Shown here piece by piece: positions 1-64,000 of a stretch of 64,000 nucleotides of DNA. The notes under the pieces were generated by a model, which did not search any database, was not told the DNA's origin, and worked only from the letters and a program-made list of their open reading frames with translations. The position numbers and the translations under genes were made by a program. How positions within the stretch are numbered: the stretch's first letter is position 1; each line of letters begins with the position of its first letter. The DNA comes from an uncultured Clostridiaceae bacterium (GTDB lineage Bacteria; Bacillota; Clostridia; TANB77; CAG-465): assembly GCA_964371585.1 (NCBI GenBank), contig CAYJMD010000001.1, positions 97,709 to 161,708 of the forward strand, read 5' to 3'.

Positions 1-402
1 GCGAATATTGAGAGAAATTACTTGGGAATTTCTCACGAATTAAATGTCGAAGCCGCTACGCTTGATGATAGTACACATGGATACTATGATGATTCTAGAC
101 ACTTGATTGTGCTGAATATAACTCATCTTGAAAACGATTCATCTTATGAAGTTTTGGATACATTGTGTCATGAAGCTTATCATGCGTACCAACATAGACA
201 ACTCGATGCGTTTAATCAGTTGGATGATGATAGCCGAAATTTGCTGATGTTTTACGATGTGCAAAAATACAAGGAAGAATTTGAAGGTGGATATATCGAT
301 GGAGATGAGGATTTTTCAGCTTATTATTTACAAATATCAGAATGGGAAGCAAGAGAGTATGCGGAAGAAGCTGTAAATGATTATACAGAAAGTACATATT
401 AG
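1..402 (+). CDS. hypothetical protein, 5'-partial, with an HExxH-like motif
   Basis: Frame 1 is open from base 1 (ANIERNYLGISHELNV...), so the ORF-track TTG at 22 is probably internal. Contains CHEAYHAYQH. No family recognised. Looks GC-richer than the backbone by eye. Confidence 0.4.
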   Translation, partial: ANIERNYLGISHELNVEAATLDDSTHGYYDDSRHLIVLNITHLENDSSYEVLDTLCHEAYHAYQHRQLDAFNQLDDDSRNLLMFYDVQKYKEEFEGGYIDGDEDFSAYYLQISEWEAREYAEEAVNDYTESTY

Positions 403-453
403 CAATCTCCAATTTTTTTATTTGTGACTAGAAATCGTGACTACAAATAAAAA

Positions 454-483
454 AACACATTGACACCATAGTGTTAATGTGTT
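454..483. promoter_or_regulatory. operator-like imperfect palindrome overlapping the promoter
   Basis: AACACATTGACAC (454-466), CATA, GTGTTAATGTGTT (471-483). 12 of 13 positions are complementary. It covers the -35 box and the spacer. Confidence 0.45.
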
Positions 484-488
484 AGAAT
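460..488 (+). promoter_or_regulatory. sigma-A type promoter of the Erm-like gene
   Basis: TTGACA (460-465), a 17-nt spacer, then TAGAAT (483-488). It lies about 35 nt upstream of ATG 524. Confidence 0.6.
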
Positions 489-523
489 AAAATGGGTAAT
501 TGTTTTTGAATAAGGAGGTTCTA

Positions 524-1408
524 ATGAGGAAAATTTCAGATTCGCAGAATTTTTTACATAACAAAAAGTTAGTTCGCGAACTAATCTCAAAGAGCAATAT
601 AAGTGGCGATGATTTTGTGATTGAAGTTGGCCCTGGAAAGGGAATTATCACAGAATCATTAGAAAATACTTGTAAAAATGTATTGGCAATAGAGTATGAT
701 GATTCTTTATATTTACAGTTAGTTGAAAAATTCAAAGATAAAACTAATGTGAAGTTGTTGAACTTGGATATTATGCAGTTTGATTTGCCAAGTGAAAGTT
801 ATAAGTTTTTTTCAAATATCCCCTTCAATCTTACATCAGATATATTAGGTAAGTTTTTACTTTCTGAAAACCCACCAAATGATATGTATGTTGTAATGCA
901 ACATGAAGCAGCATTAAAGTATTGTGGCGATCCGTATTGCAATGATTGCTATAAATCTCTTTTGATAAAGCCTGTTTTTGAAAGTAAGATAGTACATCGT
1001 TTTCTCAATACGGATTTCTCCCCTGTTCCCAATATTGAGATAGTGTTGGTTCATTTTCATAAAAGGGAATATAACGAAATAAAAAAAGCACAGACATTAG
1101 ACTATTGGGATTTTTTATCATATTTGTATATGCTTCCAGTTGGCGGGTTCAAAGAAAAAACAAAAAAATTTTTTTCTTACGAGCAGCAAAAAAGGTTGAA
1201 AAAAAGTTTGAAAATATCTGAAGATAGCAATATTTCTGAATGGACATTTTTTCAGTGGATGGGATTGTTTAATTGTTACAGAGATATGGTGAGTTCTGAT
1301 AAAAAACTGATTGTACATGGTTCTTACCAGAAAATGATGATAAAACAATCAAAGTTAGATAAGATACATCGAAATCGAAAGAGTGGGAAAAATAATGGCA
1401 TCGGTTAG
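524..1408 (+). CDS. Erm-family 23S rRNA (adenine-N6)-methyltransferase-like protein
   Basis: AAGGAGG (512-518) precedes ATG 524. KISDSQNFLHNKKLV, VIEVGPGKGIITESL (SAM-binding GxGxG) and FSNIPFNLTSDIL resemble ErmB/ErmC motifs (SQNF, NIPYNIST) rather than KsgA (GQNFL). 294 aa. Confidence 0.65.
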   Translation: MRKISDSQNFLHNKKLVRELISKSNISGDDFVIEVGPGKGIITESLENTCKNVLAIEYDDSLYLQLVEKFKDKTNVKLLNLDIMQFDLPSESYKFFSNIPFNLTSDILGKFLLSENPPNDMYVVMQHEAALKYCGDPYCNDCYKSLLIKPVFESKIVHRFLNTDFSPVPNIEIVLVHFHKREYNEIKKAQTLDYWDFLSYLYMLPVGGFKEKTKKFFSYEQQKRLKKSLKISEDSNISEWTFFQWMGLFNCYRDMVSSDKKLIVHGSYQKMMIKQSKLDKIHRNRKSGKNNGIG

Positions 1409-2456
1409 ATTGAGGAATATCTCGAAAACGTACGATGGCATAACGAATATATTAAATGATATTAACCTAGAAATTGCCGATGGTGATTTTGTTGTGTTAT
1501 TGGGCGATTCTGGGTGTGGTAAGACAACCACTCTCAATATGATAGCAGGCTTAGATTCTCCGAATAGTGGCGATATATACATAGATGATAAATGTGTAAC
1601 AAAAGTTGAACCTTACTTGAGGGACGTGGCCATGGTTTTTCAAAACTATGCTTTATATCCACATTTATCAGTTTGTAAAAATTTGTCGTTTGCACTGCAA
1701 ATTCAAAAAAAACCGAAAAGTTTTATTGATGAAAGAGTTGACTATATTGCAAACTTGTTAAATATTCAGGAATTACTCGACAGGAAGCCTCATCAATTGT
1801 CTGGTGGTCAAATGCAACGCGTAGCTATAGGGAAAGCGTTGGTTAGGAATCCATCTGTGTTTTTATTCGATGAACCATTTTCGAATTTAGATTCTTCATT
1901 GAGAAGTAGGCTCAGAAGTGAATTAAAAAAAATACATAATACTATTGGTGGTACCTTTATATTTGTAACACACGACAAACTAGAAGCTTTGGAACTGGCA
2001 ACAAAAATTGTGATATTGTGTGAGAATGAAATAATTCAAGTCGGTACACCCATGGATGTTTATTTTAACCCAAACAATTTATATGTTGCGCTTTTCTTCG
2101 GAAGTGATAGAGCAAATGTTATTGAAGATACAGAGATTCATACACTTATAGATATTACTTTACAACAACCATTTGTTTGCTATGTGAGACCAGAGGCTTT
2201 CCGTATTAGCACAGTTAATACGGCGGGAGCTGTTAATAGTGAAATTATAGAAATATTATTGCAGGGAGATACTGTTTTGATAACGTGCAAACTTTCTGAA
2301 AAGATAATAGTGGTTGTAAAAGCTATGGCTTCGCAAGAAATTTTAGGATTAAAACGTTGCTATATTACTCTTGATGCTGATAAAGTGTTGTATTTTGAGA
2401 AAGACAGTAAGAAGCGAATTTATATTACAAAAAAAGGAGATTTTTATGAGAAATAA
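1395..2456 (+). CDS. ABC transporter ATP-binding protein, MalK/MsmX/UgpC-like
   Basis: Walker A variant GDSGCGKTT, Q-loop MVFQNYALYPH, signature LSGGQMQRVAIGKAL, Walker B VFLFDEPFSNLD, H-loop VTHD, and a C-terminal regulatory extension. ATG 1395 overlaps the upstream stop (1406-1408) by 14 nt. GTG 1383 is an alternative start. Confidence 0.85.
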   Translation: MASVRLRNISKTYDGITNILNDINLEIADGDFVVLLGDSGCGKTTTLNMIAGLDSPNSGDIYIDDKCVTKVEPYLRDVAMVFQNYALYPHLSVCKNLSFALQIQKKPKSFIDERVDYIANLLNIQELLDRKPHQLSGGQMQRVAIGKALVRNPSVFLFDEPFSNLDSSLRSRLRSELKKIHNTIGGTFIFVTHDKLEALELATKIVILCENEIIQVGTPMDVYFNPNNLYVALFFGSDRANVIEDTEIHTLIDITLQQPFVCYVRPEAFRISTVNTAGAVNSEIIEILLQGDTVLITCKLSEKIIVVVKAMASQEILGLKRCYITLDADKVLYFEKDSKKRIYITKKGDFYEK

Positions 2457-2511
2457 ATTTTTAGCGTTAATCACAATCATTGTTGTTTTGTTTACTGGAT
2501 GTGCTGAATGA
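2446..2511 (+). pseudogene. remnant of a lipoprotein gene, probably a solute-binding protein; only the signal peptide is left
   Basis: AGGAGA (2435-2440) plus ATG 2446. MRNKFLALITIIVVLFTGCAE is followed by TGA 2509-2511. The lipobox LFTG|C is complete but there is no mature domain. Confidence 0.6.
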
Positions 2512-3268
2512 TTTGTATGCAAAAGATATATCTAGAAAAGTTAAGAAGGTAATTGAACTAAAGAAATCTAACGGTAAGTTTGTAGGAAGTTTTGCTCCTT
2601 ATGGATACAAAGTGTTGGATGATGGAAGTTTTATAATCGATAAAGATACTTCAAACATTGTAGAAAAAATATTTTTTATGACTTTAAAAGGTATTAATAA
2701 AAAAGAAATTTGTAATGAATTGAATCAAAATAATGTTAAAACTCCTTCGGATAATTTGAGAAATAATGAAATTCCAAGTAAATGGAATAATCAAATTATA
2801 GATAGAATATTAAAGAATCCAACTTATATCGGAAGACTAACTCAAAATACAAGAAAGAAGATAAGTTATAAAGATAAAACAATAGTAAAAATACCATTAG
2901 AAGAATGGTTAATAAATGATGAACATCATGATGCGATAATTTCAGAAACTATATTTCATAAAGTGCAAGATATTTTAAAAATAAACAATTCTGGAAGCAG
3001 TGACTATTTGGTTGGTTTTTTGAAGTGTGGTGATTGTGGTAATACAATGACTGTTAAAACCGCAAAAAACAAAACATATTATAACTGTTCATCTTATATA
3101 AGAAAAAATGAATGCTTTTCACATTCTATAAATAAAGATTTGGTTTTGAAAAAGATAGCACTAGAATTAAAATGTACAATAGAAGAAATTAATTTAGAAT
3201 TTCTAATTGATAAAATAAAGAATATTTCTATATATACCAAAGATAATATAAAAATAGATTTAAAATAA
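2480..3268 (+). pseudogene. 5'-truncated large serine recombinase; recombinase and zinc-ribbon domains only
   Basis: LNDLYAKDISRKVKKVIELKKSNGKFVGSFAPYGYK and GFLKCGDCGNTMTVK...YYNCSSY match the post-catalytic domains of large serine recombinases. The roughly 130-aa resolvase catalytic domain is absent. The TTG at 2480 is an artefactual start. Confidence 0.7.
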
Positions 3269-3333
3269 TTGGTAAAATATCATATTTAGGATTGATATGG
3301 TATAATAAATGTAAATAAATGGAGGTGAAATAT

Positions 3334-3870
3334 ATGATTTATATTGTAAGACATGGTCAGACAGATTGGAATGTTGAAAATAAATTTCAAGGCCAATCAA
3401 ATATTGATATAAATGATAAGGGAATTAATCAAGCAAAAGAAACAAAAGAAAAACTAAAAGATATTAAATTTGATAAAATATATTCTAGTCCATTAAATAG
3501 AGCAAAAACGACTGCTGAAATAATTAATAGTGGCGAAATAATTTTAGACGATAGATTAAAAGAAAGATATAATGGAACTTTAGAAGGTAAAGATAAAAGT
3601 ATATATAAAGGTAAATTTAATTTTTATTTACTTGAAGAAAATGAATATGGTATTGAACCATTTTCTGTATATAAAAATAGAATATATAATTTTTTTGATG
3701 AAATTTTGGCTAATTATAATGATGAGAATATACTAATAGTTACTCATTCTGTAGTTAGTGTAATTATAAGATGTTATTTTGAAGGAGAACCTGAAAATAA
3801 TAATTATGACAGTTATAAATTAGGAAATGCTGAAGTAATAAAATATGAATATAAAAAAGGAGGTAAATAA
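3334..3870 (+). CDS. histidine phosphatase family protein (phosphoglycerate mutase-like)
   Basis: RHG motif IYIVRHGQTDWN, second His in VTHSVV. GGAGGTG RBS precedes ATG 3334; the ORF-track start 3319 lies inside the RBS. Confidence 0.8.
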   Translation: MIYIVRHGQTDWNVENKFQGQSNIDINDKGINQAKETKEKLKDIKFDKIYSSPLNRAKTTAEIINSGEIILDDRLKERYNGTLEGKDKSIYKGKFNFYLLEENEYGIEPFSVYKNRIYNFFDEILANYNDENILIVTHSVVSVIIRCYFEGEPENNNYDSYKLGNAEVIKYEYKKGGK

Positions 3871-3872
3871 CT

Positions 3873-4805
3873 ATGGATATGTATCAAAAAAGAAAACAAA
3901 GAAAAGAAAAAAGAGAACAAAATATTGAGGAAAACAAAAGTTGTGCATCGACTAATATAAACTGGTATCCAGGACACATGGTTAAAGCTGCAAATGATAT
4001 TAAAGCAAGTCTAAAACTTATTGATATCGTTGTAGAAATTTTAGATAGTAGGATTCCTTTATCTTCAAGAAATCATATAATAGATGATTTTAGTGAAGGG
4101 AAAGCAAAAATAATTGTACTAAATAAAGTAGATATTTCAGATATGACTGAAACTAATAAATGGAAAAAATATTTTGAAGAACAAGGAAGTACGGTTGTTT
4201 TATGCAATGCAAATAATAATGATCATATTAAAAAATTACTTGATGCAATTAGAAAAGTTGGAGCTTCTTTAAATAAGTATCAAAATAAATCTGTAGCGAT
4301 TAAACCTATATATAGAGTTTTAATTGCTGGTATTCCAAATGTAGGTAAGTCTACAATCATTAATAAAATATCTAATAAAAATTCATTAAAGGTTGGTAAT
4401 AAGCCAGGTGTTACGGTAAGAAAACAATGGATGCGTTTAGGTGATGATATTGAACTACTAGATACTCCAGGACTTTTATGGCCAAGACTTGAAGATGATT
4501 CAGGTGTAAAACTTGCCCTTACTGGTAATATTAAACAAGAAATATTAGATATTGAAAATCTTGCTAATGAAGGTATTAAAATACTTATGAAAAACACTAA
4601 ATACTTAGATTTGATAAAAGAGAAGTACAAACTATCTGATGAAGATATGACTTTAGAGTCTTATGAAATATTAGAAGTTCTTGGAACTAAAAGAGGATGT
4701 TTAGTTAAAGGTGGAGAAGTTGATTTTGAAAAAGTTAGTAAAATATTTTTAGATGAACTTAAAAATGGTAAAATAGGAAACATTAGTTTAGATATAGTTG
4801 AATAA
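3873..4805 (+). CDS. rbgA: ribosome biogenesis GTPase A (YlqF/RbgA)
   Basis: NWYPGHMVKA. Circularly permuted GTPase motif order: LNKVD (G4), GIPNVGKST (G1), DTPG (G3). Confidence 0.9.
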   Translation: MDMYQKRKQRKEKREQNIEENKSCASTNINWYPGHMVKAANDIKASLKLIDIVVEILDSRIPLSSRNHIIDDFSEGKAKIIVLNKVDISDMTETNKWKKYFEEQGSTVVLCNANNNDHIKKLLDAIRKVGASLNKYQNKSVAIKPIYRVLIAGIPNVGKSTIINKISNKNSLKVGNKPGVTVRKQWMRLGDDIELLDTPGLLWPRLEDDSGVKLALTGNIKQEILDIENLANEGIKILMKNTKYLDLIKEKYKLSDEDMTLESYEILEVLGTKRGCLVKGGEVDFEKVSKIFLDELKNGKIGNISLDIVE

Positions 4806-4931
4806 TAATTAAACAGTAGTTAATAGACATTAATTACTGTTTTTTCTATTTATGTTTGTAGGAATTTGTTTAAATAATTCTAAAAATGCCACACTTATTT
4901 ATATCTTCTATTTATATAGTAAAATAATAAT

Positions 4932-5732
4932 ATGAATGAACTTGAATTCCTATGGATTGATAAATATATAAATATTAATAAACAGTCATATAACAATTTA
5001 ATAAAAGTTTTTAAAAATATAAATAATATATACACTATTAGTAGAGATAGAATTAAATTTTTAAATATTATAAAAAAACATAGAATACGAATTGATAGTA
5101 AATATATAAATAGACTCATAAGTGAAGAAATTAAATATAATGCTAAGATTAAATACAATTATTTAAAAACTAGAAATGTAACTATGATAACTATAAATGA
5201 TAAATATTTGGGTAAGTTACTATACAATTCTTTTATTATGTTTGCATTTGGTGACACTAGTATTTTAAGAAATAAAATTATATATATGTACAATAGTAAT
5301 AATATTAGTAAAGAGGCCAAAACACTTTTAAATAATTTTTCTTTTGAGTTAAGTAAAAATAATATTAGTGTTATGTCCGACTTGTTAAATGATAATACTA
5401 ATGTTTTATTTACTAATAATCTTAAGTTTTATAAAAGAGAAAATCTTGTATGTATTTCTTTTAATATTGATAATTCTAGAAATATTAATTATACTTCGAT
5501 AATTAACATACCATGTGCTATTTTTTATCCTAATATTAATTATGATCTTAAAGCTACTATATTAGTAGATTTATTCTTAGAATATGATAAATATATTTTA
5601 ACTACTCCAGGTAGTATTTATGATAAAGATTCATATTTTTCTAACTTTATTATTAAATGTGGAGCTATATGTATCACTTCTAAGACAGATTTTATTAAAA
5701 GTATATTATTAATAAATAATTATTATATATAG
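4932..5732 (+). CDS. DprA/Smf-like protein with degenerate core motifs
   Basis: By-eye alignment to DprA: NVTMITINDKYLGKLL, IMFAFGDTSIL and TTPGSIYDKDSYFSNFIIKCGAICITS correspond to GITVIT..YP.LL, VLFAKGD..LL and AVPGSI.S..S.G.N.LI..GA.LV.S. The GxR..YG and SGxAxGID motifs are replaced. Its position after rbgA fits Firmicute synteny. Confidence 0.4.
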   Translation: MNELEFLWIDKYININKQSYNNLIKVFKNINNIYTISRDRIKFLNIIKKHRIRIDSKYINRLISEEIKYNAKIKYNYLKTRNVTMITINDKYLGKLLYNSFIMFAFGDTSILRNKIIYMYNSNNISKEAKTLLNNFSFELSKNNISVMSDLLNDNTNVLFTNNLKFYKRENLVCISFNIDNSRNINYTSIINIPCAIFYPNINYDLKATILVDLFLEYDKYILTTPGSIYDKDSYFSNFIIKCGAICITSKTDFIKSILLINNYYI

Positions 5733-5830
5733 TATAAAGTTTTAAAATGTTTTTTATTTTTGTAACATTTTATTCATAATATTAAAACAACCTTAGTATA
5801 GTATATTAAAGTTATATATGGAGGGTAAAG

Positions 5831-7312
5831 ATGAATAGAAACGATATATACAAAGATATAAGTTTAAGAACGGGTGGGGATATATACTTAGGAGTAGTAG
5901 GGCCAGTTAGAACAGGCAAATCTACATTTATTAAAAATTTTATGGAGATGTTTGTTATACCAAATATTGAAAATGAATATAAGAAGGATAGAGCAAAAGA
6001 TGAACTTCCGCAAAGTGCAGCAGGTAAAACTATTATGACAACAGAGCCTAAATTTATTCCAAATGAATCTGTAGAAGTCTCTTTAGAAAATAATGTTAAG
6101 CTTAAAACTAGACTAGTAGATTGTGTAGGATATCTTGTAAAAGATAGCATAGGATATTTAGAAAATGATATGCCAAGAATGGTTAAAACACCTTGGTCTA
6201 GTGAAGAAATGGAATTTGCACAAGCTGCAGAAATTGGTACAAAAAAAGTAATTGAAGAACATTCTACAATTGGCTTAGTTGTTACTACAGATGGTAGTAT
6301 TACGGATATAGATAGAGATTCATATGTAGAAGCAGAAGAAAGAGTAATAGATGAACTTAAACAGTTAAATAAACCTTTTGTTATACTACTTAACTCTACT
6401 GATCCAAGTAGTGAAAATACAAGATCGCTAAAATTAGAATTAGAAGAGAAATATAATGCTCCTGTTATGGCAACTGATGTTTCACAGCTTAAAGAAGAAG
6501 ATGTAGAGGAAGTTTTTGAAAAAGTTTTAGGTGAATTTCCTATAACAGAAATAGGTATTAATCTTCCTAAATGGTTTAATATCTTAGAATTTAATCACTG
6601 GCTTAAACAAGATATGTCTAAGATAGTTAAAGAATCTTTTGGAAATGATTATTCATTAAGAGAAGTAAGAAATATAGTATCTTCTATGAGAGACAGTCAT
6701 GATATAATATCAAATATAAATATTGATGATACTAAAATGCAAGATGGAACAATACACTTAACTATCGAGATAGATAATAGCATATTCTATAAGATACTTG
6801 CAGAAATATCAAATGCTGATATATCAACTGAAGCTGATATATTTAAAATAATGAAAGAATATAAAACGACTAAGGCAGAGTATGATAAAATTAAAATGGC
6901 TTTAGAAGAAGTTAGAATAAAAGGTTATGGTATAGTAACTCCTCAAATTGATGAACTATCACTTGAAGAACCAGAAATTGTTAAACAAGGTTCTAAGTTT
7001 GGAGTTAAACTAAAAGCGTCAGCTCCAAGTATACATATGGTAAGATGTGATGTTGAGACTGAAGTAAGTCCAATAGTAGGAAGTGAAAAGCAATCAGAAG
7101 ATTTAGTTAAATACTTATTATCTGAGTTTGAAAATGATCCTAAAAAAATATGGGAATCAAATATTTTTGGTAAGTCATTGCATGAACTTGTAAATGAAGG
7201 TCTGCAAAATAAACTATATAGAATGCCAGATGAAGCTCAAATGAAATTACAAGAAACTCTGCAACGAATAATCAATGAAGGTAGCTCCGGTCTTATTTGT
7301 ATAATACTTTAA
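5831..7312 (+). CDS. spoIVA: stage IV sporulation protein A (spore coat morphogenetic ATPase)
   Basis: MNRNDIYKDISLRTGGDIYLGVVGPVRTGKSTFIK (Walker A), ELPQSAAGKTIMTTEPKFIP, 493 aa full length. GGAGGG RBS. Confidence 0.95.
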   Translation: MNRNDIYKDISLRTGGDIYLGVVGPVRTGKSTFIKNFMEMFVIPNIENEYKKDRAKDELPQSAAGKTIMTTEPKFIPNESVEVSLENNVKLKTRLVDCVGYLVKDSIGYLENDMPRMVKTPWSSEEMEFAQAAEIGTKKVIEEHSTIGLVVTTDGSITDIDRDSYVEAEERVIDELKQLNKPFVILLNSTDPSSENTRSLKLELEEKYNAPVMATDVSQLKEEDVEEVFEKVLGEFPITEIGINLPKWFNILEFNHWLKQDMSKIVKESFGNDYSLREVRNIVSSMRDSHDIISNINIDDTKMQDGTIHLTIEIDNSIFYKILAEISNADISTEADIFKIMKEYKTTKAEYDKIKMALEEVRIKGYGIVTPQIDELSLEEPEIVKQGSKFGVKLKASAPSIHMVRCDVETEVSPIVGSEKQSEDLVKYLLSEFENDPKKIWESNIFGKSLHELVNEGLQNKLYRMPDEAQMKLQETLQRIINEGSSGLICIIL

Positions 7313-7455
7313 AGTAAATAAATAGTACAAATCCAATATACTATAATAAAATACTCATCTTTAATAAATATTGATAATTTAATCTATATATGATATAATA
7401 AGTGATATGTAAGTATAAAAATAGAATAATTATAATTAATTAAGGAGAGAATAAT

Positions 7456-7698
7456 ATGGCTAATGAGATTAAATGTGTGAAATGTGGATCAAAAGAGATA
7501 TCAATTGAAAAACAACGCAAGAATGTACAAAGACATATGGTATACAGTTGGAATGGATTAGGAGGTTCTAAAGGTCAAGAATATAGAATAAAATCTTATG
7601 ATACTATTTTATTATGTGAATGCCAAAATTGTTCTGAAAAATTTGAAAAACAAGGCGATTCATATAAAGATACTTTAGGACGTGGTGAATGGAATTAA
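7456..7698 (+). CDS. small zinc-ribbon protein, hypothetical
   Basis: CxxC pairs (CVKCGS ... CECQNCS). AAGGAGAG RBS. Followed by a terminator. Confidence 0.55.
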   Translation: MANEIKCVKCGSKEISIEKQRKNVQRHMVYSWNGLGGSKGQEYRIKSYDTILLCECQNCSEKFEKQGDSYKDTLGRGEWN

Positions 7699-7709
7699 AT
7701 AAATTTAAA

Positions 7710-7738
7710 GGAAGTAGATAATATCTATTTCCTTTTTT
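7710..7738 (+). terminator. intrinsic terminator
   Basis: GGAAGTAGAT (7710-7719) pairs with ATCTATTTCC (7723-7732), including one G-U pair. Followed by TTTTTT. Confidence 0.7.
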
Positions 7739-7881
7739 ATCTGTAGATAATTAAAAATTTATATGTGTTATTTTATAAATCATTATAATAGTAAAAACAC
7801 TAATAATATAGTTAGTGTTTTTTGTTGTATTAGATAGTCTTATTTTATGTTAATAAATAAATATAATTATTAAAAAAAATA

Positions 7882-7910
7882 TTGTATAAAAAATAAATTC
7901 ATGATATACT
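7882..7910 (+). promoter_or_regulatory. sigma-A type promoter of the pilin-like/LamG gene triplet
   Basis: TTGTAT (7882-7887), a 17-nt spacer ending in TGA, then TATACT (7905-7910). 30 nt upstream of ATG 7941. Confidence 0.45.
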
Positions 7911-7940
7911 AAAAGTGTATATTGAGAAGAGGTAATATAT

Positions 7941-9458
7941 ATGAAAAAAGGAATAACACTTATAGTTTTAGTAATAACTATTGTAGTATTATTAATTTTG
8001 ACAGGAGTTGTAATAGGTAACTTAACCGGTTTTAATAGTGTACTTACAGATGCAAATAAAGCTGCTATTATGCAAACATATAGTGGTTTTAAAGAACTTG
8101 CAGTAACAAAAGCTATCGAAAGACAAGGAGAGATAATTCTTTCAAGAGAAAAAGAAACAGATTTAATGTATAATATTTATACTGGAGATAGTATTAAAGA
8201 TGTAATTCCTAATTTACCAGATGATTTAATTAATAAAATTGCAGTTGTGGGGAAACATATTGTATATATAGCAGATGAAATTACTGAAGAAACAAAAATT
8301 TTAGAAGAATTAGGCTATATTATTATTGAAGAAGATGATTTAGATTATGTAATTGAACTTCAAATGATAGAAAATGTAACAATACTTACAAATATATATA
8401 ATTATAATAAAATTGGAGGTCAGCTTTCTACAGATGAAAATCCAGAAGCAATATATATAGCAGGAATTGCATATGAATATGGATGGAGTATATTAGGTGA
8501 AAATAATAATATAATAAATGAACTGAACTCCTTAAATAAATTTGATATAACACCAGAAATTGAAAGTTATTTTAGTCATGGACCATATTTGGTAGATTAT
8601 AAAAAAGGGTATGTAATAAGTATAGAAGGAAAAGTTATTAATGAGACAATAGGAGATAAATTACTTAAACATACTTTTAATTATAATGGACAATCTCAAG
8701 GTTTAGTGACAGACGAACTTCTTACAGGTGTATTTCCAGATTCTGTAAAAAATGATACATATTGGGGAGAATTTACAAGTAATCCAACATCATCATTATT
8801 AAATAAAGAATATAATTATGTTACAGATAAGTATGGTAATATTGGTTTGAAATTAGATGATACAATAACAAGTGTATCACTTAATCAAAATATTAGAATT
8901 GATGAAGAATTTTCTATAAGTGTTCTTATTAGTGATTCAGCTGATGAACAAGGAAATACTTTTGCTGCAAGAGATTATTATGCAGATGGAATTGATAAGG
9001 TTGGAGGGACTATAGCAGCAATTTCTGATAGAATGGACTATTATATAGGCTGGCTTAGTATAGTAACTGATCCTGTTAAAGGTGATAAACTTAGAATTCA
9101 TGTATACAACTGGGTTGAAGATATAGAAGAAAATGGAAAACTTGGATTTTATAGCCTTGATATCAGTGAATATAATCAAAATTATATGCATATCCAACTT
9201 ACCTCTAGACGTAGTGGAGAAACTGTAGTATATATAAATGGTATCGAGAAAGCTAGATTTGAATCTGGTAGTTATGATTTAACATATAACGAGCTACATG
9301 TTGGAGCACTTAGACCTGGCACAGGATTTTTTAATTATAATGGAGTGATTCACTCAATTGGAATATATGGGGATATACTTAAGCCAGATGAAATTACTAG
9401 TAACTGGGAATATATAAAGAAAATATATCATTTAGATGATAATGGTATTCAAAATTAA
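7941..9458 (+). CDS. prepilin-like N-terminus / LamG-like C-terminal domain protein, paralogue 1
   Basis: MKKG|ITLIVLVITIVVLLIL is a class III signal-like layout without Glu at +5. The C-terminus LHVGALRPGTGFFNYNGVIHSIGIYGDILKPDEITSNW is typical of LamG/ConA-like domains. 505 aa. Confidence 0.6.
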   Translation: MKKGITLIVLVITIVVLLILTGVVIGNLTGFNSVLTDANKAAIMQTYSGFKELAVTKAIERQGEIILSREKETDLMYNIYTGDSIKDVIPNLPDDLINKIAVVGKHIVYIADEITEETKILEELGYIIIEEDDLDYVIELQMIENVTILTNIYNYNKIGGQLSTDENPEAIYIAGIAYEYGWSILGENNNIINELNSLNKFDITPEIESYFSHGPYLVDYKKGYVISIEGKVINETIGDKLLKHTFNYNGQSQGLVTDELLTGVFPDSVKNDTYWGEFTSNPTSSLLNKEYNYVTDKYGNIGLKLDDTITSVSLNQNIRIDEEFSISVLISDSADEQGNTFAARDYYADGIDKVGGTIAAISDRMDYYIGWLSIVTDPVKGDKLRIHVYNWVEDIEENGKLGFYSLDISEYNQNYMHIQLTSRRSGETVVYINGIEKARFESGSYDLTYNELHVGALRPGTGFFNYNGVIHSIGIYGDILKPDEITSNWEYIKKIYHLDDNGIQN

Positions 9459-9468
9459 AGGGGAAAAT

Positions 9469-10983
9469 ATGAAAAATAATAAAAAGGGGATATCTTTAAT
9501 AGTATTAATAATAACAATTGTAGTTTTACTTATAATAACAACCTCTGTTGTTTTGACACTGGTAAATAATAATATTATTAATGATGCAAGTAAAGCTGTT
9601 AGATTACAGCAGTTATCTACTATAAAAGAGGAGATAATTTTATATATGGGCAAAATACAAAGTGATAGTATGCTAAGTAAAGATAATGAAACATCACTTT
9701 CATATAATATTGTAACAAATGATGAAATTGATGATGTGGTAAGTTTTGTTCCTAGTGAATTAGTTAATAAAATTGCAATAGTTGGTAACAGAATGTTTTA
9801 TATAGATAATGAAGTTCCAGAAAATATAGAAGAAATAGAAAAAATGGGATATATATTTATAAAACCAGAAGATTTAGATTATGTAATAGAACTTCAGTTA
9901 ATAGAAAATATTGTTGAGTTATCAAATAGATATAATTATAATGAAATTGGTAAAAAATTAGGACAACCGGATATTGAATATATTGCTGGTATTGGGTATG
10001 GTAATCCATGGAATGTGGTAGGTAAAGGAGATAGCACAGGGATAAATTCTAATATAATTTCAGAGATTGAAACATTAAATAGATTTGTGCTTACTGAAGA
10101 AGAAAAATCATATTTTACTCATAGTCCATATATTGTAAATTATAGTAATGGAGCTGTACTAAGTATAAAAGGAAAAGTTATAAATGAAGGGACTACAAAA
10201 GAAATTTGGACGACTTCATTTAATTATAAAATTGGAACTAGTGGATTTATAACAGATAATCTACTTTCAGCTGTTATTGATGCATCTTTAAAAGAAGAAT
10301 ATGATTATGGTGAATTTGAATTTAGTACTACAGGTAGTTCTTCTTTAAACTTTGATTATGAAGAAGATAAATATGGTAATAAGGCATTAGTTTTAGGAGA
10401 AGCGGTAGCTACATTACAAATTGATCAAAGTATCAAAATTAATCAACAATATACAATTAGTATTTTGATTAATGGTACTACAAATCAAAAAAATAATGAT
10501 GGTTATTTAGGTACGGATTATAAAGATGGATCTGAAGGGTATAATAAAACAGCTAATACAATAATTGCTGTATCTGATGTAGCTAATAATTATGTGGCAT
10601 GGGTAGGAATTATGACAAATAGATTACGAATACATTCATTTGCTACATTAACAGATTTAACCCCTGAAAGAGGTCACTTAAATATAGATGTTAGTGAGTA
10701 TGACAATAAATTTATGCATATACAAATTGTAGCTAAAAAAAGTTCAGAATCATATGTGTATATAAATGGACAACTAAAAGGCACATATACTGGTGGAATT
10801 TCAAATGCTACATATAAATCAGTAACACTTGGAGATTTAAGACCTGGAAGAGGAGTTAAATATCAAGGTAATCTTTTTGATGTAGCTATATATGGAGAAC
10901 TTTTAACAGAAGAACAGATTCAAAGCAATTGGGATTATGTAAAAGGAAAATATAATTTAAATGACGATGGTAGTCAAAATTAA
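9469..10983 (+). CDS. prepilin-like N-terminus / LamG-like C-terminal domain protein, paralogue 2
   Basis: AAAGGGGA RBS, ATG 9469 (the ORF-track start 9436 overlaps the upstream gene). MKNNKKG|ISLIVLIITIVVLLII. C-terminus LGDLRPGRGVKYQGNLFDVAIYGELLTEEQIQSNW. Confidence 0.6.
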   Translation: MKNNKKGISLIVLIITIVVLLIITTSVVLTLVNNNIINDASKAVRLQQLSTIKEEIILYMGKIQSDSMLSKDNETSLSYNIVTNDEIDDVVSFVPSELVNKIAIVGNRMFYIDNEVPENIEEIEKMGYIFIKPEDLDYVIELQLIENIVELSNRYNYNEIGKKLGQPDIEYIAGIGYGNPWNVVGKGDSTGINSNIISEIETLNRFVLTEEEKSYFTHSPYIVNYSNGAVLSIKGKVINEGTTKEIWTTSFNYKIGTSGFITDNLLSAVIDASLKEEYDYGEFEFSTTGSSSLNFDYEEDKYGNKALVLGEAVATLQIDQSIKINQQYTISILINGTTNQKNNDGYLGTDYKDGSEGYNKTANTIIAVSDVANNYVAWVGIMTNRLRIHSFATLTDLTPERGHLNIDVSEYDNKFMHIQIVAKKSSESYVYINGQLKGTYTGGISNATYKSVTLGDLRPGRGVKYQGNLFDVAIYGELLTEEQIQSNWDYVKGKYNLNDDGSQN

Positions 10984-11007
10984 TATATAAAAATAGGAGA
11001 ATTGAGA

Positions 11008-12537
11008 ATGAAAAAAAGAGGTATATCTTTGATTATATTGATAATAACAATAATAGTATTGCTTATAATCACTACAACAGTTATATTAACATTAATAAAT
11101 AATAATATTATAGATGATGCAAACAGAGCAGTTAATCTACAAGAATTAACTACTTTTAAAGAGGAACTTGACGTATACATTGTTCAAAAACAAATAGATA
11201 ATGCATTAAGCACAACTAAAGAAACATCGTTGTCATATAATATTATAACAGGAGAAGAAGTGAAAAATGTAGTGACTTCTGTTCCAGATGAATTAATAGG
11301 AAAAGTTGGGATTGTAGGTAACAAGGTATTTTATTTAGCAGATGAAGTACCTTCAAATATGGAAGAATTAGAAAAAATGGGATATGATTTTTTAAAACCT
11401 GAAGATTTAGAATATGCTATTGAGCTTCAATTAATAGAAAATGTAGTTGAATTATCAAATAGATATAGTTATGTTGAAATAGGTAAAAAATTAGGTCAAT
11501 CTGATATAGCATTTGGAGAACCAAGTATTGAATACATAGCAGGTATAGGTTATGGTAGATCATGGACTTTACTTGGTGAAGATGATAGTGAAGGATTAAA
11601 TACAAATGTTGTTAATTCTATAGAGTCACTAGATAGGTTTATACTAACTGAAGAAGAAAAGTCATATTTTAAACATAGTCCTTATGTTATTAATTATACA
11701 AGTGGAGCAGTTTTAAGTATAAAAGGTGAAGTTATAAATGCAAATACATCCAAAGAAATATGGACACCTTCATTTAATTATTTAGCTGGATCTAGCGGAT
11801 TTGTTACTGATAGTTTACTTAGTGGAGTTATAGATGCATCACTAAAAGATGACTATAACTATGGAGAGTTTAAATTTAATACTACAGGGAGTTCATCTTC
11901 TAATTTTGATTATGAAGAAGATAAATATGGAAATGTAGGTTTAGAGCTTGGAGAATCAGTAGGTACATTAGAAATAGATCAAAGTATAAAAATTAATGAA
12001 CGATATACTATTTCATTATTAATAAAAGGTCCAACAAATCAAATAAGTAAAGATATTTACGCTGGACCTAATCATAATGATGGTTCGCCTGGTGCAAGAG
12101 ATAATGCAAATACTATAATTGCTGTTTCTGATGTTGAAAATAGTTATATAGCATGGATTGGTATTATAACAAACAGACTTAGAATACAGTCATTTAATAG
12201 AGTAACAGATTTACATCCAAGTAAAGGTTATTTAAATATAGATGTTAGTGAGTATGATAATAAATACATGTATATTCAAGTAGTTGCCGAAAGAGGTGAG
12301 GAAAGCAAATTATATATAAATGGTGTGCTTAAAGGAACATATACTGGTGGAACTGTAAATGGTACATACAAATCAGTTACAATTGGAGATTTAAGACCAG
12401 GAAGAGGAATTAAATATGAAGGTAATATTTATGATATAGCAATTTATGGGGAATATTTAACAGAAGAACAGTTACAATCTAATTGGCAATATGTTAAAGA
12501 ACAATATAATTTAAATGATGATGGAAGTCAAAATTAA
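11008..12537 (+). CDS. prepilin-like N-terminus / LamG-like C-terminal domain protein, paralogue 3
   Basis: AGGAGA RBS (10995-11000), ATG 11008. MKKRG|ISLIILIITIIVLLII. C-terminus IGDLRPGRGIKYEGNIYDIAIYGEYLTEEQLQSNW. About two-thirds identical to paralogue 2 by eye. Confidence 0.6.
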   Translation: MKKRGISLIILIITIIVLLIITTTVILTLINNNIIDDANRAVNLQELTTFKEELDVYIVQKQIDNALSTTKETSLSYNIITGEEVKNVVTSVPDELIGKVGIVGNKVFYLADEVPSNMEELEKMGYDFLKPEDLEYAIELQLIENVVELSNRYSYVEIGKKLGQSDIAFGEPSIEYIAGIGYGRSWTLLGEDDSEGLNTNVVNSIESLDRFILTEEEKSYFKHSPYVINYTSGAVLSIKGEVINANTSKEIWTPSFNYLAGSSGFVTDSLLSGVIDASLKDDYNYGEFKFNTTGSSSSNFDYEEDKYGNVGLELGESVGTLEIDQSIKINERYTISLLIKGPTNQISKDIYAGPNHNDGSPGARDNANTIIAVSDVENSYIAWIGIITNRLRIQSFNRVTDLHPSKGYLNIDVSEYDNKYMYIQVVAERGEESKLYINGVLKGTYTGGTVNGTYKSVTIGDLRPGRGIKYEGNIYDIAIYGEYLTEEQLQSNWQYVKEQYNLNDDGSQN

Positions 12538-12671
12538 TAATAGATAAATAATAAGGTGCTAGTTATATAATAATTAGCACCTTATTATAGTATACAGTTG
12601 AAATAATAGTAATAAAATGTTATAATATTTGTTGTACAAATAAATATATATACTAATAAGGAGGAAGTTTA

Positions 12672-13679
12672 ATGAGTAAAATATTAGTAACAGGTGGAGC
12701 TGGATATATAGGTTCACATACTGTAGTAGAGTTATTAAACATTAATAAAGAAGTAGTGGTATTAGATGATTTTTCTAATAGTAATCCAGAAGTTTTAAAT
12801 AGTATAAAAACTATAACTGGTAAAGATTTTAAATTCTATGAAGGTGATATGAATGATTCGTCTATATTAGAAAAAATATTTACTGAAAATGAAATAGCAA
12901 GTGTTATAGATTTTGCAGCATATAAAGCAGTAGGTGAGTCTGTTGCTATGCCAATAGAGTACTATACAAATAATGTAGCTAGTGTACTTACACTTTTAAA
13001 AGTTATGAAAAAATACGACTGTAAAAAAATAGTATTTAGTTCAAGTGCTACTGTGTACGGAGATCCTAAAATTCTACCAATAACAGAATCTTCTGAAACA
13101 GGAGCTACTACTAATCCATATGGAGCATCAAAACATATGGTGGAATGCATATTAAAAGATTTATATATTTCTGATAATACATGGAATATAGGTATACTTA
13201 GATACTTTAATCCTATAGGTGCTCATAGTTCAGGATTAATTGGAGAAGTTCCAAATGGAGTTCCAGCAAACTTACTTCCGTATGTAGCTCAAGTTGCAAG
13301 TGGTAAAAGAGAATTCTTATCTGTATTTGGTAATGACTATAATACTAAAGATGGTACAGGAGTTAGAGATTATATTCATGTAGTTGATTTAGCAATAGGA
13401 CATTTAAAATTAATTGATAAATTAGATGAAAATAATAATGAACTGTATATCTATAATTTAGGAACGGGAACAGGATATAGTGTTCTTGAAATTGTTGAAG
13501 CTTTTGAAAGAGTTAACTCAGTTAAAGTTCCATATAAAATAATGCCAAGAAGAGCAGGAGATATAGCTACTTGTTATGCTGCTACAGATAAAGCATATAA
13601 TGAACTTGGATTTAAAACAACTAAAAATTTAGAAGACATGTGTAGAGATATGTGGAATTTTGAAAAAAACATGAAATAA
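12672..13679 (+). CDS. galE: UDP-glucose 4-epimerase
   Basis: ILVTGGAGYIGSH Rossmann motif, YGASK catalytic YxxxK, 335 aa, end-to-end GalE-like. Confidence 0.92.
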   Translation: MSKILVTGGAGYIGSHTVVELLNINKEVVVLDDFSNSNPEVLNSIKTITGKDFKFYEGDMNDSSILEKIFTENEIASVIDFAAYKAVGESVAMPIEYYTNNVASVLTLLKVMKKYDCKKIVFSSSATVYGDPKILPITESSETGATTNPYGASKHMVECILKDLYISDNTWNIGILRYFNPIGAHSSGLIGEVPNGVPANLLPYVAQVASGKREFLSVFGNDYNTKDGTGVRDYIHVVDLAIGHLKLIDKLDENNNELYIYNLGTGTGYSVLEIVEAFERVNSVKVPYKIMPRRAGDIATCYAATDKAYNELGFKTTKNLEDMCRDMWNFEKNMK

Positions 13680-13801
13680 TAATAAAGACTTTAAGTATAA
13701 TATTATACTTAAGGTCTTATTTTATTAAATAATTATTTTTAATTGCAAAAAATGACAATATAGTATATAATTGTTATTGTAGAGAAAGAGTGATATAAGA
13801 T

Positions 13802-14914
13802 ATGAATAAAAAAATAATTATATTAGTAGTAATATTGTTAATAATAGTAGTAGCATCAGGTATTGGAGTTTATTTTTATTTAAATAATAATAATAATGTA
13901 AATAATGATGTGGATGATACTTTAAATCAAGGCGTTTTACCGGAACTTCCTAAAGAACCAGAAATAAAACCTGGTGATTATGTTGAATCTAAAATGAAAG
14001 AAAATTTGACAGACGAAAGAGCGGTAGCTGTTGTGGTTGAAAATCATGTTGATGCAAGACCTCAAAGTGGACTTTCTGAAGCATATATGGTTTACGAATT
14101 TGTTGTAGAAGGCGGAATAACTAGATATTTAGCTATCTATAGAGATAGTGATGCAAGTAAAATTGGGCCTATAAGAAGTGCAAGGCATCATTTCTTTGAT
14201 TATATTTTCGAAAATGATGCAACATTTGTACATTTTGGAGGAAGTACAAAAGCATATGCAGATTTAAATACATATAATATATCAAATATGGATGGTATGG
14301 CGTTAGATGGAATAAGATTCTATAGAGACAATTCACGTTATGCTCCACATAATGCATATACAAATATGACAGAAATAACTGAGTATATGGATAGATATAG
14401 AACTACAAGTGATGATGAAGGCGTATTTAAATTTTCATCAAATGAGGTTGTTTTAAAAGATTCTGATTTAGCTGAAAAAATTAAAATAGAATATCCAAAT
14501 GAAGATGTTATATATGAGTATGATGAAGAAAATAAAGTATATAACAGATTTATAGATGAATATATAGACACAGATAGAGAAACTTCAAAACAAATAACTG
14601 TTAAAAACATTGTTGTTCAACAAGTTGAGTATTCAACTTTAACAGGTGTATATGCTGGTAAAGGTGTTATGGAAACAGATAGAATAGGTACAGGAAAAGG
14701 TTATTATATAACTGAAGGTAATATGATAGAAATAACTTGGGAGAAAATAAGTATGGAAAGTAATACTGTTTATAAAGATTTAGAGGGTAATGAAATAATA
14801 CTAAATGACGGTAATACATATATTCAAATGCAACCAGATGATTTAGATGTTACTAACCTAACAGTTATACCAGAAGATAATACAGTAACAACAGATAGTG
14901 AAAAAGTAGAATAA
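13802..14914 (+). CDS. DUF3048 (YerB-like) membrane-anchored protein
   Basis: N-terminal TM helix. AVVVENHVDARPQSGLSEAYMVYEFVVEGGITRYLAIY is the characteristic DUF3048 core. Confidence 0.7.
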   Translation: MNKKIIILVVILLIIVVASGIGVYFYLNNNNNVNNDVDDTLNQGVLPELPKEPEIKPGDYVESKMKENLTDERAVAVVVENHVDARPQSGLSEAYMVYEFVVEGGITRYLAIYRDSDASKIGPIRSARHHFFDYIFENDATFVHFGGSTKAYADLNTYNISNMDGMALDGIRFYRDNSRYAPHNAYTNMTEITEYMDRYRTTSDDEGVFKFSSNEVVLKDSDLAEKIKIEYPNEDVIYEYDEENKVYNRFIDEYIDTDRETSKQITVKNIVVQQVEYSTLTGVYAGKGVMETDRIGTGKGYYITEGNMIEITWEKISMESNTVYKDLEGNEIILNDGNTYIQMQPDDLDVTNLTVIPEDNTVTTDSEKVE

Positions 14915-14974
14915 ATAATATAAAAAATGTATAAAAATACCATACTTGTTAAGAGTATATATAGGGTGATTGTA

Positions 14975-15544
14975 ATGACAGTTAAATCTTATAGAATACT
15001 TTTAGTGAGTATGGTCCTTTTGCTATTAGGAATAGGTATTATCTATGGAATTAATATAACAAAAGATAGTAGTTTAGTAAAAAAAGATGTAGAAGATAAT
15101 ATAATTAAAGAAGATATAGATATGGTGTATGAACAAAAAATAGATGAAACTTTAGTTAAATATGAAGAGGATTTTAAAGTTATATTACAAAGAAATTATA
15201 CACTTTGTTCTCATGTACTACAAGAAGAAAAAATGGAATTTAATACAAGTAGTGATTTAATAAAAGAAAAGTATAAAGAATATAGTTTTGTGGAGCAAAC
15301 TGATGAGTATATAAAGTTTGAAGCAACTATTAATTCAAATTGTCCAAATCATTTCTTACTTAAAATATTAAATGAACATATAGTTATATATCAAGTGGTA
15401 AGTGATGAAGAATTATTACTACATAAAAATACAGAAATACACATAAATAGAATTCGTGAAGAATTATTACAAGAATTAAATAAGGGTATTTATGTAAATA
15501 GTATTGATGAGCTTAATAGTATAATAGAGGATATGGAAACATAA
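14975..15544 (+). CDS. hypothetical membrane-anchored protein
   Basis: AGGGTGA RBS precedes ATG 14975. One N-terminal TM helix (ILLVSMVLLLLGIGIIYGI). A faint BofC-like pattern (HFLLKILNEHIVIYQV) is not secure. Confidence 0.45.
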   Translation: MTVKSYRILLVSMVLLLLGIGIIYGINITKDSSLVKKDVEDNIIKEDIDMVYEQKIDETLVKYEEDFKVILQRNYTLCSHVLQEEKMEFNTSSDLIKEKYKEYSFVEQTDEYIKFEATINSNCPNHFLLKILNEHIVIYQVVSDEELLLHKNTEIHINRIREELLQELNKGIYVNSIDELNSIIEDMET

Positions 15545-15590
15545 GGCTTTAACTCTAGAAACATGAGTATAAAAAAATAGTGAAAATTAC

Positions 15591-15619
15591 TTGAAAAAAA
15601 TAATTAAATAGTGTATAAT
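15591..15619 (+). promoter_or_regulatory. sigma-A type promoter of the SRP RNA
   Basis: TTGAAA (15591-15596), a 17-nt spacer, then TATAAT (15614-15619). Confidence 0.6.
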
Positions 15620-15625
15620 ATTAAC

Positions 15626-15710
15626 GTGCCAAACAATAGGTCTTCTAGGAACCTTGTCAGATCCGGAAGGAAGCAGCAATAACTTGCAAGTACTATGTGT
15701 TTGGTACATT
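15626..15710 (+). ncRNA. ffs: signal recognition particle RNA, small (4.5S-like) form
   Basis: Contains the conserved domain IV sequence GUCAGAUCCGGAAGGAAGCAGC with a GGAA tetraloop. The terminal helix GUGCCAAACA pairs with UGUUUGGUAC. Followed by AUUUUU. The position just upstream of dnaX matches B. subtilis scr-dnaX. Confidence 0.75.
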
Positions 15711-15731
15711 TTTAATATATGGGTGGTAATA

Positions 15732-17282
15732 ATGAGTTATGTAGCATTATATAGAAAATATAGACCAGTTGATTTTTCTAGTATAAGTGGACAAGAAAAT
15801 GTAGTTAATATACTAAAAAAACAAGTTGAAAATTTAAAAATATCACATGCGTATATTTTTAGTGGGACAAGAGGTACAGGTAAAACTTCTGCTGCTAAAA
15901 TTTTTGCAAGAGCAATAAATTGTTTAGATCCGCAAAACGGTGAACCTTGTAATAAATGTAAAGCTTGTATAAGTATTTTAGATGGAGAATCTACAGATGT
16001 AGTTGAAATGGACGCTGCGTCAAATAATAGTGTAGAAAATATAAGACAAATACGAACAGAAGTTATGTATGTAGCAACTAATGTTAAATATAGAGTGTAT
16101 ATAATCGATGAAGTACATATGCTTACAACATCAGCATTTAACGCACTTTTAAAAACTTTAGAAGAACCACCAGAAAATGTTGTGTTTATACTTGCTACAA
16201 CAGAGCAACATAAAATACCAGTTACCATATTATCACGTTGTTTAAGATTTGAATTTTCAAAGATTACAGCAGAAGATATAAAAGAGAGACTTAAGTTTGT
16301 TCTTGGTAGTGAAAATATAACCTATGAAGAGGAAGCTTTAGAATATATAGCTAAAAAGGCAGATGGAGCACTTAGAGATGCTCTTAGCATACTTGATAGA
16401 TGTTTATCAGAAGATAATCAAAGTTTATCACTTAAAGTTGTTGAATCAATAACAGGAAGTATTGATAGAGATATTATAATAAATATCACACAAGCACTTG
16501 TTAAAAATTCTGTTAAAGACGTACTATCTAATTTAGAAATATTAGAAAAAAAATCAAAAGATTTAAGACAATTAGTATATGAAATTATGGAACAGGTTTT
16601 AGATATATTAATTAGTGCTAAAGATGATGATAGTAATGTAGAATTATATAGTAATATAATTTCTGAACTTTCAAAATTAGATACAGAAATAAGAATGTCT
16701 ACTAAACCGAATGTTATAGTTAAATCAGCACTTATAAGAATTGCAAATTTAAAGAAAATAGATATAGATGAAAATATAAATTCTACTGCAAGTAATAATT
16801 ATTCTAATATTGATATAGAAAGAATAAATACTTTAGAATCAAAAATAGAAAAATTAGAAGCTAGTGTGGGTAATAAAAATATTACTATACAAAATAATAT
16901 AAAAAATAATAGTGATGATGATACTAATGAAAATACAAATTTAAAACCTAATGTAAAAAAAGAAGTGTCAAGTACTTCAAAAATTTTTGATATAAATAAT
17001 TTTAAAAAAATATTACCTACTATGGGCAAATTAAAGTTATTTTCTTCACTTAGCTCAGCTAGCATTGAAGTTTTAGATGATAAAGTGAAAGTATATACAA
17101 CAAATAGTTTTGCGTATAAAGTACTTACTTTAGAAGAGCAAAGACAAGATATAGCAATGGTACTTAATAAACATTTTGGTATAAATTTACCGGTTGTAAT
17201 TGAATTAAAACAAGAAAATAATGTATCAAAAATGGAAAAAGTACTTAAGGATAATAACATAGAATATACTGATATAGATTAA
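15732..17282 (+). CDS. dnaX: DNA polymerase III subunit gamma/tau
   Basis: [21 protein letters not shown], Walker [10 protein letters not shown], zinc module CNKCKAC, Walker [12 protein letters not shown] motif (ILSRC). The ORF-track start 15654 lies inside the SRP RNA and is rejected. Confidence 0.93.
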
Positions 17283-17299
17283 AGGAAGGATTGATTATA

Positions 17300-17632
17300 A
17301 TGGCAAAATTTAATGGATTTGGCGGAGGCGGCATGGGTAACATGCAAAACTTAATGAAACAAGCTCAAAAAATGCAAGCAGAACTTGTTCAAAAACAAAA
17401 TGAAGTAGGACAAAGAGAATTTGAAGCTTCAGCTGGAGGCGGAGCAGTAATAGCTAAATGCTCTGGTGATAAAGTGGTAAAAGAAATAATAATAAAACAA
17501 GAAGTTGTAGATCCTTCTGATGTTGAGATGTTACAAGATTTAGTAAAATCTGCTGTAAATGAAGCTTTATCAAAAGCAGAATCTGCAATGCAAGATGGAC
17601 TAGGTTCTTTTAATATACCAGGAATAATGTAA
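17300..17632 (+). CDS. ybaB: YbaB/EbfC family nucleoid-associated protein
   Basis: [17 protein letters not shown]...[10 protein letters not shown]. Conserved dnaX-ybaB-recR order. Confidence 0.9.
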
Positions 17633-17648
17633 GGTTAAGGTAAATTTT

Positions 17649-18242
17649 ATGAATTCAGACATAATTAATAGACTTGTTAAAGAATTTGAAAAATTACCAG
17701 GCATAGGACACAAAACTGCAGTTAGACTTGCTTTTTATATTTTAGAATCTGATATAGAGGTTGCAAATAAAATGGCTAATACTCTTATTGAAGCTAAAGA
17801 AAAAGTAAAACTATGTAGTACATGCTTTAATATAACAGAAGCAGATCCTTGTGAAATATGTTCAAATAAAAAACGTGATGAAGAACTTATATGTGTTGTA
17901 GAAAGTGTTAAAGATGTTATTGCTATGGAAAAAACACATGAATTTAAAGGTATGTATCATGTATTACATGGAAGTATATCGCCTATGAATAATATTACAG
18001 CTGGTGATATAAAAGTAAAAGAATTACTAGAAAGATTAAAAACTGTAGATGTAAAAGAAATTATACTTGCAACTAATCCTACTATAGAAGGAGAAACAAC
18101 TGCAATGTATATTTCAAGATTAGTTAAACCACTTGGAATAAAAGTGAGTAGAATAGCTCATGGTATTCCTGTAGGTGGAGATATAGAATATACTGATGAA
18201 ATAACTTTAATAAAAGCTATGGAAGGTAGAATAGAAATGTAA
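17649..18242 (+). CDS. recR: recombination protein RecR
   Basis: LPGIGHKTAVRLAFY helix-hairpin-helix, C4 zinc finger CSTCFNIT..CEIC, Toprim region. Confidence 0.95.
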   Translation: MNSDIINRLVKEFEKLPGIGHKTAVRLAFYILESDIEVANKMANTLIEAKEKVKLCSTCFNITEADPCEICSNKKRDEELICVVESVKDVIAMEKTHEFKGMYHVLHGSISPMNNITAGDIKVKELLERLKTVDVKEIILATNPTIEGETTAMYISRLVKPLGIKVSRIAHGIPVGGDIEYTDEITLIKAMEGRIEM

Positions 18243-18247
18243 AAAAT

Positions 18248-18280
18248 GCTGGCCATAAGTTTAGGATACTTATGACCAGC
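18248..18280 (+). terminator. hairpin downstream of recR (terminator-like)
   Basis: GCTGGCCATAAG pairs with CTTATGACCAGC (one mismatch) around a 9-nt loop. The following T-tract is weak. Confidence 0.45.
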
Positions 18281-18513
18281 TTACCTTATTCTTATTACTA
18301 ATTTTATCTTAAACAAAATGTTTGTATAAACATGTGTAAAATATTTAAAGAAAAATATAAATATTTCATTTTTATTTAGTTTAAGTTAATATTAGCTATT
18401 TTAGAAACCAAGGTAATGATACTTAATTAATACTAAGTATCTACTATATAATAAAACTATATATATAGATATATATATTATGGTTTAATTCTTAAAATAT
18501 ATACAAAGAAAAG

Positions 18514-19308
18514 GTGATTTTTTTGAAAATAGGTTTTTTTGATTCTGGATTTGGCGGAATTTCAATATTAAAAGAGAGTTTAAAGATAAATGAAGATGTA
18601 AATTATTTATATTTAGCAGATAATTTAAATGTTCCTTATGGTGAAAAAGATAAAGAGGTTCTTAAAGAAATAATAGATAATAATATACAATTACTTATTA
18701 AAAATAATTGTGATATTATTGTAATTGCTTGTAATACAGCAACAAGTATTAGTATCAAAGATTTACGCCTTAAATACGATATACCAATTATTGGAACAGA
18801 ACCGGCAATAAAGCCAGCAATAGAATATTATAATAATATGAATGATAGAAAAAATAAGAAGATTTTACTAACTGCTACAAAACTTACTTTAAAAGAGAAA
18901 AAGTTGGCAGATCTTATTTCTAGTTTTGATAATTTTAATATAGTAAAACAAGAATTATCTAAACTTGTAGTATTAGCTGAAAGTGGTAATTATACTAAAC
19001 AAGATGTATATGACTATTTATCTGAAGTGATTGATAATAAAGAAGAATACTGTAGTATTGTACTTGGCTGTACACATTTTCCTTTATTTAAAGAAGAAAT
19101 ATTAGAATTTTTTGGCAATGATATTAAAATTTTTGATAGTTCATTTGGAGTTTGTAAAAATATTCAAAAAACAATTTTAAATGTAAAACAAAGTGATAAA
19201 AATATAGTGGAGAATGAAAGTAATAAAGAAGTTGTAGAACTTATTTTAACAAAAGAAAATGATGGTTATAGAACTTTATTTTATAATATACTTAATCATT
19301 TAAAATAA
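18514..19308 (+). CDS. murI: glutamate racemase
   Basis: GFFDSGFGGISILK, IACNTATS and LGCTHFP carry the two catalytic Cys motifs. The exact start is uncertain (GTG 18514 or TTG 18523). Confidence 0.88.
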   Translation: MIFLKIGFFDSGFGGISILKESLKINEDVNYLYLADNLNVPYGEKDKEVLKEIIDNNIQLLIKNNCDIIVIACNTATSISIKDLRLKYDIPIIGTEPAIKPAIEYYNNMNDRKNKKILLTATKLTLKEKKLADLISSFDNFNIVKQELSKLVVLAESGNYTKQDVYDYLSEVIDNKEEYCSIVLGCTHFPLFKEEILEFFGNDIKIFDSSFGVCKNIQKTILNVKQSDKNIVENESNKEVVELILTKENDGYRTLFYNILNHLK

Positions 19309-19584
19309 AGTCATAATCTGATAAATCTGTTTTAAAATAATTAAATTTTTGTAAAATACTATTAATTAATATTAATGATATTATAAATACAGCTATAGTT
19401 ATTAGAACTAATTTATTTATAAATATGACATGGTTGTTTAGTTTTCTCATATTACATTATATTAGTTAAAAAAATAAATATTAAACAAAAGAATTAATAT
19501 TTTAATAAAAATTAATGAAATACTAGAAAAAAAAAAACTTTATGATATAATATAAGTATCATATAAAAGATAGAGGTGCTTTAA

Positions 19585-20280
19585 ATGGAAGAAAGAAAGA
19601 TTTTAATAGTTGATGATGAGACTTCAATTGTAGAAATATTAAAATTTAATTTAGAAAAAGAAGGATATAAAACGTATGAAGCATATGATGCTGATGAAGC
19701 TATAGCTAAAGCAGAAGAAATTAAACCTGATTTAATTTTACTTGATGTTATGCTCCCTAAATCAGATGGGTTTACAGTTTGTAGAAAAATTAGACAAACT
19801 ATGAATTGTCCTATAATAATGCTTACTGCAAGAGAAGATGTTGTAGATAAAATTATTGGTTTAGAACTTGGCGCAGATGATTATATGACTAAACCTTTTA
19901 GTATTAGAGAAGTACTTGCTAGGGTTAAAGCAAATCTAAGAAAATATGTTAAAGTAGAAGAAAAAAATGATGAGGATAAAACATTTGCTATTAAAGACAT
20001 GATTATAGATTCTAAAAATTATTTAGCTAAAATTGGTACAAGAGTTATAGATCTTACTTCTAAAGAGTATGAACTTTTAAACCTACTTGCTACAAATGCA
20101 AATGAAGTTTTTACAAGAGAACAAATTTTAAAAGCTATATGGGGATATGATTATTATGGTGACTCTAGAACTGTAGATGTTACTGTAAGAAGATTAAGAG
20201 AAAAAATAGAACTTAACACATCAAATCCTAAGTATTTATTAACAAAAAGAGGAATGGGTTACTATGTAACTTTAAAATAA
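19585..20280 (+). CDS. OmpR-family response regulator
   Basis: ILIVDDE, phospho-acceptor context LILLDVMLP, KPF, and a winged-helix C-terminus (RTVDVTVRRLREKI). Confidence 0.9.
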   Translation: MEERKILIVDDETSIVEILKFNLEKEGYKTYEAYDADEAIAKAEEIKPDLILLDVMLPKSDGFTVCRKIRQTMNCPIIMLTAREDVVDKIIGLELGADDYMTKPFSIREVLARVKANLRKYVKVEEKNDEDKTFAIKDMIIDSKNYLAKIGTRVIDLTSKEYELLNLLATNANEVFTREQILKAIWGYDYYGDSRTVDVTVRRLREKIELNTSNPKYLLTKRGMGYYVTLK

Positions 20281-20340
20281 TAGAATAATACTTACGATAG
20301 TTATATATTGTAAGTATTATTTATATATAAAGGAGTTTTT

Positions 20341-21729
20341 ATGAAAGAGATAAAATTTGGTATATTAAATTTAATATTTAATTTAGTAATTGTTGCTACA
20401 ACAGCAGTTGTAATATTACTTTGTGTTCAAGCTGGTATTATAGGGCTAGATAATATATTTTCTTTTAGTAGTATTGCTATCATATTTGGACTTATGCTTA
20501 TAACTATAATATTTTCTGTTAATATATCAAGTAGTATAACAATGAATATTAAAAAACTTGAAAAAAATATGAAAGCAATATTAGATGGTAAAATAGTTGA
20601 GATTAAGTCACCTAAGAGACCAACTAAAATATATGAAATGAATTCATTTATTTCTACATATAAAGCGATGATGGAAATAGTAAAAAGAAATAATTTTGCT
20701 CTTAACTCAGAAGCTAGTAAAACAGAAATTATACTTGAACATATGGCAGATGGAGTTATAGCTTTTTCTGTTATTAAAGATGTAATACATATGAATAAAT
20801 CTGCTATGACAATGCTTGGACTTGATTTTTCTTACGATACATATGAAAAAATAAAGTCAAAATTAAATTTAGAACTTAACTTTGACCAAATAATATATTT
20901 ATCTAGTAATAAGTCTATTGAGCAACAAGTAGCAATTGGAGATAACATATTAAACTTAGTATTTTTACCATTTTTCAATGCAAGCTTTAGGCCTACAGGT
21001 ATTATCCTTATAATAAGAAATATAACAGAAAGTATGAGACTTGAAAACTTAAGAAAAGAATTTGTTGCTAATGTTTCTCATGAATTTAAAACACCTCTTA
21101 CATCCATAAAAGGTTATTCTGAAACAATGATGAGATCAGATCTAACTAAAGATGAAGTAGAAGATTTTGCAAGAGTAATAAATCAAGAAGCTAATAGAAT
21201 GGATAGACTTGTAGTTAACTTATTACAATTATCTAAGTTTGATAATAATAGAACAGCACTTAAAAAAGTTCATTTTAATTTAGCGGATTTATCTAAATTA
21301 GTAGCTGAAAAAATGAAATTTACTGCAGCACAAAAAGAACATGAACTTGTATGTGAGATTATTAAGCCAACAAAAATATATGCAGATAAAGATTCTATTG
21401 AACAAGTACTACTTAATATAGTAAGTAATAGTATTAAATATACTCCAGATGGAGGGAAAATAAAAATAAGTATTGATAATGATTCAAAAGATGCATATAT
21501 TAAAATTATTGATAATGGTATAGGAATACCACAAAAAGATTTAGATAGAATATTTGAAAGATTCTATAGAGTAGATAAAGCAAGATCTAGAAAAATGGGT
21601 GGTACAGGACTTGGGCTTGCAATAGTTAAAGAAATAGTAGATAGTAATGGTGGTAAAATTGATATTACAAGTGAAGTAGACAAAGGAACAAAAACAGTTA
21701 TCTCATTACCACTTTCTATGAATAACTAA
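20341..21729 (+). CDS. sensor histidine kinase (two TM helices, PAS, HisKA, HATPase)
   Basis: H-box VSHEFKTPLTSIKGY, N-box LLNIVSNSIKYT, G-boxes DNGIGIP and GGTGLGLAIVK. The two N-terminal TM helices have almost no external loop. Confidence 0.88.
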   Translation: MKEIKFGILNLIFNLVIVATTAVVILLCVQAGIIGLDNIFSFSSIAIIFGLMLITIIFSVNISSSITMNIKKLEKNMKAILDGKIVEIKSPKRPTKIYEMNSFISTYKAMMEIVKRNNFALNSEASKTEIILEHMADGVIAFSVIKDVIHMNKSAMTMLGLDFSYDTYEKIKSKLNLELNFDQIIYLSSNKSIEQQVAIGDNILNLVFLPFFNASFRPTGIILIIRNITESMRLENLRKEFVANVSHEFKTPLTSIKGYSETMMRSDLTKDEVEDFARVINQEANRMDRLVVNLLQLSKFDNNRTALKKVHFNLADLSKLVAEKMKFTAAQKEHELVCEIIKPTKIYADKDSIEQVLLNIVSNSIKYTPDGGKIKISIDNDSKDAYIKIIDNGIGIPQKDLDRIFERFYRVDKARSRKMGGTGLGLAIVKEIVDSNGGKIDITSEVDKGTKTVISLPLSMNN

Positions 21730-21749
21730 AGAAAGAGAGTATAATAAAA

Positions 21750-22517
21750 ATGAAATATATAGAAACACATGCACATTATTATGATGATGCATATGCAGAT
21801 AATTTAGATGAAGTATTAGAAAAAGTAAAAGAAGCTGGAGTAGAAAAAATTATTAATATAGGTGCAGATTATCCTTCTAGTAAAAAAGTAATAGAACTTG
21901 CAAATAGATATAAAAATACATATGCAACTATAGGTGTTCATCCTCATGATGTAGATGAATTTAACTTAGAAAAGTTAGAATCATTATATCTTGAAAATAA
22001 AGATTCAGGTAAAATAGTAGCTATAGGTGAAATTGGACTAGATTATGCATTTGTTTCAGATAATAAAGAAAAACAAAAAGATGCATTTGTAAAGCAAATA
22101 AATCTTGCTAAAAAATATGATCTTCCAATAGTAGTACATACAAGAGATGCAAGTTTGGATACATACAATATTCTTAAAGATATAGATGAAAGTATTAAAG
22201 TACTTATACATTGTTTTAGTCCTACTGATGATTTAGTTAGACTAGTTATTCAAAGAGGCTATACAGTAGCTTTTGGTGGTAATATAACATATAAAAGAAA
22301 TAAAAGTTTTGGAGAGTACATAACTAAAATACCACTTAGTAGTTTAGTTATTGAAACAGACTGTCCATATCTTTCTCCAGAGCCTCATAGAGGAACTATT
22401 AATGATTCTTCAAGACTTCCTATTATAAATAGTAAGCTTGCAGAGTTTAAAAATATAAGTGAAGAAGAAATGGCGAAAATAGTTAAAGAGAATTCTGAGA
22501 AATTTTTTTGTATTTAA
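21750..22517 (+). CDS. tatD: TatD family metal-dependent hydrolase
   Basis: IETHAHY, IGEIGLDY, VVHTRDA, ETDCPYL. Confidence 0.88.
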   Translation: MKYIETHAHYYDDAYADNLDEVLEKVKEAGVEKIINIGADYPSSKKVIELANRYKNTYATIGVHPHDVDEFNLEKLESLYLENKDSGKIVAIGEIGLDYAFVSDNKEKQKDAFVKQINLAKKYDLPIVVHTRDASLDTYNILKDIDESIKVLIHCFSPTDDLVRLVIQRGYTVAFGGNITYKRNKSFGEYITKIPLSSLVIETDCPYLSPEPHRGTINDSSRLPIINSKLAEFKNISEEEMAKIVKENSEKFFCI

Positions 22518-22558
22518 TTGTATAATGTTAAATATTATTTATATAATAGGAGGAAGTA

Positions 22559-22969
22559 ATGATCGACAAAGAAACAATGCTTATGGCAGTTGAAAAGTAT
22601 AAACTAATGAGAACAGATAATATAATTTATGGCACAAACATACCTAAAGTAAAATTTATATTACCAACACCAATAGGTACAGAAGTAGTGTTTGAAGAAA
22701 CGAAGTTTTTTTTCTTTGTTTTTGATGAAAAAGGAATAAGGATAATAACAACAGATTTGAAATTTGAATATTTCTTTAAATGGGAAGATATTAAAGATGT
22801 TAAGATTAGCAAATTCTTAATAATTGGTAAATTATCATTTGTATATAATGGTAATAAATTTGTATTTCAACTAAATAGATTTGTATTTGGTAATCAGTGG
22901 ATTTCTAATAATACTAAATTATTAGAAAGTAATAACTATTATATAAAAAGAGATTTGCATATTAGTTGA
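22559..22969 (+). CDS. hypothetical protein
   Basis: GGAGGAAG RBS, 136-aa ORF. No family securely recognised; possibly a bacterial PH-like fold. Confidence 0.4.
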   Translation: MIDKETMLMAVEKYKLMRTDNIIYGTNIPKVKFILPTPIGTEVVFEETKFFFFVFDEKGIRIITTDLKFEYFFKWEDIKDVKISKFLIIGKLSFVYNGNKFVFQLNRFVFGNQWISNNTKLLESNNYYIKRDLHIS

Positions 22970-23013
22970 TTTTTGAAATGGTAAAGTGTTTAGCAAAAAG
23001 AGAGGAAAGAATT

Positions 23014-23205
23014 ATGTTCAATAAAGAAAAGAAACAAAAAAGATTTATTACAAAAAGTTCACAAGGATAAGGATTGAGTTGTTTAGATATAGTTGTAGAT
23101 ACTGAAACGGGTGTTAACTATTTATTAGCTCAAAGTCCTTATGGTGGTATGACACCATTATTAGATATGAATGGAAATGTAGTTATAGATATTATAAATA
23201 ATTAA
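23014..23205 (+). pseudogene. small conserved-looking ORF interrupted by an in-frame TAA
   Basis: GAGGA RBS, ATG 23014. MFNKEKKQKRFITKSSQG, then TAA (23068-23070), then the same frame continues GLSCLDIVVDTETGVNYLLAQSPYGGMTPLLDMNGNVVIDIINN to TAA 23203-23205. Confidence 0.5.
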
Positions 23206-23427
23206 TATTTATTAGTACAATATATATAAATCAATACTATCACTATCATTTTTTTTGATGGTGATAGTTTGTTTATTTCTTGTTATTTGTATAGATGTTA
23301 CATGTTTAACACTAATATGTAAAAACTTTAATAAATAAAATGACAAATTTACATAAAATAATTGTAAAATTATGTGAAGTGTGATATAATAAGTTGTAAT
23401 GTGTTAAAACGCAAATTAAGGAGAAAT

Positions 23428-24996
23428 ATGAAATTTACAAATTTAAATCAAAATATTCTTAAAGCTTTAAGTGAGATGGGCTTTGAAGAAATGACACCAA
23501 TACAAGAAAATTCTATACCTCAAATTCAAACAGGTAAAGACTTTATTGGTATATCTCATACAGGATCTGGAAAAACATGTGCTTTTGCAACTCCTATTAT
23601 AAACATGATAGAGGATAATAAATTAATCGAACATATTATTTTATGTCCTACTAGGGAACTTGTTATACAAACTTGTGAAGAGTTTAAAAAAATAGGTAAA
23701 TATGTAAAAGAGTTAAAAGTTGTGCCAGTTTATGGTGGACAACAAATAGACAGACAACTTATTGCACTAAGAAAAAAACCTAATGTTGTTGTTGCAACTC
23801 CAGGTAGACTTATGGATCACATGAGAAAGAAAACAATTAAATTAGACAATTTAAAATCTTTAGTTTTAGATGAAGCTGATGAAATGTTAAACATGGGATT
23901 TAGAGAAGATTTAGACTTTATACTATCTAACGCAAATGAGAATATACAAACAGTACTATTTTCAGCAACTATGTCAAAAGATATAATGAATATTACAAAA
24001 AAATATTTAAAAGAAGATGCTGTTAAATATGTTGTAGAACATAAAGCTATAAATTCACCTAAAATATCTCAGTATATAATTAAATTACATAATACTAAAA
24101 AAATGGAAGCTATGACTAGAATTTTAGATAGTGAAGATATAAACTTATCAGTTGTATTTTGTAATACAAAAAGAATGGTTGATGAACTTGTATCTGAACT
24201 TAGTATAAGAGGATATTTATGTGCTGGACTTCATTCAGATGTAAAACAATCTCAACGTGATGTAATTATGAAAAAATTTAGAACAGGTAAAATTAATATA
24301 TTAATTGCTACTGATGTTGCTGCTCGTGGTATAGATGTTGATGGTGTTGAAGTTGTATTTAACTATGACCTTCCGATGGACGAAGAATTCTATGTACATA
24401 GAATAGGTAGAACTGGAAGAGCTGGTAAAGAAGGGAAAGCTATCAGTTTTGTAAGTCAAAGAGATGGAAATGCACTAAGAAACTTAGAAAGATTCTTAAA
24501 GAAAAAGTTTGATGAATATGAAATACCATCAAATGAAAAAACTTTAAGTAAAAAATATTCTAAACTATTTGGGGAAGCTACTAAAATTATCTTAAAAGGC
24601 AATTTAGAGAAAGAAATAGCTGCTATAGATGAATTTTTAGAAAGTAATGAAGTTAGTTTAATTGAATTTGCAGCAAGTTTAGTTCAAAAAGAAGTTGGCG
24701 AAGCTGTAATAGAAAAAATTAATTTTAAAGATAAATCAGAAGTTGGAGAAGGTAAAGTAAGATTATTTATTACTCTTGGTAAAAAAGATAATGTAAATAG
24801 AAATACTTTAAGAGACTTTATTGTTGATACTTGTAAAGTTGATAGATCATACATTCATAATTGTGAAGTGTTAGATAAATTTGCTTTTGTAACTGTATCA
24901 AATAGCATAGATAAAGCTATAATAAAAAAATTACACGGTATGTCATACAACAAAAGAAAAATATGTGTAGAACAAAGCCAAGGTAAAAAGAAATAA
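23428..24996 (+). CDS. DEAD-box ATP-dependent RNA helicase with a DbpA-type C-terminal RNA-binding domain
   Basis: Q-motif TPIQ, GSGKT, DEAD (LVLDEADEM), SAT, HRIGRTGRAG. C-terminal VRLFITLGKKDNV...VTVS. AAGGAGA RBS precedes ATG 23428. Confidence 0.9.
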   Translation: MKFTNLNQNILKALSEMGFEEMTPIQENSIPQIQTGKDFIGISHTGSGKTCAFATPIINMIEDNKLIEHIILCPTRELVIQTCEEFKKIGKYVKELKVVPVYGGQQIDRQLIALRKKPNVVVATPGRLMDHMRKKTIKLDNLKSLVLDEADEMLNMGFREDLDFILSNANENIQTVLFSATMSKDIMNITKKYLKEDAVKYVVEHKAINSPKISQYIIKLHNTKKMEAMTRILDSEDINLSVVFCNTKRMVDELVSELSIRGYLCAGLHSDVKQSQRDVIMKKFRTGKINILIATDVAARGIDVDGVEVVFNYDLPMDEEFYVHRIGRTGRAGKEGKAISFVSQRDGNALRNLERFLKKKFDEYEIPSNEKTLSKKYSKLFGEATKIILKGNLEKEIAAIDEFLESNEVSLIEFAASLVQKEVGEAVIEKINFKDKSEVGEGKVRLFITLGKKDNVNRNTLRDFIVDTCKVDRSYIHNCEVLDKFAFVTVSNSIDKAIIKKLHGMSYNKRKICVEQSQGKKK

Positions 24997-25178
24997 TAAT
25001 TAAGTCAAAGTATATTTAAAAGATGTACTTTGGCTTTTTTATTCGTATAATGTTTAAAATAGCATAGTTACCCTAATTACTTGAAAAATAAGGAAAAAAG
25101 GTATATAATATATCATAATAATATTAAACAAAATATTACTTAAAATTTATAAATACATCAAAGTAAGGGGGCTTAAAA

Positions 25179-27314
25179 ATGGAAGAACATTTAATAGCAA
25201 TACTTAAAGAAAACAATATTGATTATGATGAGAAATATTTAATGAAAGTAATTAATTATGCAAAAGAAAATTATGGGAATAAATTAAGATATTCAAAGCA
25301 AACATTATATGAACACTCGCTAGGTGTAGCAATAGAAGTAGCTAAACTTAAACTAGATATAACAAGTATTTATGCTTGTATATTACATGAACTTGTAAAA
25401 ACTGATGTTGATTTTAAAGATGTTACTGAGCTTTTTTCTAAAGAAATAGTAGATATAATTAAAGGTCTTGGCAAAGTATCATATTTAAATTATACAGCTA
25501 GAACTAAAATTGATGAAAATAATTTAAGAAAACTGTTTATGGCTATTGCTCAAGATATACGTGTAGTTATAATAAAACTTGTAGATAGATTATACAACAT
25601 GAGACAAGCAAATGATATGGATGAAGAGTTTAGACTATTAAAAGCTAAAGAAAATTTAGAAATATATTCTCCAATTGCTCATAGACTTGGTATATCTCAT
25701 ATTAAATCTGAACTTGAAGATATATCATTTAGAATATTATATAAAGATGAATATGCAAGTATTAAGAAAAAAATAGATATAAAAAAACATGAACGTGAAG
25801 AGTACATAAATAATAAGATAGAAGAGTTAAATAAAGAGTTAAAAGATAATAATGTTAAAGCAACAATAATTGGTAGACCTAAACATTTCTATAGTATATA
25901 TAAAAAAATGAAGGAAAAAGGTTGTGACATAGATGGTATTTTTGATTTACTAGCTATACGAATTATAGTTAACTCAATTAAAGATTGTTACATAGTACTT
26001 GGCATAATTCATAGTAAATATAAACCGATGCCAGGTAGATTTAAAGATTATATAGCTATGCCTAAAACAAATAATTATCAATCATTACATACAACTGTTT
26101 TTGGTAATAATAATAGTCCTTTTGAAGTTCAAATTCGTACATGGGATATGCAAAGGTTTGCAGAGTATGGAGCAGCAGCACATTTTATATACAAAGAAAA
26201 AACTACAAGTATGGATGCTACAGAGCAAAAAATACTTTGGATTAGACAAACTTTAGAACTTCAAAAAGAGTTATCTGAAAATGTAAATAACTTAAAAGAC
26301 TTTAAAGGTGAACTTTTTGGAGAGGAAGTTTTTGTATTTACTCCCAAAGGAGATATTAAAGCCCTTCCTAAAGGAGCTACAACAATAGATCTTGCATATA
26401 ATATACATCAAAATATAGCAGAAAAAATGATAGGTAGTAAGATAAATGGTAAACTTGTTCCGATATTTACTAAACTTAAAAATACTGATGTTGTGGAAAT
26501 TATTACTGCCAAAAATTCTAAAGGACCAAGTTTTGACTGGCTTAAAAATGTTAAAACACATTCAGCAAGAAATAAGATAATTGCTACTTTAAAGAAAAAG
26601 GATAGTAAAATATATATTTCAAGAGGTAAAGAGTTATTTGATAAAGAGATTAAGAAAAGAAAAATTACTAAAAATGAACTTTTAAAAGAAGAGTTATTAT
26701 CTCAAATGGTTAAAGGTCTTAATTTAAATACATTAGATGCTGTATATGAAAATATAGGATTTGGTAATTTATCATATGTTAAAGCTGTTAATAGATTAGT
26801 AGAAGAATACAGTAAAAAATATAAATCGGATGAACTAAAATCAAAAGTAGTAAATAGAAAAATGGCAGATAATAAAAGTGCCATTGTAGTTGAAGGTTTA
26901 ACTAATTGTCTTATTAAATTTTCTAAATGTTGCTCTCCTATACCAGGAGACGATATCATAGGATATATTACATATTCTAAAGGTGTATCTATACATAGAA
27001 AAGATTGTAGTAATTTAAAAGACTTAGACATTACAAATAGAAAAATTAATGTTAAATGGAAAGATAAAATTAAAACAGTATTTAGTACTAATTTAATAAT
27101 ATTTGCTAACTACAGAGAGGCTGTAACTATTGACATAATAAAAAAAGTTAATGATTTAGGTATTAGTTTTGAAGGTATTAAAGCAAATAAAACAGATGGT
27201 AGTGAGCTTATTATAAATTTAACGATTACAGCAGAAAATATAGAGTCAGTAAATAAAGTTATAAGAGAAATAAAAAAAATAGATAGTGTATACGAGGTTA
27301 AAAGAGCGAGGTAG
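25179..27314 (+). CDS. relA: long RelA/SpoT homologue, (p)ppGpp synthetase; hydrolase-domain motifs diverged
   Basis: Synthetase motifs RPKHFYSIYKKM, DLLAIRIIV, YQSLHTTV and EVQIRTWDMQRFAEYGAAAH, followed by TGS and a C-terminal ACT-like region. The N-terminal HD region reads ILHELVKTD and DRLYNMR instead of LHDVVEDT and DRLHNMR. Confidence 0.9.
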   Translation: MEEHLIAILKENNIDYDEKYLMKVINYAKENYGNKLRYSKQTLYEHSLGVAIEVAKLKLDITSIYACILHELVKTDVDFKDVTELFSKEIVDIIKGLGKVSYLNYTARTKIDENNLRKLFMAIAQDIRVVIIKLVDRLYNMRQANDMDEEFRLLKAKENLEIYSPIAHRLGISHIKSELEDISFRILYKDEYASIKKKIDIKKHEREEYINNKIEELNKELKDNNVKATIIGRPKHFYSIYKKMKEKGCDIDGIFDLLAIRIIVNSIKDCYIVLGIIHSKYKPMPGRFKDYIAMPKTNNYQSLHTTVFGNNNSPFEVQIRTWDMQRFAEYGAAAHFIYKEKTTSMDATEQKILWIRQTLELQKELSENVNNLKDFKGELFGEEVFVFTPKGDIKALPKGATTIDLAYNIHQNIAEKMIGSKINGKLVPIFTKLKNTDVVEIITAKNSKGPSFDWLKNVKTHSARNKIIATLKKKDSKIYISRGKELFDKEIKKRKITKNELLKEELLSQMVKGLNLNTLDAVYENIGFGNLSYVKAVNRLVEEYSKKYKSDELKSKVVNRKMADNKSAIVVEGLTNCLIKFSKCCSPIPGDDIIGYITYSKGVSIHRKDCSNLKDLDITNRKINVKWKDKIKTVFSTNLIIFANYREAVTIDIIKKVNDLGISFEGIKANKTDGSELIINLTITAENIESVNKVIREIKKIDSVYEVKRAR

Positions 27315-27318
27315 ATAT

Positions 27319-27891
27319 ATGGCGAAATTATATTTTAGATATGGAGCAATGGGTTCTGGTAAATCTATTGACTTACTTAAAGTAGCGTACAATTATGAAG
27401 AAAGAGGACACAAAATCATGTGTTTTAATGCTAGAATAGATACAAGAAATGAAGATAGTAAAATATTTACAAGAATAGGTATATCTAAAGATGCACATTT
27501 ATTTGATAAAGAAACAAATATGTATGATGTAGTATTAACTCAAAAGTTTTTACCAGCTGCGGTCCTTATTGATGAATCACAGTTTTTAAGTAAAAAGCAA
27601 GTAAATGAGTTATCTGATGTAGTTGATTATCTAAATATACCAGTTATATGCTATGGACTTAGAACAGATTTTCAAAATAATTTTTTTGAAGGCTCACATA
27701 GATTGTTTGAGCTTGCAGATAAAATTGAAGAAATTAAAACTATATGTAAATGTTCGGCTAAAGCTACTCACAATGCTAGATTTATAGATGGTAAAATGCA
27801 AGTATCTGGAAATCAGGTATTTATAGGAGATACAGAATATAAAGCATTATGTAGAAAATGTTATAAAGAAGAAATTAACAAAGTTAAGTAA
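27319..27891 (+). CDS. tdk: thymidine kinase
   Basis: YGAMGSGKS P-loop, IDESQF, C-terminal zinc motif CKC...CRKC. Confidence 0.92.
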   Translation: MAKLYFRYGAMGSGKSIDLLKVAYNYEERGHKIMCFNARIDTRNEDSKIFTRIGISKDAHLFDKETNMYDVVLTQKFLPAAVLIDESQFLSKKQVNELSDVVDYLNIPVICYGLRTDFQNNFFEGSHRLFELADKIEEIKTICKCSAKATHNARFIDGKMQVSGNQVFIGDTEYKALCRKCYKEEINKVK

Positions 27892-27904
27892 TGGGAGAAA
27901 ATGA

Positions 27905-28558
27905 ATGAAAACAAAAGATATAATATGTATAAAAGTTGGTAGTGAAGATTACCCTACTAACTGTTATATAATTAAAGATAGTAATAAAAATGCAATTGTA
28001 ATAGATCCAGGATATGATACTGAAAAAATCATTAAAACTATAAATGATAATAATTTAATTTTGAGAAAAATATTGCTTACTCATACTCATGCAGATCATA
28101 TAGGAGAACTTGAAAATTTACTTAACGCTTATGATTGTAATGTAATGGTACATAAAAATGATGTAGATGGATTTACAGATGATGATAAAGCATATTTTTC
28201 AATGCTGGGTATAATGAAAATTAATGTACCTAAAGATAGAATAGAGTATTTTGAAGATAAGGATGTTATAAATGTAGGTAGTATAAGTTTAGAAGTTATT
28301 CATACTCCTGGACATACAAGTGGATGTGTTTGTTTTTTTGAAAAAGAAATGAATATATTAATTACAGGAGATACATTGTTTAGCACTTGCTATGGAAGAT
28401 GTGATTTAAAATCTAGTAGTATTGCTCAAATGGAAAAAAGTTTGTATATGCTATTTGAAAGATTTAGTAATGTAATGATTTATCCAGGACATGAAGATAG
28501 CATAAACATTAGTGATATAGAAAAGAAAATCAAACTGTTAATAACACTTAGGAGGTAA
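27905..28558 (+). CDS. MBL-fold metallo-hydrolase
   Basis: LLTHTHADHIG (HxHxDH), TPGHTSG, GDTLF. Confidence 0.85.
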   Translation: MKTKDIICIKVGSEDYPTNCYIIKDSNKNAIVIDPGYDTEKIIKTINDNNLILRKILLTHTHADHIGELENLLNAYDCNVMVHKNDVDGFTDDDKAYFSMLGIMKINVPKDRIEYFEDKDVINVGSISLEVIHTPGHTSGCVCFFEKEMNILITGDTLFSTCYGRCDLKSSSIAQMEKSLYMLFERFSNVMIYPGHEDSINISDIEKKIKLLITLRR

Positions 28559-28568
28559 TAGACTTATT

Positions 28569-29225
28569 ATGTTTGAAGAATTAATTAAGGTTGAAAGTAC
28601 TAAGGATTACTATAATAGACTAATTGAGTTTATTGATTTAGAATATAGTAAGTATGAAATATATCCTGCCAAACAAAATATATTTGAAGCTTTTAAACTT
28701 ACACCACTTGAAGAAGTAAAAGTAGTAGTACTTGGACAAGATCCGTATCATGGTGAAAATGAAGCACATGGTCTTGCTTTTTCTGTAAATAAAGGAGTTA
28801 AACTGCCACCATCACTTAAGAATATATATAAAGAACTTCAAAATGAATTTGGATATGATATTCCAAATCATGGGTGCTTAGAAAGTTTAGCAAAACAAGG
28901 AGTATTATTTCTAAATAGTGTACTTACTGTTAAAAAAGATAAGCCTGCAAGTCATAAGAATAAAGGATGGGAAATATTTACAGATAATGTAATAAGTTAT
29001 TTAAATAATAATGACGAACCTATTGTATTTATGCTTTGGGGAAACTATGCAAAAGAAAAAGAAAAGTTAATAACAAACGAAAAGCATTTGATTCTTAAAA
29101 GTGTACATCCATCACCTTTTTCAGCAAGAAATGGATTTTTTGGATGCAATCATTTTAAAGAGGCAAATAGATTTTTAGTAAATAACAATATACAAGAAAT
29201 AAATTGGAAAATAGAAAATATATAA
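28569..29225 (+). CDS. ung: uracil-DNA glycosylase
   Basis: VVVLGQDPYHG, GVLFLNSVLTV, HPSPFS. Confidence 0.93.
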   Translation: MFEELIKVESTKDYYNRLIEFIDLEYSKYEIYPAKQNIFEAFKLTPLEEVKVVVLGQDPYHGENEAHGLAFSVNKGVKLPPSLKNIYKELQNEFGYDIPNHGCLESLAKQGVLFLNSVLTVKKDKPASHKNKGWEIFTDNVISYLNNNDEPIVFMLWGNYAKEKEKLITNEKHLILKSVHPSPFSARNGFFGCNHFKEANRFLVNNNIQEINWKIENI

Positions 29226-29239
29226 TGAAAGGGAAAATT

Positions 29240-30265
29240 ATGAAAACAAGTGATTTTAATTATCATCTACCAGAACACCTTATAGCACAAACACCGCTAA
29301 AAGACAGAAGTTCTTCTAAAATGATGATATTAGATAAAGAAAGTGGGAATATAACTCATACTAAATTTTATGACATAGTAAATGAGTTAAATGAAGGAGA
29401 TACAATAGTATTAAATGATACTAAAGTTCTTCCAGCAAGAATTTTTGGACATAGAGAAGGTAAAGAAGAAGTTATAGAATTTCTCCTTACTAAAGAATTA
29501 GGAAACGATACATGGGAATGCTTAATAAAACCAGGCAGAAAATGCAAAGTAGGAACAAAAATAATATTTAAAGAAAATCTTCTGAGTGCAACAGTTATAG
29601 ATATACTTGAAGAAGGTGAAAGAATTGTAAAATTCGAATATACAGGAATATTTAATGAAATATTAGATGAACTTGGAATGATGCCACTTCCACCATATAT
29701 TACAGAAAAATTAGAAGAAAAAGATAGATATCAAACTGTATATAGTAAAAACTTAGGATCATCAGCAGCTCCAACAGCAGGATTACATTTTACTGAAGAA
29801 ATATTTAGTAAGTTAAAAGCTAAAGGTGTTAATATAGCATATGTAACATTACATGTAGGTATTGGTACATTTAGACCGGTTAAAGTAGATGATGTAAATG
29901 ACCATAAAATGCATTCAGAATTTTTTGTTATTGATGAAGAGACATGTAATGTAATAAATGAAACTAAAAAAAGAGGTAATAAAGTTATATGTGTAGGAAC
30001 AACATCATGTAGAGTACTTGAAAGTGCAACAGACGATTTAGGTATAATAAAGCCAATGAATAAAGATACAAGTATATTTATATATCCAGGATATAAGTTT
30101 AAAATGGTAGATATGCTACTTACTAATTTTCATTTACCAGAATCAACCTTAATTATGTTAGTATCAGCACTTAGTAGTAAAGAAAAAGTATTAAATGCAT
30201 ATAACGAAGCAGTAAAAAATGAATATAGATTTTTTAGTTTTGGAGATTGTATGTTAATTAAATAA
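29240..30265 (+). CDS. queA: S-adenosylmethionine:tRNA ribosyltransferase-isomerase
   Basis: MKTSDFNYHLPEHLIAQTPL, AAPTAGLHFT, VTLHVGIGTF, FFSFGD. ATG 29240 follows GAAAGGGA; the ORF-track start 29204 overlaps ung. Confidence 0.92.
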   Translation: MKTSDFNYHLPEHLIAQTPLKDRSSSKMMILDKESGNITHTKFYDIVNELNEGDTIVLNDTKVLPARIFGHREGKEEVIEFLLTKELGNDTWECLIKPGRKCKVGTKIIFKENLLSATVIDILEEGERIVKFEYTGIFNEILDELGMMPLPPYITEKLEEKDRYQTVYSKNLGSSAAPTAGLHFTEEIFSKLKAKGVNIAYVTLHVGIGTFRPVKVDDVNDHKMHSEFFVIDEETCNVINETKKRGNKVICVGTTSCRVLESATDDLGIIKPMNKDTSIFIYPGYKFKMVDMLLTNFHLPESTLIMLVSALSSKEKVLNAYNEAVKNEYRFFSFGDCMLIK

Positions 30266-30320
30266 AATTATTGACAAATAATAAAATTTAGTATACAATG
30301 AAAATAAAGAGGAGAATTAT

Positions 30321-30452
30321 ATGGAAGAATTAAAATTAAAATTAGAAGAAATAGAAAAAGATATTGAACTTATTAGAAGAACAAATGAGTTAGTAGAGAA
30401 ACAAACAGAAATGTTAAACTTTTTTGATAAACTTGAGAAGGAGGTTGTGTAA
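30321..30452 (+). CDS. small coiled-coil protein (43 aa), hypothetical
   Basis: Not in the ORF track. GAGGAGA RBS (30309-30315) plus ATG 30321. MEELKLKLEEIEKDIELIRRTNELVEKQTEMLNFFDKLEKEVV. The stop lies 3 nt before the next ATG, whose RBS (GAAGGAGG) is embedded in this ORF. Confidence 0.4.
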   Translation: MEELKLKLEEIEKDIELIRRTNELVEKQTEMLNFFDKLEKEVV

Positions 30453-30455
30453 AAT

Positions 30456-32246
30456 ATGAATGAATATGAATTAAAATTAGCAGCTCTTGAAACAAGTTTA
30501 GAAGAAATTAAAAACAAGAGAAATGAAATATTTGAAACAGTTTTAGTTGAAAAAGGAATGACTGATTTAACTGAAGAAGCTAAAGAAGATTTAATGTGGG
30601 AAAATGATGAAATAAGAAAAGAAGTAAAAATTAAATTTGAAGAGTTTAAAGATAAATTAAAAAAAGATTTTGAAGAAACAATTGCTATGCAACAACAAAA
30701 AATGCAAGATACTGAAAAAAAATTAGAATCAGCTAAGGAATTCGAAGCACAAATGCAAACAGTACTTGCAGATACTATAAATAGAGTTAATAGAATAATT
30801 CCAGGTATGAACATAACAAATTTTGACGAAGCCATGGATTTAATGCAAGACAAAATTCATGAAATTACAGAAAAAATGGAAAATACAACTGATGAATATC
30901 AGCTTAAGAATTTAGAGTGGCAAAAAAAGTTCTTGGAAAATAATATGGCTGACTTTGATATATTTTATACAGATTATCAAGCTGAAATAGGTAAACTTCA
31001 GGATCTTATAAAACAGCTTTCAGAACAAAAAAATAAATTTAATGAGATAACAAATAAAACTAAAGAAAAATTTAAAGCTAAAAATATAGATGTTAGTGAT
31101 ATTGATGTGGAAAAAAACACAGCGTTTGAAGAAGCTATAGAAAATCATGAAAATCACAATAATATTGAGGCTGAAGAACAAACAATAGAAGAAGAAATTG
31201 AATCAGATGTTGAAGAAACTAAAGTACAAGAGGGAATTGATGAAGAAAAAGGGGTACAAGGAGAGTCAGATTCTATAGTACTTCCTCCAAAAGGTGAACA
31301 AATAAAAAATGCACAAAAATCAGTTCAATCTTCTAACGAAACAAAAGCAGTGATTAAAGATGCAGAAGAACAAGCGTCTCCAGCAGTCTCTAAACAAGGA
31401 ACTCCTGCGCAAGTTAGTAATAACAGTACAATAAGTTCGGTTGCAGTACCAGCAGAAAATCCTATTACTGAACAACCTGAGCAACCAGATCCTATTCTAG
31501 AGCAAACTATAACAGAAACTAAAAGTTATTCAGGGCAAAATCTTCCTATATCTTCAGAAGAAAATAATTATGGATGGCCTGAATACAAAAAAGCTAAGGG
31601 GATATTTGGAATATTTGAAAATATGAAAAATAAAAGTTTAATCAAAAAAGAAGGTCAGCAAATAGCCGTAGAAGCAGCAACTGTTGTTTATGATGCTTTT
31701 CACAATCCTGATAAAGTAGATGTAGCTAAACTTGAAAGTGCTCTTATTACACTTGAAAATGCACCAAAAGAAATGGAAGGTGTTACGTTTAAAGTTAAAA
31801 CAATGGATTCTGATGAACCAGGTAGACCGTATCTGAAATCTGAACGTGTTAAGCCTTCTACTGGAGAAAAAATATATCCTAGAATGCTTAGTTCAGTATT
31901 AGAACAAGCATCTGGCGAAAAAAAGATAGCTAACTTAAAAGATAAAATTGCTGGAGATCCCGCTAAAGCTAGTCTTCATGATAGAATGGTAATGTCTCTA
32001 CTAGATAGAGCAGCTAAATATACATGTGATGATAAAAACACAGAAAAATATGTTGAAACAGAAAGTTTTAAAAATCTTAAAGCAGAATATATAAAAACTA
32101 TTATGCCTGTTCAAGATCCATTAACTGTAGGAGTTAAAACTGAGTCTGAAAGAATACAATCTGCGATGTCATCTAGAAACGATCCAGAAGAAATGGCTAA
32201 AAATTTAAGTAGTTTAAAAAAAGAAGATGAAGAATTATTACCTTAA
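30456..32246 (+). CDS. acidic coiled-coil protein with a P/Q/E-rich linker and an unknown C-terminal domain
   Basis: 596-aa ORF with no signal peptide or TM helix. The N-terminal ~270 aa are E/K-rich heptad-like. The linker is PAVSKQGTPAQVSNN...EQPEQPDP. No family recognised. Confidence 0.6.
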   Translation: MNEYELKLAALETSLEEIKNKRNEIFETVLVEKGMTDLTEEAKEDLMWENDEIRKEVKIKFEEFKDKLKKDFEETIAMQQQKMQDTEKKLESAKEFEAQMQTVLADTINRVNRIIPGMNITNFDEAMDLMQDKIHEITEKMENTTDEYQLKNLEWQKKFLENNMADFDIFYTDYQAEIGKLQDLIKQLSEQKNKFNEITNKTKEKFKAKNIDVSDIDVEKNTAFEEAIENHENHNNIEAEEQTIEEEIESDVEETKVQEGIDEEKGVQGESDSIVLPPKGEQIKNAQKSVQSSNETKAVIKDAEEQASPAVSKQGTPAQVSNNSTISSVAVPAENPITEQPEQPDPILEQTITETKSYSGQNLPISSEENNYGWPEYKKAKGIFGIFENMKNKSLIKKEGQQIAVEAATVVYDAFHNPDKVDVAKLESALITLENAPKEMEGVTFKVKTMDSDEPGRPYLKSERVKPSTGEKIYPRMLSSVLEQASGEKKIANLKDKIAGDPAKASLHDRMVMSLLDRAAKYTCDDKNTEKYVETESFKNLKAEYIKTIMPVQDPLTVGVKTESERIQSAMSSRNDPEEMAKNLSSLKKEDEELLP

Positions 32247-32281
32247 AAATATTACAGTTATGTTACAATTATGACTTAAAT

Positions 32282-32323
32282 AATAACAATTTTACATAAA
32301 ATATGTAGAATTGTTATTTTTTT
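32282..32323 (+). terminator. intrinsic terminator upstream of the dcw cluster
   Basis: A 17-bp stem: AATAACAATTTTACATA (32282-32298) pairs with TATGTAGAATTGTTATT (32302-32318), loop AAA. It runs into a T-tract. Confidence 0.8.
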
Positions 32324-32334
32324 ACTTAAAGTAC

Positions 32335-32396
32335 TTGATTTTACATAAATAATATAATAAAATACAGTTAAGTGGTAACTTGTGGTAGAAAGTGGG
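32335..32396 (+). promoter_or_regulatory. mra promoter with three MraZ-box direct repeats
   Basis: TTGATT (32335-32340), a 17-nt spacer, then TAAAAT (32358-32363). Then GTGGT (32372), GTGGT (32382) and GTGGG (32392) at exact 10-bp spacing, ending 10 nt before the mraZ GTG. Confidence 0.6.
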
Positions 32397-32405
32397 TGAG
32401 TTTAA

Positions 32406-32837
32406 GTGTTACTTGGTGAATTTGTTCATTCTGTGGATCTAAAAGGTAGAGTTATAATTCCTTCTAAGTTTAGAAGTGATTTAGGCGAGTCTTTTATTGT
32501 TACAAAAGGACTTGATAATTCATTGTTCATATATTCAAAAAATGAATGGGAAACATTTGAACTTAAACTAAAACAACTTCCACTTACAAATCCAAATGCT
32601 AGGAATTTTATTAGATTCTTTTTTTCTGGTGCTACTTTGTGTAGTTTAGATAAACTAGGAAGAATAAATATACCTCAAAATCTTTTAGATTATGCAGGTC
32701 TTTCTAAAGATGTTGTTATCATTGGTGTTTCTACGAGAGTTGAAATATGGGATAAGACAAAATGGAATGAGTATATGTCTACAGATAATTTGGATTTAAA
32801 TGAAATTGCTTCTTGTATGTCTGATTTAGGCATTTAA
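32406..32837 (+). CDS. mraZ: transcriptional regulator MraZ
   Basis: [22 protein letters not shown] and the second repeat [13 protein letters not shown] (duplicated SpoVT-AbrB/MraZ fold). GTG start. Confidence 0.93.
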
Positions 32838-32962
32838 GATAGATATAACTAAAGATAAAATAATTAACAAACTAAAGATAAAATGATTTAATATACAAAA
32901 GATAAATATATAATATACAAAAGATGAAGACATAGAAGTTATACTAGAAATGAGGAGTAATT

Positions 32963-33898
32963 TTGGAATTTAATCATAAACCTGTTATGTTAAATGAGTG
33001 TTTAGACGCTTTAAACATAAGAGAAAATAAAATATATGTGGATGGCACTTTAGGTGGCGCAGGTCATACATATCACATATTAAAAAAACTAAATAGTACA
33101 GGAAAACTTATCGGTATTGATAGAGATAAAGATGCTCTTAAAGTTTGTACTGATAGACTAAAAGAATTTGATAATAAGATATTATATCATGGTAATCATG
33201 ATGATATTAAAGAGATATTAACTAACATTAATATACCTAAAGTTGATGGTATATTACTGGATCTTGGTGTTTCTTCATATCAACTTGATGAGGCATCACG
33301 TGGTTTTAGTTATATGCAAGATAGTAGTTTAGATATGAGAATGAATAGAGAAGATAAACTTTCTGCATATGATGTTGTAAATAAATATAGTGAAGCTAAG
33401 CTAATAGATATTTTTAAAACATATGGTGAGGAAAGATTCTCTAAAAGAATTGCTGCTGAAATTATTAAGACAAGAAGTATTACCCCTATTAATACTACTT
33501 TAGAACTTGTAGATGTAATTAAAAGATGTGTTAAGTTTAATAAAAATGATGGACATCCAGCAAAAAGAGTTTTTCAAGCTATTAGAATTGAAGTGAATAA
33601 TGAACTTGAGCTATTAAAACAGACTGTTATTGATAGTGCAATGTGTTTAAATAAAAATGGTAGACTTGCTATCATTACATTCCATTCTTTAGAAGATAGA
33701 ATTGTTAAAAAAGCTTTTGAAGAATTAGAAGGTAGATGTAGCTGCCCAAGTGATTTTCCAAAGTGCATATGTAATTATGTAAGTTATGGAAAAATATTAA
33801 CAAAAAAACCTATTGTTTCAAATGAAGAGGAACTTGAAGATAATTCAAGAGCTAGAAGTGCGAAACTTAGAATATTTGAAAGAAATGAAATAACATAG
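32963..33898 (+). CDS. rsmH: 16S rRNA (cytosine1402-N4)-methyltransferase
   Basis: HKPVMLNE, DGTLGGAGH, LLDLGVSSYQLD, FHSLEDRIVK. TTG start after GAGGAG. Confidence 0.93.
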   Translation: MEFNHKPVMLNECLDALNIRENKIYVDGTLGGAGHTYHILKKLNSTGKLIGIDRDKDALKVCTDRLKEFDNKILYHGNHDDIKEILTNINIPKVDGILLDLGVSSYQLDEASRGFSYMQDSSLDMRMNREDKLSAYDVVNKYSEAKLIDIFKTYGEERFSKRIAAEIIKTRSITPINTTLELVDVIKRCVKFNKNDGHPAKRVFQAIRIEVNNELELLKQTVIDSAMCLNKNGRLAIITFHSLEDRIVKKAFEELEGRCSCPSDFPKCICNYVSYGKILTKKPIVSNEEELEDNSRARSAKLRIFERNEIT

Positions 33899-33917
33899 AG
33901 AGGGGGATATGTAAGTC

Positions 33918-34415
33918 ATGAAGACGAAAAAGGTAAGAGCTGATTATTCGTATGGATCAACTGCAAGAAAATTAGAATATGCTACAAAACCAAAAACTGT
34001 AGTAAAAAAAGAAATTGCAAAACCTAGAATAAAACGTGTATATAAATCTAAATCAAAAGAGATTTCTAAAATTAAACCTTCCACAGTTGTCATGCTTGCA
34101 TGTTTTTTTCTTATGCTTATGTTTGTTGTATACAGATCTAATGTTATTAGTGAGAAAAATTTAGCTGTAATTAATTTAAGAAGTGAACTTGATAAAGTAG
34201 AATCAAATGTTGCAGCAACTAAAATGGATATTTCTCAAAATACTAATCTTGAAGAGATAGAAGCTTATGCTAAGCAAAAACTTGGTATGCAAAAACCTGA
34301 TATTGATCAAGTTGTTTATGTTGATACATCAAAAAATATTAATGTAGAGAGTAGTGAAAATTTAAACTTTTTTGAACAACTTATACAAACTATAAAAGAA
34401 TATATAAATATGTAA
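33918..34415 (+). CDS. ftsL: cell division protein FtsL-like
   Basis: Basic N-terminus, a single TM helix (VVMLACFFLMLMFVVY), then a coiled coil. Conserved position between rsmH and the PBP. Confidence 0.6.
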   Translation: MKTKKVRADYSYGSTARKLEYATKPKTVVKKEIAKPRIKRVYKSKSKEISKIKPSTVVMLACFFLMLMFVVYRSNVISEKNLAVINLRSELDKVESNVAATKMDISQNTNLEEIEAYAKQKLGMQKPDIDQVVYVDTSKNINVESSENLNFFEQLIQTIKEYINM

Positions 34416-34551
34416 TAACTAAGAGACAACTAGAGTAATATGTAATATATCTAGTAACTTAGTTATTTTCTTTTATTTAAATTTAAAATATGATATAATT
34501 AGATTAAAATTTACAGCTATATTTAGTAATATAAAACATAGCTTTTAAGAG

Positions 34552-36741
34552 GTGGAAAATTTGGCATACGCGTTAGTAAAAAATAAAAAGAGAGTAGCAG
34601 TTATTTTAATTATTTGTGTACTGCTTTGTATATATTTAATAGGTAGACTTGTATATATACAAGTTATTAAATCAGACTATTATACAAGTAAGGCATATGA
34701 ACAACAAACAAGAGAAAGAGAAGTAGAAGCTAAAAGAGGAACTATATATGATAGTACAGGTACAAAAGTTCTTGCTCAAAGCATATCAACTAATAAGATA
34801 ACCTTGATTCCTAATACTATTGAGAATAAGGAAGAAGTTGGGAAAAAACTTGCTGAAATATTAGAAATGAGTTTAGATACTGTTATGAGTAAACTAAATA
34901 AAAATACTGCAAGCGAAACTTTAGTCTCTCAGCTTGATGATGAAAAAACAGCAGAAATATTAAAATACATAGATGAGAATGATGTATCTGGAATAAAAGT
35001 AGATGAAGCTACTACTAGAATCTATCCATATGGTGATTTACTTGCACACAGCTTAGGCTTTGTTGGTACAGATAATCAAGGTCTTGCTGGAATAGAAGCT
35101 ATGTATGAGAGCTCTCTTGCTGGTATCTCTGGTAAAATAGTTGGAAGTACTGATGGTCAAGGGAAAGAAACACCATTTACTAATGAACAATACATAGAAC
35201 CACAAAATGGTGATGATTTAATCCTTACTATAGATGCCACTATACAATCAATTGTTGAAAAATATTTAGAGAAAGCATTAATTGAAAATGAAGGAGAATA
35301 TGCAACTGCAGTTGTACTTAGACCTTCTACTGGTGAAGTTCTTGCAATAGCTACAGCACCTACATTTGATCTAAATGACCCTTTTAGTCCTAATACTGAA
35401 GAATTAAAATCATCTTGGGATACTTTAAGTTCAAGTGAAAAAAGTACAGAGCTTAATCAAATGTGGAGAAATAGGGTTATTTCAGATACACAAGAACCTG
35501 GCTCTACATTTAAAATAGTTACCTCTGCAGCTATATTAGAAGAAGGAGTTACTATGCTTGATGCTCCAAGTCAATTTGTTTGTACTGGATCTATGCGAGT
35601 AGGTACATGGGAAATAAAATGTTGGAAACATCCAAATTCACATGGATCACAGTCTTTAAGAGATGGTATCATGAATTCATGTAATCCTGTATTTATGCAA
35701 GGAAGCGCAGAAGTAGGGATAGAAAAATATGCAGAATATCTAGAAGCGTTTAATCTATACAATAAGACTGGTATAGATCTTCCAGGAGAAGCACTTGGTA
35801 TACTACATGATCCAGATGAATTTGACGAAGTTGATCTTGCTACTACTTCTTTTGGTCAAACAATTCAAATATCAACTATACAAACAGCTGTTAATTATGC
35901 AGCTATAGCTAATGGTGGTTATTTAATTGAACCTTATGTTGTTAAAGAAATTATAAATAGTGAAGGTAATGTAGAAGAGAAGATAACTTCTAATCAGTTA
36001 AAACAGATAATATCTGAACAAACAGCAAATGATGTACTTAGTGCTCTTGAAACCACTGTTGCACTTGGGACAGGTAAAGCTGCACAAGTTAATGGTTACA
36101 GAGTGGCAGGTAAAACAGCAACTGCTGAAATAGGAAGAGGAGATGATGCAAAAAAAATGTCTGGTTTTGCAGCTATTGCTCCCGTAAATAATCCTGAAAT
36201 TGTAGTTGTTATGAATATTATGGATCCACAAGGTCCACTTGGTTATCAAGGTAGTACAATAGTAGCACCTGTTGTTGGTAACATAGTTGATGAAGTTTTA
36301 AGATATTTAGAAATTAAACCAGAAGTCACTATTGGAGAGAATGAAATTAAAGAAAAAATAGTTCCAGATATACAAAATCTTACTTTTGATGAAGCTACAA
36401 AAAAATTAGAAGAATCAGGATTTAATATCATAGCTGATACTCCTCTTGTTTCAAATGATATAATTGTAAATCAAGTTCCAAAAGGTGGTGCAAGTCTTAT
36501 GGAAGGTTCTACAATACGTGTATATTCTGAAACTACAAAGGATAATGTTCAAACTGTAACGCTTCCAGATTTAAGAAATAAAACTACAGATCAAGTTATT
36601 AGTACATTAAATAAATTAGGCCTTAATACTAGAGTAGTAGGTAATGGTTATGTGCTAACACAAGAGCCTTCAAGTGGCACAGTTTTAGAAAAAGGTTCTA
36701 TTGTTACAATAAAATGTGTTGAAACACTGGACCTACCTTAA
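34552..36741 (+). CDS. class B penicillin-binding protein (FtsI/SpoVD type) with two C-terminal PASTA domains
   Basis: SxxK = GSTFKIV, SxN = NSCN. The third motif reads GKTATAE (KTA instead of KTG). Two PASTA-like repeats (PDIQNLTFDEATKKLEESGF, LPDLRNKTTDQVISTLNKLGL). The start may be TTG 34561 after AGAGGTGGA. Confidence 0.88.
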   Translation: MENLAYALVKNKKRVAVILIICVLLCIYLIGRLVYIQVIKSDYYTSKAYEQQTREREVEAKRGTIYDSTGTKVLAQSISTNKITLIPNTIENKEEVGKKLAEILEMSLDTVMSKLNKNTASETLVSQLDDEKTAEILKYIDENDVSGIKVDEATTRIYPYGDLLAHSLGFVGTDNQGLAGIEAMYESSLAGISGKIVGSTDGQGKETPFTNEQYIEPQNGDDLILTIDATIQSIVEKYLEKALIENEGEYATAVVLRPSTGEVLAIATAPTFDLNDPFSPNTEELKSSWDTLSSSEKSTELNQMWRNRVISDTQEPGSTFKIVTSAAILEEGVTMLDAPSQFVCTGSMRVGTWEIKCWKHPNSHGSQSLRDGIMNSCNPVFMQGSAEVGIEKYAEYLEAFNLYNKTGIDLPGEALGILHDPDEFDEVDLATTSFGQTIQISTIQTAVNYAAIANGGYLIEPYVVKEIINSEGNVEEKITSNQLKQIISEQTANDVLSALETTVALGTGKAAQVNGYRVAGKTATAEIGRGDDAKKMSGFAAIAPVNNPEIVVVMNIMDPQGPLGYQGSTIVAPVVGNIVDEVLRYLEIKPEVTIGENEIKEKIVPDIQNLTFDEATKKLEESGFNIIADTPLVSNDIIVNQVPKGGASLMEGSTIRVYSETTKDNVQTVTLPDLRNKTTDQVISTLNKLGLNTRVVGNGYVLTQEPSSGTVLEKGSIVTIKCVETLDLP

Positions 36742-36867
36742 AATAATTGCAAAGTTAGTACAAATATGATAAAATATAACTAAATATAGTATATGAAATA
36801 TTACTATAAAAATTAAATAGAAAATATGTAAAATTGGATAATTATACAATTTAAAAGGAGTGAAAAA

Positions 36868-38355
36868 ATGATATTACAATATTTAATTGAAGATTTAAAA
36901 GATATAAATCTTGTTGGTAATTCAAATGTTAAAATAAATAAGATTGAGTATAATTCAAATAGTATAGTAGCAAATGATATATTTGTTGCTATACATGGAT
37001 ATAAAGAAGATGGTAGAGCATATGTTAATGATGCTATAGCTAAAGGTGCAGTAGCAATTATTCTTGAAGATACAGTAGAAAATAATCAGATAGAAAAAAA
37101 GGATAATATTACATATATATTTGTAAAAAATGCTAGAATTGTACTTGCAGAAATATCAGCTAAGTACTATGATTTTCCTGCTAAAAAATTAAAACTGCTT
37201 GGAGTTACAGGTACTAAGGGTAAAACAACAACTGCTCATATGATTTACGAAATATTAGTAGCTTCTAAAGCTAAAGTAGGGATGATAGGAACAATTAATA
37301 TTAAATATGCAGATAAAGTTATACCTTCTACAAGAACCACTCTTGAATCTTTAGATATGCACAGGGTATTTAATGATATGGTAAATGCCGGAGTAGAAGT
37401 TGTAGTAATGGAAATTAGCTCACATGCGCTAGAATTACATAGAGTTCATGGATGTAATTTTGTAATTAGTGTATTTACAAATTTATCTGAAGAACATCTA
37501 GATTTTCATGAGAATATGGATAACTATTTAAAAGCTAAAGCAAAATTATTTGAAATGTCTGATTTTGCAGTAATAAATGGTGATGATATTTATTCTAATC
37601 ATTTGTGTAAAATGATTAAATGTAAAATAGCTAAATTTGGCATTGATAATAAGGTTAATATAACTGCTGCAGATATTAGAGTAAACTCTAATTATACAGA
37701 ATTCAAAATGTATATAAACAAAATGCTTGAAACTGTTAGAGTAAATATTCCAGGTAGATTTACAGTATATAATGCACTGGCAGCAATAGGTGTTTGTAGT
37801 ATGCTTAATTGTCAAATGGACGCTATATTGCTTGGACTTTTAAATACAACAGTCGAAGGAAGAAATGAAATTGTAAATATTAATAAAATATTTACAGTTA
37901 TAGTAGATTATGCGCATAATCCTTCATCTTTAGAAGCTATTTTAGCTAGTACTAAAAAATATGCTAAGGGAAGAATAATTTTAGTTTTCGGTTGTGGTGG
38001 AAATAGAGATAAAGAAAAAAGAAGTGTTATGGGTGAAATAGCAGGTAAATATGCTAACTTTACTTGTATAACTAGTGATAATCCACGTGATGAAAAACCA
38101 GAAGCTATAATTGCTCAGATTGAAGAAGGTATGAAAAAAACAAATGCCTTATATAAATCTATAACAGATAGAAAAGAAGCAATTAAATTTGCTATGAGAG
38201 TTGCATGGAAAAATGATATAGTTATAGTTGCTGGAAAAGGTCATGAAAACTATCAAGAACTTGCTAAAGGTAAAAAAATATACTTTGATGATAAAGAAGT
38301 GATTAAAAAAATAGCAAGTGACATGCCAGATAAAAATATAGAACAAACAGTATAA
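36868..38355 (+). CDS. murE: UDP-N-acetylmuramoyl-L-alanyl-D-glutamate--2,6-diaminopimelate ligase
   Basis: GVTGTKGKTTT P-loop, VVMEISSH, DNPR motif (TSDNPRDE) indicating meso-DAP specificity. Confidence 0.9.
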   Translation: MILQYLIEDLKDINLVGNSNVKINKIEYNSNSIVANDIFVAIHGYKEDGRAYVNDAIAKGAVAIILEDTVENNQIEKKDNITYIFVKNARIVLAEISAKYYDFPAKKLKLLGVTGTKGKTTTAHMIYEILVASKAKVGMIGTINIKYADKVIPSTRTTLESLDMHRVFNDMVNAGVEVVVMEISSHALELHRVHGCNFVISVFTNLSEEHLDFHENMDNYLKAKAKLFEMSDFAVINGDDIYSNHLCKMIKCKIAKFGIDNKVNITAADIRVNSNYTEFKMYINKMLETVRVNIPGRFTVYNALAAIGVCSMLNCQMDAILLGLLNTTVEGRNEIVNINKIFTVIVDYAHNPSSLEAILASTKKYAKGRIILVFGCGGNRDKEKRSVMGEIAGKYANFTCITSDNPRDEKPEAIIAQIEEGMKKTNALYKSITDRKEAIKFAMRVAWKNDIVIVAGKGHENYQELAKGKKIYFDDKEVIKKIASDMPDKNIEQTV

Positions 38356-38415
38356 AACTAAATGTTTAAAATATATATTTAAAACTTTTAGATAAATATA
38401 TTAAGGAGAGAGAAT

Positions 38416-39369
38416 ATGGAATTACAAATGCTAAATTTAATAATACCTTTAATACTAACATTAGTAGTAGGTGTTATAATAATACCAAAACTTAGAAAAT
38501 TAAAAATAGGCCAAGTAGTTAGAGATGATGGTCCTAAAGAACATTTAAAAAAATCTGGAACACCTACAATGGGTGGTGTAATGATAATTGTAGTTCTTAC
38601 AATATTTTTACTTATTAATTCAATTAATAATCCGACCTTGTTACTAGCACTTGTACCGATAGTAGGATTTGGAATTGTTGGTTTTATTGATGATTATAAA
38701 AAATTAGTTCTTAAAAATCCTAAAGGATTATCAGCTAAAATGAAAATGCTTGGACTATTTATAGTTACAGCTATATTTATATTACTATACATAAATGTAT
38801 TTAATTTATCTACTACAATAATATTACCAGTTTTAAATGTACCACTTAATTTGTCATTAGGAGTATTTGTAGTATTTACTGCATTTATCATGCTTGCAAC
38901 AAGTAATAGTGTTAATTTAACAGATGGTTTAGATGGTCTTGCTGCAGGAGTTGTAAGTATAATTATGACTTTCTTTACAGTAGAAGCTATTATAGCAAAT
39001 GATACAGATATGATCATACTTGGACTTTCAACTATAGGAACTTGTTTAGGATTTTTAGCATTTAATGTTAATCCAGCTAAAATATTTATGGGGGATGTAG
39101 GTTCTCTTGCTCTTGGTGGAGCAGTTGCATCGATAGCAATAATACTAAAAATGCCACTATACTTAGTTATAGTAGCGATTATACCAATACTTGAAACATT
39201 ATCAGTAATATTACAAGTGAGTTTTTTTAAATTAACTAAAGGAAAAAGATTATTTAAAATGTCTCCACTTCATCATCATTTTGAACTAAGTGGAATGAGT
39301 GAGAAAGCAGTTACTATATCATTTTGGGTTGTAACAGTGCTTGCATGTGTAGGAGCATATTTTATTTAA
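38416..39369 (+). CDS. mraY: phospho-N-acetylmuramoyl-pentapeptide transferase
   Basis: KSGTPTMGG, GFIDDY, NLTDGLDGLA, MGDVGSLALGG, PLHHHFE. Confidence 0.95.
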   Translation: MELQMLNLIIPLILTLVVGVIIIPKLRKLKIGQVVRDDGPKEHLKKSGTPTMGGVMIIVVLTIFLLINSINNPTLLLALVPIVGFGIVGFIDDYKKLVLKNPKGLSAKMKMLGLFIVTAIFILLYINVFNLSTTIILPVLNVPLNLSLGVFVVFTAFIMLATSNSVNLTDGLDGLAAGVVSIIMTFFTVEAIIANDTDMIILGLSTIGTCLGFLAFNVNPAKIFMGDVGSLALGGAVASIAIILKMPLYLVIVAIIPILETLSVILQVSFFKLTKGKRLFKMSPLHHHFELSGMSEKAVTISFWVVTVLACVGAYFI

Positions 39370-39402
39370 TTTAGATAGTTAAAACTATTATAAGGGGTAG
39401 AA

Positions 39403-40581
39403 ATGTTAAAAAAATTTATTAAAGGAAAAATAAAAGAACTAGATTATCCAATGCTTACAATAATATGTATACTTGTATGTTTAGGTCTTGTAGTGCTTGC
39501 ATCTGCTAGTTCATATTCAGCAATTAATATGTATAATGATAGTAGTTATTTTTGGATTAGACAATTAGGATTTGCTGTAGTAGGTATAGTTGCTATGATA
39601 GTTATATCTAAAATTGATTATAATGTGTATAAAAAGTGGTCATATTTAGGTTTTATAATTACTTTAGCATTAATGATAGCAGTTCTTATACCAGGACTTG
39701 GAGTAGAGGTAAAAGGTGCAACAAGATGGCTTGGAATAGGATCATTTACACTTCAACCATCAGAAATTATGAAAATTGTTTTAGTTATGGCAACATCAAC
39801 ATATATAGCATTAAATACAAATAAGATAATTAATATACAAAAAGTAAAAGATATAAGAGGTTATATACCTATAGTTTTAATGCTTATAGTAGTAGCTGTA
39901 GTTATGTATTTACAAAACCATTTAAGTGGAACAGCAGTAATGGGGGTTGCTGTTGTAGCAGTAGTATTTGCAGCTGGCACTAAAATTAATGCTAAATTTA
40001 TAATCATGGCTATTATACTTATAGTGTTAGCAGGATTATTTTTCATATTTGGAGATGCAATTTCTTTTGAAAATGGCAGTATAACTGTTGGAGAATCATT
40101 TAGACTTAATCGTATACTAGCATTTTTAAATCCAGAAGAAGATCTTCAAGGAACAAATTGGCAAGCAGCTCAAAGTCTATATGCTATAGGTACAGGATCA
40201 GTTTTTGGACTTGGACTTGGTCAAAGTAGACAAAAATATTTATGGCTCCCAGAAGCTCAAAATGACTTTATATTTTCTGTGCTTGGAGAAGAACTTGGAC
40301 TTATTGGTACGATTTCTACAATAGCATTATTTGGTTTTTTCATATATCGTGGACTTTATATAGCTATGAAATCAGAAGAACTGTATGCAGCACTTCTTGC
40401 AACTGGTATTATTAGTGTATATGCATTTCAGATAATAGTAAATATAGCAGTTGTAACTTGCTCTATGCCAGTTACAGGAATGCCACTTCCATTTTTTAGT
40501 TATGGAGGGACAGCATTATTTATAAATTTAGCATCAATGGGAATACTACTTAATATATCAAGAAGTATAAAAAAAGAATAA
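39403..40581 (+). CDS. ftsW: SEDS family peptidoglycan polymerase (FtsW/SpoVE)
   Basis: About 10 TM helices. RWLGIGSFTLQPSE, PEAQNDFIFSV, PLPFFSYGGT. Located between mraY and murG. Confidence 0.88.
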   Translation: MLKKFIKGKIKELDYPMLTIICILVCLGLVVLASASSYSAINMYNDSSYFWIRQLGFAVVGIVAMIVISKIDYNVYKKWSYLGFIITLALMIAVLIPGLGVEVKGATRWLGIGSFTLQPSEIMKIVLVMATSTYIALNTNKIINIQKVKDIRGYIPIVLMLIVVAVVMYLQNHLSGTAVMGVAVVAVVFAAGTKINAKFIIMAIILIVLAGLFFIFGDAISFENGSITVGESFRLNRILAFLNPEEDLQGTNWQAAQSLYAIGTGSVFGLGLGQSRQKYLWLPEAQNDFIFSVLGEELGLIGTISTIALFGFFIYRGLYIAMKSEELYAALLATGIISVYAFQIIVNIAVVTCSMPVTGMPLPFFSYGGTALFINLASMGILLNISRSIKKE

Positions 40582-40631
40582 AAAATTAAAAAATAAAAAA
40601 ATAATAATATTAATTGACAAAGGGGAATACG

Positions 40632-41741
40632 ATGAGAGTTATAATTGCATGTGCAGGTACAGGTGGACATATAAATCCAGGAATAGCTATAGCTAATTTA
40701 ATTAAAGAAAAAGAACCTAATAGTGAAATACTATTTATAGGAACTAAATTTGGTATGGAAAATGATTTAGTTAGAAAAGCTGGATTTGAAATTAAAGCAA
40801 TAAGAACAGGGAAGATATTAAGAAAATTAACCTTAAAAAATGTAAAAGGAATTATGGAAGCTTTAAAAGGAATAGGCGACAGCATGAAAATATTAAAAGA
40901 GTTTAAACCAGATATTTGTATAGGTACTGGAGGATATATTTGTTATCCAGTTATGAAAGCAGCTATTAAACTTAAAATTCCATATATTTTACATGAAAGT
41001 AATTCTTATCCAGGTCTTTCTGTTAAAGTGCTTGCTAAAAAAGCTAAAGCTGTACTTTGTGGATTTGAAAAGACTGTAGAGAATTTGAAAAACATTCCAA
41101 ATGCAATATATACTTCAACTCCATGTAAAATATCAAGTGAAAAATTCGAAGAGTTAAATAAGGATAAATGTAAATTAGACTTAAAAGTGCCAATAGATAA
41201 AAAAATAGTATTAGTAGCTTTTGGTAGTCAAGGTGCTAAATATTTAAATATTAAAATGATAGATATGATATTATCTGCAAAAAATAAAGATATATTTTAT
41301 GTCCTTATAACAGGTACGGGAAATTATGATGAAGTTGTAAGCTATGTAAATAAGCAAAATGAAATAAACTCTATAGATACATCAAAGTATTTAAAAATAG
41401 AAAAATTTGTATATGAAATGGATAAAATGTATAAGATAGCAGATATGTCTATAACAAGAGGTGGAGCCCTTACTATTACAGAACTTATGGCTACAAAGCT
41501 ACCTGCTGTTCTTATACCACTTCCGACAGCAACTGAAAATCATCAATATCATAATGCAATGATACTTGAAAACATTGATGTAGCTAAGGTTATTGAAGAG
41601 AAAAATTTAAACATTAAAGAATTAAATGATTTTGTAACTAACACGTTAACTAGTGATAGTATAGAAAAAATGAAATTAAATTATGAAAAAATTAAAAGAC
41701 ATGATGTAAATGAGGCTATATATAAAGAGATTGTTAAGTAA
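40632..41741 (+). CDS. murG: UDP-N-acetylglucosamine--N-acetylmuramyl-(pentapeptide) pyrophosphoryl-undecaprenol GlcNAc transferase
   Basis: MRVIIACAGTGGHINPGIAIA, GTGGYI, ITRGGALTITEL, QYHNA. AAAGGGGA RBS precedes ATG 40632. Confidence 0.92.
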   Translation: MRVIIACAGTGGHINPGIAIANLIKEKEPNSEILFIGTKFGMENDLVRKAGFEIKAIRTGKILRKLTLKNVKGIMEALKGIGDSMKILKEFKPDICIGTGGYICYPVMKAAIKLKIPYILHESNSYPGLSVKVLAKKAKAVLCGFEKTVENLKNIPNAIYTSTPCKISSEKFEELNKDKCKLDLKVPIDKKIVLVAFGSQGAKYLNIKMIDMILSAKNKDIFYVLITGTGNYDEVVSYVNKQNEINSIDTSKYLKIEKFVYEMDKMYKIADMSITRGGALTITELMATKLPAVLIPLPTATENHQYHNAMILENIDVAKVIEEKNLNIKELNDFVTNTLTSDSIEKMKLNYEKIKRHDVNEAIYKEIVK

Positions 41742-41757
41742 TAATTTAGAGGTGTAT

Positions 41758-42798
41758 ATGAGTAATCAAAAGAAGAGAACTGCTGGTAAAAAAACTACTA
41801 CTAAAAATACTAATTCAAATCAGACAAAAAAGAGAATTAAAAAACCAGAAGAAAAAAGTATAAAAAAGAATAAAAATAAAACTACTATAAATACTAAATC
41901 TAAAAAAAGTGTAGACAAGCCATCTAGAAAAAAACAAAATACTGAAGTTAAGCCTAAAATCAAAAAAAACAAGATTGAAAGAAAAAAAATAGCCAATGAA
42001 AATACTATGCACACAAATGTTATTAGTAATACTAATTATGTTTTTGAAACAGATAAGACTAATGAAACAAAGTTTAATTTTAAAAAGTTTTTTATAATAG
42101 TGGGGATGATATCTATAGTTATAATTTCTATAACTTTATTATTTACTTTGAGTGTCTTTGATGTAGAAAAAGTAAATATTGTAGGTAATCAAATAGTAAC
42201 ATATGATCAAGTTTTTGAAGCTTCGGATATTTTATATGGAACTAATTTGTTTAATTCAATGATTGTTTTAAACAGAGAAAAAATACTTAAAATACCATAT
42301 GTTAAAGATATAAACTTAAGTTTAGTTTTTCCAAATGAAATAGTAATAGAAGTAGAAGAAAGAATAGCTAAGTATTATGCATTTGATTATGAAAATAACA
42401 GGTACTTTACTATAGATGAAGAGGGTAGAGTTTTAAATACTTTCAGTGATTTGAAAAATATTACTAGTAATGAACTTTTAACTCAAGGGATTACATTTGA
42501 TAAAGATGTAACTCTTGGAACAGATATAAATGATGTAGATTTAAACAAGCTTAAGTATTTTGAACAGATAAAACAGCAAATAGATTCTGAGATAGATGAA
42601 CTTGATATAACAAAAATTAAATTCACTGAAGATACTTATGTAGTTACGCTTAGTGAAAAAATAGATGTTATTTTAAATGAGGAAATAGATATAGAATATA
42701 GTGTAAAATTACTAGACACAATTATTTCACAAATAGGATTTGAGCCAGGTACTATTGATATGAGAGTACAAAATCCTATATTTATTAAGTCATATTAA
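41758..42798 (+). CDS. ftsQ: cell division protein FtsQ/DivIB (POTRA domain) with a long lysine-rich N-terminal tail
   Basis: AGAGGTG RBS precedes ATG 41758. A K-rich ~110-aa tail, a TM helix (FFIIVGMISIVIISITLLFTL), then POTRA (FDVEKVNIVGNQIVTYDQV). Confidence 0.75.
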   Translation: MSNQKKRTAGKKTTTKNTNSNQTKKRIKKPEEKSIKKNKNKTTINTKSKKSVDKPSRKKQNTEVKPKIKKNKIERKKIANENTMHTNVISNTNYVFETDKTNETKFNFKKFFIIVGMISIVIISITLLFTLSVFDVEKVNIVGNQIVTYDQVFEASDILYGTNLFNSMIVLNREKILKIPYVKDINLSLVFPNEIVIEVEERIAKYYAFDYENNRYFTIDEEGRVLNTFSDLKNITSNELLTQGITFDKDVTLGTDINDVDLNKLKYFEQIKQQIDSEIDELDITKIKFTEDTYVVTLSEKIDVILNEEIDIEYSVKLLDTIISQIGFEPGTIDMRVQNPIFIKSY

Positions 42799-42869
42799 AT
42801 AAATATTTGTATTATTATAAATTATATGATATAATGAGCACATCAATATAAAATTAAAGGAGAGATATT

Positions 42870-43475
42870 ATGTTAAAAAAATTAAACTTACCGAACAGAC
42901 TAACACTACTTAGAATTGTACTTGTACCAGTATTTGCGATATTTATGGTACTTGTAGAAGCAGATATGGATTTTGCTATATGGGCAGCTCTTGTAACATT
43001 TGTTGCTGCAAGTATTACAGATGCACTAGATGGACATATTGCAAGAAAGCATAAACTAATTACTGATTTTGGTAAATTAGTTGATCCTTTAGCGGACAAA
43101 TTATTAGTTGCAACATCGTTTATAATGCTTACAGGTGTAGGTATGATACCAGCATGGATTACTGTAATAGTTGTTTTTAGAGATCTAGTTGTTGATACAT
43201 TACGTATGTTCGCTGCTAAAGCAAACGTTGCTATGCAAGCTAGTTTAAGTGGTAAACTTAAAACAATATTTACAATGTCTTCATTAACACTTACATTACT
43301 AGATTTAGCACTTAATGAAAATGCAGGTTTTTTATCATTTGCTTCAAATTCATTAGAACCAATTATGTTACTTATTAATGTGTTTATGAGTATTGGTCTT
43401 ATTGCAACAGCACTTATAACTATATGGTCATTAGTAGATTATACATTAAAAGCAAAACAATATATTAAATTATAA
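42870..43475 (+). CDS. pgsA: CDP-diacylglycerol--glycerol-3-phosphate 3-phosphatidyltransferase
   Basis: NLPNRLTLLRI. CDP-alcohol phosphatidyltransferase motif DALDGHIARK...G...DPLADK. Confidence 0.9.
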   Translation: MLKKLNLPNRLTLLRIVLVPVFAIFMVLVEADMDFAIWAALVTFVAASITDALDGHIARKHKLITDFGKLVDPLADKLLVATSFIMLTGVGMIPAWITVIVVFRDLVVDTLRMFAAKANVAMQASLSGKLKTIFTMSSLTLTLLDLALNENAGFLSFASNSLEPIMLLINVFMSIGLIATALITIWSLVDYTLKAKQYIKL

Positions 43476-43625
43476 TAATTGTAATATAATAATAAAAATC
43501 ATACTACTATTTGTGGTATGATTTTTTATGTAAAAGTAAATATTGTAAAACACTATATAATATGATATAATAGTAGAAGTTTTAGCTAGTAATCCAAATG
43601 AAATTTTATTAAGGAGAGGGAGTAT

Positions 43626-43994
43626 ATGAATAAAAATAAAATAAAGAATAGTAATTATGATATAAATCGGATAAAATCATTTCAAATGTGTATTATGATA
43701 ATATCTGTTATATTAATTGCTTTAACTGTTTATATTAATAGTTTATTATACCAAATTTTATTATCTTTTGTGATTGTTATTATAACTATGGTAGTTATAG
43801 AAGTTAGTGCAAAAAAAGGAATTAAAAAAATAAATTCTACTATGAAAATTTGTGATAATACTTTAATGATAGTATTTGAAAGTGCTAAAGAAAAAACAAA
43901 AGAATTTGAAGAAGATTTGAAAGCTATAAAATTGGATGTAATAACAATGACAATAGTGATAAATATCATAACTATATATCTTTACTTTAAATAA
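43626..43994 (+). CDS. hypothetical membrane protein
   Basis: AAGGAGAGGGAG RBS. Two or three TM helices. No family recognised. Confidence 0.45.
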   Translation: MNKNKIKNSNYDINRIKSFQMCIMIISVILIALTVYINSLLYQILLSFVIVIITMVVIEVSAKKGIKKINSTMKICDNTLMIVFESAKEKTKEFEEDLKAIKLDVITMTIVINIITIYLYFK

Positions 43995-44120
43995 AAATCT
44001 TACAATTAGTAAGATTTTTTTGTTTGCCAAATTATGTTTTAAAATTAATATATATGTAAAAAAACTTGTAATAAAGATTATTAAAATATATAATATTTAA
44101 TATAAGGAAGGTGAAAATAT

Positions 44121-44435
44121 ATGTTAAGACATATAACAGAAAAAGAATTTAACCAGGTAGAAGAATCTAAAGAAGTAATACTTGTAGACTTCTATGCAAC
44201 ATGGTGCCCTCCATGTCAAAAATTAACTCCTGTACTTGAAGAGCTAGCAAATAGTAGAAAATATAATATTGTTTCCGTAAATGTTGATGATAATTTAGCT
44301 CTTGGAGCAAAATATAATGTTCAAGTTGTACCAACTTTAGTAGTGTTTAAAGCTGGTAAAGTTGTTGAAACAAAACAAGGGTATATGAGTAAAGAAGCTG
44401 TTATGCAAATGCTTGATAGTCATATGGAAGAATAA
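44121..44435 (+). CDS. trxA: thioredoxin
   Basis: Active site WCPPCQ, 104 aa, AAGGAAGGTGA RBS. Confidence 0.9.
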   Translation: MLRHITEKEFNQVEESKEVILVDFYATWCPPCQKLTPVLEELANSRKYNIVSVNVDDNLALGAKYNVQVVPTLVVFKAGKVVETKQGYMSKEAVMQMLDSHMEE

Positions 44436-44499
44436 AAAATATAATAAATTATTAAAATCAAAGTAATAAAATTAGTTAACAAGTAAAAAGAGATAAAAT

Positions 44500-44531
44500 A
44501 AAAACAGTAAATATAAATTTACTGTTTTTTT
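44500..44531. terminator. bidirectional intrinsic terminator between trxA and rpmB
   Basis: AAAAACAGTAAAT (44500-44512) pairs with ATTTACTGTTTTT (17-29), loop ATAA. A- and T-tracts on either side. Confidence 0.8.
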
Positions 44532-44535
44532 AAGA

Positions 44536-44727
44536 TTATACTGCTCTTTCAACTTTTCCACTTTTTAAACATCTAGCACAAACTTTAACTTTTTTAGTTG
44601 TATTTCCACCAGCGTTTACTCTAACTGTTTGAACATTTGGTTTAAATGTTCTTGCTGTTCTTCTATGTGAATGACTTACTTGCATTGAGTAAGTTACGTC
44701 TTTTGAACATATTTCGCATTTTGCCAT
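44536..44727 (-). CDS. rpmB: 50S ribosomal protein L28
   Basis: MAKCEICSKDVTYSMQVSHSHRRTARTFKPNVQ, 63 aa. Confidence 0.93.
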   Translation of the reverse strand: MAKCEICSKDVTYSMQVSHSHRRTARTFKPNVQTVRVNAGGNTTKKVKVCARCLKSGKVERAV

Positions 44728-44844
44728 CTTAAAATCCTCCTTTAAATAAGTTTTAAATTGTTACTAGTATATTGTACCATAAAAAAGTAAAATAATCAAT
44801 ATCTAACATAAAAATTTTTATGTTTTACATAAGAATTGTAAAAA

Positions 44845-46308
44845 TTATAATTTTATTATAGTTCCAGTAGCTTGGCTAGAGAAAAAGTTTGATTTTTCTT
44901 CTTCTGGGAAACCACCACTTAATATAACTGTATCTTTTTCTTTTAACAATCCTTTGTTTTGAAGTGTTTTTATTCCTTGATCTAGTATATTTTCGAAATT
45001 GTATTCATTTTCTATTAATATAGCATGAACTCCAAATTCTAAAGCAACTCTTCTGTATGTAGAAGGATTAGCTGTAATTACATAAACAGGACAAGCCGGT
45101 TTGTAACTAGCTATAAGAGAAGGTGTAGAACCATGTTCAGTTACTGCAATTATTGCATCTGCATTTGCAAATAAAGCATTACAACATACAGCATATGAAG
45201 AACGTTTTTTAAATTCTAATTCATCTTCAATTACATCTTCTTTTGTAGAAGTTAATCTTTCTATATTTTTCTTTTTAAATCTTTTCCAGTAATCAATGTT
45301 ATCTTCAGCATCTTTAGCTATTTTAGCCATTATTGTAACAGCTTCTAGAGGGTAGTCACCTTGTGCTGATTCACCAGATAGCATAACTGCAGAAGTACCA
45401 TCAAATACAGCATTTGCTACGTCAGAAACTTCAGCTCTTGTAGGTCTTGGATTTTTTTGCATAGATTCAAGCATTTGTGTAGCAGTTATAACTGGTTTTC
45501 CAGCTGCAACTGTTTTCTTGATCATCATTTTTTGAACTGCTGGTAATTTTTCAGCTGGAATTTCAACTCCTAAATCACCACGTGCAACCATTACACCATC
45601 AGTAACTTTTAATATTTCGTCAAAGTTATCTAAACCTTCTTGGTTTTCTATTTTAGAAATTATTTTTGTAGTTGTATTTCCATGAGAGTTAAGTAATTTT
45701 TTTATTTCAAGTACATCAGAAGCTTTTCTTACGAAAGAAGCTGCTATGTATTCAAAATTTTCTGTAGCTGCTAAAGTTATATCTGCGATATCTTTATCAG
45801 TCATTGCTTTAAGTTGTAATTTAGCACCAGGTACATTTACACCTCTTTTACCTTTTAAAGTACCAGAGTTTTGAATTGTACAATGTATTTCAGTTCCTTC
45901 AATAGAATCAACAACAAGGTCAATTAAACCATCATCAACAAGGATGTGTGAACCTACAGTTACATCTTCAACAAGTTTAGGATATGTGATAGATACTATT
46001 GTATTATCTCCTTCAATTTCTCTAGTTGTTAAAGTGAATTTTTCACCTTTAACTAAGTTTTGTTTTTCATTGTTTTTATATACACCAGTTCTGATTTCAG
46101 GACCTTTAGTATCAAGCATGAAAGCAACATTTGTTCCAAGTTCTTTATTGATTTCTCTTAAAGTTTTAACTTTTTCCATATGTTCTGCATGATCTCCATG
46201 AGAGAAGTTAAGTCTCATAACATTCATACCAGCATTTATAAGTGAAGTTAATACTTCTTTACTTTCACTAGCTGGACCAATTGTACAAACGATTTTTGTT
46301 TTCTTCAT
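44845..46308 (-). CDS. pyk: pyruvate kinase
   Basis: MKKTKIVCTIGPAS, NFSHG, MVARGDLGVEIP, ATQMLESM. I prefer ATG 46308 because the ORF-track ATG 46320 abuts the GGAG RBS directly. Confidence 0.92.
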   Translation of the reverse strand: MKKTKIVCTIGPASESKEVLTSLINAGMNVMRLNFSHGDHAEHMEKVKTLREINKELGTNVAFMLDTKGPEIRTGVYKNNEKQNLVKGEKFTLTTREIEGDNTIVSITYPKLVEDVTVGSHILVDDGLIDLVVDSIEGTEIHCTIQNSGTLKGKRGVNVPGAKLQLKAMTDKDIADITLAATENFEYIAASFVRKASDVLEIKKLLNSHGNTTTKIISKIENQEGLDNFDEILKVTDGVMVARGDLGVEIPAEKLPAVQKMMIKKTVAAGKPVITATQMLESMQKNPRPTRAEVSDVANAVFDGTSAVMLSGESAQGDYPLEAVTIMAKIAKDAEDNIDYWKRFKKKNIERLTSTKEDVIEDELEFKKRSSYAVCCNALFANADAIIAVTEHGSTPSLIASYKPACPVYVITANPSTYRRVALEFGVHAILIENEYNFENILDQGIKTLQNKGLLKEKDTVILSGGFPEEEKSNFFSSQATGTIIKL

Positions 46309-46458
46309 AAAATTATACATCTCCTTTAAAAATATAACGACATGATATTATTTATATCATGTACAACGTCTTATATAGTATACTTTAATTTACTTTAAAT
46401 GTCAATTAAACTATATAAAAAGAGTAGAAATATTGGTAAATTCTGTATAATTTTGCTA

Positions 46459-46487
46459 TTGACATTTATAATATAATTGTGTATAAT
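46459..46487 (+). promoter_or_regulatory. sigma-A consensus promoter of the T-box leader
   Basis: TTGACA (46459-46464), a 17-nt spacer, then TATAAT (46482-46487). Confidence 0.7.
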
Positions 46488-46493
46488 ATTAAT

Positions 46494-46737
46494 AATAACT
46501 GTGATAAAGGAAAAGTAAATTAAAACTGCTATTATTTTAAGAGAGGAAATATTATAAGCTGAGAGTATTTCTATAGTAAGATTTTTGAAAAAACACCTTT
46601 TGAGTTGGGCTGTGCAAAGTAGCTCCGTTGTAATTTAAAATAACGTTAAAAATAATGAGGAAAAATTAAGGTGGCACCACGATATATATAATCGTCCTTA
46701 AGCGTAGTAATACATATGCTTAAGTGGCGATTTTTTG
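46494..46737 (+). promoter_or_regulatory. T-box riboswitch leader; specifier read as AAC (Asn)
   Basis: K-turn halves AGAGAGG and CCTTTTGAG. Specifier loop GAAA-AAC-A directly 5' of helix strand CCTTT (AAC = 46592-46594). Stem III is CGTT..AACG. T-box sequence AATTAAGGTGGCACCACG (about 46665-46682). The terminator 46690-46737 (AATCGTCCTTAAGC pairs with GCTTAAGTGGCGATT, then TTTTTT) competes with the antiterminator. Confidence 0.8.
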
Positions 46738-46765
46738 CATATGTATATAGAAAGGTGAGATTTAG

Positions 46766-48073
46766 ATGATAAAAATATCAGGAGAGCAGTTAGAAACATT
46801 AACTGCACAGGAAATTAAAACAAGAAAAGAAGTTACTATTTGTGGTATGGTACATAAAGTAAGAGATATGAAATCTTTTGTATTCATAGTAGTAAGAAGA
46901 GCTTCAGAAGTAATTCAGTGTGTTATGAGTAAAGATAATTCTACTTATGTTGATTTAAAAGAAGAAAGTAGTGTTAAAATAATAGGTAATGTAATTTTAA
47001 CAGATAAAGTAGAAGCAGGATTTGAAATTGATGTAACTAATTTAGAAGTTCTTAGTAGTGCATATGAATTATCGCCAGTTACAATTAATAAAAAAGATTT
47101 AAATGTAAACTTAGATGTAAACTTAGATAATAGAGTTGTAAGTTTAAGAAATGAAAAACAGCGTGCAATATTTAAAATTCAAGAAGGTATTGTAAGAGGA
47201 TTTAAACAAACTCTACATGATAATGGATTTACAGAAATACGTACACCTAAAATAGTTGCAAACAGTGCAGAAGGTGGGGCAAACGTATTTAAATTTGATT
47301 ATTTTGGTAGAGAAGTAGCGCTTGCTCAAAGTCCACAATTTTATAAACAAATGATGGTTTCAGTTTTTGAAAAAGTTTATGAAGTTGCTCCAGTATTTAG
47401 AGCGGAAAAACATAATACTTCAAGACATTTAAATGAATATATAAGTATGGATTTAGAAATGGGATTTATAGAATCTTTCTATGATATAATGAACTTAGAA
47501 ACAAAAGTACTTAAGAATATTTTTGCTCTGTTAAAAAAAGAATATGAAAAAGAAGTTAAATTATTAAATATTGATCTTCCAGTTATAAATGAAATACCAG
47601 CAGTTAAATTTACTGAAGCTAAAGAAATATTAGAAAAAGAACTTGGAAGAAAAACTTTAGATAAACATGATTTAGAACCAGAAGAGGAACAATTATTATC
47701 TAAATATGCTAAAGACAAATATGATAGTGATTTTATATTTATAACTCATTATCCTTCATATAAGAGACCTTTTTATACACTAGATGATGTAGAAGATGAA
47801 AATTATACTTGTAGTTTTGATTTATTATTCAGAGGTGTGGAAATAACAACAGGTGGACAAAGAATACATGACTATGAAATGCAAGTAAATAAAATGAAGA
47901 AAAAAGGGTTAAATCCAGAAGATTTTAAGTCATATTTAAAACTTCATAAACATGGAGTAGCACCTCATGGTGGACTTGGACTTGGTCTTGAAAGATTAAC
48001 AGCTAAAATAATAGAACTTAGTAATGTTAAAGAAGCAAGTTTATTCCCTAGAGATATAACTAGAGTAGACTAA
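46766..48073 (+). CDS. aspS: aspartate--tRNA ligase, archaeal/type-2 form (possibly non-discriminating)
   Basis: 435 aa. FRAEKHNTSRHLNEYISMDLEMGF, FDLLFRGVEITTGGQRIHDYE, GLNPEDFKSYLKLHKHGVAPHGGLGLGLERL and LFPRDITRVD match archaeal-type AspRS (FRAEEHNTTRHLNE..., FPRD..R) rather than AsnRS. Confidence 0.8.
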   Translation: MIKISGEQLETLTAQEIKTRKEVTICGMVHKVRDMKSFVFIVVRRASEVIQCVMSKDNSTYVDLKEESSVKIIGNVILTDKVEAGFEIDVTNLEVLSSAYELSPVTINKKDLNVNLDVNLDNRVVSLRNEKQRAIFKIQEGIVRGFKQTLHDNGFTEIRTPKIVANSAEGGANVFKFDYFGREVALAQSPQFYKQMMVSVFEKVYEVAPVFRAEKHNTSRHLNEYISMDLEMGFIESFYDIMNLETKVLKNIFALLKKEYEKEVKLLNIDLPVINEIPAVKFTEAKEILEKELGRKTLDKHDLEPEEEQLLSKYAKDKYDSDFIFITHYPSYKRPFYTLDDVEDENYTCSFDLLFRGVEITTGGQRIHDYEMQVNKMKKKGLNPEDFKSYLKLHKHGVAPHGGLGLGLERLTAKIIELSNVKEASLFPRDITRVD

Positions 48074-48321
48074 GAAATAATATATTAATTACAAGTTAAT
48101 ATATAATAAATTAAACTTAAATTATATAAGTAAAAAATAAAGGTAGCTAATTGTAAAAAAATAGCTATCTTTATTTTGTTTTAAGTCTAAATTTGCATAA
48201 AAATTAATATTATTTAAAAAGTAGATGTAAAACTAGCGTAAGAAGCTTGGAATTTGCTTAAAAATCTTTACTTTCACCTATTATTATAGTATAATTAATA
48301 TATTAAATTTGGTGGTGAATT

Positions 48322-49419
48322 ATGCAAAAATTAAATATTAATCATGATGAGACAATGTCTAGAAAAGATTATTTAAAAGATAAAAAGAAAAAACATAATA
48401 GATTAAATAAAAGAGGAAGAAGAAAATTAATAGTTCTTGGAATTATAACACTACTTGCATGCTATGTATTCTTTCAATTCTATGTATATTATAAAGAAAA
48501 TAATTATATATATTCAACAGATGATAATGTTGATAAACAAGAAGTATATGATATGTATTATCTATCAGAAGGTTATACATATGAGCCTAAAACTTCTTTA
48601 AACACAATGACAACAGATGGATTGCTTGAAAGTCAAAAAGAAGTTGCTAAAAATATAGGATTTACAAATATAACTGAATATGGAGATTTTATATATGGTA
48701 TTAGAGAAAATGGCCTATATAAAATCAATAAACTAACAGGTGAAGTTTCTGTTGTTTTAGAGGATGATGTAAATAAATTTACTACTTACAAAGATGAGAT
48801 ATATTTAATATCAACTTCTGAAAACATTTTAAAATCTGTTGATAAGAAAACTTTAGAAATTAAAGAATATGATGTGAAAAATGTTAAAGAAATACTTGTA
48901 GATGAAAATAGTTTATATCTGTGTGTTGATGATTTAGAAAAAAGTAACTTGGTTAAAATTAATAAAGACGGATCAAACAAACAAAATTTAACAGAAGATA
49001 AAATGGTATCATATGTTATTCAAGATGAAACTAGATTATACTATGTTAATAAAGATGATGAAAATAAATTATATTCTATTAATAAAGATGGTTCAGATTT
49101 AAAAAAAGTAGCAGATATAAAGTCGGTAGCAGATAAAGGCGATACTGATTATATAGACGGTAGTAAGTACATGTTTATTAAAGATGATTATTTATACTAT
49201 ATAAATGTAGATGATAATAGAAATCTTTGGAAAAAAAGTTTGATTTCTGATGAAAATGTTAAAGTTATTTCTAATTCAATTGAAATACTTGATTATGCTG
49301 AAGATACAGTATTTTATAAAATTAATAATGAAATGGGTGTGTATTTATTTAATTTAAATACTACATTTACTTCACAAATTACAGATAAATTAATTAAAGA
49401 ATTTATTATAGAAAGATAG
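48322..49419 (+). CDS. membrane-anchored DUF5050-like beta-propeller repeat protein
   Basis: Basic N-terminus plus a TM helix (LIVLGIITLLACYVFFQF). Repeated units of the type LYYVNKDDENKLYSINKDGSDLKK / LYLCVDD..SNLVKINKDGSN. Confidence 0.6.
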   Translation: MQKLNINHDETMSRKDYLKDKKKKHNRLNKRGRRKLIVLGIITLLACYVFFQFYVYYKENNYIYSTDDNVDKQEVYDMYYLSEGYTYEPKTSLNTMTTDGLLESQKEVAKNIGFTNITEYGDFIYGIRENGLYKINKLTGEVSVVLEDDVNKFTTYKDEIYLISTSENILKSVDKKTLEIKEYDVKNVKEILVDENSLYLCVDDLEKSNLVKINKDGSNKQNLTEDKMVSYVIQDETRLYYVNKDDENKLYSINKDGSDLKKVADIKSVADKGDTDYIDGSKYMFIKDDYLYYINVDDNRNLWKKSLISDENVKVISNSIEILDYAEDTVFYKINNEMGVYLFNLNTTFTSQITDKLIKEFIIER

Positions 49420-49421
49420 GA

Positions 49422-50312
49422 GTGAAAACTTTGAAAAAAGTAAGACTTATATATAACTCTATAGCTGGTCAAAGTAAGTTTAAGTACTTTTTAGATAGTA
49501 TAATAGAGAAATTTACTCAAAATGGATATGATGTATCATTATTTCGAGCTGGAAAAAAATCTAATTTGGATTTATATATTAAAAACACACCTAAAGATAC
49601 CTATGCAATAATAATAGCTGGTGGAGATGGAACTATAAATAGAGTAGTTAATTGTATGATGAAAAATGATATAAAAGTTCCAATTGCTGTTATACCAGCT
49701 GGAACTTCTAATGATTTTGCAAGACATATTAAAATGCCTAAAAATTTTGTTGATTGTATTGATAAAATTTTAGAAGGAAATATACAAGATGTAGATGTTG
49801 GACTTGTTAATGATAAATATTTTATTAATATTTGTGCAGCAGGACTATTTACTAATACATCACAAAAAGTAGATGTACTATTTAAGAATATAGCTGGTAA
49901 ACTATCATATTACGTTACAGGGTTACTTAGCATGATAAAATTTAGGCCTTTTTATTTAAAAATAGAAACAGATGAAAAAATTATAATTGAAAAAGTAGCA
50001 CTTATTCTTATTTTTAATGGGAGTAGTGTTGGTGGTATGGATACATTTACTGATAATTCTAGTATACAAGATGGTAAACTTGATGTAGTTGTTTTAAAAG
50101 ATGTACCAGTATATAAAATTGGACAGCTATTTATAAAACTATTAAGAAGAACACATATTGGAGATGAAAATGTTATATATCTTAAAGAGTCAAATTTAAC
50201 AGTTAGTAGAATAAAAGGTGATTGTGATCTTCCAGATGTTGATGGAGATGCTGGACCGGAATTTCCTATGGAAATAAAATGCATACATAAAGGACTTAAA
50301 ATGTTCTTATAG
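49422..50312 (+). CDS. diacylglycerol kinase family lipid kinase (DagK/YegS-like)
   Basis: IIAGGDGTINRVVN, IPAGTSNDFAR. GTG start after TAGGAG. Confidence 0.85.
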   Translation: MKTLKKVRLIYNSIAGQSKFKYFLDSIIEKFTQNGYDVSLFRAGKKSNLDLYIKNTPKDTYAIIIAGGDGTINRVVNCMMKNDIKVPIAVIPAGTSNDFARHIKMPKNFVDCIDKILEGNIQDVDVGLVNDKYFINICAAGLFTNTSQKVDVLFKNIAGKLSYYVTGLLSMIKFRPFYLKIETDEKIIIEKVALILIFNGSSVGGMDTFTDNSSIQDGKLDVVVLKDVPVYKIGQLFIKLLRRTHIGDENVIYLKESNLTVSRIKGDCDLPDVDGDAGPEFPMEIKCIHKGLKMFL

Positions 50313-50341
50313 TTTTATATATTATAAAGAGGTGTTAATAT

Positions 50342-50518
50342 ATGTTAGATGAAGAAAAATTTATAAATGACATTGAAAATTTAAAGCATGATTTAGCTAT
50401 TGAAAATATGCATATTACTGCTGAAGATGTTAATTTCATAAAAAAATATGCTAGTAATGAATTTACTCTAGAAGAAGGAATCAGTACTTTAATAACTTCA
50501 AGTACAGAGGTGATATAG
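50342..50518 (+). CDS. VbhA/YhfG-type antitoxin of the Fic protein (58 aa)
   Basis: Not in the ORF track. AGAGGTG RBS plus ATG 50342. MLDEEKFINDIENLKHDLAIENMHITAEDVNFIKKYASNEFTLEEGISTL aligns by eye with VbhA (..ALASQRLEGLEP....GELETSDVI). The inhibitory Glu sits in the context DLAIEN. The TAG stop abuts the fic ATG. Confidence 0.6.
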   Translation: MLDEEKFINDIENLKHDLAIENMHITAEDVNFIKKYASNEFTLEEGISTLITSSTEVI

Positions 50519-51121
50519 ATGAATAATATAGATGAGTCATATTCTTCAAAAACATCACTCTACTGTTATAAAGATACAAATATATTAATTAATAAGTTAG
50601 ATATTAAAAGTGAAAAGAAGTTACACACTCTTGAAAGAAAAATTGTACTTCTTAAATCTTATGAATTAAGACAAAAAAATGTAACTGGTGATTTTTCTAT
50701 TAATCACTTTAAGAATATTCATAAATTCTTATTTGAAAATATTTATGATTTTGCAGGAGAATTTAGAAAAGAAGATATAGCTAAAGATAGTTTTAGATTT
50801 GCTAGTTTTTTATATATTGAAGATGAATTAAATAGAATACTAAATAAATTAAAATTAGAAAATTATTTAATTGGTATATCTAAAGAAAATCTTTCTAAAG
50901 AACTTGCATATTATCTTGCTGAAATAAATGTGCTACATCCTTTTAGAGAAGGTAATGGAAGAGTTACAAGAGAATTTATAAGACAAATAGCATATAATGC
51001 TGGTTATAAGTTTGATTTGAGATCTATAGAGCCTAAAGCTATATTAGATGCTTGTATTAAATCTGTATACGATACAATAGATTTGGAAAATATAATTAAA
51101 GAATGTTTATTTAAAATATAA
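50519..51121 (+). CDS. fic: Fic family protein (class I, E. coli Fic/FicT-like, AMP-transferase motif intact)
   Basis: Canonical Fic motif HPFREGNGRVTR. N-terminal YCYKDTNILINKLDI and IHKFLFENIYDFAGEFR resemble E. coli Fic. 200 aa. Confidence 0.88.
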   Translation: MNNIDESYSSKTSLYCYKDTNILINKLDIKSEKKLHTLERKIVLLKSYELRQKNVTGDFSINHFKNIHKFLFENIYDFAGEFRKEDIAKDSFRFASFLYIEDELNRILNKLKLENYLIGISKENLSKELAYYLAEINVLHPFREGNGRVTREFIRQIAYNAGYKFDLRSIEPKAILDACIKSVYDTIDLENIIKECLFKI

Positions 51122-52284
51122 TGGAGAAAATTATGGATAAAAATTTGATTAAAGAGATTAAAATAACAAGTTTAGAAAATGAAGAAAGAAGTTTAAATAA
51201 ATTTGCTAAAAAAAGTAAAGAAGCTACATATTTAAATAATTACAAAGATGATGAATATGATTTAAGACTTAGTTTTGCTCGTGATATAGATAGAATTATT
51301 CATAGTAATTCATATACTAGATACATCGGTAAAGCTCAGGTTCATATAGGAATAAATAATGATATGATTTCAACTAGAAGTACTCATGTTCAATTTGTTG
51401 CAAGAGTTTCTAGAACTATTGCAAGAGCTTTAAATCTAAATGAAGATTTATGTGAAGCTATATCTCTTGGACATGATTTAGGTCATACACCATTTGGTCA
51501 TGTAGGTGAAAGAATTTTAAATAAATTGTCTTATGAAAAATTAGGAGAATATTTTAATCATAATATACAAAGTGTAAGAACTTTATTGAATGTTGAAAAT
51601 AAAGGTAATGGTCTTAATATTTCTCTTGAGGTTTTAGATGGAATAATGTCTCATAATGGAGAATTTCTTTTAAATAAATATATGCCAGCAAGTAAAAGTG
51701 TAGAAGAATTTTTTAATGAATATAATCTTTCATATACAGATGAATCTGTAATAAAACAAATGAGACCAATGACTTTAGAAGGTTGTATTGTTAGAATATC
51801 AGATATGATTGCATATCTAGGTAAAGATATTGAAGATGCTATAAAATTAAATAGATTTACAACTAGTGAGCTTGATGAAGAGATAATAGAGTACTTGGGT
51901 GTTACAAATTCTCAAATTATGACTAGTATGATTGGAGATATAATTGAAAATAGTTATGGTAAAGATCATATTACAATGTCAGAAAACATGTTTAGATTGA
52001 TAAATAAAGCGAAAGCCTTAAATTATAAAAAAATATATAGAAAAGCACATAGAGATTATGAATTACTTAAATATGAAGATATGTTTACTAAACTATACGA
52101 TATATATTTTGAAGCTATAGCAGATAATGATTTATCAAATAGTATAAATAAGAATTTTTTAAGTGATAAATGTGATAAATACTTAAATGAAACTTGTGTA
52201 GAAAGAAAAATTATTGATTACTTAGCAGGTATGACTGATAGATATATTACTAGCGAGTATGAAAAATATGTTACAAATAAATAA
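51121..52284 (+). CDS. dGTP triphosphohydrolase-like HD-domain protein
   Basis: FARDIDRIIHSNSYTRYIGKAQV, STRSTHVQFVARVSR, SLGHDLGHTPFGHVGE, and C-terminal YLAGMTDRY. ATG 51121 shares its A with the fic TAA. The alternative ATG 51133 has GGAGA 6 nt upstream. Confidence 0.85.
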   Translation: MEKIMDKNLIKEIKITSLENEERSLNKFAKKSKEATYLNNYKDDEYDLRLSFARDIDRIIHSNSYTRYIGKAQVHIGINNDMISTRSTHVQFVARVSRTIARALNLNEDLCEAISLGHDLGHTPFGHVGERILNKLSYEKLGEYFNHNIQSVRTLLNVENKGNGLNISLEVLDGIMSHNGEFLLNKYMPASKSVEEFFNEYNLSYTDESVIKQMRPMTLEGCIVRISDMIAYLGKDIEDAIKLNRFTTSELDEEIIEYLGVTNSQIMTSMIGDIIENSYGKDHITMSENMFRLINKAKALNYKKIYRKAHRDYELLKYEDMFTKLYDIYFEAIADNDLSNSINKNFLSDKCDKYLNETCVERKIIDYLAGMTDRYITSEYEKYVTNK

Positions 52285-52308
52285 TTATAGAAAAGGTGAG
52301 ATAATAAT

Positions 52309-54729
52309 ATGTATAATAAAATAATAGATGCTAAATGGCAAAACAAATGGGATGAAGCCAAATGTTACAATGCTACAAATGATTTTTCAAAAGAAAAATT
52401 CTATTCACTAGTAGAATTTCCATATCCATCAGGTGCAGGAATGCATGTTGGACATATTCGTGCATATATGGGAATGGATGTAATTTCTAGAATGAAAAGA
52501 TTACAAGGATATAATGTACTATTTCCAATAGGATTTGATGCTTTTGGTCTTCCTACTGAAAATTATGCTATGAAAACTAATATACATCCAAGAAAAGTTA
52601 CAGATGATAATATAAAAACATTTACAAAACAATTAAAATCTGTTGGTTTTTCTTTTGACTATGATAGAGTAATAGACACTACGACTGATGACTATGTTAA
52701 ATGGACTCAGTGGATATTCTTAAAACTATTTGAAAAGGGACTAGCATATAAAGATAAAACATATGTAAATTATTGCCCTAAATGTAGAGTAATACTTGCA
52801 AATGAAGAGGCTCAAGGTGGAGTTTGTGATAGATGTGATACACCAACTGTTCAAAAAGAAAAAGAAGTTTGGATGCTTAAAATAACTGATTATGCAGATA
52901 AACTACTTGAAGGATTAGAAGAAGTTGATTATCCTGAAAGAATAAAAATTGAGCAACAAAATTGGATAGGTAGAAGTTATGGTGCTGAGATTGATTTTGA
53001 TGTTACTAACACTTCATCTAAACTTAAAGTATATACAACAAGACCAGATACGATATTTGGTGCTACATATATGGCTATTGCTCCAGAACATGAATTAATT
53101 GAAAACTCTAAAGATGTAATAGAAAATTATGATGAACTTATGGCCTACAAAGAAGAAGCTTTAAGAAAATCAGAATTTGAAAGAGTTGAACTAGTTAAAG
53201 ATAAAACTGGAGTAGTTATCAAAGGACTAGAAGGTATAAATCCAATAAATGGTACTAAAATGCCTATAGTTGTTGCCGACTATGTAATGCTTGGTTATGG
53301 TACAGGTGCTATTATGGCTGTTCCAGCCCATGATACACGTGATTTTGAATTTGCTACTAAGTTTAAATTACCTATAATTGAAGTTATAGCTAAAGATGGC
53401 ATTAAATCTGATGATATTAAAGAAGCGTATACAGAAAATGGTATACTTGTTAATTCAGATTTCTTAAATGGTTTAAATGTTACAGAAGCGAAAGAAAAAA
53501 TGCTTAAATATTTAGAAAGTAATAAAATAGGTAATAGAAAAACTAATTATCATATGAAAGATTGGGCTTTTGCAAGACAAAGATATTGGGGAGAACCACT
53601 ACCTATCGTTAATTGTCCTCATTGTGGACTTGTTAAAGAAAAAGAAGAAAATCTTCCAATTACACTTCCAGATTTAGAACAATTTATGCCTGGTGAAGAT
53701 GGAGAGTCACCACTTGCTAAAGTTGATTTATGGGTTAATACTAAATGCCCAGTTTGCTCTAGAGATGCTAAAAGGGAGACAGATACAATGCCACAATGGG
53801 CAGGTTCTTCATGGTATTTCTTAAGATATACTGATCCTAAAAATGTAAATGAGTTTGCAAGTAAAGAAAATTTAAAATACTGGCTTGAAGTTGATCAATA
53901 TAATGGTGGTATGGAACATGTAACAAGACATTTAATATATTCAAGATTTTGGCATAGATTCTTATATGATATAGGGATGGTGCCTACTAAAGAACCATAT
54001 GCTAGACGTAGTACACAAGGCTTAATACTTGCTGAAGATGGATCTAAAATGTCTAAATCTAAAGGTAATGTAGTAAATCCTGATGATATAACTAAGGAAT
54101 ATGGTGCTGATACTTTAAGAACATATATACTATTTATTGGTGATTATTCTCTTAATGCTCCTTGGTCTGAAAATGGTGTTAAAGGTGCTAAAAAATTCTT
54201 AGATAGAGTTGTACGTTTAGAATCATTTGCTACTAATGAAGATATTGTAAATAAAGAACTAGAAATAGAGCTTAATATAATGATTAAAAAAGTAACAGAG
54301 GATTATACAGCAATGAAATACAATACTGCAATTGCATGCATGATGTCATATGTGAACTTATTATATAAAGAAGAAAAGGTAAGTGCTAAATATATTATTC
54401 CGCTTCTTAAACTATTATATCCAATTGCTCCACATACTGCTGAAGAAGTATTCTCAATGATTACTAATAATGCAAATGATGAATATATATATAACAGTAA
54501 ATGGCCAAACTATGATAGTAGTAAACTTATATATGATGAAGTAGAAATGGCAGTAATGATCAATTCGAAAGTAAGGTATAAAATAAACGTTACAAGTACT
54601 AGTAGCGATGAAGAAATTAAAGACATAGCTTTTAATGATTCTGAATTTAAAAACTATTTAACAGAAGGTAAAGAAATAAAAAAAGTTATAGTTGTTAAAG
54701 GTAGAATGGTTAACATTGTTATAACATAA
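52309..54729 (+). CDS. leuS: leucine--tRNA ligase
   Basis: FPYPSGAGMHVGH (HIGH), KMSKSKGN (KMSKS), CP1 editing domain, zinc motifs CPKC/CDRC. 806 aa. Confidence 0.95.
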   Translation: MYNKIIDAKWQNKWDEAKCYNATNDFSKEKFYSLVEFPYPSGAGMHVGHIRAYMGMDVISRMKRLQGYNVLFPIGFDAFGLPTENYAMKTNIHPRKVTDDNIKTFTKQLKSVGFSFDYDRVIDTTTDDYVKWTQWIFLKLFEKGLAYKDKTYVNYCPKCRVILANEEAQGGVCDRCDTPTVQKEKEVWMLKITDYADKLLEGLEEVDYPERIKIEQQNWIGRSYGAEIDFDVTNTSSKLKVYTTRPDTIFGATYMAIAPEHELIENSKDVIENYDELMAYKEEALRKSEFERVELVKDKTGVVIKGLEGINPINGTKMPIVVADYVMLGYGTGAIMAVPAHDTRDFEFATKFKLPIIEVIAKDGIKSDDIKEAYTENGILVNSDFLNGLNVTEAKEKMLKYLESNKIGNRKTNYHMKDWAFARQRYWGEPLPIVNCPHCGLVKEKEENLPITLPDLEQFMPGEDGESPLAKVDLWVNTKCPVCSRDAKRETDTMPQWAGSSWYFLRYTDPKNVNEFASKENLKYWLEVDQYNGGMEHVTRHLIYSRFWHRFLYDIGMVPTKEPYARRSTQGLILAEDGSKMSKSKGNVVNPDDITKEYGADTLRTYILFIGDYSLNAPWSENGVKGAKKFLDRVVRLESFATNEDIVNKELEIELNIMIKKVTEDYTAMKYNTAIACMMSYVNLLYKEEKVSAKYIIPLLKLLYPIAPHTAEEVFSMITNNANDEYIYNSKWPNYDSSKLIYDEVEMAVMINSKVRYKINVTSTSSDEEIKDIAFNDSEFKNYLTEGKEIKKVIVVKGRMVNIVIT

Positions 54730-54850
54730 ATAAAAAACAAGATTATATTATATATAGTCTTGTTTTTTTATGTAAATAATGTTATAATTATATACGTAAT
54801 AATATAAAAAATATACACTGATTATGTGTATGGTTAAGACAGGAGAAAAA

Positions 54851-55054
54851 ATGCAAGAACTAAAAACACTAATGAATGATTTAACTTTAAAATCATTAAT
54901 ATTGATTGTACATGTTTTGATTATTTTTATTATAATCATATTTATACAATTTAATATTAATTTAAACTTATTATCTGCTAAAGTAGATAATTTAGAAAAA
55001 CAGGTAGCTAATTATTCACAAAAAATTTCTGAATTTAATATTAATTTAAATTAA
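54851..55054 (+). CDS. small membrane/coiled-coil protein, hypothetical
   Basis: AGGAGAAAAA RBS plus ATG 54851. One TM helix (LILIVHVLIIFIIIIFI) followed by a short coiled coil. Confidence 0.4.
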   Translation: MQELKTLMNDLTLKSLILIVHVLIIFIIIIFIQFNINLNLLSAKVDNLEKQVANYSQKISEFNINLN

Positions 55055-55101
55055 AAGTAATGAATTGTAAAATCTAATGATTTAATAAATCATTTAACAT
55101 A

Positions 55102-55132
55102 AAATAACACTGAAAAATTTTCAGTGTTATTT
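55102..55132. repeat. palindromic hairpin, copy 1 (bidirectional terminator-like); near-identical to 59960-59988
   Basis: AAATAACACTGAAAA, A, TTTTCAGTGTTATTT: a perfect 15+15 palindrome lying between convergent genes. Confidence 0.8.
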
Positions 55133-55171
55133 TTATTTAAATTATTATTACTACTATTATTTAAATACTTA

Positions 55172-55507
55172 CTATGGTACTGTTTCTGGTTCTGGTGCTT
55201 CTTCAGTTTGAGATGCTAAAGATACAACATCTTCCATTTTCATACCGATTAACATTTGATTTTTTATAACGTCTCTTAGCATCTTGTTTGATGATTTATT
55301 TATTTCCATGATTTCATCTAAACTAGCAGCAGTTCCATTAGCTGTTTCAAGTGTTCCTAAAGCGAATTGAATTTTTTCAGCTTCAGCATTAACGATATGG
55401 GCCATACTAAGTTCTTCCATACCTATTGAAGATAAGATTACATTTAATGCATCATCTCTTGAAATAGTAACTGTTGGACTTAAATCTGGTATACTTGGCA
55501 TTGACAT
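55172..55507 (-). CDS. small acidic protein (111 aa), putative partner/anchor of the 985-aa repeat protein
   Basis: AGGAGGG RBS. No signal peptide. Helical motif GMEELSMAHIVNAEAEKIQFALG. Residues about 60-97 (LDEIMEINKSSNKMLRDVIKNQMLIGMKMEDVVSL) are homologous to the C-terminus of ORF 56954-59911. Confidence 0.7.
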   Translation of the reverse strand: MSMPSIPDLSPTVTISRDDALNVILSSIGMEELSMAHIVNAEAEKIQFALGTLETANGTAASLDEIMEINKSSNKMLRDVIKNQMLIGMKMEDVVSLASQTEEAPEPETVP

Positions 55508-55556
55508 ATATTTTTCCCTCCTAAAATTTAATCAAGAGTATTATTAACTCTTAATG

Positions 55557-55584
55557 TATACTATGAGTTTGTATATAATCATGT
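55557..55584 (-). promoter_or_regulatory. sigma-K-like promoter upstream of the 111-aa gene
   Basis: The minus strand reads AC, a 17-nt spacer, then CATAGTATA, which fits the AC-17-CATAnnnTA consensus. It lies about 50 nt upstream of the ATG. The motif has low information content in AT-rich DNA. Confidence 0.4.
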
Positions 55585-55781
55585 TACAAATTGATATATA
55601 AGTAACAAAATAAAAAATGTGTCGTACTATATAATAAGGAAATATGACTTTTTAATTAAGAGTTATAATTCTAAAACATTTATACAGTTACACTAGTAGG
55701 ATTTGTATACTACTAATAAATATATGTAAGTGTTATAAATAATATAATTCAAAATATAATTTATCAAAAGGGAGTGTTTTT

Positions 55782-56939
55782 ATGAATATATTTAAAAAAT
55801 TATTTAAAAGAAAAGAAGAAATTAAACTTACAGAAGAAGTAGTGGAAAATGTAAAGGAAGAAAATAGCATTTTATCTGAGCAAATAACTAATAATGAAAC
55901 TGTAGAAATACAAAGAAAAGATAAAATTATAGAAGAAATAAATATAACTGAAAAATCAAAAGAAGATGAAGTGATAGAGCTTAATAATGAAATCAATAGT
56001 GATTATATAATTGAAGAAAGCAGTATAACCAATGATAACATATCTGAATATGTAGATATTGTAAATGAAGTAGAAAAATGGACAGATAATGTATCTGATG
56101 AATTTAAAGAAATAATACGATTTAAAAAGTTATTCGAAATACTTTTAAAACTAAATAAAACAACTACTACAAAAGTAGATATTGAAACTACAAATGAAGT
56201 AGTGAAAAATATTGTTGAAAAAGAAAAATTATTACTAGATCAAACTAATTCTTCTATAGAAAAAGATGAAAATAATAATAATATTAAATTAATGAATGAT
56301 TTACTAAGTATTTTTAATAATACTAATATTTTAGAAGCTAAAGAGTTAGATATCAATTACGAAAATTTTTATTTGTTGCCTCAATATAAATATACGATTG
56401 AGTTAGAAAATATTATTAATTTTTTTAAAGAAGATAAACATAATACTGCTATAAAAAATGAATTAGATATAGAATATAGCGAATTTGAAAAAATAGCTAA
56501 AAATATAATACCCAAAAGTAAAAAAACAGCTCATGATGTAACAGTATTTAGTAGTGAAATAGAAAATTTTAGAAAAGAAGTTGAGCAATTTTCTATAACA
56601 CTCGCTAAAGCTAAATCTTTAAGTAAAATTGAGCTTAAAGGTCAATATGATAAATTAACAAGAGAAAGAGCAGCTCTTCTTAATAAAAAAGAAGCATATA
56701 TGACTAAAGAAGAAAGTCTAAATGTAAATATTAGAGCTACTATAAAAGAGCAGGAAGTATTTATTACTAAATTCTTAGATATAGCTGAATATTTAAAAAT
56801 ATATATAAAGCAGGAATTAGCAGACGAAAAATTAAAAAATCCTACATATACAAATGATAAAACTAGAGCTAAAATACAAGAGATTAAGTATAGTATAGAG
56901 GTATTAACTAATTTAGATAATATACTAAAAATAGAGTGA
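55782..56939 (+). CDS. coiled-coil protein (385 aa), hypothetical
   Basis: AAAGGGAG RBS. E/K/N-rich and helical, with no TM helix or signal peptide. 14 nt upstream of the 985-aa gene. Confidence 0.6.
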   Translation: MNIFKKLFKRKEEIKLTEEVVENVKEENSILSEQITNNETVEIQRKDKIIEEINITEKSKEDEVIELNNEINSDYIIEESSITNDNISEYVDIVNEVEKWTDNVSDEFKEIIRFKKLFEILLKLNKTTTTKVDIETTNEVVKNIVEKEKLLLDQTNSSIEKDENNNNIKLMNDLLSIFNNTNILEAKELDINYENFYLLPQYKYTIELENIINFFKEDKHNTAIKNELDIEYSEFEKIAKNIIPKSKKTAHDVTVFSSEIENFRKEVEQFSITLAKAKSLSKIELKGQYDKLTRERAALLNKKEAYMTKEESLNVNIRATIKEQEVFITKFLDIAEYLKIYIKQELADEKLKNPTYTNDKTRAKIQEIKYSIEVLTNLDNILKIE

Positions 56940-56953
56940 AAGGGATGTGAAAA

Positions 56954-59911
56954 ATGTATACAATAATTAGTGAGGTAGATAGAGAAAAAGGTAATTATGA
57001 AGATGTATTTATATACACTTTAAATGCCGGGTTTAGTGGAATAGCAGGTAGTGTTACTAAAGCAGAAATTAAAATGTTTATTCCAGATTTTCTAGATATA
57101 TATTTAGGAGATATTGAAAGCCCAATAAGAGACATAAGAGAAGAAGTCGTAGTAGGAGGTAAAGATGTAATATTTGATTTTGGTCAGTTAGACGATTTAG
57201 GAGTAAGTGTTAGAATTGGTTTTGGCGTTGTTTTTAAAACTACAACACCATCACTTACAACTTTTGATTTAACTTCAAGTATCTATATAAATGATACTTT
57301 AGAAACTGAATATACAAATACTCCTATCACACTTGAAGTGATTCCAAGATTTGAAATTTCAAGAGAAGTAGTACTTCCTACTATTGATCCAGCTCCAGGT
57401 TCAGAAGTGTACTTTAAAGTTACACTTGAAAATTTTAAAGATCTGGGCGCTAATATTAATAATGTAAGTATAGTATGTGAAAGTTTAGATGAACTTACTA
57501 TTGATCCTACATTTGAAATATCAGGTAAAGATGTTTCAAGTAAATTTGCAGACACTACTAGTGATGGAGTTTTAGGTCAAGTAGTAGATAATAGGGTAGA
57601 ATTTAACCTTACTTCGTACAAAGGAGAAAAATATGAATTTATATATAAAGCAGTTATAGATGATACTTTAGATATAGGAACAGAGCTTGTATCAACAGCT
57701 AATTGGAGTGTTGATTCTGTGGTAGATGTTCCAGATATTCATACAATAACATTAGGAGAGGAAGTAAGATCAGCAGTTATACCAGTATATGCTCCTGATT
57801 ATACACTTCAAGATGAACATATCGGATATGAATTTAATATAAGAAATACAGGTAATCAAATGTTAGAAACAGTTAGACTAATTGAGACACTTCCAGATGA
57901 TATTAATTACAATAGATTTGAAACGGGTATTTTCCATTTTTCAGGTATAAACTTAGCTATTGATACTGAGTATCAAATTGAGTATACAACTGTTCTTGGA
58001 ACAACTGATACTTTTGGTCCATTTAATACAAATACTAATAGCACAGTTGATTTAAATTTCCTACTTGATGCTGGAGATAATATTGCAACATTAGTATGGG
58101 AGTTACCTGCATTAAGAGTAGGTGTTGAAAGTAAAGTAGCACCTAAAATAGATGGTATAGTCAAATCAGATGTTACACTAGGATCTACTATATTAAACGA
58201 TTTAGAATTAAATTATATAGTAAATTCTTTACCTGTTACAGTTAGAAATACTAGAAGTACACTTGTGCAAAATGTATGTGTTCTTAATAATTCCTTTAAT
58301 CAAAATTTAAAAAATGTGCCAATTAATCCAGGGACAACTTTAAATTATCAAATTGGGGCGACATGTAGAGAATCTAGACTTTCTAATCCTATAATAGCAT
58401 TTATGCTTCCTAAAGAATTAGAATATGTTGGTAACGAAACAATTAATTATGTTGATTTCTTTGTTGATCCAGAAACTCCAATTTTACCACCAGCTGTAAT
58501 TATTCCAAATATAAATGCAAATGGTGATAGTATAGTTAAATTTGAATTTAAAGATGCATATGCATTTACTTTTAGACAAAAATCAAACTTTAATATTTCT
58601 TTTGATACTAGAGTTAAAATTGGTGCAACTGGAACATTTGAAACGTTTACAATTTTAAATACACTTGATGCTTCTGAAATAATACCAGATGAATCAGATA
58701 TTTATAGAGATTTAAATGATATTGCTGAAGATCCAAATGTATCTGAAGAATATGCAAAAAGTATAGTAAACTCAAATAGAATACTATTTTTTGTAAGTAC
58801 AAAAAGTAATAAAAAAGTAAAAGGATTGTTAGATATAGACTATGTAGAAGAACCAGCAGTTGCAAATACAACAGCAGGTGGAAGAATAGACTATAAAATA
58901 ACAATAACTAATATAGGAAATGTTGAACTCGAAGAAATAGAAATTGTAGATATATTACCACATTTAAATGATACAGCAGTATTATCATCTGGGATTTTAC
59001 GAGATAGTGATTATGGTATTTATACTATACAAGAAGTATCAGCTAAAATAATAAGAGAAGATTTAACAGAAGAAGTTAGTTTTGATATTTATTATTCTAA
59101 TAGTTTTGATCCTGTTAGATTTGGACCAACATTTAATGTTATAGGGACAGTTGATGATTGGACAAATGTAGCCCCAAGTGATTTAGTTAATATTAAAGCA
59201 TTTAAAGTAAAAACTAAAGATGTACAAATATTACCAAATGATATATTACAAATTGATGTAGTTGCTGTTGCTCCAGTTGGAACACCAACTTTAAGTGTAG
59301 CATGGAATTCATTTGCAGCAAATTCAGTATATAAAGATTTAGATGGAATAGCAACTAATTTACTTGCTATTGAACCTGAAAAAGTAGGAATAACAATTAA
59401 TGATACTCCTGCAGATAAAGGGGTAATAAATGGATATGCTTGGTTTGATACTAATAAAGATGGAATACCAGACGCATCAGAAATAGGATTAAATGATATC
59501 GGGATAATGCTTTTAACTGAAGATGGAACAATAAAAGACTATACATTTACAACACCAGATTTTTTAGGAATTAATGGTTATTATAGCTTTAATAATTTGG
59601 ATTATGGTAATTACACTTTAAGGTTCTTTAAAGATCCTAAATATGCATTTACTATGAAAAATACAGATGTTGAAAATGGAAGTAAAGTTAATCCAGCAAC
59701 TTCATTTACTGATGAATTTACAATTGATGCTACAACTAATGTTATAACTGCAAATGTTGGACTTGTTGAAAGAGCACAAATAGGTATAAAAAAATTACTA
59801 GAAGTTAATGAAAGTGCAAATCAAACTATGAAAAATATTATAAGAAATCAAATGTTAATTACTATGAAAACAGAAGATGCAGTAGAATTAATAAATATGG
59901 ATAAAGAATAA
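56954..59911 (+). CDS. large DUF11-type repeat protein with an SdrD-B-like domain and a C-terminal partner-homology tail; no signal peptide, no LPXTG
   Basis: At least four repeats of the conserved-repeat (DUF11) type: PGSEVYFKVTLENF..NNVSIVCESL, IGYEFNIRNTGNQMLETVRLIETLPDDI, PGTTLNYQIGATC..AFMLPKELEYV and GGRIDYKITITNIGNVELEEIEIVDILPH. SdrD-B/Cna-B-like segment INGYAWFDTNKDGIPDASEIGLNDIGIMLL...GYYSFNNLDYGNYTLRF (59423-59773). Tail at 59774-59908. Confidence 0.75.
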   Translation: MYTIISEVDREKGNYEDVFIYTLNAGFSGIAGSVTKAEIKMFIPDFLDIYLGDIESPIRDIREEVVVGGKDVIFDFGQLDDLGVSVRIGFGVVFKTTTPSLTTFDLTSSIYINDTLETEYTNTPITLEVIPRFEISREVVLPTIDPAPGSEVYFKVTLENFKDLGANINNVSIVCESLDELTIDPTFEISGKDVSSKFADTTSDGVLGQVVDNRVEFNLTSYKGEKYEFIYKAVIDDTLDIGTELVSTANWSVDSVVDVPDIHTITLGEEVRSAVIPVYAPDYTLQDEHIGYEFNIRNTGNQMLETVRLIETLPDDINYNRFETGIFHFSGINLAIDTEYQIEYTTVLGTTDTFGPFNTNTNSTVDLNFLLDAGDNIATLVWELPALRVGVESKVAPKIDGIVKSDVTLGSTILNDLELNYIVNSLPVTVRNTRSTLVQNVCVLNNSFNQNLKNVPINPGTTLNYQIGATCRESRLSNPIIAFMLPKELEYVGNETINYVDFFVDPETPILPPAVIIPNINANGDSIVKFEFKDAYAFTFRQKSNFNISFDTRVKIGATGTFETFTILNTLDASEIIPDESDIYRDLNDIAEDPNVSEEYAKSIVNSNRILFFVSTKSNKKVKGLLDIDYVEEPAVANTTAGGRIDYKITITNIGNVELEEIEIVDILPHLNDTAVLSSGILRDSDYGIYTIQEVSAKIIREDLTEEVSFDIYYSNSFDPVRFGPTFNVIGTVDDWTNVAPSDLVNIKAFKVKTKDVQILPNDILQIDVVAVAPVGTPTLSVAWNSFAANSVYKDLDGIATNLLAIEPEKVGITINDTPADKGVINGYAWFDTNKDGIPDASEIGLNDIGIMLLTEDGTIKDYTFTTPDFLGINGYYSFNNLDYGNYTLRFFKDPKYAFTMKNTDVENGSKVNPATSFTDEFTIDATTNVITANVGLVERAQIGIKKLLEVNESANQTMKNIIRNQMLITMKTEDAVELINMDKE

Positions 59912-59959
59912 TAGTTTAATAGTTAAAAATCAAAACCACAAGATACAAAAATTATAAAA

Positions 59960-59988
59960 AATAACACTGAAAATATTTCAGTGTTATT
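59960..59988. repeat. palindromic hairpin, copy 2 (bidirectional terminator-like)
   Basis: AATAACACTGAAA, ATA, TTTCAGTGTTATT. It differs from copy 1 only at 2 loop positions over about 32 nt. Confidence 0.8.
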
Positions 59989-60055
59989 CTATATGTTTAA
60001 GCTTTTTATTTTTATTTCCTATTTATTTTAAATCCTTATTTACATATTCTTTATT

Positions 60056-60274
60056 TTAGTCTCTTGCTCTAAGTGATATAGTGGTAGAAGAGCTTTTTTT
60101 TACATCTTTTTCTAAAATTTCTTTAAGAAGTTTTGAATTTTCATTTACGGCTTGTGTCATCTTTTTTAATTCTTCAAGAATAAGTCTATTTGTATTATCA
60201 GACTTATTTGCAGTTAGCTGAGATGTTAAATCTCTAAGTGCATAAATTAAAGATGAAGAAACGTCGTAATTCAT
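60056..60274 (-). CDS. small hypothetical protein (72 aa)
   Basis: AAAGGAGA RBS, helical, no TM helix. Has a strong promoter of its own. Confidence 0.5.
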   Translation of the reverse strand: MNYDVSSSLIYALRDLTSQLTANKSDNTNRLILEELKKMTQAVNENSKLLKEILEKDVKKSSSTTISLRARD

Positions 60275-60298
60275 AAATTTCTCCTTTCAAAATGGCAA

Positions 60299-60372
60299 TT
60301 ACAAATACATTATTTGTAACTTATAAAAAATAAATGTAAATATATTATATCATATAAATTATGTAAAGTCAA
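60299..60372 (-). promoter_or_regulatory. consensus sigma-A promoter plus a perfect 9-bp inverted repeat in the leader of the 72-aa gene
   Basis: The minus strand reads TTGACT (60372-60367), a 17-nt spacer ending in TGA, then TATAAT (60349-60344). Downstream is TTACAAATA-CAT-TATTTGTAA (60299-60319), between the start site and the RBS. Confidence 0.6.
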
Positions 60373-60377
60373 TTTGG

Positions 60378-60878
60378 TTATATAACATGTAATATGTTGT
60401 TATCATTTACTACATATAGTTTAAAGTTTTCATCTAAGTTTAAACCATTTATATTATCTTTTAATTTATTTACGCAGTAGATAGCTGTTTCTTCAAGAAA
60501 TAATTGTAAATCTTCTGGAAGACTCTCAGCTTCTAAAATACCATTTTGCATTTCTAATCCTAGTTCATCATAGTATCCTTCTGGAAGTGGCATAGTGGCA
60601 TCATATATATGATATATAATTGATCCAAAGAAATCCGTAAGATTTTCATTTTGTTTAAAATACTCATGAATATCGTCATTTAAACATCTAAGATCATTAA
60701 AACTAGTTGTTTGAGTATTATCATTTATAGTTTCAAATTTAAATGATATACCATAATCATGATCTGTATGTATGTCTAGTACTAATTTTGTAATAGGTGT
60801 ATTGGTATAAGTTTTTAAGTCATTAACTTTATTTATTAGTTCATTTAATAATAGATTTTGAATATTTATAAATTCCAT
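60378..60878 (-). CDS. hypothetical protein (166 aa)
   Basis: AAAAGAGG RBS. Acidic, no TM helix. No family recognised. Confidence 0.5.
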   Translation of the reverse strand: MEFINIQNLLLNELINKVNDLKTYTNTPITKLVLDIHTDHDYGISFKFETINDNTQTTSFNDLRCLNDDIHEYFKQNENLTDFFGSIIYHIYDATMPLPEGYYDELGLEMQNGILEAESLPEDLQLFLEETAIYCVNKLKDNINGLNLDENFKLYVVNDNNILHVI

Positions 60879-60979
60879 AGTTTACCTCTTTTTTCTCTAA
60901 ATAAAGTTAACCTTCACACAAATGAAGATTAACCGTATTACAGTATAGCATATTATGAAAAATAAAGCAACTAATTTTA

Positions 60980-62569
60980 TTATTTATTTTTCATATATAT
61001 TGTTTTGTTTTGTTCTTTAGTATTAATATCATAATCTAAAACTAAAAATTTATTTTCTTTCACTATTTTAAAATACTCACTATGATTAGAGTAGGGGATA
61101 TTTAAAATATTTTGAATATAGTAATTTATTTCTTTATTCATATCATATTTTGTATACATCCAGCTTTTAGTGCCTTTAAAATTATTAAAATAATCATAGC
61201 TAAGTAATTGGATAAGTATAGTATCATTATCAAACATATGGATTAAAGATTCATAAACATTATCATATGAAAGTGAATCTATAATATTATTATCAATAAA
61301 ATAAGTAGTTATAGTTTCAAATAAATTAAATGGGCTATGGAATTTAGTTAATAAATATTTAATACTCTCTTTAAATTTTAAGCTGTTATTTAAAAGTTCA
61401 AATACAATTTCAAATTTTTTAAGAAATGAAATCTCTTCAAAAGTTATATAATTATTTTTTAATATTTCAAAAGGAGAAAAATTGTTATATACATATCCAA
61501 ATTTTTCTATATCATTATATATGTGTGTTCCTTTTAAAATTTTTAAAAATCCAAGTTGCATTTCATCTGTATTTAGCTTATATAGTTCATTAAAAGAAGA
61601 TATGAAAGTAATTAAGTCTTCATGAGGTAAACCTATAATTAAATCACTATGAATAAATATATTTGTATCTTTAACTAGTTTTGTTATAATATCTTTTTCT
61701 TTATTGAAGCTATATGTTCTATTAATTGATTTTAAAGTTTGTCTATTAGTAGATTGAATACCAATTTCGAATCTAAAAACATTTTTAGGTACAGTTTTTA
61801 AAAACTCTAAAGTTTCACTATCAATAAGTTTTGCACATATTTCAAAATGAAATGTAGTACTTTTTCTATTTTTAAGTAAAAATGTCCATAAATCAATAGC
61901 TCTTTTTCTATCTGAATTAAATGTTCTATCAATAAATCTAATCTGTTTAACATCCGCATCTAGTAGTAGTTTTAAATCTTTTTTTACTAAATCTAAATTT
62001 CTATATCTTACAGTTTTATCTATACATGAAGTACAGTAGCTACAACTAAATGGACAACCTCTAGAAGTTTCAAAATATATAGGTCTATTACTACAATCTT
62101 TTATTAAATCCGCAGCTATAAATGGAACATCTAGTATATCTGTAGGAGTGTTGTATACTTCTTTTAAATGCTTATTAGTAACATCTTCTACAAGCTCTAT
62201 AATATTATTTTCACTTTCTAAAATCATAATACTATCAATGTATGGATGTTTATTTAAAATATCCTTATAATCATGTGATACTTCTGGGCCTCCTAAAGCT
62301 ATTATTATTGAAGGATTAATTTTTTTAATACTATCACACAATTTATATACAAGTTCATTATTCCAAATGTATACACCAAAACATAGCAAATCGGGTTTAG
62401 TAGAAATAATTGATTCTATTAATTTATTTATATTATCATTAACACTTAGTTGCATTACAGTAGAGTTTGATATATTAGATATTTTTTTATTTAAATAATA
62501 TGCAGCTATATTTGTATGAACAAATTTAGAATTTAAAGCTACAATGGTTACGTTTAATTTATTTTTCAT
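60980..62569 (-). CDS. B12-binding domain radical SAM protein (DUF4080-type C-terminus)
   Basis: N-terminal B12-binding-like Rossmann region (VTIVALNSKFVHTNIA...LCFGVYIWN). Radical SAM cluster motif SRGCPFSCSYC (CxxxCxxC). Long helical C-terminal extension. Confidence 0.8.
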   Translation of the reverse strand: MKNKLNVTIVALNSKFVHTNIAAYYLNKKISNISNSTVMQLSVNDNINKLIESIISTKPDLLCFGVYIWNNELVYKLCDSIKKINPSIIIALGGPEVSHDYKDILNKHPYIDSIMILESENNIIELVEDVTNKHLKEVYNTPTDILDVPFIAADLIKDCSNRPIYFETSRGCPFSCSYCTSCIDKTVRYRNLDLVKKDLKLLLDADVKQIRFIDRTFNSDRKRAIDLWTFLLKNRKSTTFHFEICAKLIDSETLEFLKTVPKNVFRFEIGIQSTNRQTLKSINRTYSFNKEKDIITKLVKDTNIFIHSDLIIGLPHEDLITFISSFNELYKLNTDEMQLGFLKILKGTHIYNDIEKFGYVYNNFSPFEILKNNYITFEEISFLKKFEIVFELLNNSLKFKESIKYLLTKFHSPFNLFETITTYFIDNNIIDSLSYDNVYESLIHMFDNDTILIQLLSYDYFNNFKGTKSWMYTKYDMNKEINYYIQNILNIPYSNHSEYFKIVKENKFLVLDYDINTKEQNKTIYMKNK

Positions 62570-62722
62570 AATAGACTCCTTTTAAGTTTAGTACTATTAT
62601 ATACTAATTATATTTAAAAGTAAAGGTAAGAGTAGGGAAGAAAGTGATATTTAAGTAACAAAAAACTACATAATCATAAGACTATGTAGTTTAAATAGTT
62701 ATTACTATAATTTATTTAAGTT

Positions 62723-63649
62723 TTATTGTTTATTTAAAAGTTCAGCTGCGCTACCTAGTGCACTAAACGCTTTTGATGTATCAAAAGGAATAAATACTTT
62801 GTTTGCTTGACCATCTGAAATTTTTTCTAAAGCTTCTAAAGATTTTAAAGCTACTAGATTTGCATTTGGTTTAGTTTCCATTATAGCAGTATATACAAGT
62901 TTAATTTCTTCAGCTTTTGCATCAGCAACTTTTCTTATTGCATCAGCGTTACCACTAGCTTGTAATACAGTAGATTCTCTTAAACCTTCAGCTCTTCTTA
63001 TGCTTGCTTCTTTATCAGCTTCAGCTTCTAATATAGCAGAAGCTTTTTTACCTTCAGCTAAAGTTATTTCAGCTTGACGTTTACCTTCAGCTTCTAATAT
63101 TTGAGCTCTTTTTGATCTTTCAGCATTCATTTGTTTTTCCATTGCATCACGAATGTCTACAGGTGGTTTAATATCTTTGATTTCAACTCTATCAATTTTA
63201 CATCCCCATCTATCTGTAGCATCATCAAGAACTTGTCTTAAGTGTGCATTTATTGATTCTCTAGAACTAAATGTACTATCTAAATCCATTTTACCAACGA
63301 TATCACGGATTGTAGTTATAGCTAGGTAACCAATACCTTTTTGAAGACTTTCAATTTCATATACAGCTTTCATTGGATCCATGATTTGATAGAACACAAC
63401 TGTATCTATTGTAATTGTTACATTGTCTTTTGTGATAACCCCTTGAGGTGGTATATCCATTGTTTGTTGTTTTAAGCTAACAACAGCTCTTACTTTATCT
63501 ACAAATGGAACGATAAAGTTTAGTCCTGCGTTTGCAGTTTTGTAATATTTACCGAATCTTTCGATAATATATACTTCAGCTTGTTTTACAACTTTAATTG
63601 TTGTCATTGCTATTATAGCAATAATTATTAAAATAATAATAAACTCCAT
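62723..63649 (-). CDS. SPFH/band-7 (stomatin-like) protein
   Basis: N-terminal TM helix. IIERFGKY, TKDNVTITIDTVVFYQI. Ala/Glu-rich coiled-coil tail. Confidence 0.88.
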   Translation of the reverse strand: MEFIIILIIIAIIAMTTIKVVKQAEVYIIERFGKYYKTANAGLNFIVPFVDKVRAVVSLKQQTMDIPPQGVITKDNVTITIDTVVFYQIMDPMKAVYEIESLQKGIGYLAITTIRDIVGKMDLDSTFSSRESINAHLRQVLDDATDRWGCKIDRVEIKDIKPPVDIRDAMEKQMNAERSKRAQILEAEGKRQAEITLAEGKKASAILEAEADKEASIRRAEGLRESTVLQASGNADAIRKVADAKAEEIKLVYTAIMETKPNANLVALKSLEALEKISDGQANKVFIPFDTSKAFSALGSAAELLNKQ

Positions 63650-63652
63650 AAA

Positions 63653-64000
63653 TTAATCCTCCAAAACTTTCTTCACTTTTACTTTTACTCCGGAAGTTGA
63701 AACAACTTCAACTTTAGTATCTACAGGAATTATTTCGTCAGTTTCATGTGTTGCTGACCAAACTTCACCTGCAACTTTAACTTGACCTTTGCAATTGATG
63801 TTATCAATCGCTTTTAGTACAACGCCTCTTTTTCCGATAACAGAATCGATATTTGTTGGTGTTGTAGTAGTCTTAACAAATTTTGCAAGCAACGGTTTTG
63901 TAAATATTATTAATATAATACTTAGAACTGCAAATACAGTAATCTGCACAGTTACAGAAAAACCTAGTATAGCTAAAATGAATGCTATAAAGGCAGCGAT
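63653..64000 (-). CDS. NfeD family membrane protein, 5'-partial (runs off the window)
   Basis: The frame stays open to base 64000 (IAAFIAFILAILGFSVTVQITVFAV...). The C-terminal OB-fold-like GKRGVVLKAI...GQVKVAGEVWSA is typical of NfeD encoded upstream of SPFH genes. Confidence 0.75.
   Translation of the reverse strand: MAAFIAFILAILGFSVTVQITVFAVLSIILIIFTKPLLAKFVKTTTTPTNIDSVIGKRGVVLKAIDNINCKGQVKVAGEVWSATHETDEIIPVDTKVEVVSTSGVKVKVKKVLED

Follow-up and report, generated by a model that had tools for sequence, protein, structure and literature searches.

This locus in uncultured Clostridia is probably an A-ENA endospore-appendage cluster, in which a giant protein would be an adhesin stalk grafted onto the fibre via a mimic of subunit helix alpha2. 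Within the window, by which we mean the whole 64-kb stretch of DNA that was analysed, the locus holds three open reading frames: that of a 111-aa protein on the minus strand (55172-55507) and, on the plus strand, those of a 385-aa helical protein (55782-56939) and of the 985-aa giant (56954-59911). A-ENA fusions with SdrD_B/DUF11 passengers are already known, as are Bacillus mycoides versions with a full C-terminal hairpin; new are the alpha2-only tail of the giant, the conserved helical accessory protein, and a divergent minor A-ENA paralog, the last being absent from the window. The first-pass annotation, which had delimited the same three frames, took the combination to be undescribed; this stands for the alpha2-only tail and the 385-aa family, and not for A-ENA/fusion clusters as such, which were published in 2026. 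The locus extends the A-ENA system, an extremely robust self-crosslinking material, to uncultured Clostridia, where it forms a conserved module of several genes, and two uncharacterised accessory families are identified.

By its sequence, the 111-aa protein is a member of the A-ENA family of alpha-helical endospore appendage subunits, and is assigned as the major fibre subunit. It matched PDB 9ihh_A by phmmer (E=1.8e-18; query residues 1-100 against chain residues 1-94) and carries the precomputed Pfam tag PF26595 (A_ENA). Its identity came from precomputed tags; Pfam and NCBIfam scans of the protein returned nothing, the former because the Pfam copy is older than PF26595. From the N-terminus, the protein consists of a lock, helix alpha1, helix alpha2, and an acidic/Pro-rich C-terminal extension. 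It had been thought to be a basal-layer protein; the family assignment and PDB 9IHH point rather to a polymerising fibre subunit. Its N-terminal helix EELSMAHIVNAEAEKIQ, previously noted as seen in other proteins and left unnamed, can now be named as A-ENA helix alpha1, the helix that carries the catalytic and crosslinking residues E28, E29, E39, E41, K42, and Q44.

The reference for this family is the A-ENA "sporesilk" fibre of Bacillus thuringiensis sv. israelensis (Bti; Q8KNV8, PDB 9IHH; Sleutel, Sogues, Remaut, Nat Commun 2026, PMC13111695), the assembly of which requires no accessory factor and the stability of which is the same with 6 isopeptide bonds per protomer as with 10 (PMC13111695). 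The window protein aligns with Bti A-ENA over lock, alpha1, and alpha2. In the N-terminal lock (window, MSMPSIPDLSPTV; Bti, MGMPTIPEGLDI), S2, M3, P4, I6, and P7 are retained and the window protein has a 3-residue insertion. Donors, acceptors, and catalysts are kept for three of the five isopeptide triads (IPB1, S2/Q47/E44; IPB2, K45/N70/E42; IPB3, K90/E32/E31), and these residues are 98-100% conserved among 54 distinct orthologs from module loci wherever the sequence is complete, S2 being found in 54/54. In contrast to Bti, donor and acceptor of IPB4 are substituted (N83/Q84; Bti K77/E78 to N/Q), as is the acceptor of IPB5 (G88; Bti Q82 to G/S). Without conserved residues for IPB4 and for IPB5, which links protofilaments, a fibre of the window protein may differ in architecture from that of Bti. 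Like the Bti gene, the window gene has a sigma-K-type motif and lies beside further A-ENA-containing genes; unlike it, it belongs to a low-GC Clostridia MAG lineage and not to the B. cereus group, sits in a chromosomal cluster with neither toxin genes nor an amidase, and encodes the acidic/Pro-rich extension mentioned above. The clostridial hosts are uncultured MAGs. To our knowledge, no A-ENA fibre has been observed on any clostridial spore, and we know of A-ENA fibres characterised so far in Bacillus thuringiensis only.

Upstream of the A-ENA gene lies the sigma-K-type promoter motif ACATGATTATATACAAACTCATAGTATA (55557-55584, minus strand; AC-N17-CATAnnnTA with an extended GTAACA -35 element), which had already been pointed out as AC-N17-CATAGTATA and which, read from 55584 to 55557, starts 77 nt upstream of the start codon. 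The pattern occurs 14 times in the 64-kb window, so that a single copy is weak by itself; its strict form, however, was found in 27 of 55 distinct A-ENA upstream regions, as against 2.6% of 693 controls (Fisher p=1.5e-22). This conservation agrees with the predicted SigK site of Bti a-ena, for which a reporter was active in sporulation only (PMC13111695). The window also contains spoIVA at 5831-7312 (TIGR02836, E=1e-222), as the first-pass annotation had said. Its reading of the locus as a mother-cell, spore-surface system that would need no secretion signal is favoured, with expression timing judged from the promoter motif. Upstream of the operon of the 385-aa protein and the giant, no strict sigma-K motif is present in the window, and sporulation-specific expression of that operon is therefore without sequence support.

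Residues 1-940 of the giant (56954-59773, plus strand) are a chain of Ig-like beta-sandwiches, interpreted from AF2, Foldseek, and Pfam as passenger stalk or adhesin. The DUF11-type repeat and SdrD_B domain described earlier were both recovered, the former (DUF11/DUF7507-type, CLIPPER_2) at about residues 636-673 and the latter at residues 827-936 (E=4e-16). Partial matches were obtained to PF24346 (38.5 bits, cut-off 27) and PF01345 (22.7 bits, cut-off 24.6); precomputed domains in giant homologs are PF17210, PF24346, and PF01345. The AF2 model has a mean pLDDT of 87.9 and is all-beta up to residue 940, and its Foldseek matches are PrgB Ig-like domains (4e-20), SdrD, UafA, and integrin legs. 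In agreement with the earlier description, a sequence scan of the giant found no signal-like hydrophobic stretch at the N-terminus, no LPXTG, and no transmembrane segment (highest Kyte-Doolittle 19-residue mean, 1.49); in 33/33 full-length homologs the N-terminus forms a conserved strand of the first beta domain. The giant shares SdrD_B and the Ig-like stalk architecture with MSCRAMM/Sdr adhesins (SdrC/SdrD), but without signal peptide, LPXTG, or SD repeats it is not a member of that group (NF000535, 33 bits against a cut-off of 1700). Relatives of the beta-part lacking the tail occur at two loci in Methylococcaceae.

Residues 945-984 of the giant (59786-59905, plus strand) are a single helix homologous to A-ENA alpha2 only, as judged from the A-ENA HMM and AF2. 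Residues 39-103 of the small protein align with giant residues 924-985 (BLASTP, E=1e-9), with 16/35 residues identical in the core, in line with the half identity reported before; the nucleotide likeness remarked on at the same time amounts to 65% over 105 nt and to 34/42 in the NQMLI-MK-ED core. Positions 44-101 of the A-ENA HMM match giant residues 929-983 (E=3e-9), and among all window ORFs of at least 40 aa the profile matches two proteins only, the small one and the giant. In the AF2 model, helix H945-984 is preceded by beta strands and by no helix; a complete A-ENA domain, that is, the alpha1 plus alpha2 hairpin, is not present in the giant by profile or AF2. N952 is the equivalent of the IPB2 acceptor N64 and K972 that of the IPB3 donor K84, and both are invariant among 33 giant homologs. 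Across 47 orthologous tails, with a pairwise identity of only ~53%, the equivalents of N64, K84, and E86 are kept in 47/47, 45/47, and 44/47, respectively. The partners of N64 and K84 (K42, E29) sit in alpha1, which the giant does not have; the retained tail residues can therefore find their partners in a complete A-ENA subunit only. Tails resemble alpha2 of the major subunit of their own locus at 53.7% and that of other loci at 51.7%, a small effect (Wilcoxon p=0.01); this similarity could reflect shared composition.

These features suggest the following mechanism. In a low-GC, spore-forming, Clostridium-like host, the 111-aa major subunit would be made late in the mother cell from the sigma-K-type promoter, and its alpha-helical hairpins would stack as a cross-alpha fibre that locks itself by forming isopeptide bonds between subunits autocatalytically. 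The predicted bonds are of three types, joining the N-terminus to Q47, K45 to N70, and K90 to E32, and would number six per subunit. The giant would be a minor component bearing a passenger of ~940 Ig-like residues and an alpha2-mimic helix, which would dock in the alpha2 layer, either where the fibre ends or where it has a defect. Of the two major subunits next to it there, one would donate through K45 to N952 and the other would accept through E32 from K972, the result being a ~100-kDa adhesin displayed on a spore fibre without secretion signal or sortase. The earlier proposal of the shared tail as a module for docking or heteromerisation, joining a repeat-containing, adhesin-like protein to the small protein, is favoured by these sequence features; from them we infer that a lone alpha2 helix docks in the fibre and is crosslinked there. 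As a half-subunit, the tail leaves the alpha1 layer empty, a gap that the fibre may tolerate only at an end. Were the mechanism true, it would explain how large adhesins are displayed on spores of gut anaerobes without secretion or sortases, and would offer a natural 40-residue covalent tag for the decoration of recombinant A-ENA nanofibres; the sequence-level rule for possible cargo attachment would be one helix, one acceptor Asn, and one donor Lys.

A-ENA fusions provide a close published comparison. In the sections of PMC13111695 that treat them, single-domain A-ENA genes are clustered with "A-ENA fusion" genes, SdrD_B (PF17210) and PF01345 are among the named passenger domains, and the fusions are modelled as docking onto fibres by mimicry of homotypic contacts; in the "ruffles" described there, A-ENA stands at the N-terminus ahead of collagen-like and C1q parts, with SdrD_B/PF01345 or 4Fe-4S as rarer passengers. 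Compared with the fusions as these sections present them, the giant is likewise a passenger plus an A-ENA module encoded beside a single-domain A-ENA gene, shares the SdrD_B and PF01345 passenger families, and may dock by the same proposed mimicry of homotypic contacts; it differs in that its module is C-terminal and consists of alpha2 alone, without lock or alpha1, whereas the text of the paper gives N-terminal A-ENA with C-terminal fusions. An operon on Bacillus mycoides plasmid p479 (NZ_CP036025.1, 87803-95611) also encodes DUF11/CLIPPER proteins that lack a signal peptide and have an A-ENA-homologous segment near their C-terminus; those keep alpha1 as well as alpha2, a complete hairpin (profile positions ~16-97), and have Cys-rich ends, whereas the window family has alpha2 only, is ~985 aa long, contains SdrD_B, and comes with the 385-aa helical protein. 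Display of a passenger by a short targeting module without secretion is further shared with the tip fibrillae of S-/L-ENA (L-BclA on Ena3A) and with exosporium BclA (in part from the discussion of PMC13111695), but the folds of these B. cereus-group systems are unrelated (beta-rich DUF3992 pili, collagen/C1q), and disulfide bonds or the basal layer of the exosporium, not cross-alpha isopeptide stacking, hold them in place.

The 385-aa protein (55782-56939, plus strand) is encoded just upstream of the giant, as previously noted, its gene stopping 14 nt before the giant start codon, and its family adjoins the giant in 35 further loci. Its N-terminus carries a conserved MNIFKKLFKRK motif, its middle is of low complexity, and its C-terminal part is a long helical hairpin, likewise conserved; its AF2 model is all-helical, with pLDDT 80-95 only around residues 190-345. 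The MxxFxKLF motif may resemble PspA/Vipp1-type amphipathic helices. Profile and structure searches, suggested in the first-pass annotation for all three proteins, placed the small protein and the giant and left this one without a Pfam, PDB, or Foldseek assignment. An exhaustive phmmer search found 7 relatives only among 1.84 billion representatives, and a word-indexed homolog search found the protein itself only; its Pfam (release older than PF26595) and NCBIfam scans were empty, no Pfam match was found among 29 family members, a PDB profile search gave weak coiled-coil/designed-helix matches only, and the best Foldseek E was 0.15. The hairpin was also considered as a homologous source of the missing alpha1 and rejected (hhalign against A-ENA, probability 0.1%). 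We propose that the protein is a conserved, lineage-specific accessory, with nucleation, anchoring, or control of grafting as candidate roles.

Co-occurrence of the small and giant genes across Clostridia, another question raised at the outset, was borne out: the giant, a conserved A-ENA gene, and the 385-aa protein lie together in dozens of loci from Clostridia MAGs. A single-domain A-ENA gene adjoins the giant in the window and in most of ~50 giant-bearing loci, and lies within ~2 kb of it at nearly every giant locus with sufficient flanking DNA; A-ENA genes often occur without any giant, and the giant family is the rarer one (37 clusters against >300 for the major subunit). In most other lineages, a divergent minor A-ENA paralog precedes the giant; neither a second, divergent paralog nor its remnant is present in the window. 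If this paralog is an adaptor, the mechanism in the window would be incomplete or different. We consider it possible, though doubtful, that a single alpha2 helix suffices as a ~40-residue tag for covalent capture, with one accepted and one donated bond, and that the 385-aa protein and, in other lineages, the divergent paralog are dedicated nucleation or adaptor factors. Such a half-subunit graft, if true, would be a minimal and genetically portable means of displaying large proteins irreversibly on spore fibres, and the accessory factors would add a layer of dependence to a polymer hitherto regarded as assembling without helpers.

Other readings of the tail were also considered. It could be a cap or length regulator at the fibre end, by which the giant blocks subunit addition and so terminates or nucleates fibres, the Ig-like part being secondary. 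An alpha2-only tail cannot offer K42, E29, or Q44 to a next subunit, and the low number of giant clusters is as for a sub-stoichiometric component; yet ~940 Ig-like residues, well conserved in the 33 full-length homologs, would be costly for a mere cap, and the retained acceptor Asn and donor Lys would permit links on both sides. We regard such a cap as unlikely; it is compatible with grafted display, as an adhesin located at the tip would be both. We also think it improbable that the tail is a self-association coiled coil of A-ENA descent, through which the giant oligomerises alone or with the 385-aa protein in a separate coat or exosporium structure. The tail helix is indeed long, amphipathic, and isolated, a conserved long-helical-hairpin protein is co-transcribed with the giant, and A-ENA genes are frequent without one. 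In a homo-oligomer, however, N952 and K972 would be partnerless and are nevertheless kept in the 47 tails at the frequencies given above; in loci with flanking sequence, an A-ENA gene nearly always lies close to the giant, and the 385-aa family has no profile similarity to A-ENA.

Very improbable, in our judgement, is a conventional secreted or wall-anchored vegetative adhesin with a cryptic export signal and an incidental likeness of the tail. SdrD_B and CLIPPER are domains typically met in fibrillar adhesins, the Foldseek matches are surface adhesins, and the Methylococcaceae relatives do without the tail. Against this stand the missing signal peptide, transmembrane segment, and LPXTG, an N-terminus occupied by a domain strand in every full-length homolog, and a tail similarity that is significant in both BLASTP and profile comparison and kept in 47 orthologs. 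Adhesin display by grafting onto the A-ENA fibre remains our preferred reading.

Neighbouring genes (72 aa, 166 aa, 76 aa, and radical SAM) were considered as parts of the module and set aside, as they are not conserved beside it elsewhere. Both borders of the module are marked by a terminator-like 29-nt palindromic hairpin: the left copy, followed by a T-run, lies at 55103-55131, 40 nt past the A-ENA stop, and the second copy at 59960-59988, 49 nt past the giant stop, these being the only two copies in the 64-kb window.

The small protein (111 aa, gene at 55172-55507 on the minus strand) is a fibre subunit of the alpha-helical endospore appendage (A-ENA) family. Such appendages, or sporesilk, were described in Bacillus thuringiensis sv. 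israelensis (Bti) by Sleutel, Sogues and Remaut (Nat Commun 2026, PMC13111695): helical hairpins of a 101-aa protein stack into a two-start cross-alpha fibre, which is locked by five autocatalytic intermolecular isopeptide-bond types (IPB1-5) and an N-terminal lock, and which self-assembles without accessory factors. The small protein matches the subunit of this solved fibre (9IHH) end to end (E=1.8e-18). A search retrieved 303 homologs of about 98-160 aa from several Clostridia lineages (66-91% identity among the 120 of 303 listed); all of them carry the precomputed Pfam tag PF26595, named "A_ENA" in the neighbourhood tables. The role of basal-layer protein proposed in the first-pass annotation was thus not borne out, and its unplaced N-terminal helix, EELSMAHIVNAEAEKIQ, can now be assigned to A-ENA helix alpha1, with catalytic and crosslinking residues.

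In the 9IHH alignment three of the bond types are conserved in the window protein: IPB1 (residue-2 N-terminus to Q44, catalyst E41) as S2, Q47 and E44; IPB2 (K42 to N64, catalyst E39) as K45, N70 and E42; IPB3 (K84 to E29, catalyst E28) as K90, E32 and E31. The IPB4 pair K77-E78 is replaced by N83-Q84, and the IPB5 acceptor Q82 by G88. The same pattern, with IPB1-3 kept and IPB4/IPB5 residues not, was found in 54 distinct orthologs. At the C-terminus (55172-55210 in the window, and orthologs) these major subunits continue up to about 32 residues past the profile end, in extensions that are acidic, Glu/Pro-rich and variable, some scoring as PF05887 EP repeats. Since the Bti C-terminus accepts surface-exposed tags (PMC13111695), the extensions probably cover the outside of the fibre.

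The giant protein (985 aa, 56954-59911, plus strand) was confirmed to combine adhesin-type domains with the lack of a surface anchor: a DUF11/DUF7507-type repeat lies near residues 636-673 and an SdrD_B domain at 827-936 (E=4e-16), and its sequence holds no signal-like N-terminus, transmembrane segment or LPXTG. DUF11 and DUF7507, currently named CLIPPER and CLIPPER_2, are stalk domains of fibrillar adhesins, frequently with intramolecular isopeptide bonds. The AF2 model (33 homologs as input; mean pLDDT 87.9) is all-beta over residues 1-940 and then has one helix, residues 945-984, of lower confidence; Foldseek retrieved multi-Ig adhesin stalks (PrgB Ig-like domains, SdrD, UafA, integrin legs). 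Full-length relatives number 37 (39-64% identity), many with PF26595 precomputed. Relatives of the beta region alone, 28% identical over residues ~285-920 and without the A-ENA tail, occur in Methylococcaceae MAGs (L056 8001-9920; L057 982-2916), which suggests that the passenger was drawn from a broader adhesin family and gained its tail secondarily.

The C-terminal tail shared with the small protein, as first noticed in the sequence, held up in BLASTP (small residues 39-103 versus giant 924-985, E=1e-9), in the 35-residue core (16/35 identical) and at the DNA level (65% identity over 105 nt; 34/42 in the core). Searched against the window ORFs, the small-family profile matched two only: the small protein from end to end, and the giant, whose residues 929-983 align with profile positions 44-101. 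The match being confined to these positions, the giant carries helix alpha2 alone, without lock or alpha1. N952 and K972 are invariant in the 33-sequence alignment; among 47 distinct tails, with a pairwise identity of only about 53%, the N64 equivalent is kept in 47/47, the K84 equivalent in 45/47 and the E86 equivalent in 44/47. As the partners of both crosslink residues (K42, E29) sit in alpha1, their conservation is sensible only with the tail packed on full A-ENA subunits, and this N64/K84-equivalent conservation is the chief argument that the tail would be covalently grafted onto them. Of the earlier proposal of a spore-surface docking module under a sigma-K-type promoter, the shared tail and the promoter motif stand; docking and crosslinking through a half-module, like the timing of expression, we infer.

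The three-gene combination had been taken for an undescribed system, which no longer applies: the fibre was published in 2026, and passenger fusions of the same domain class are noted there (PMC13111695). That paper reports gene clusters in which A-ENA homologs occur both as single-domain genes and fused to other domains; most often, collagen-like and C1q regions come after an A-ENA domain at the N-terminus, more rarely the passenger is SdrD_B/PF01345 or 4Fe-4S, and fusions are modelled as docking onto fibres via mimicry of homotypic contacts (PMC13111695). The Bacillus counterpart was found on plasmids of Bacillus mycoides: an operon (NZ_CP036025.1; locus L075, 87803-95611) encodes four DUF11 proteins together with a RICIN-domain protein, and none of the five has a signal peptide. 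Of these, four match the A-ENA profile, a 241-aa protein falling below the reporting threshold; the hairpin is C-terminal in the three matching DUF11 proteins and internal in the RICIN protein, and Cys-rich motifs (CC, CxxC) stand at the end of every one of the four DUF11 proteins. Like the giant, the matching B. mycoides DUF11 proteins lack a signal peptide and have a C-terminal A-ENA module; unlike it, the B. mycoides proteins carry the full hairpin (profile positions about 16-97) rather than alpha2 only. Together with the published SdrD_B/PF01345 fusions, this operon makes a DUF11/SdrD_B passenger with a C-terminal A-ENA module an already known kind. Specific to the giant's family are the module cut down to alpha2 with both alpha2 crosslink residues kept, a conserved helical accessory protein (the 385-aa family) and, in other lineages, a divergent minor A-ENA paralog.

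Scanning the giant alignment against one genome per species gave 69 loci. Nearly all giants come from MAGs of study ERP123703, and a few Niameybacter, Cellulosilyticaceae and "FM_" MAGs account for the rest; A-ENA genes standing alone were found in Candidatus Epulonipiscioides gigas, among others. By tblastn and profile annotation of the loci, the module comprises five recurring genes: major A-ENA, 385-aa family, minor A-ENA paralog, giant, and a ~192-aa membrane protein. The co-occurrence of small and giant genes across Clostridia was checked and found: the major gene, which is highly conserved (65-91% identical to that of the window), mostly points away from the giant at a distance of no more than about 2 kb. 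It is also much more widespread than the giant and frequently stands alone. The minor paralog, 25-35% identical to the major subunit, immediately precedes the giant in most lineages (L010 7480-7980, L012 7521-7913, L006 6482-6829 and about 40 other loci); it retains the alpha1 crosslink residues and K77/E78, the N64 acceptor being mostly missing. The ~192-aa protein, predicted to be multi-pass and without a Pfam domain, adjoins the major gene in 24 loci (L011 5424-6041, L012 5351-5935, L041 5703-6281 and 21 further loci), among them loci that have no giant. Of the five genes, the window holds three (major, 385-aa and giant); it does not encode the ~192-aa protein, and a profile search of its ORFs found no minor paralog or remnant of one. 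In Niameybacter (L004/L005 8360-11108, 14310-16190; L032), a tandem pair of A-ENA genes is separated from the giant by two glycosyltransferase genes, a 626-aa protein comes next, and a 213-aa protein that begins with an A-ENA domain is encoded nearby; this gene content suggests that appendages in this lineage may be glycosylated.

The 385-aa gene (55782-56939, plus strand) ends 14 nt before the giant ATG; its position just upstream, and all three ORFs (111, 385 and 985 aa), agree with the first-pass annotation. Its family is narrow and fast-evolving (7 matches only among 1.84 billion representatives), and members occur in 35 further loci; it is a genuine conserved component of the module. In the alignment, the N-terminal motif M-x-[IL]-F-[SK]-K-[LI]-F and a helical C-terminal region are conserved, and the low-complexity stretch between them varies; in the AF2 model, a long helical hairpin spanning residues 190-345 or so is confident, the remainder being low-confidence. 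Pfam, PDB and Foldseek searches gave no assignment, and no profile similarity to A-ENA was found.

A sigma-K-type motif, AC-N17-CATAGTATA, precedes the small-protein gene at 55584-55557 (minus strand), as claimed. As the strict form (AC-N16-18-CATAnnnTA) has 14 matches within the window alone, the real evidence is conservation across loci: it lies upstream of 27/55 distinct major genes, 25 at a fixed distance, versus 2.6% of 693 control ORFs of the same loci (Fisher p=1.5e-22) and a mean of 0.56 matches per 55 in shuffled sequences. Many major genes without a strict match have a variant that differs from it at one position and shares the GTAACA -35 element. For Bti a-ena, the upstream region has a predicted SigK site, and the gene is expressed during sporulation only (PMC13111695); spoIVA is indeed present in the window (5831-7312). 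No strict match lies ahead of the 385-aa/giant operon in the window. Operons with minor paralog and giant in other loci share an AT-rich motif unlike the strict one, and GTGTCAA-N~10-AACATATTATATTATA, possibly another mother-cell promoter or regulator site, is conserved before the giant-bearing operon in many loci (e.g. L050 ~7480-7540, L023, L019, L021). A sigma-70 consensus scan gave fewer matches than shuffles.

Nearby in the window are a Fic/VbhT-like adenylyltransferase (200 aa, 50519-51121) upstream of leuS and, between leuS and the A-ENA gene, a 76-aa protein (54824-55054) that contains a hydrophobic segment and gives a weak DUF948-like match; neither gene is kept beside the module in other loci. 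A 29-nt palindromic hairpin, AATAACACTGAAAA..TTTCAGTGTTATT, has exactly two copies in the 64-kb window, differing in the loop only, and none across 75 fetched loci. The copies lie just beyond each outer end of the three-gene module (55103-55131; 59960-59988); both look like bidirectional terminators, and the same hairpin at both borders could mark a cassette.
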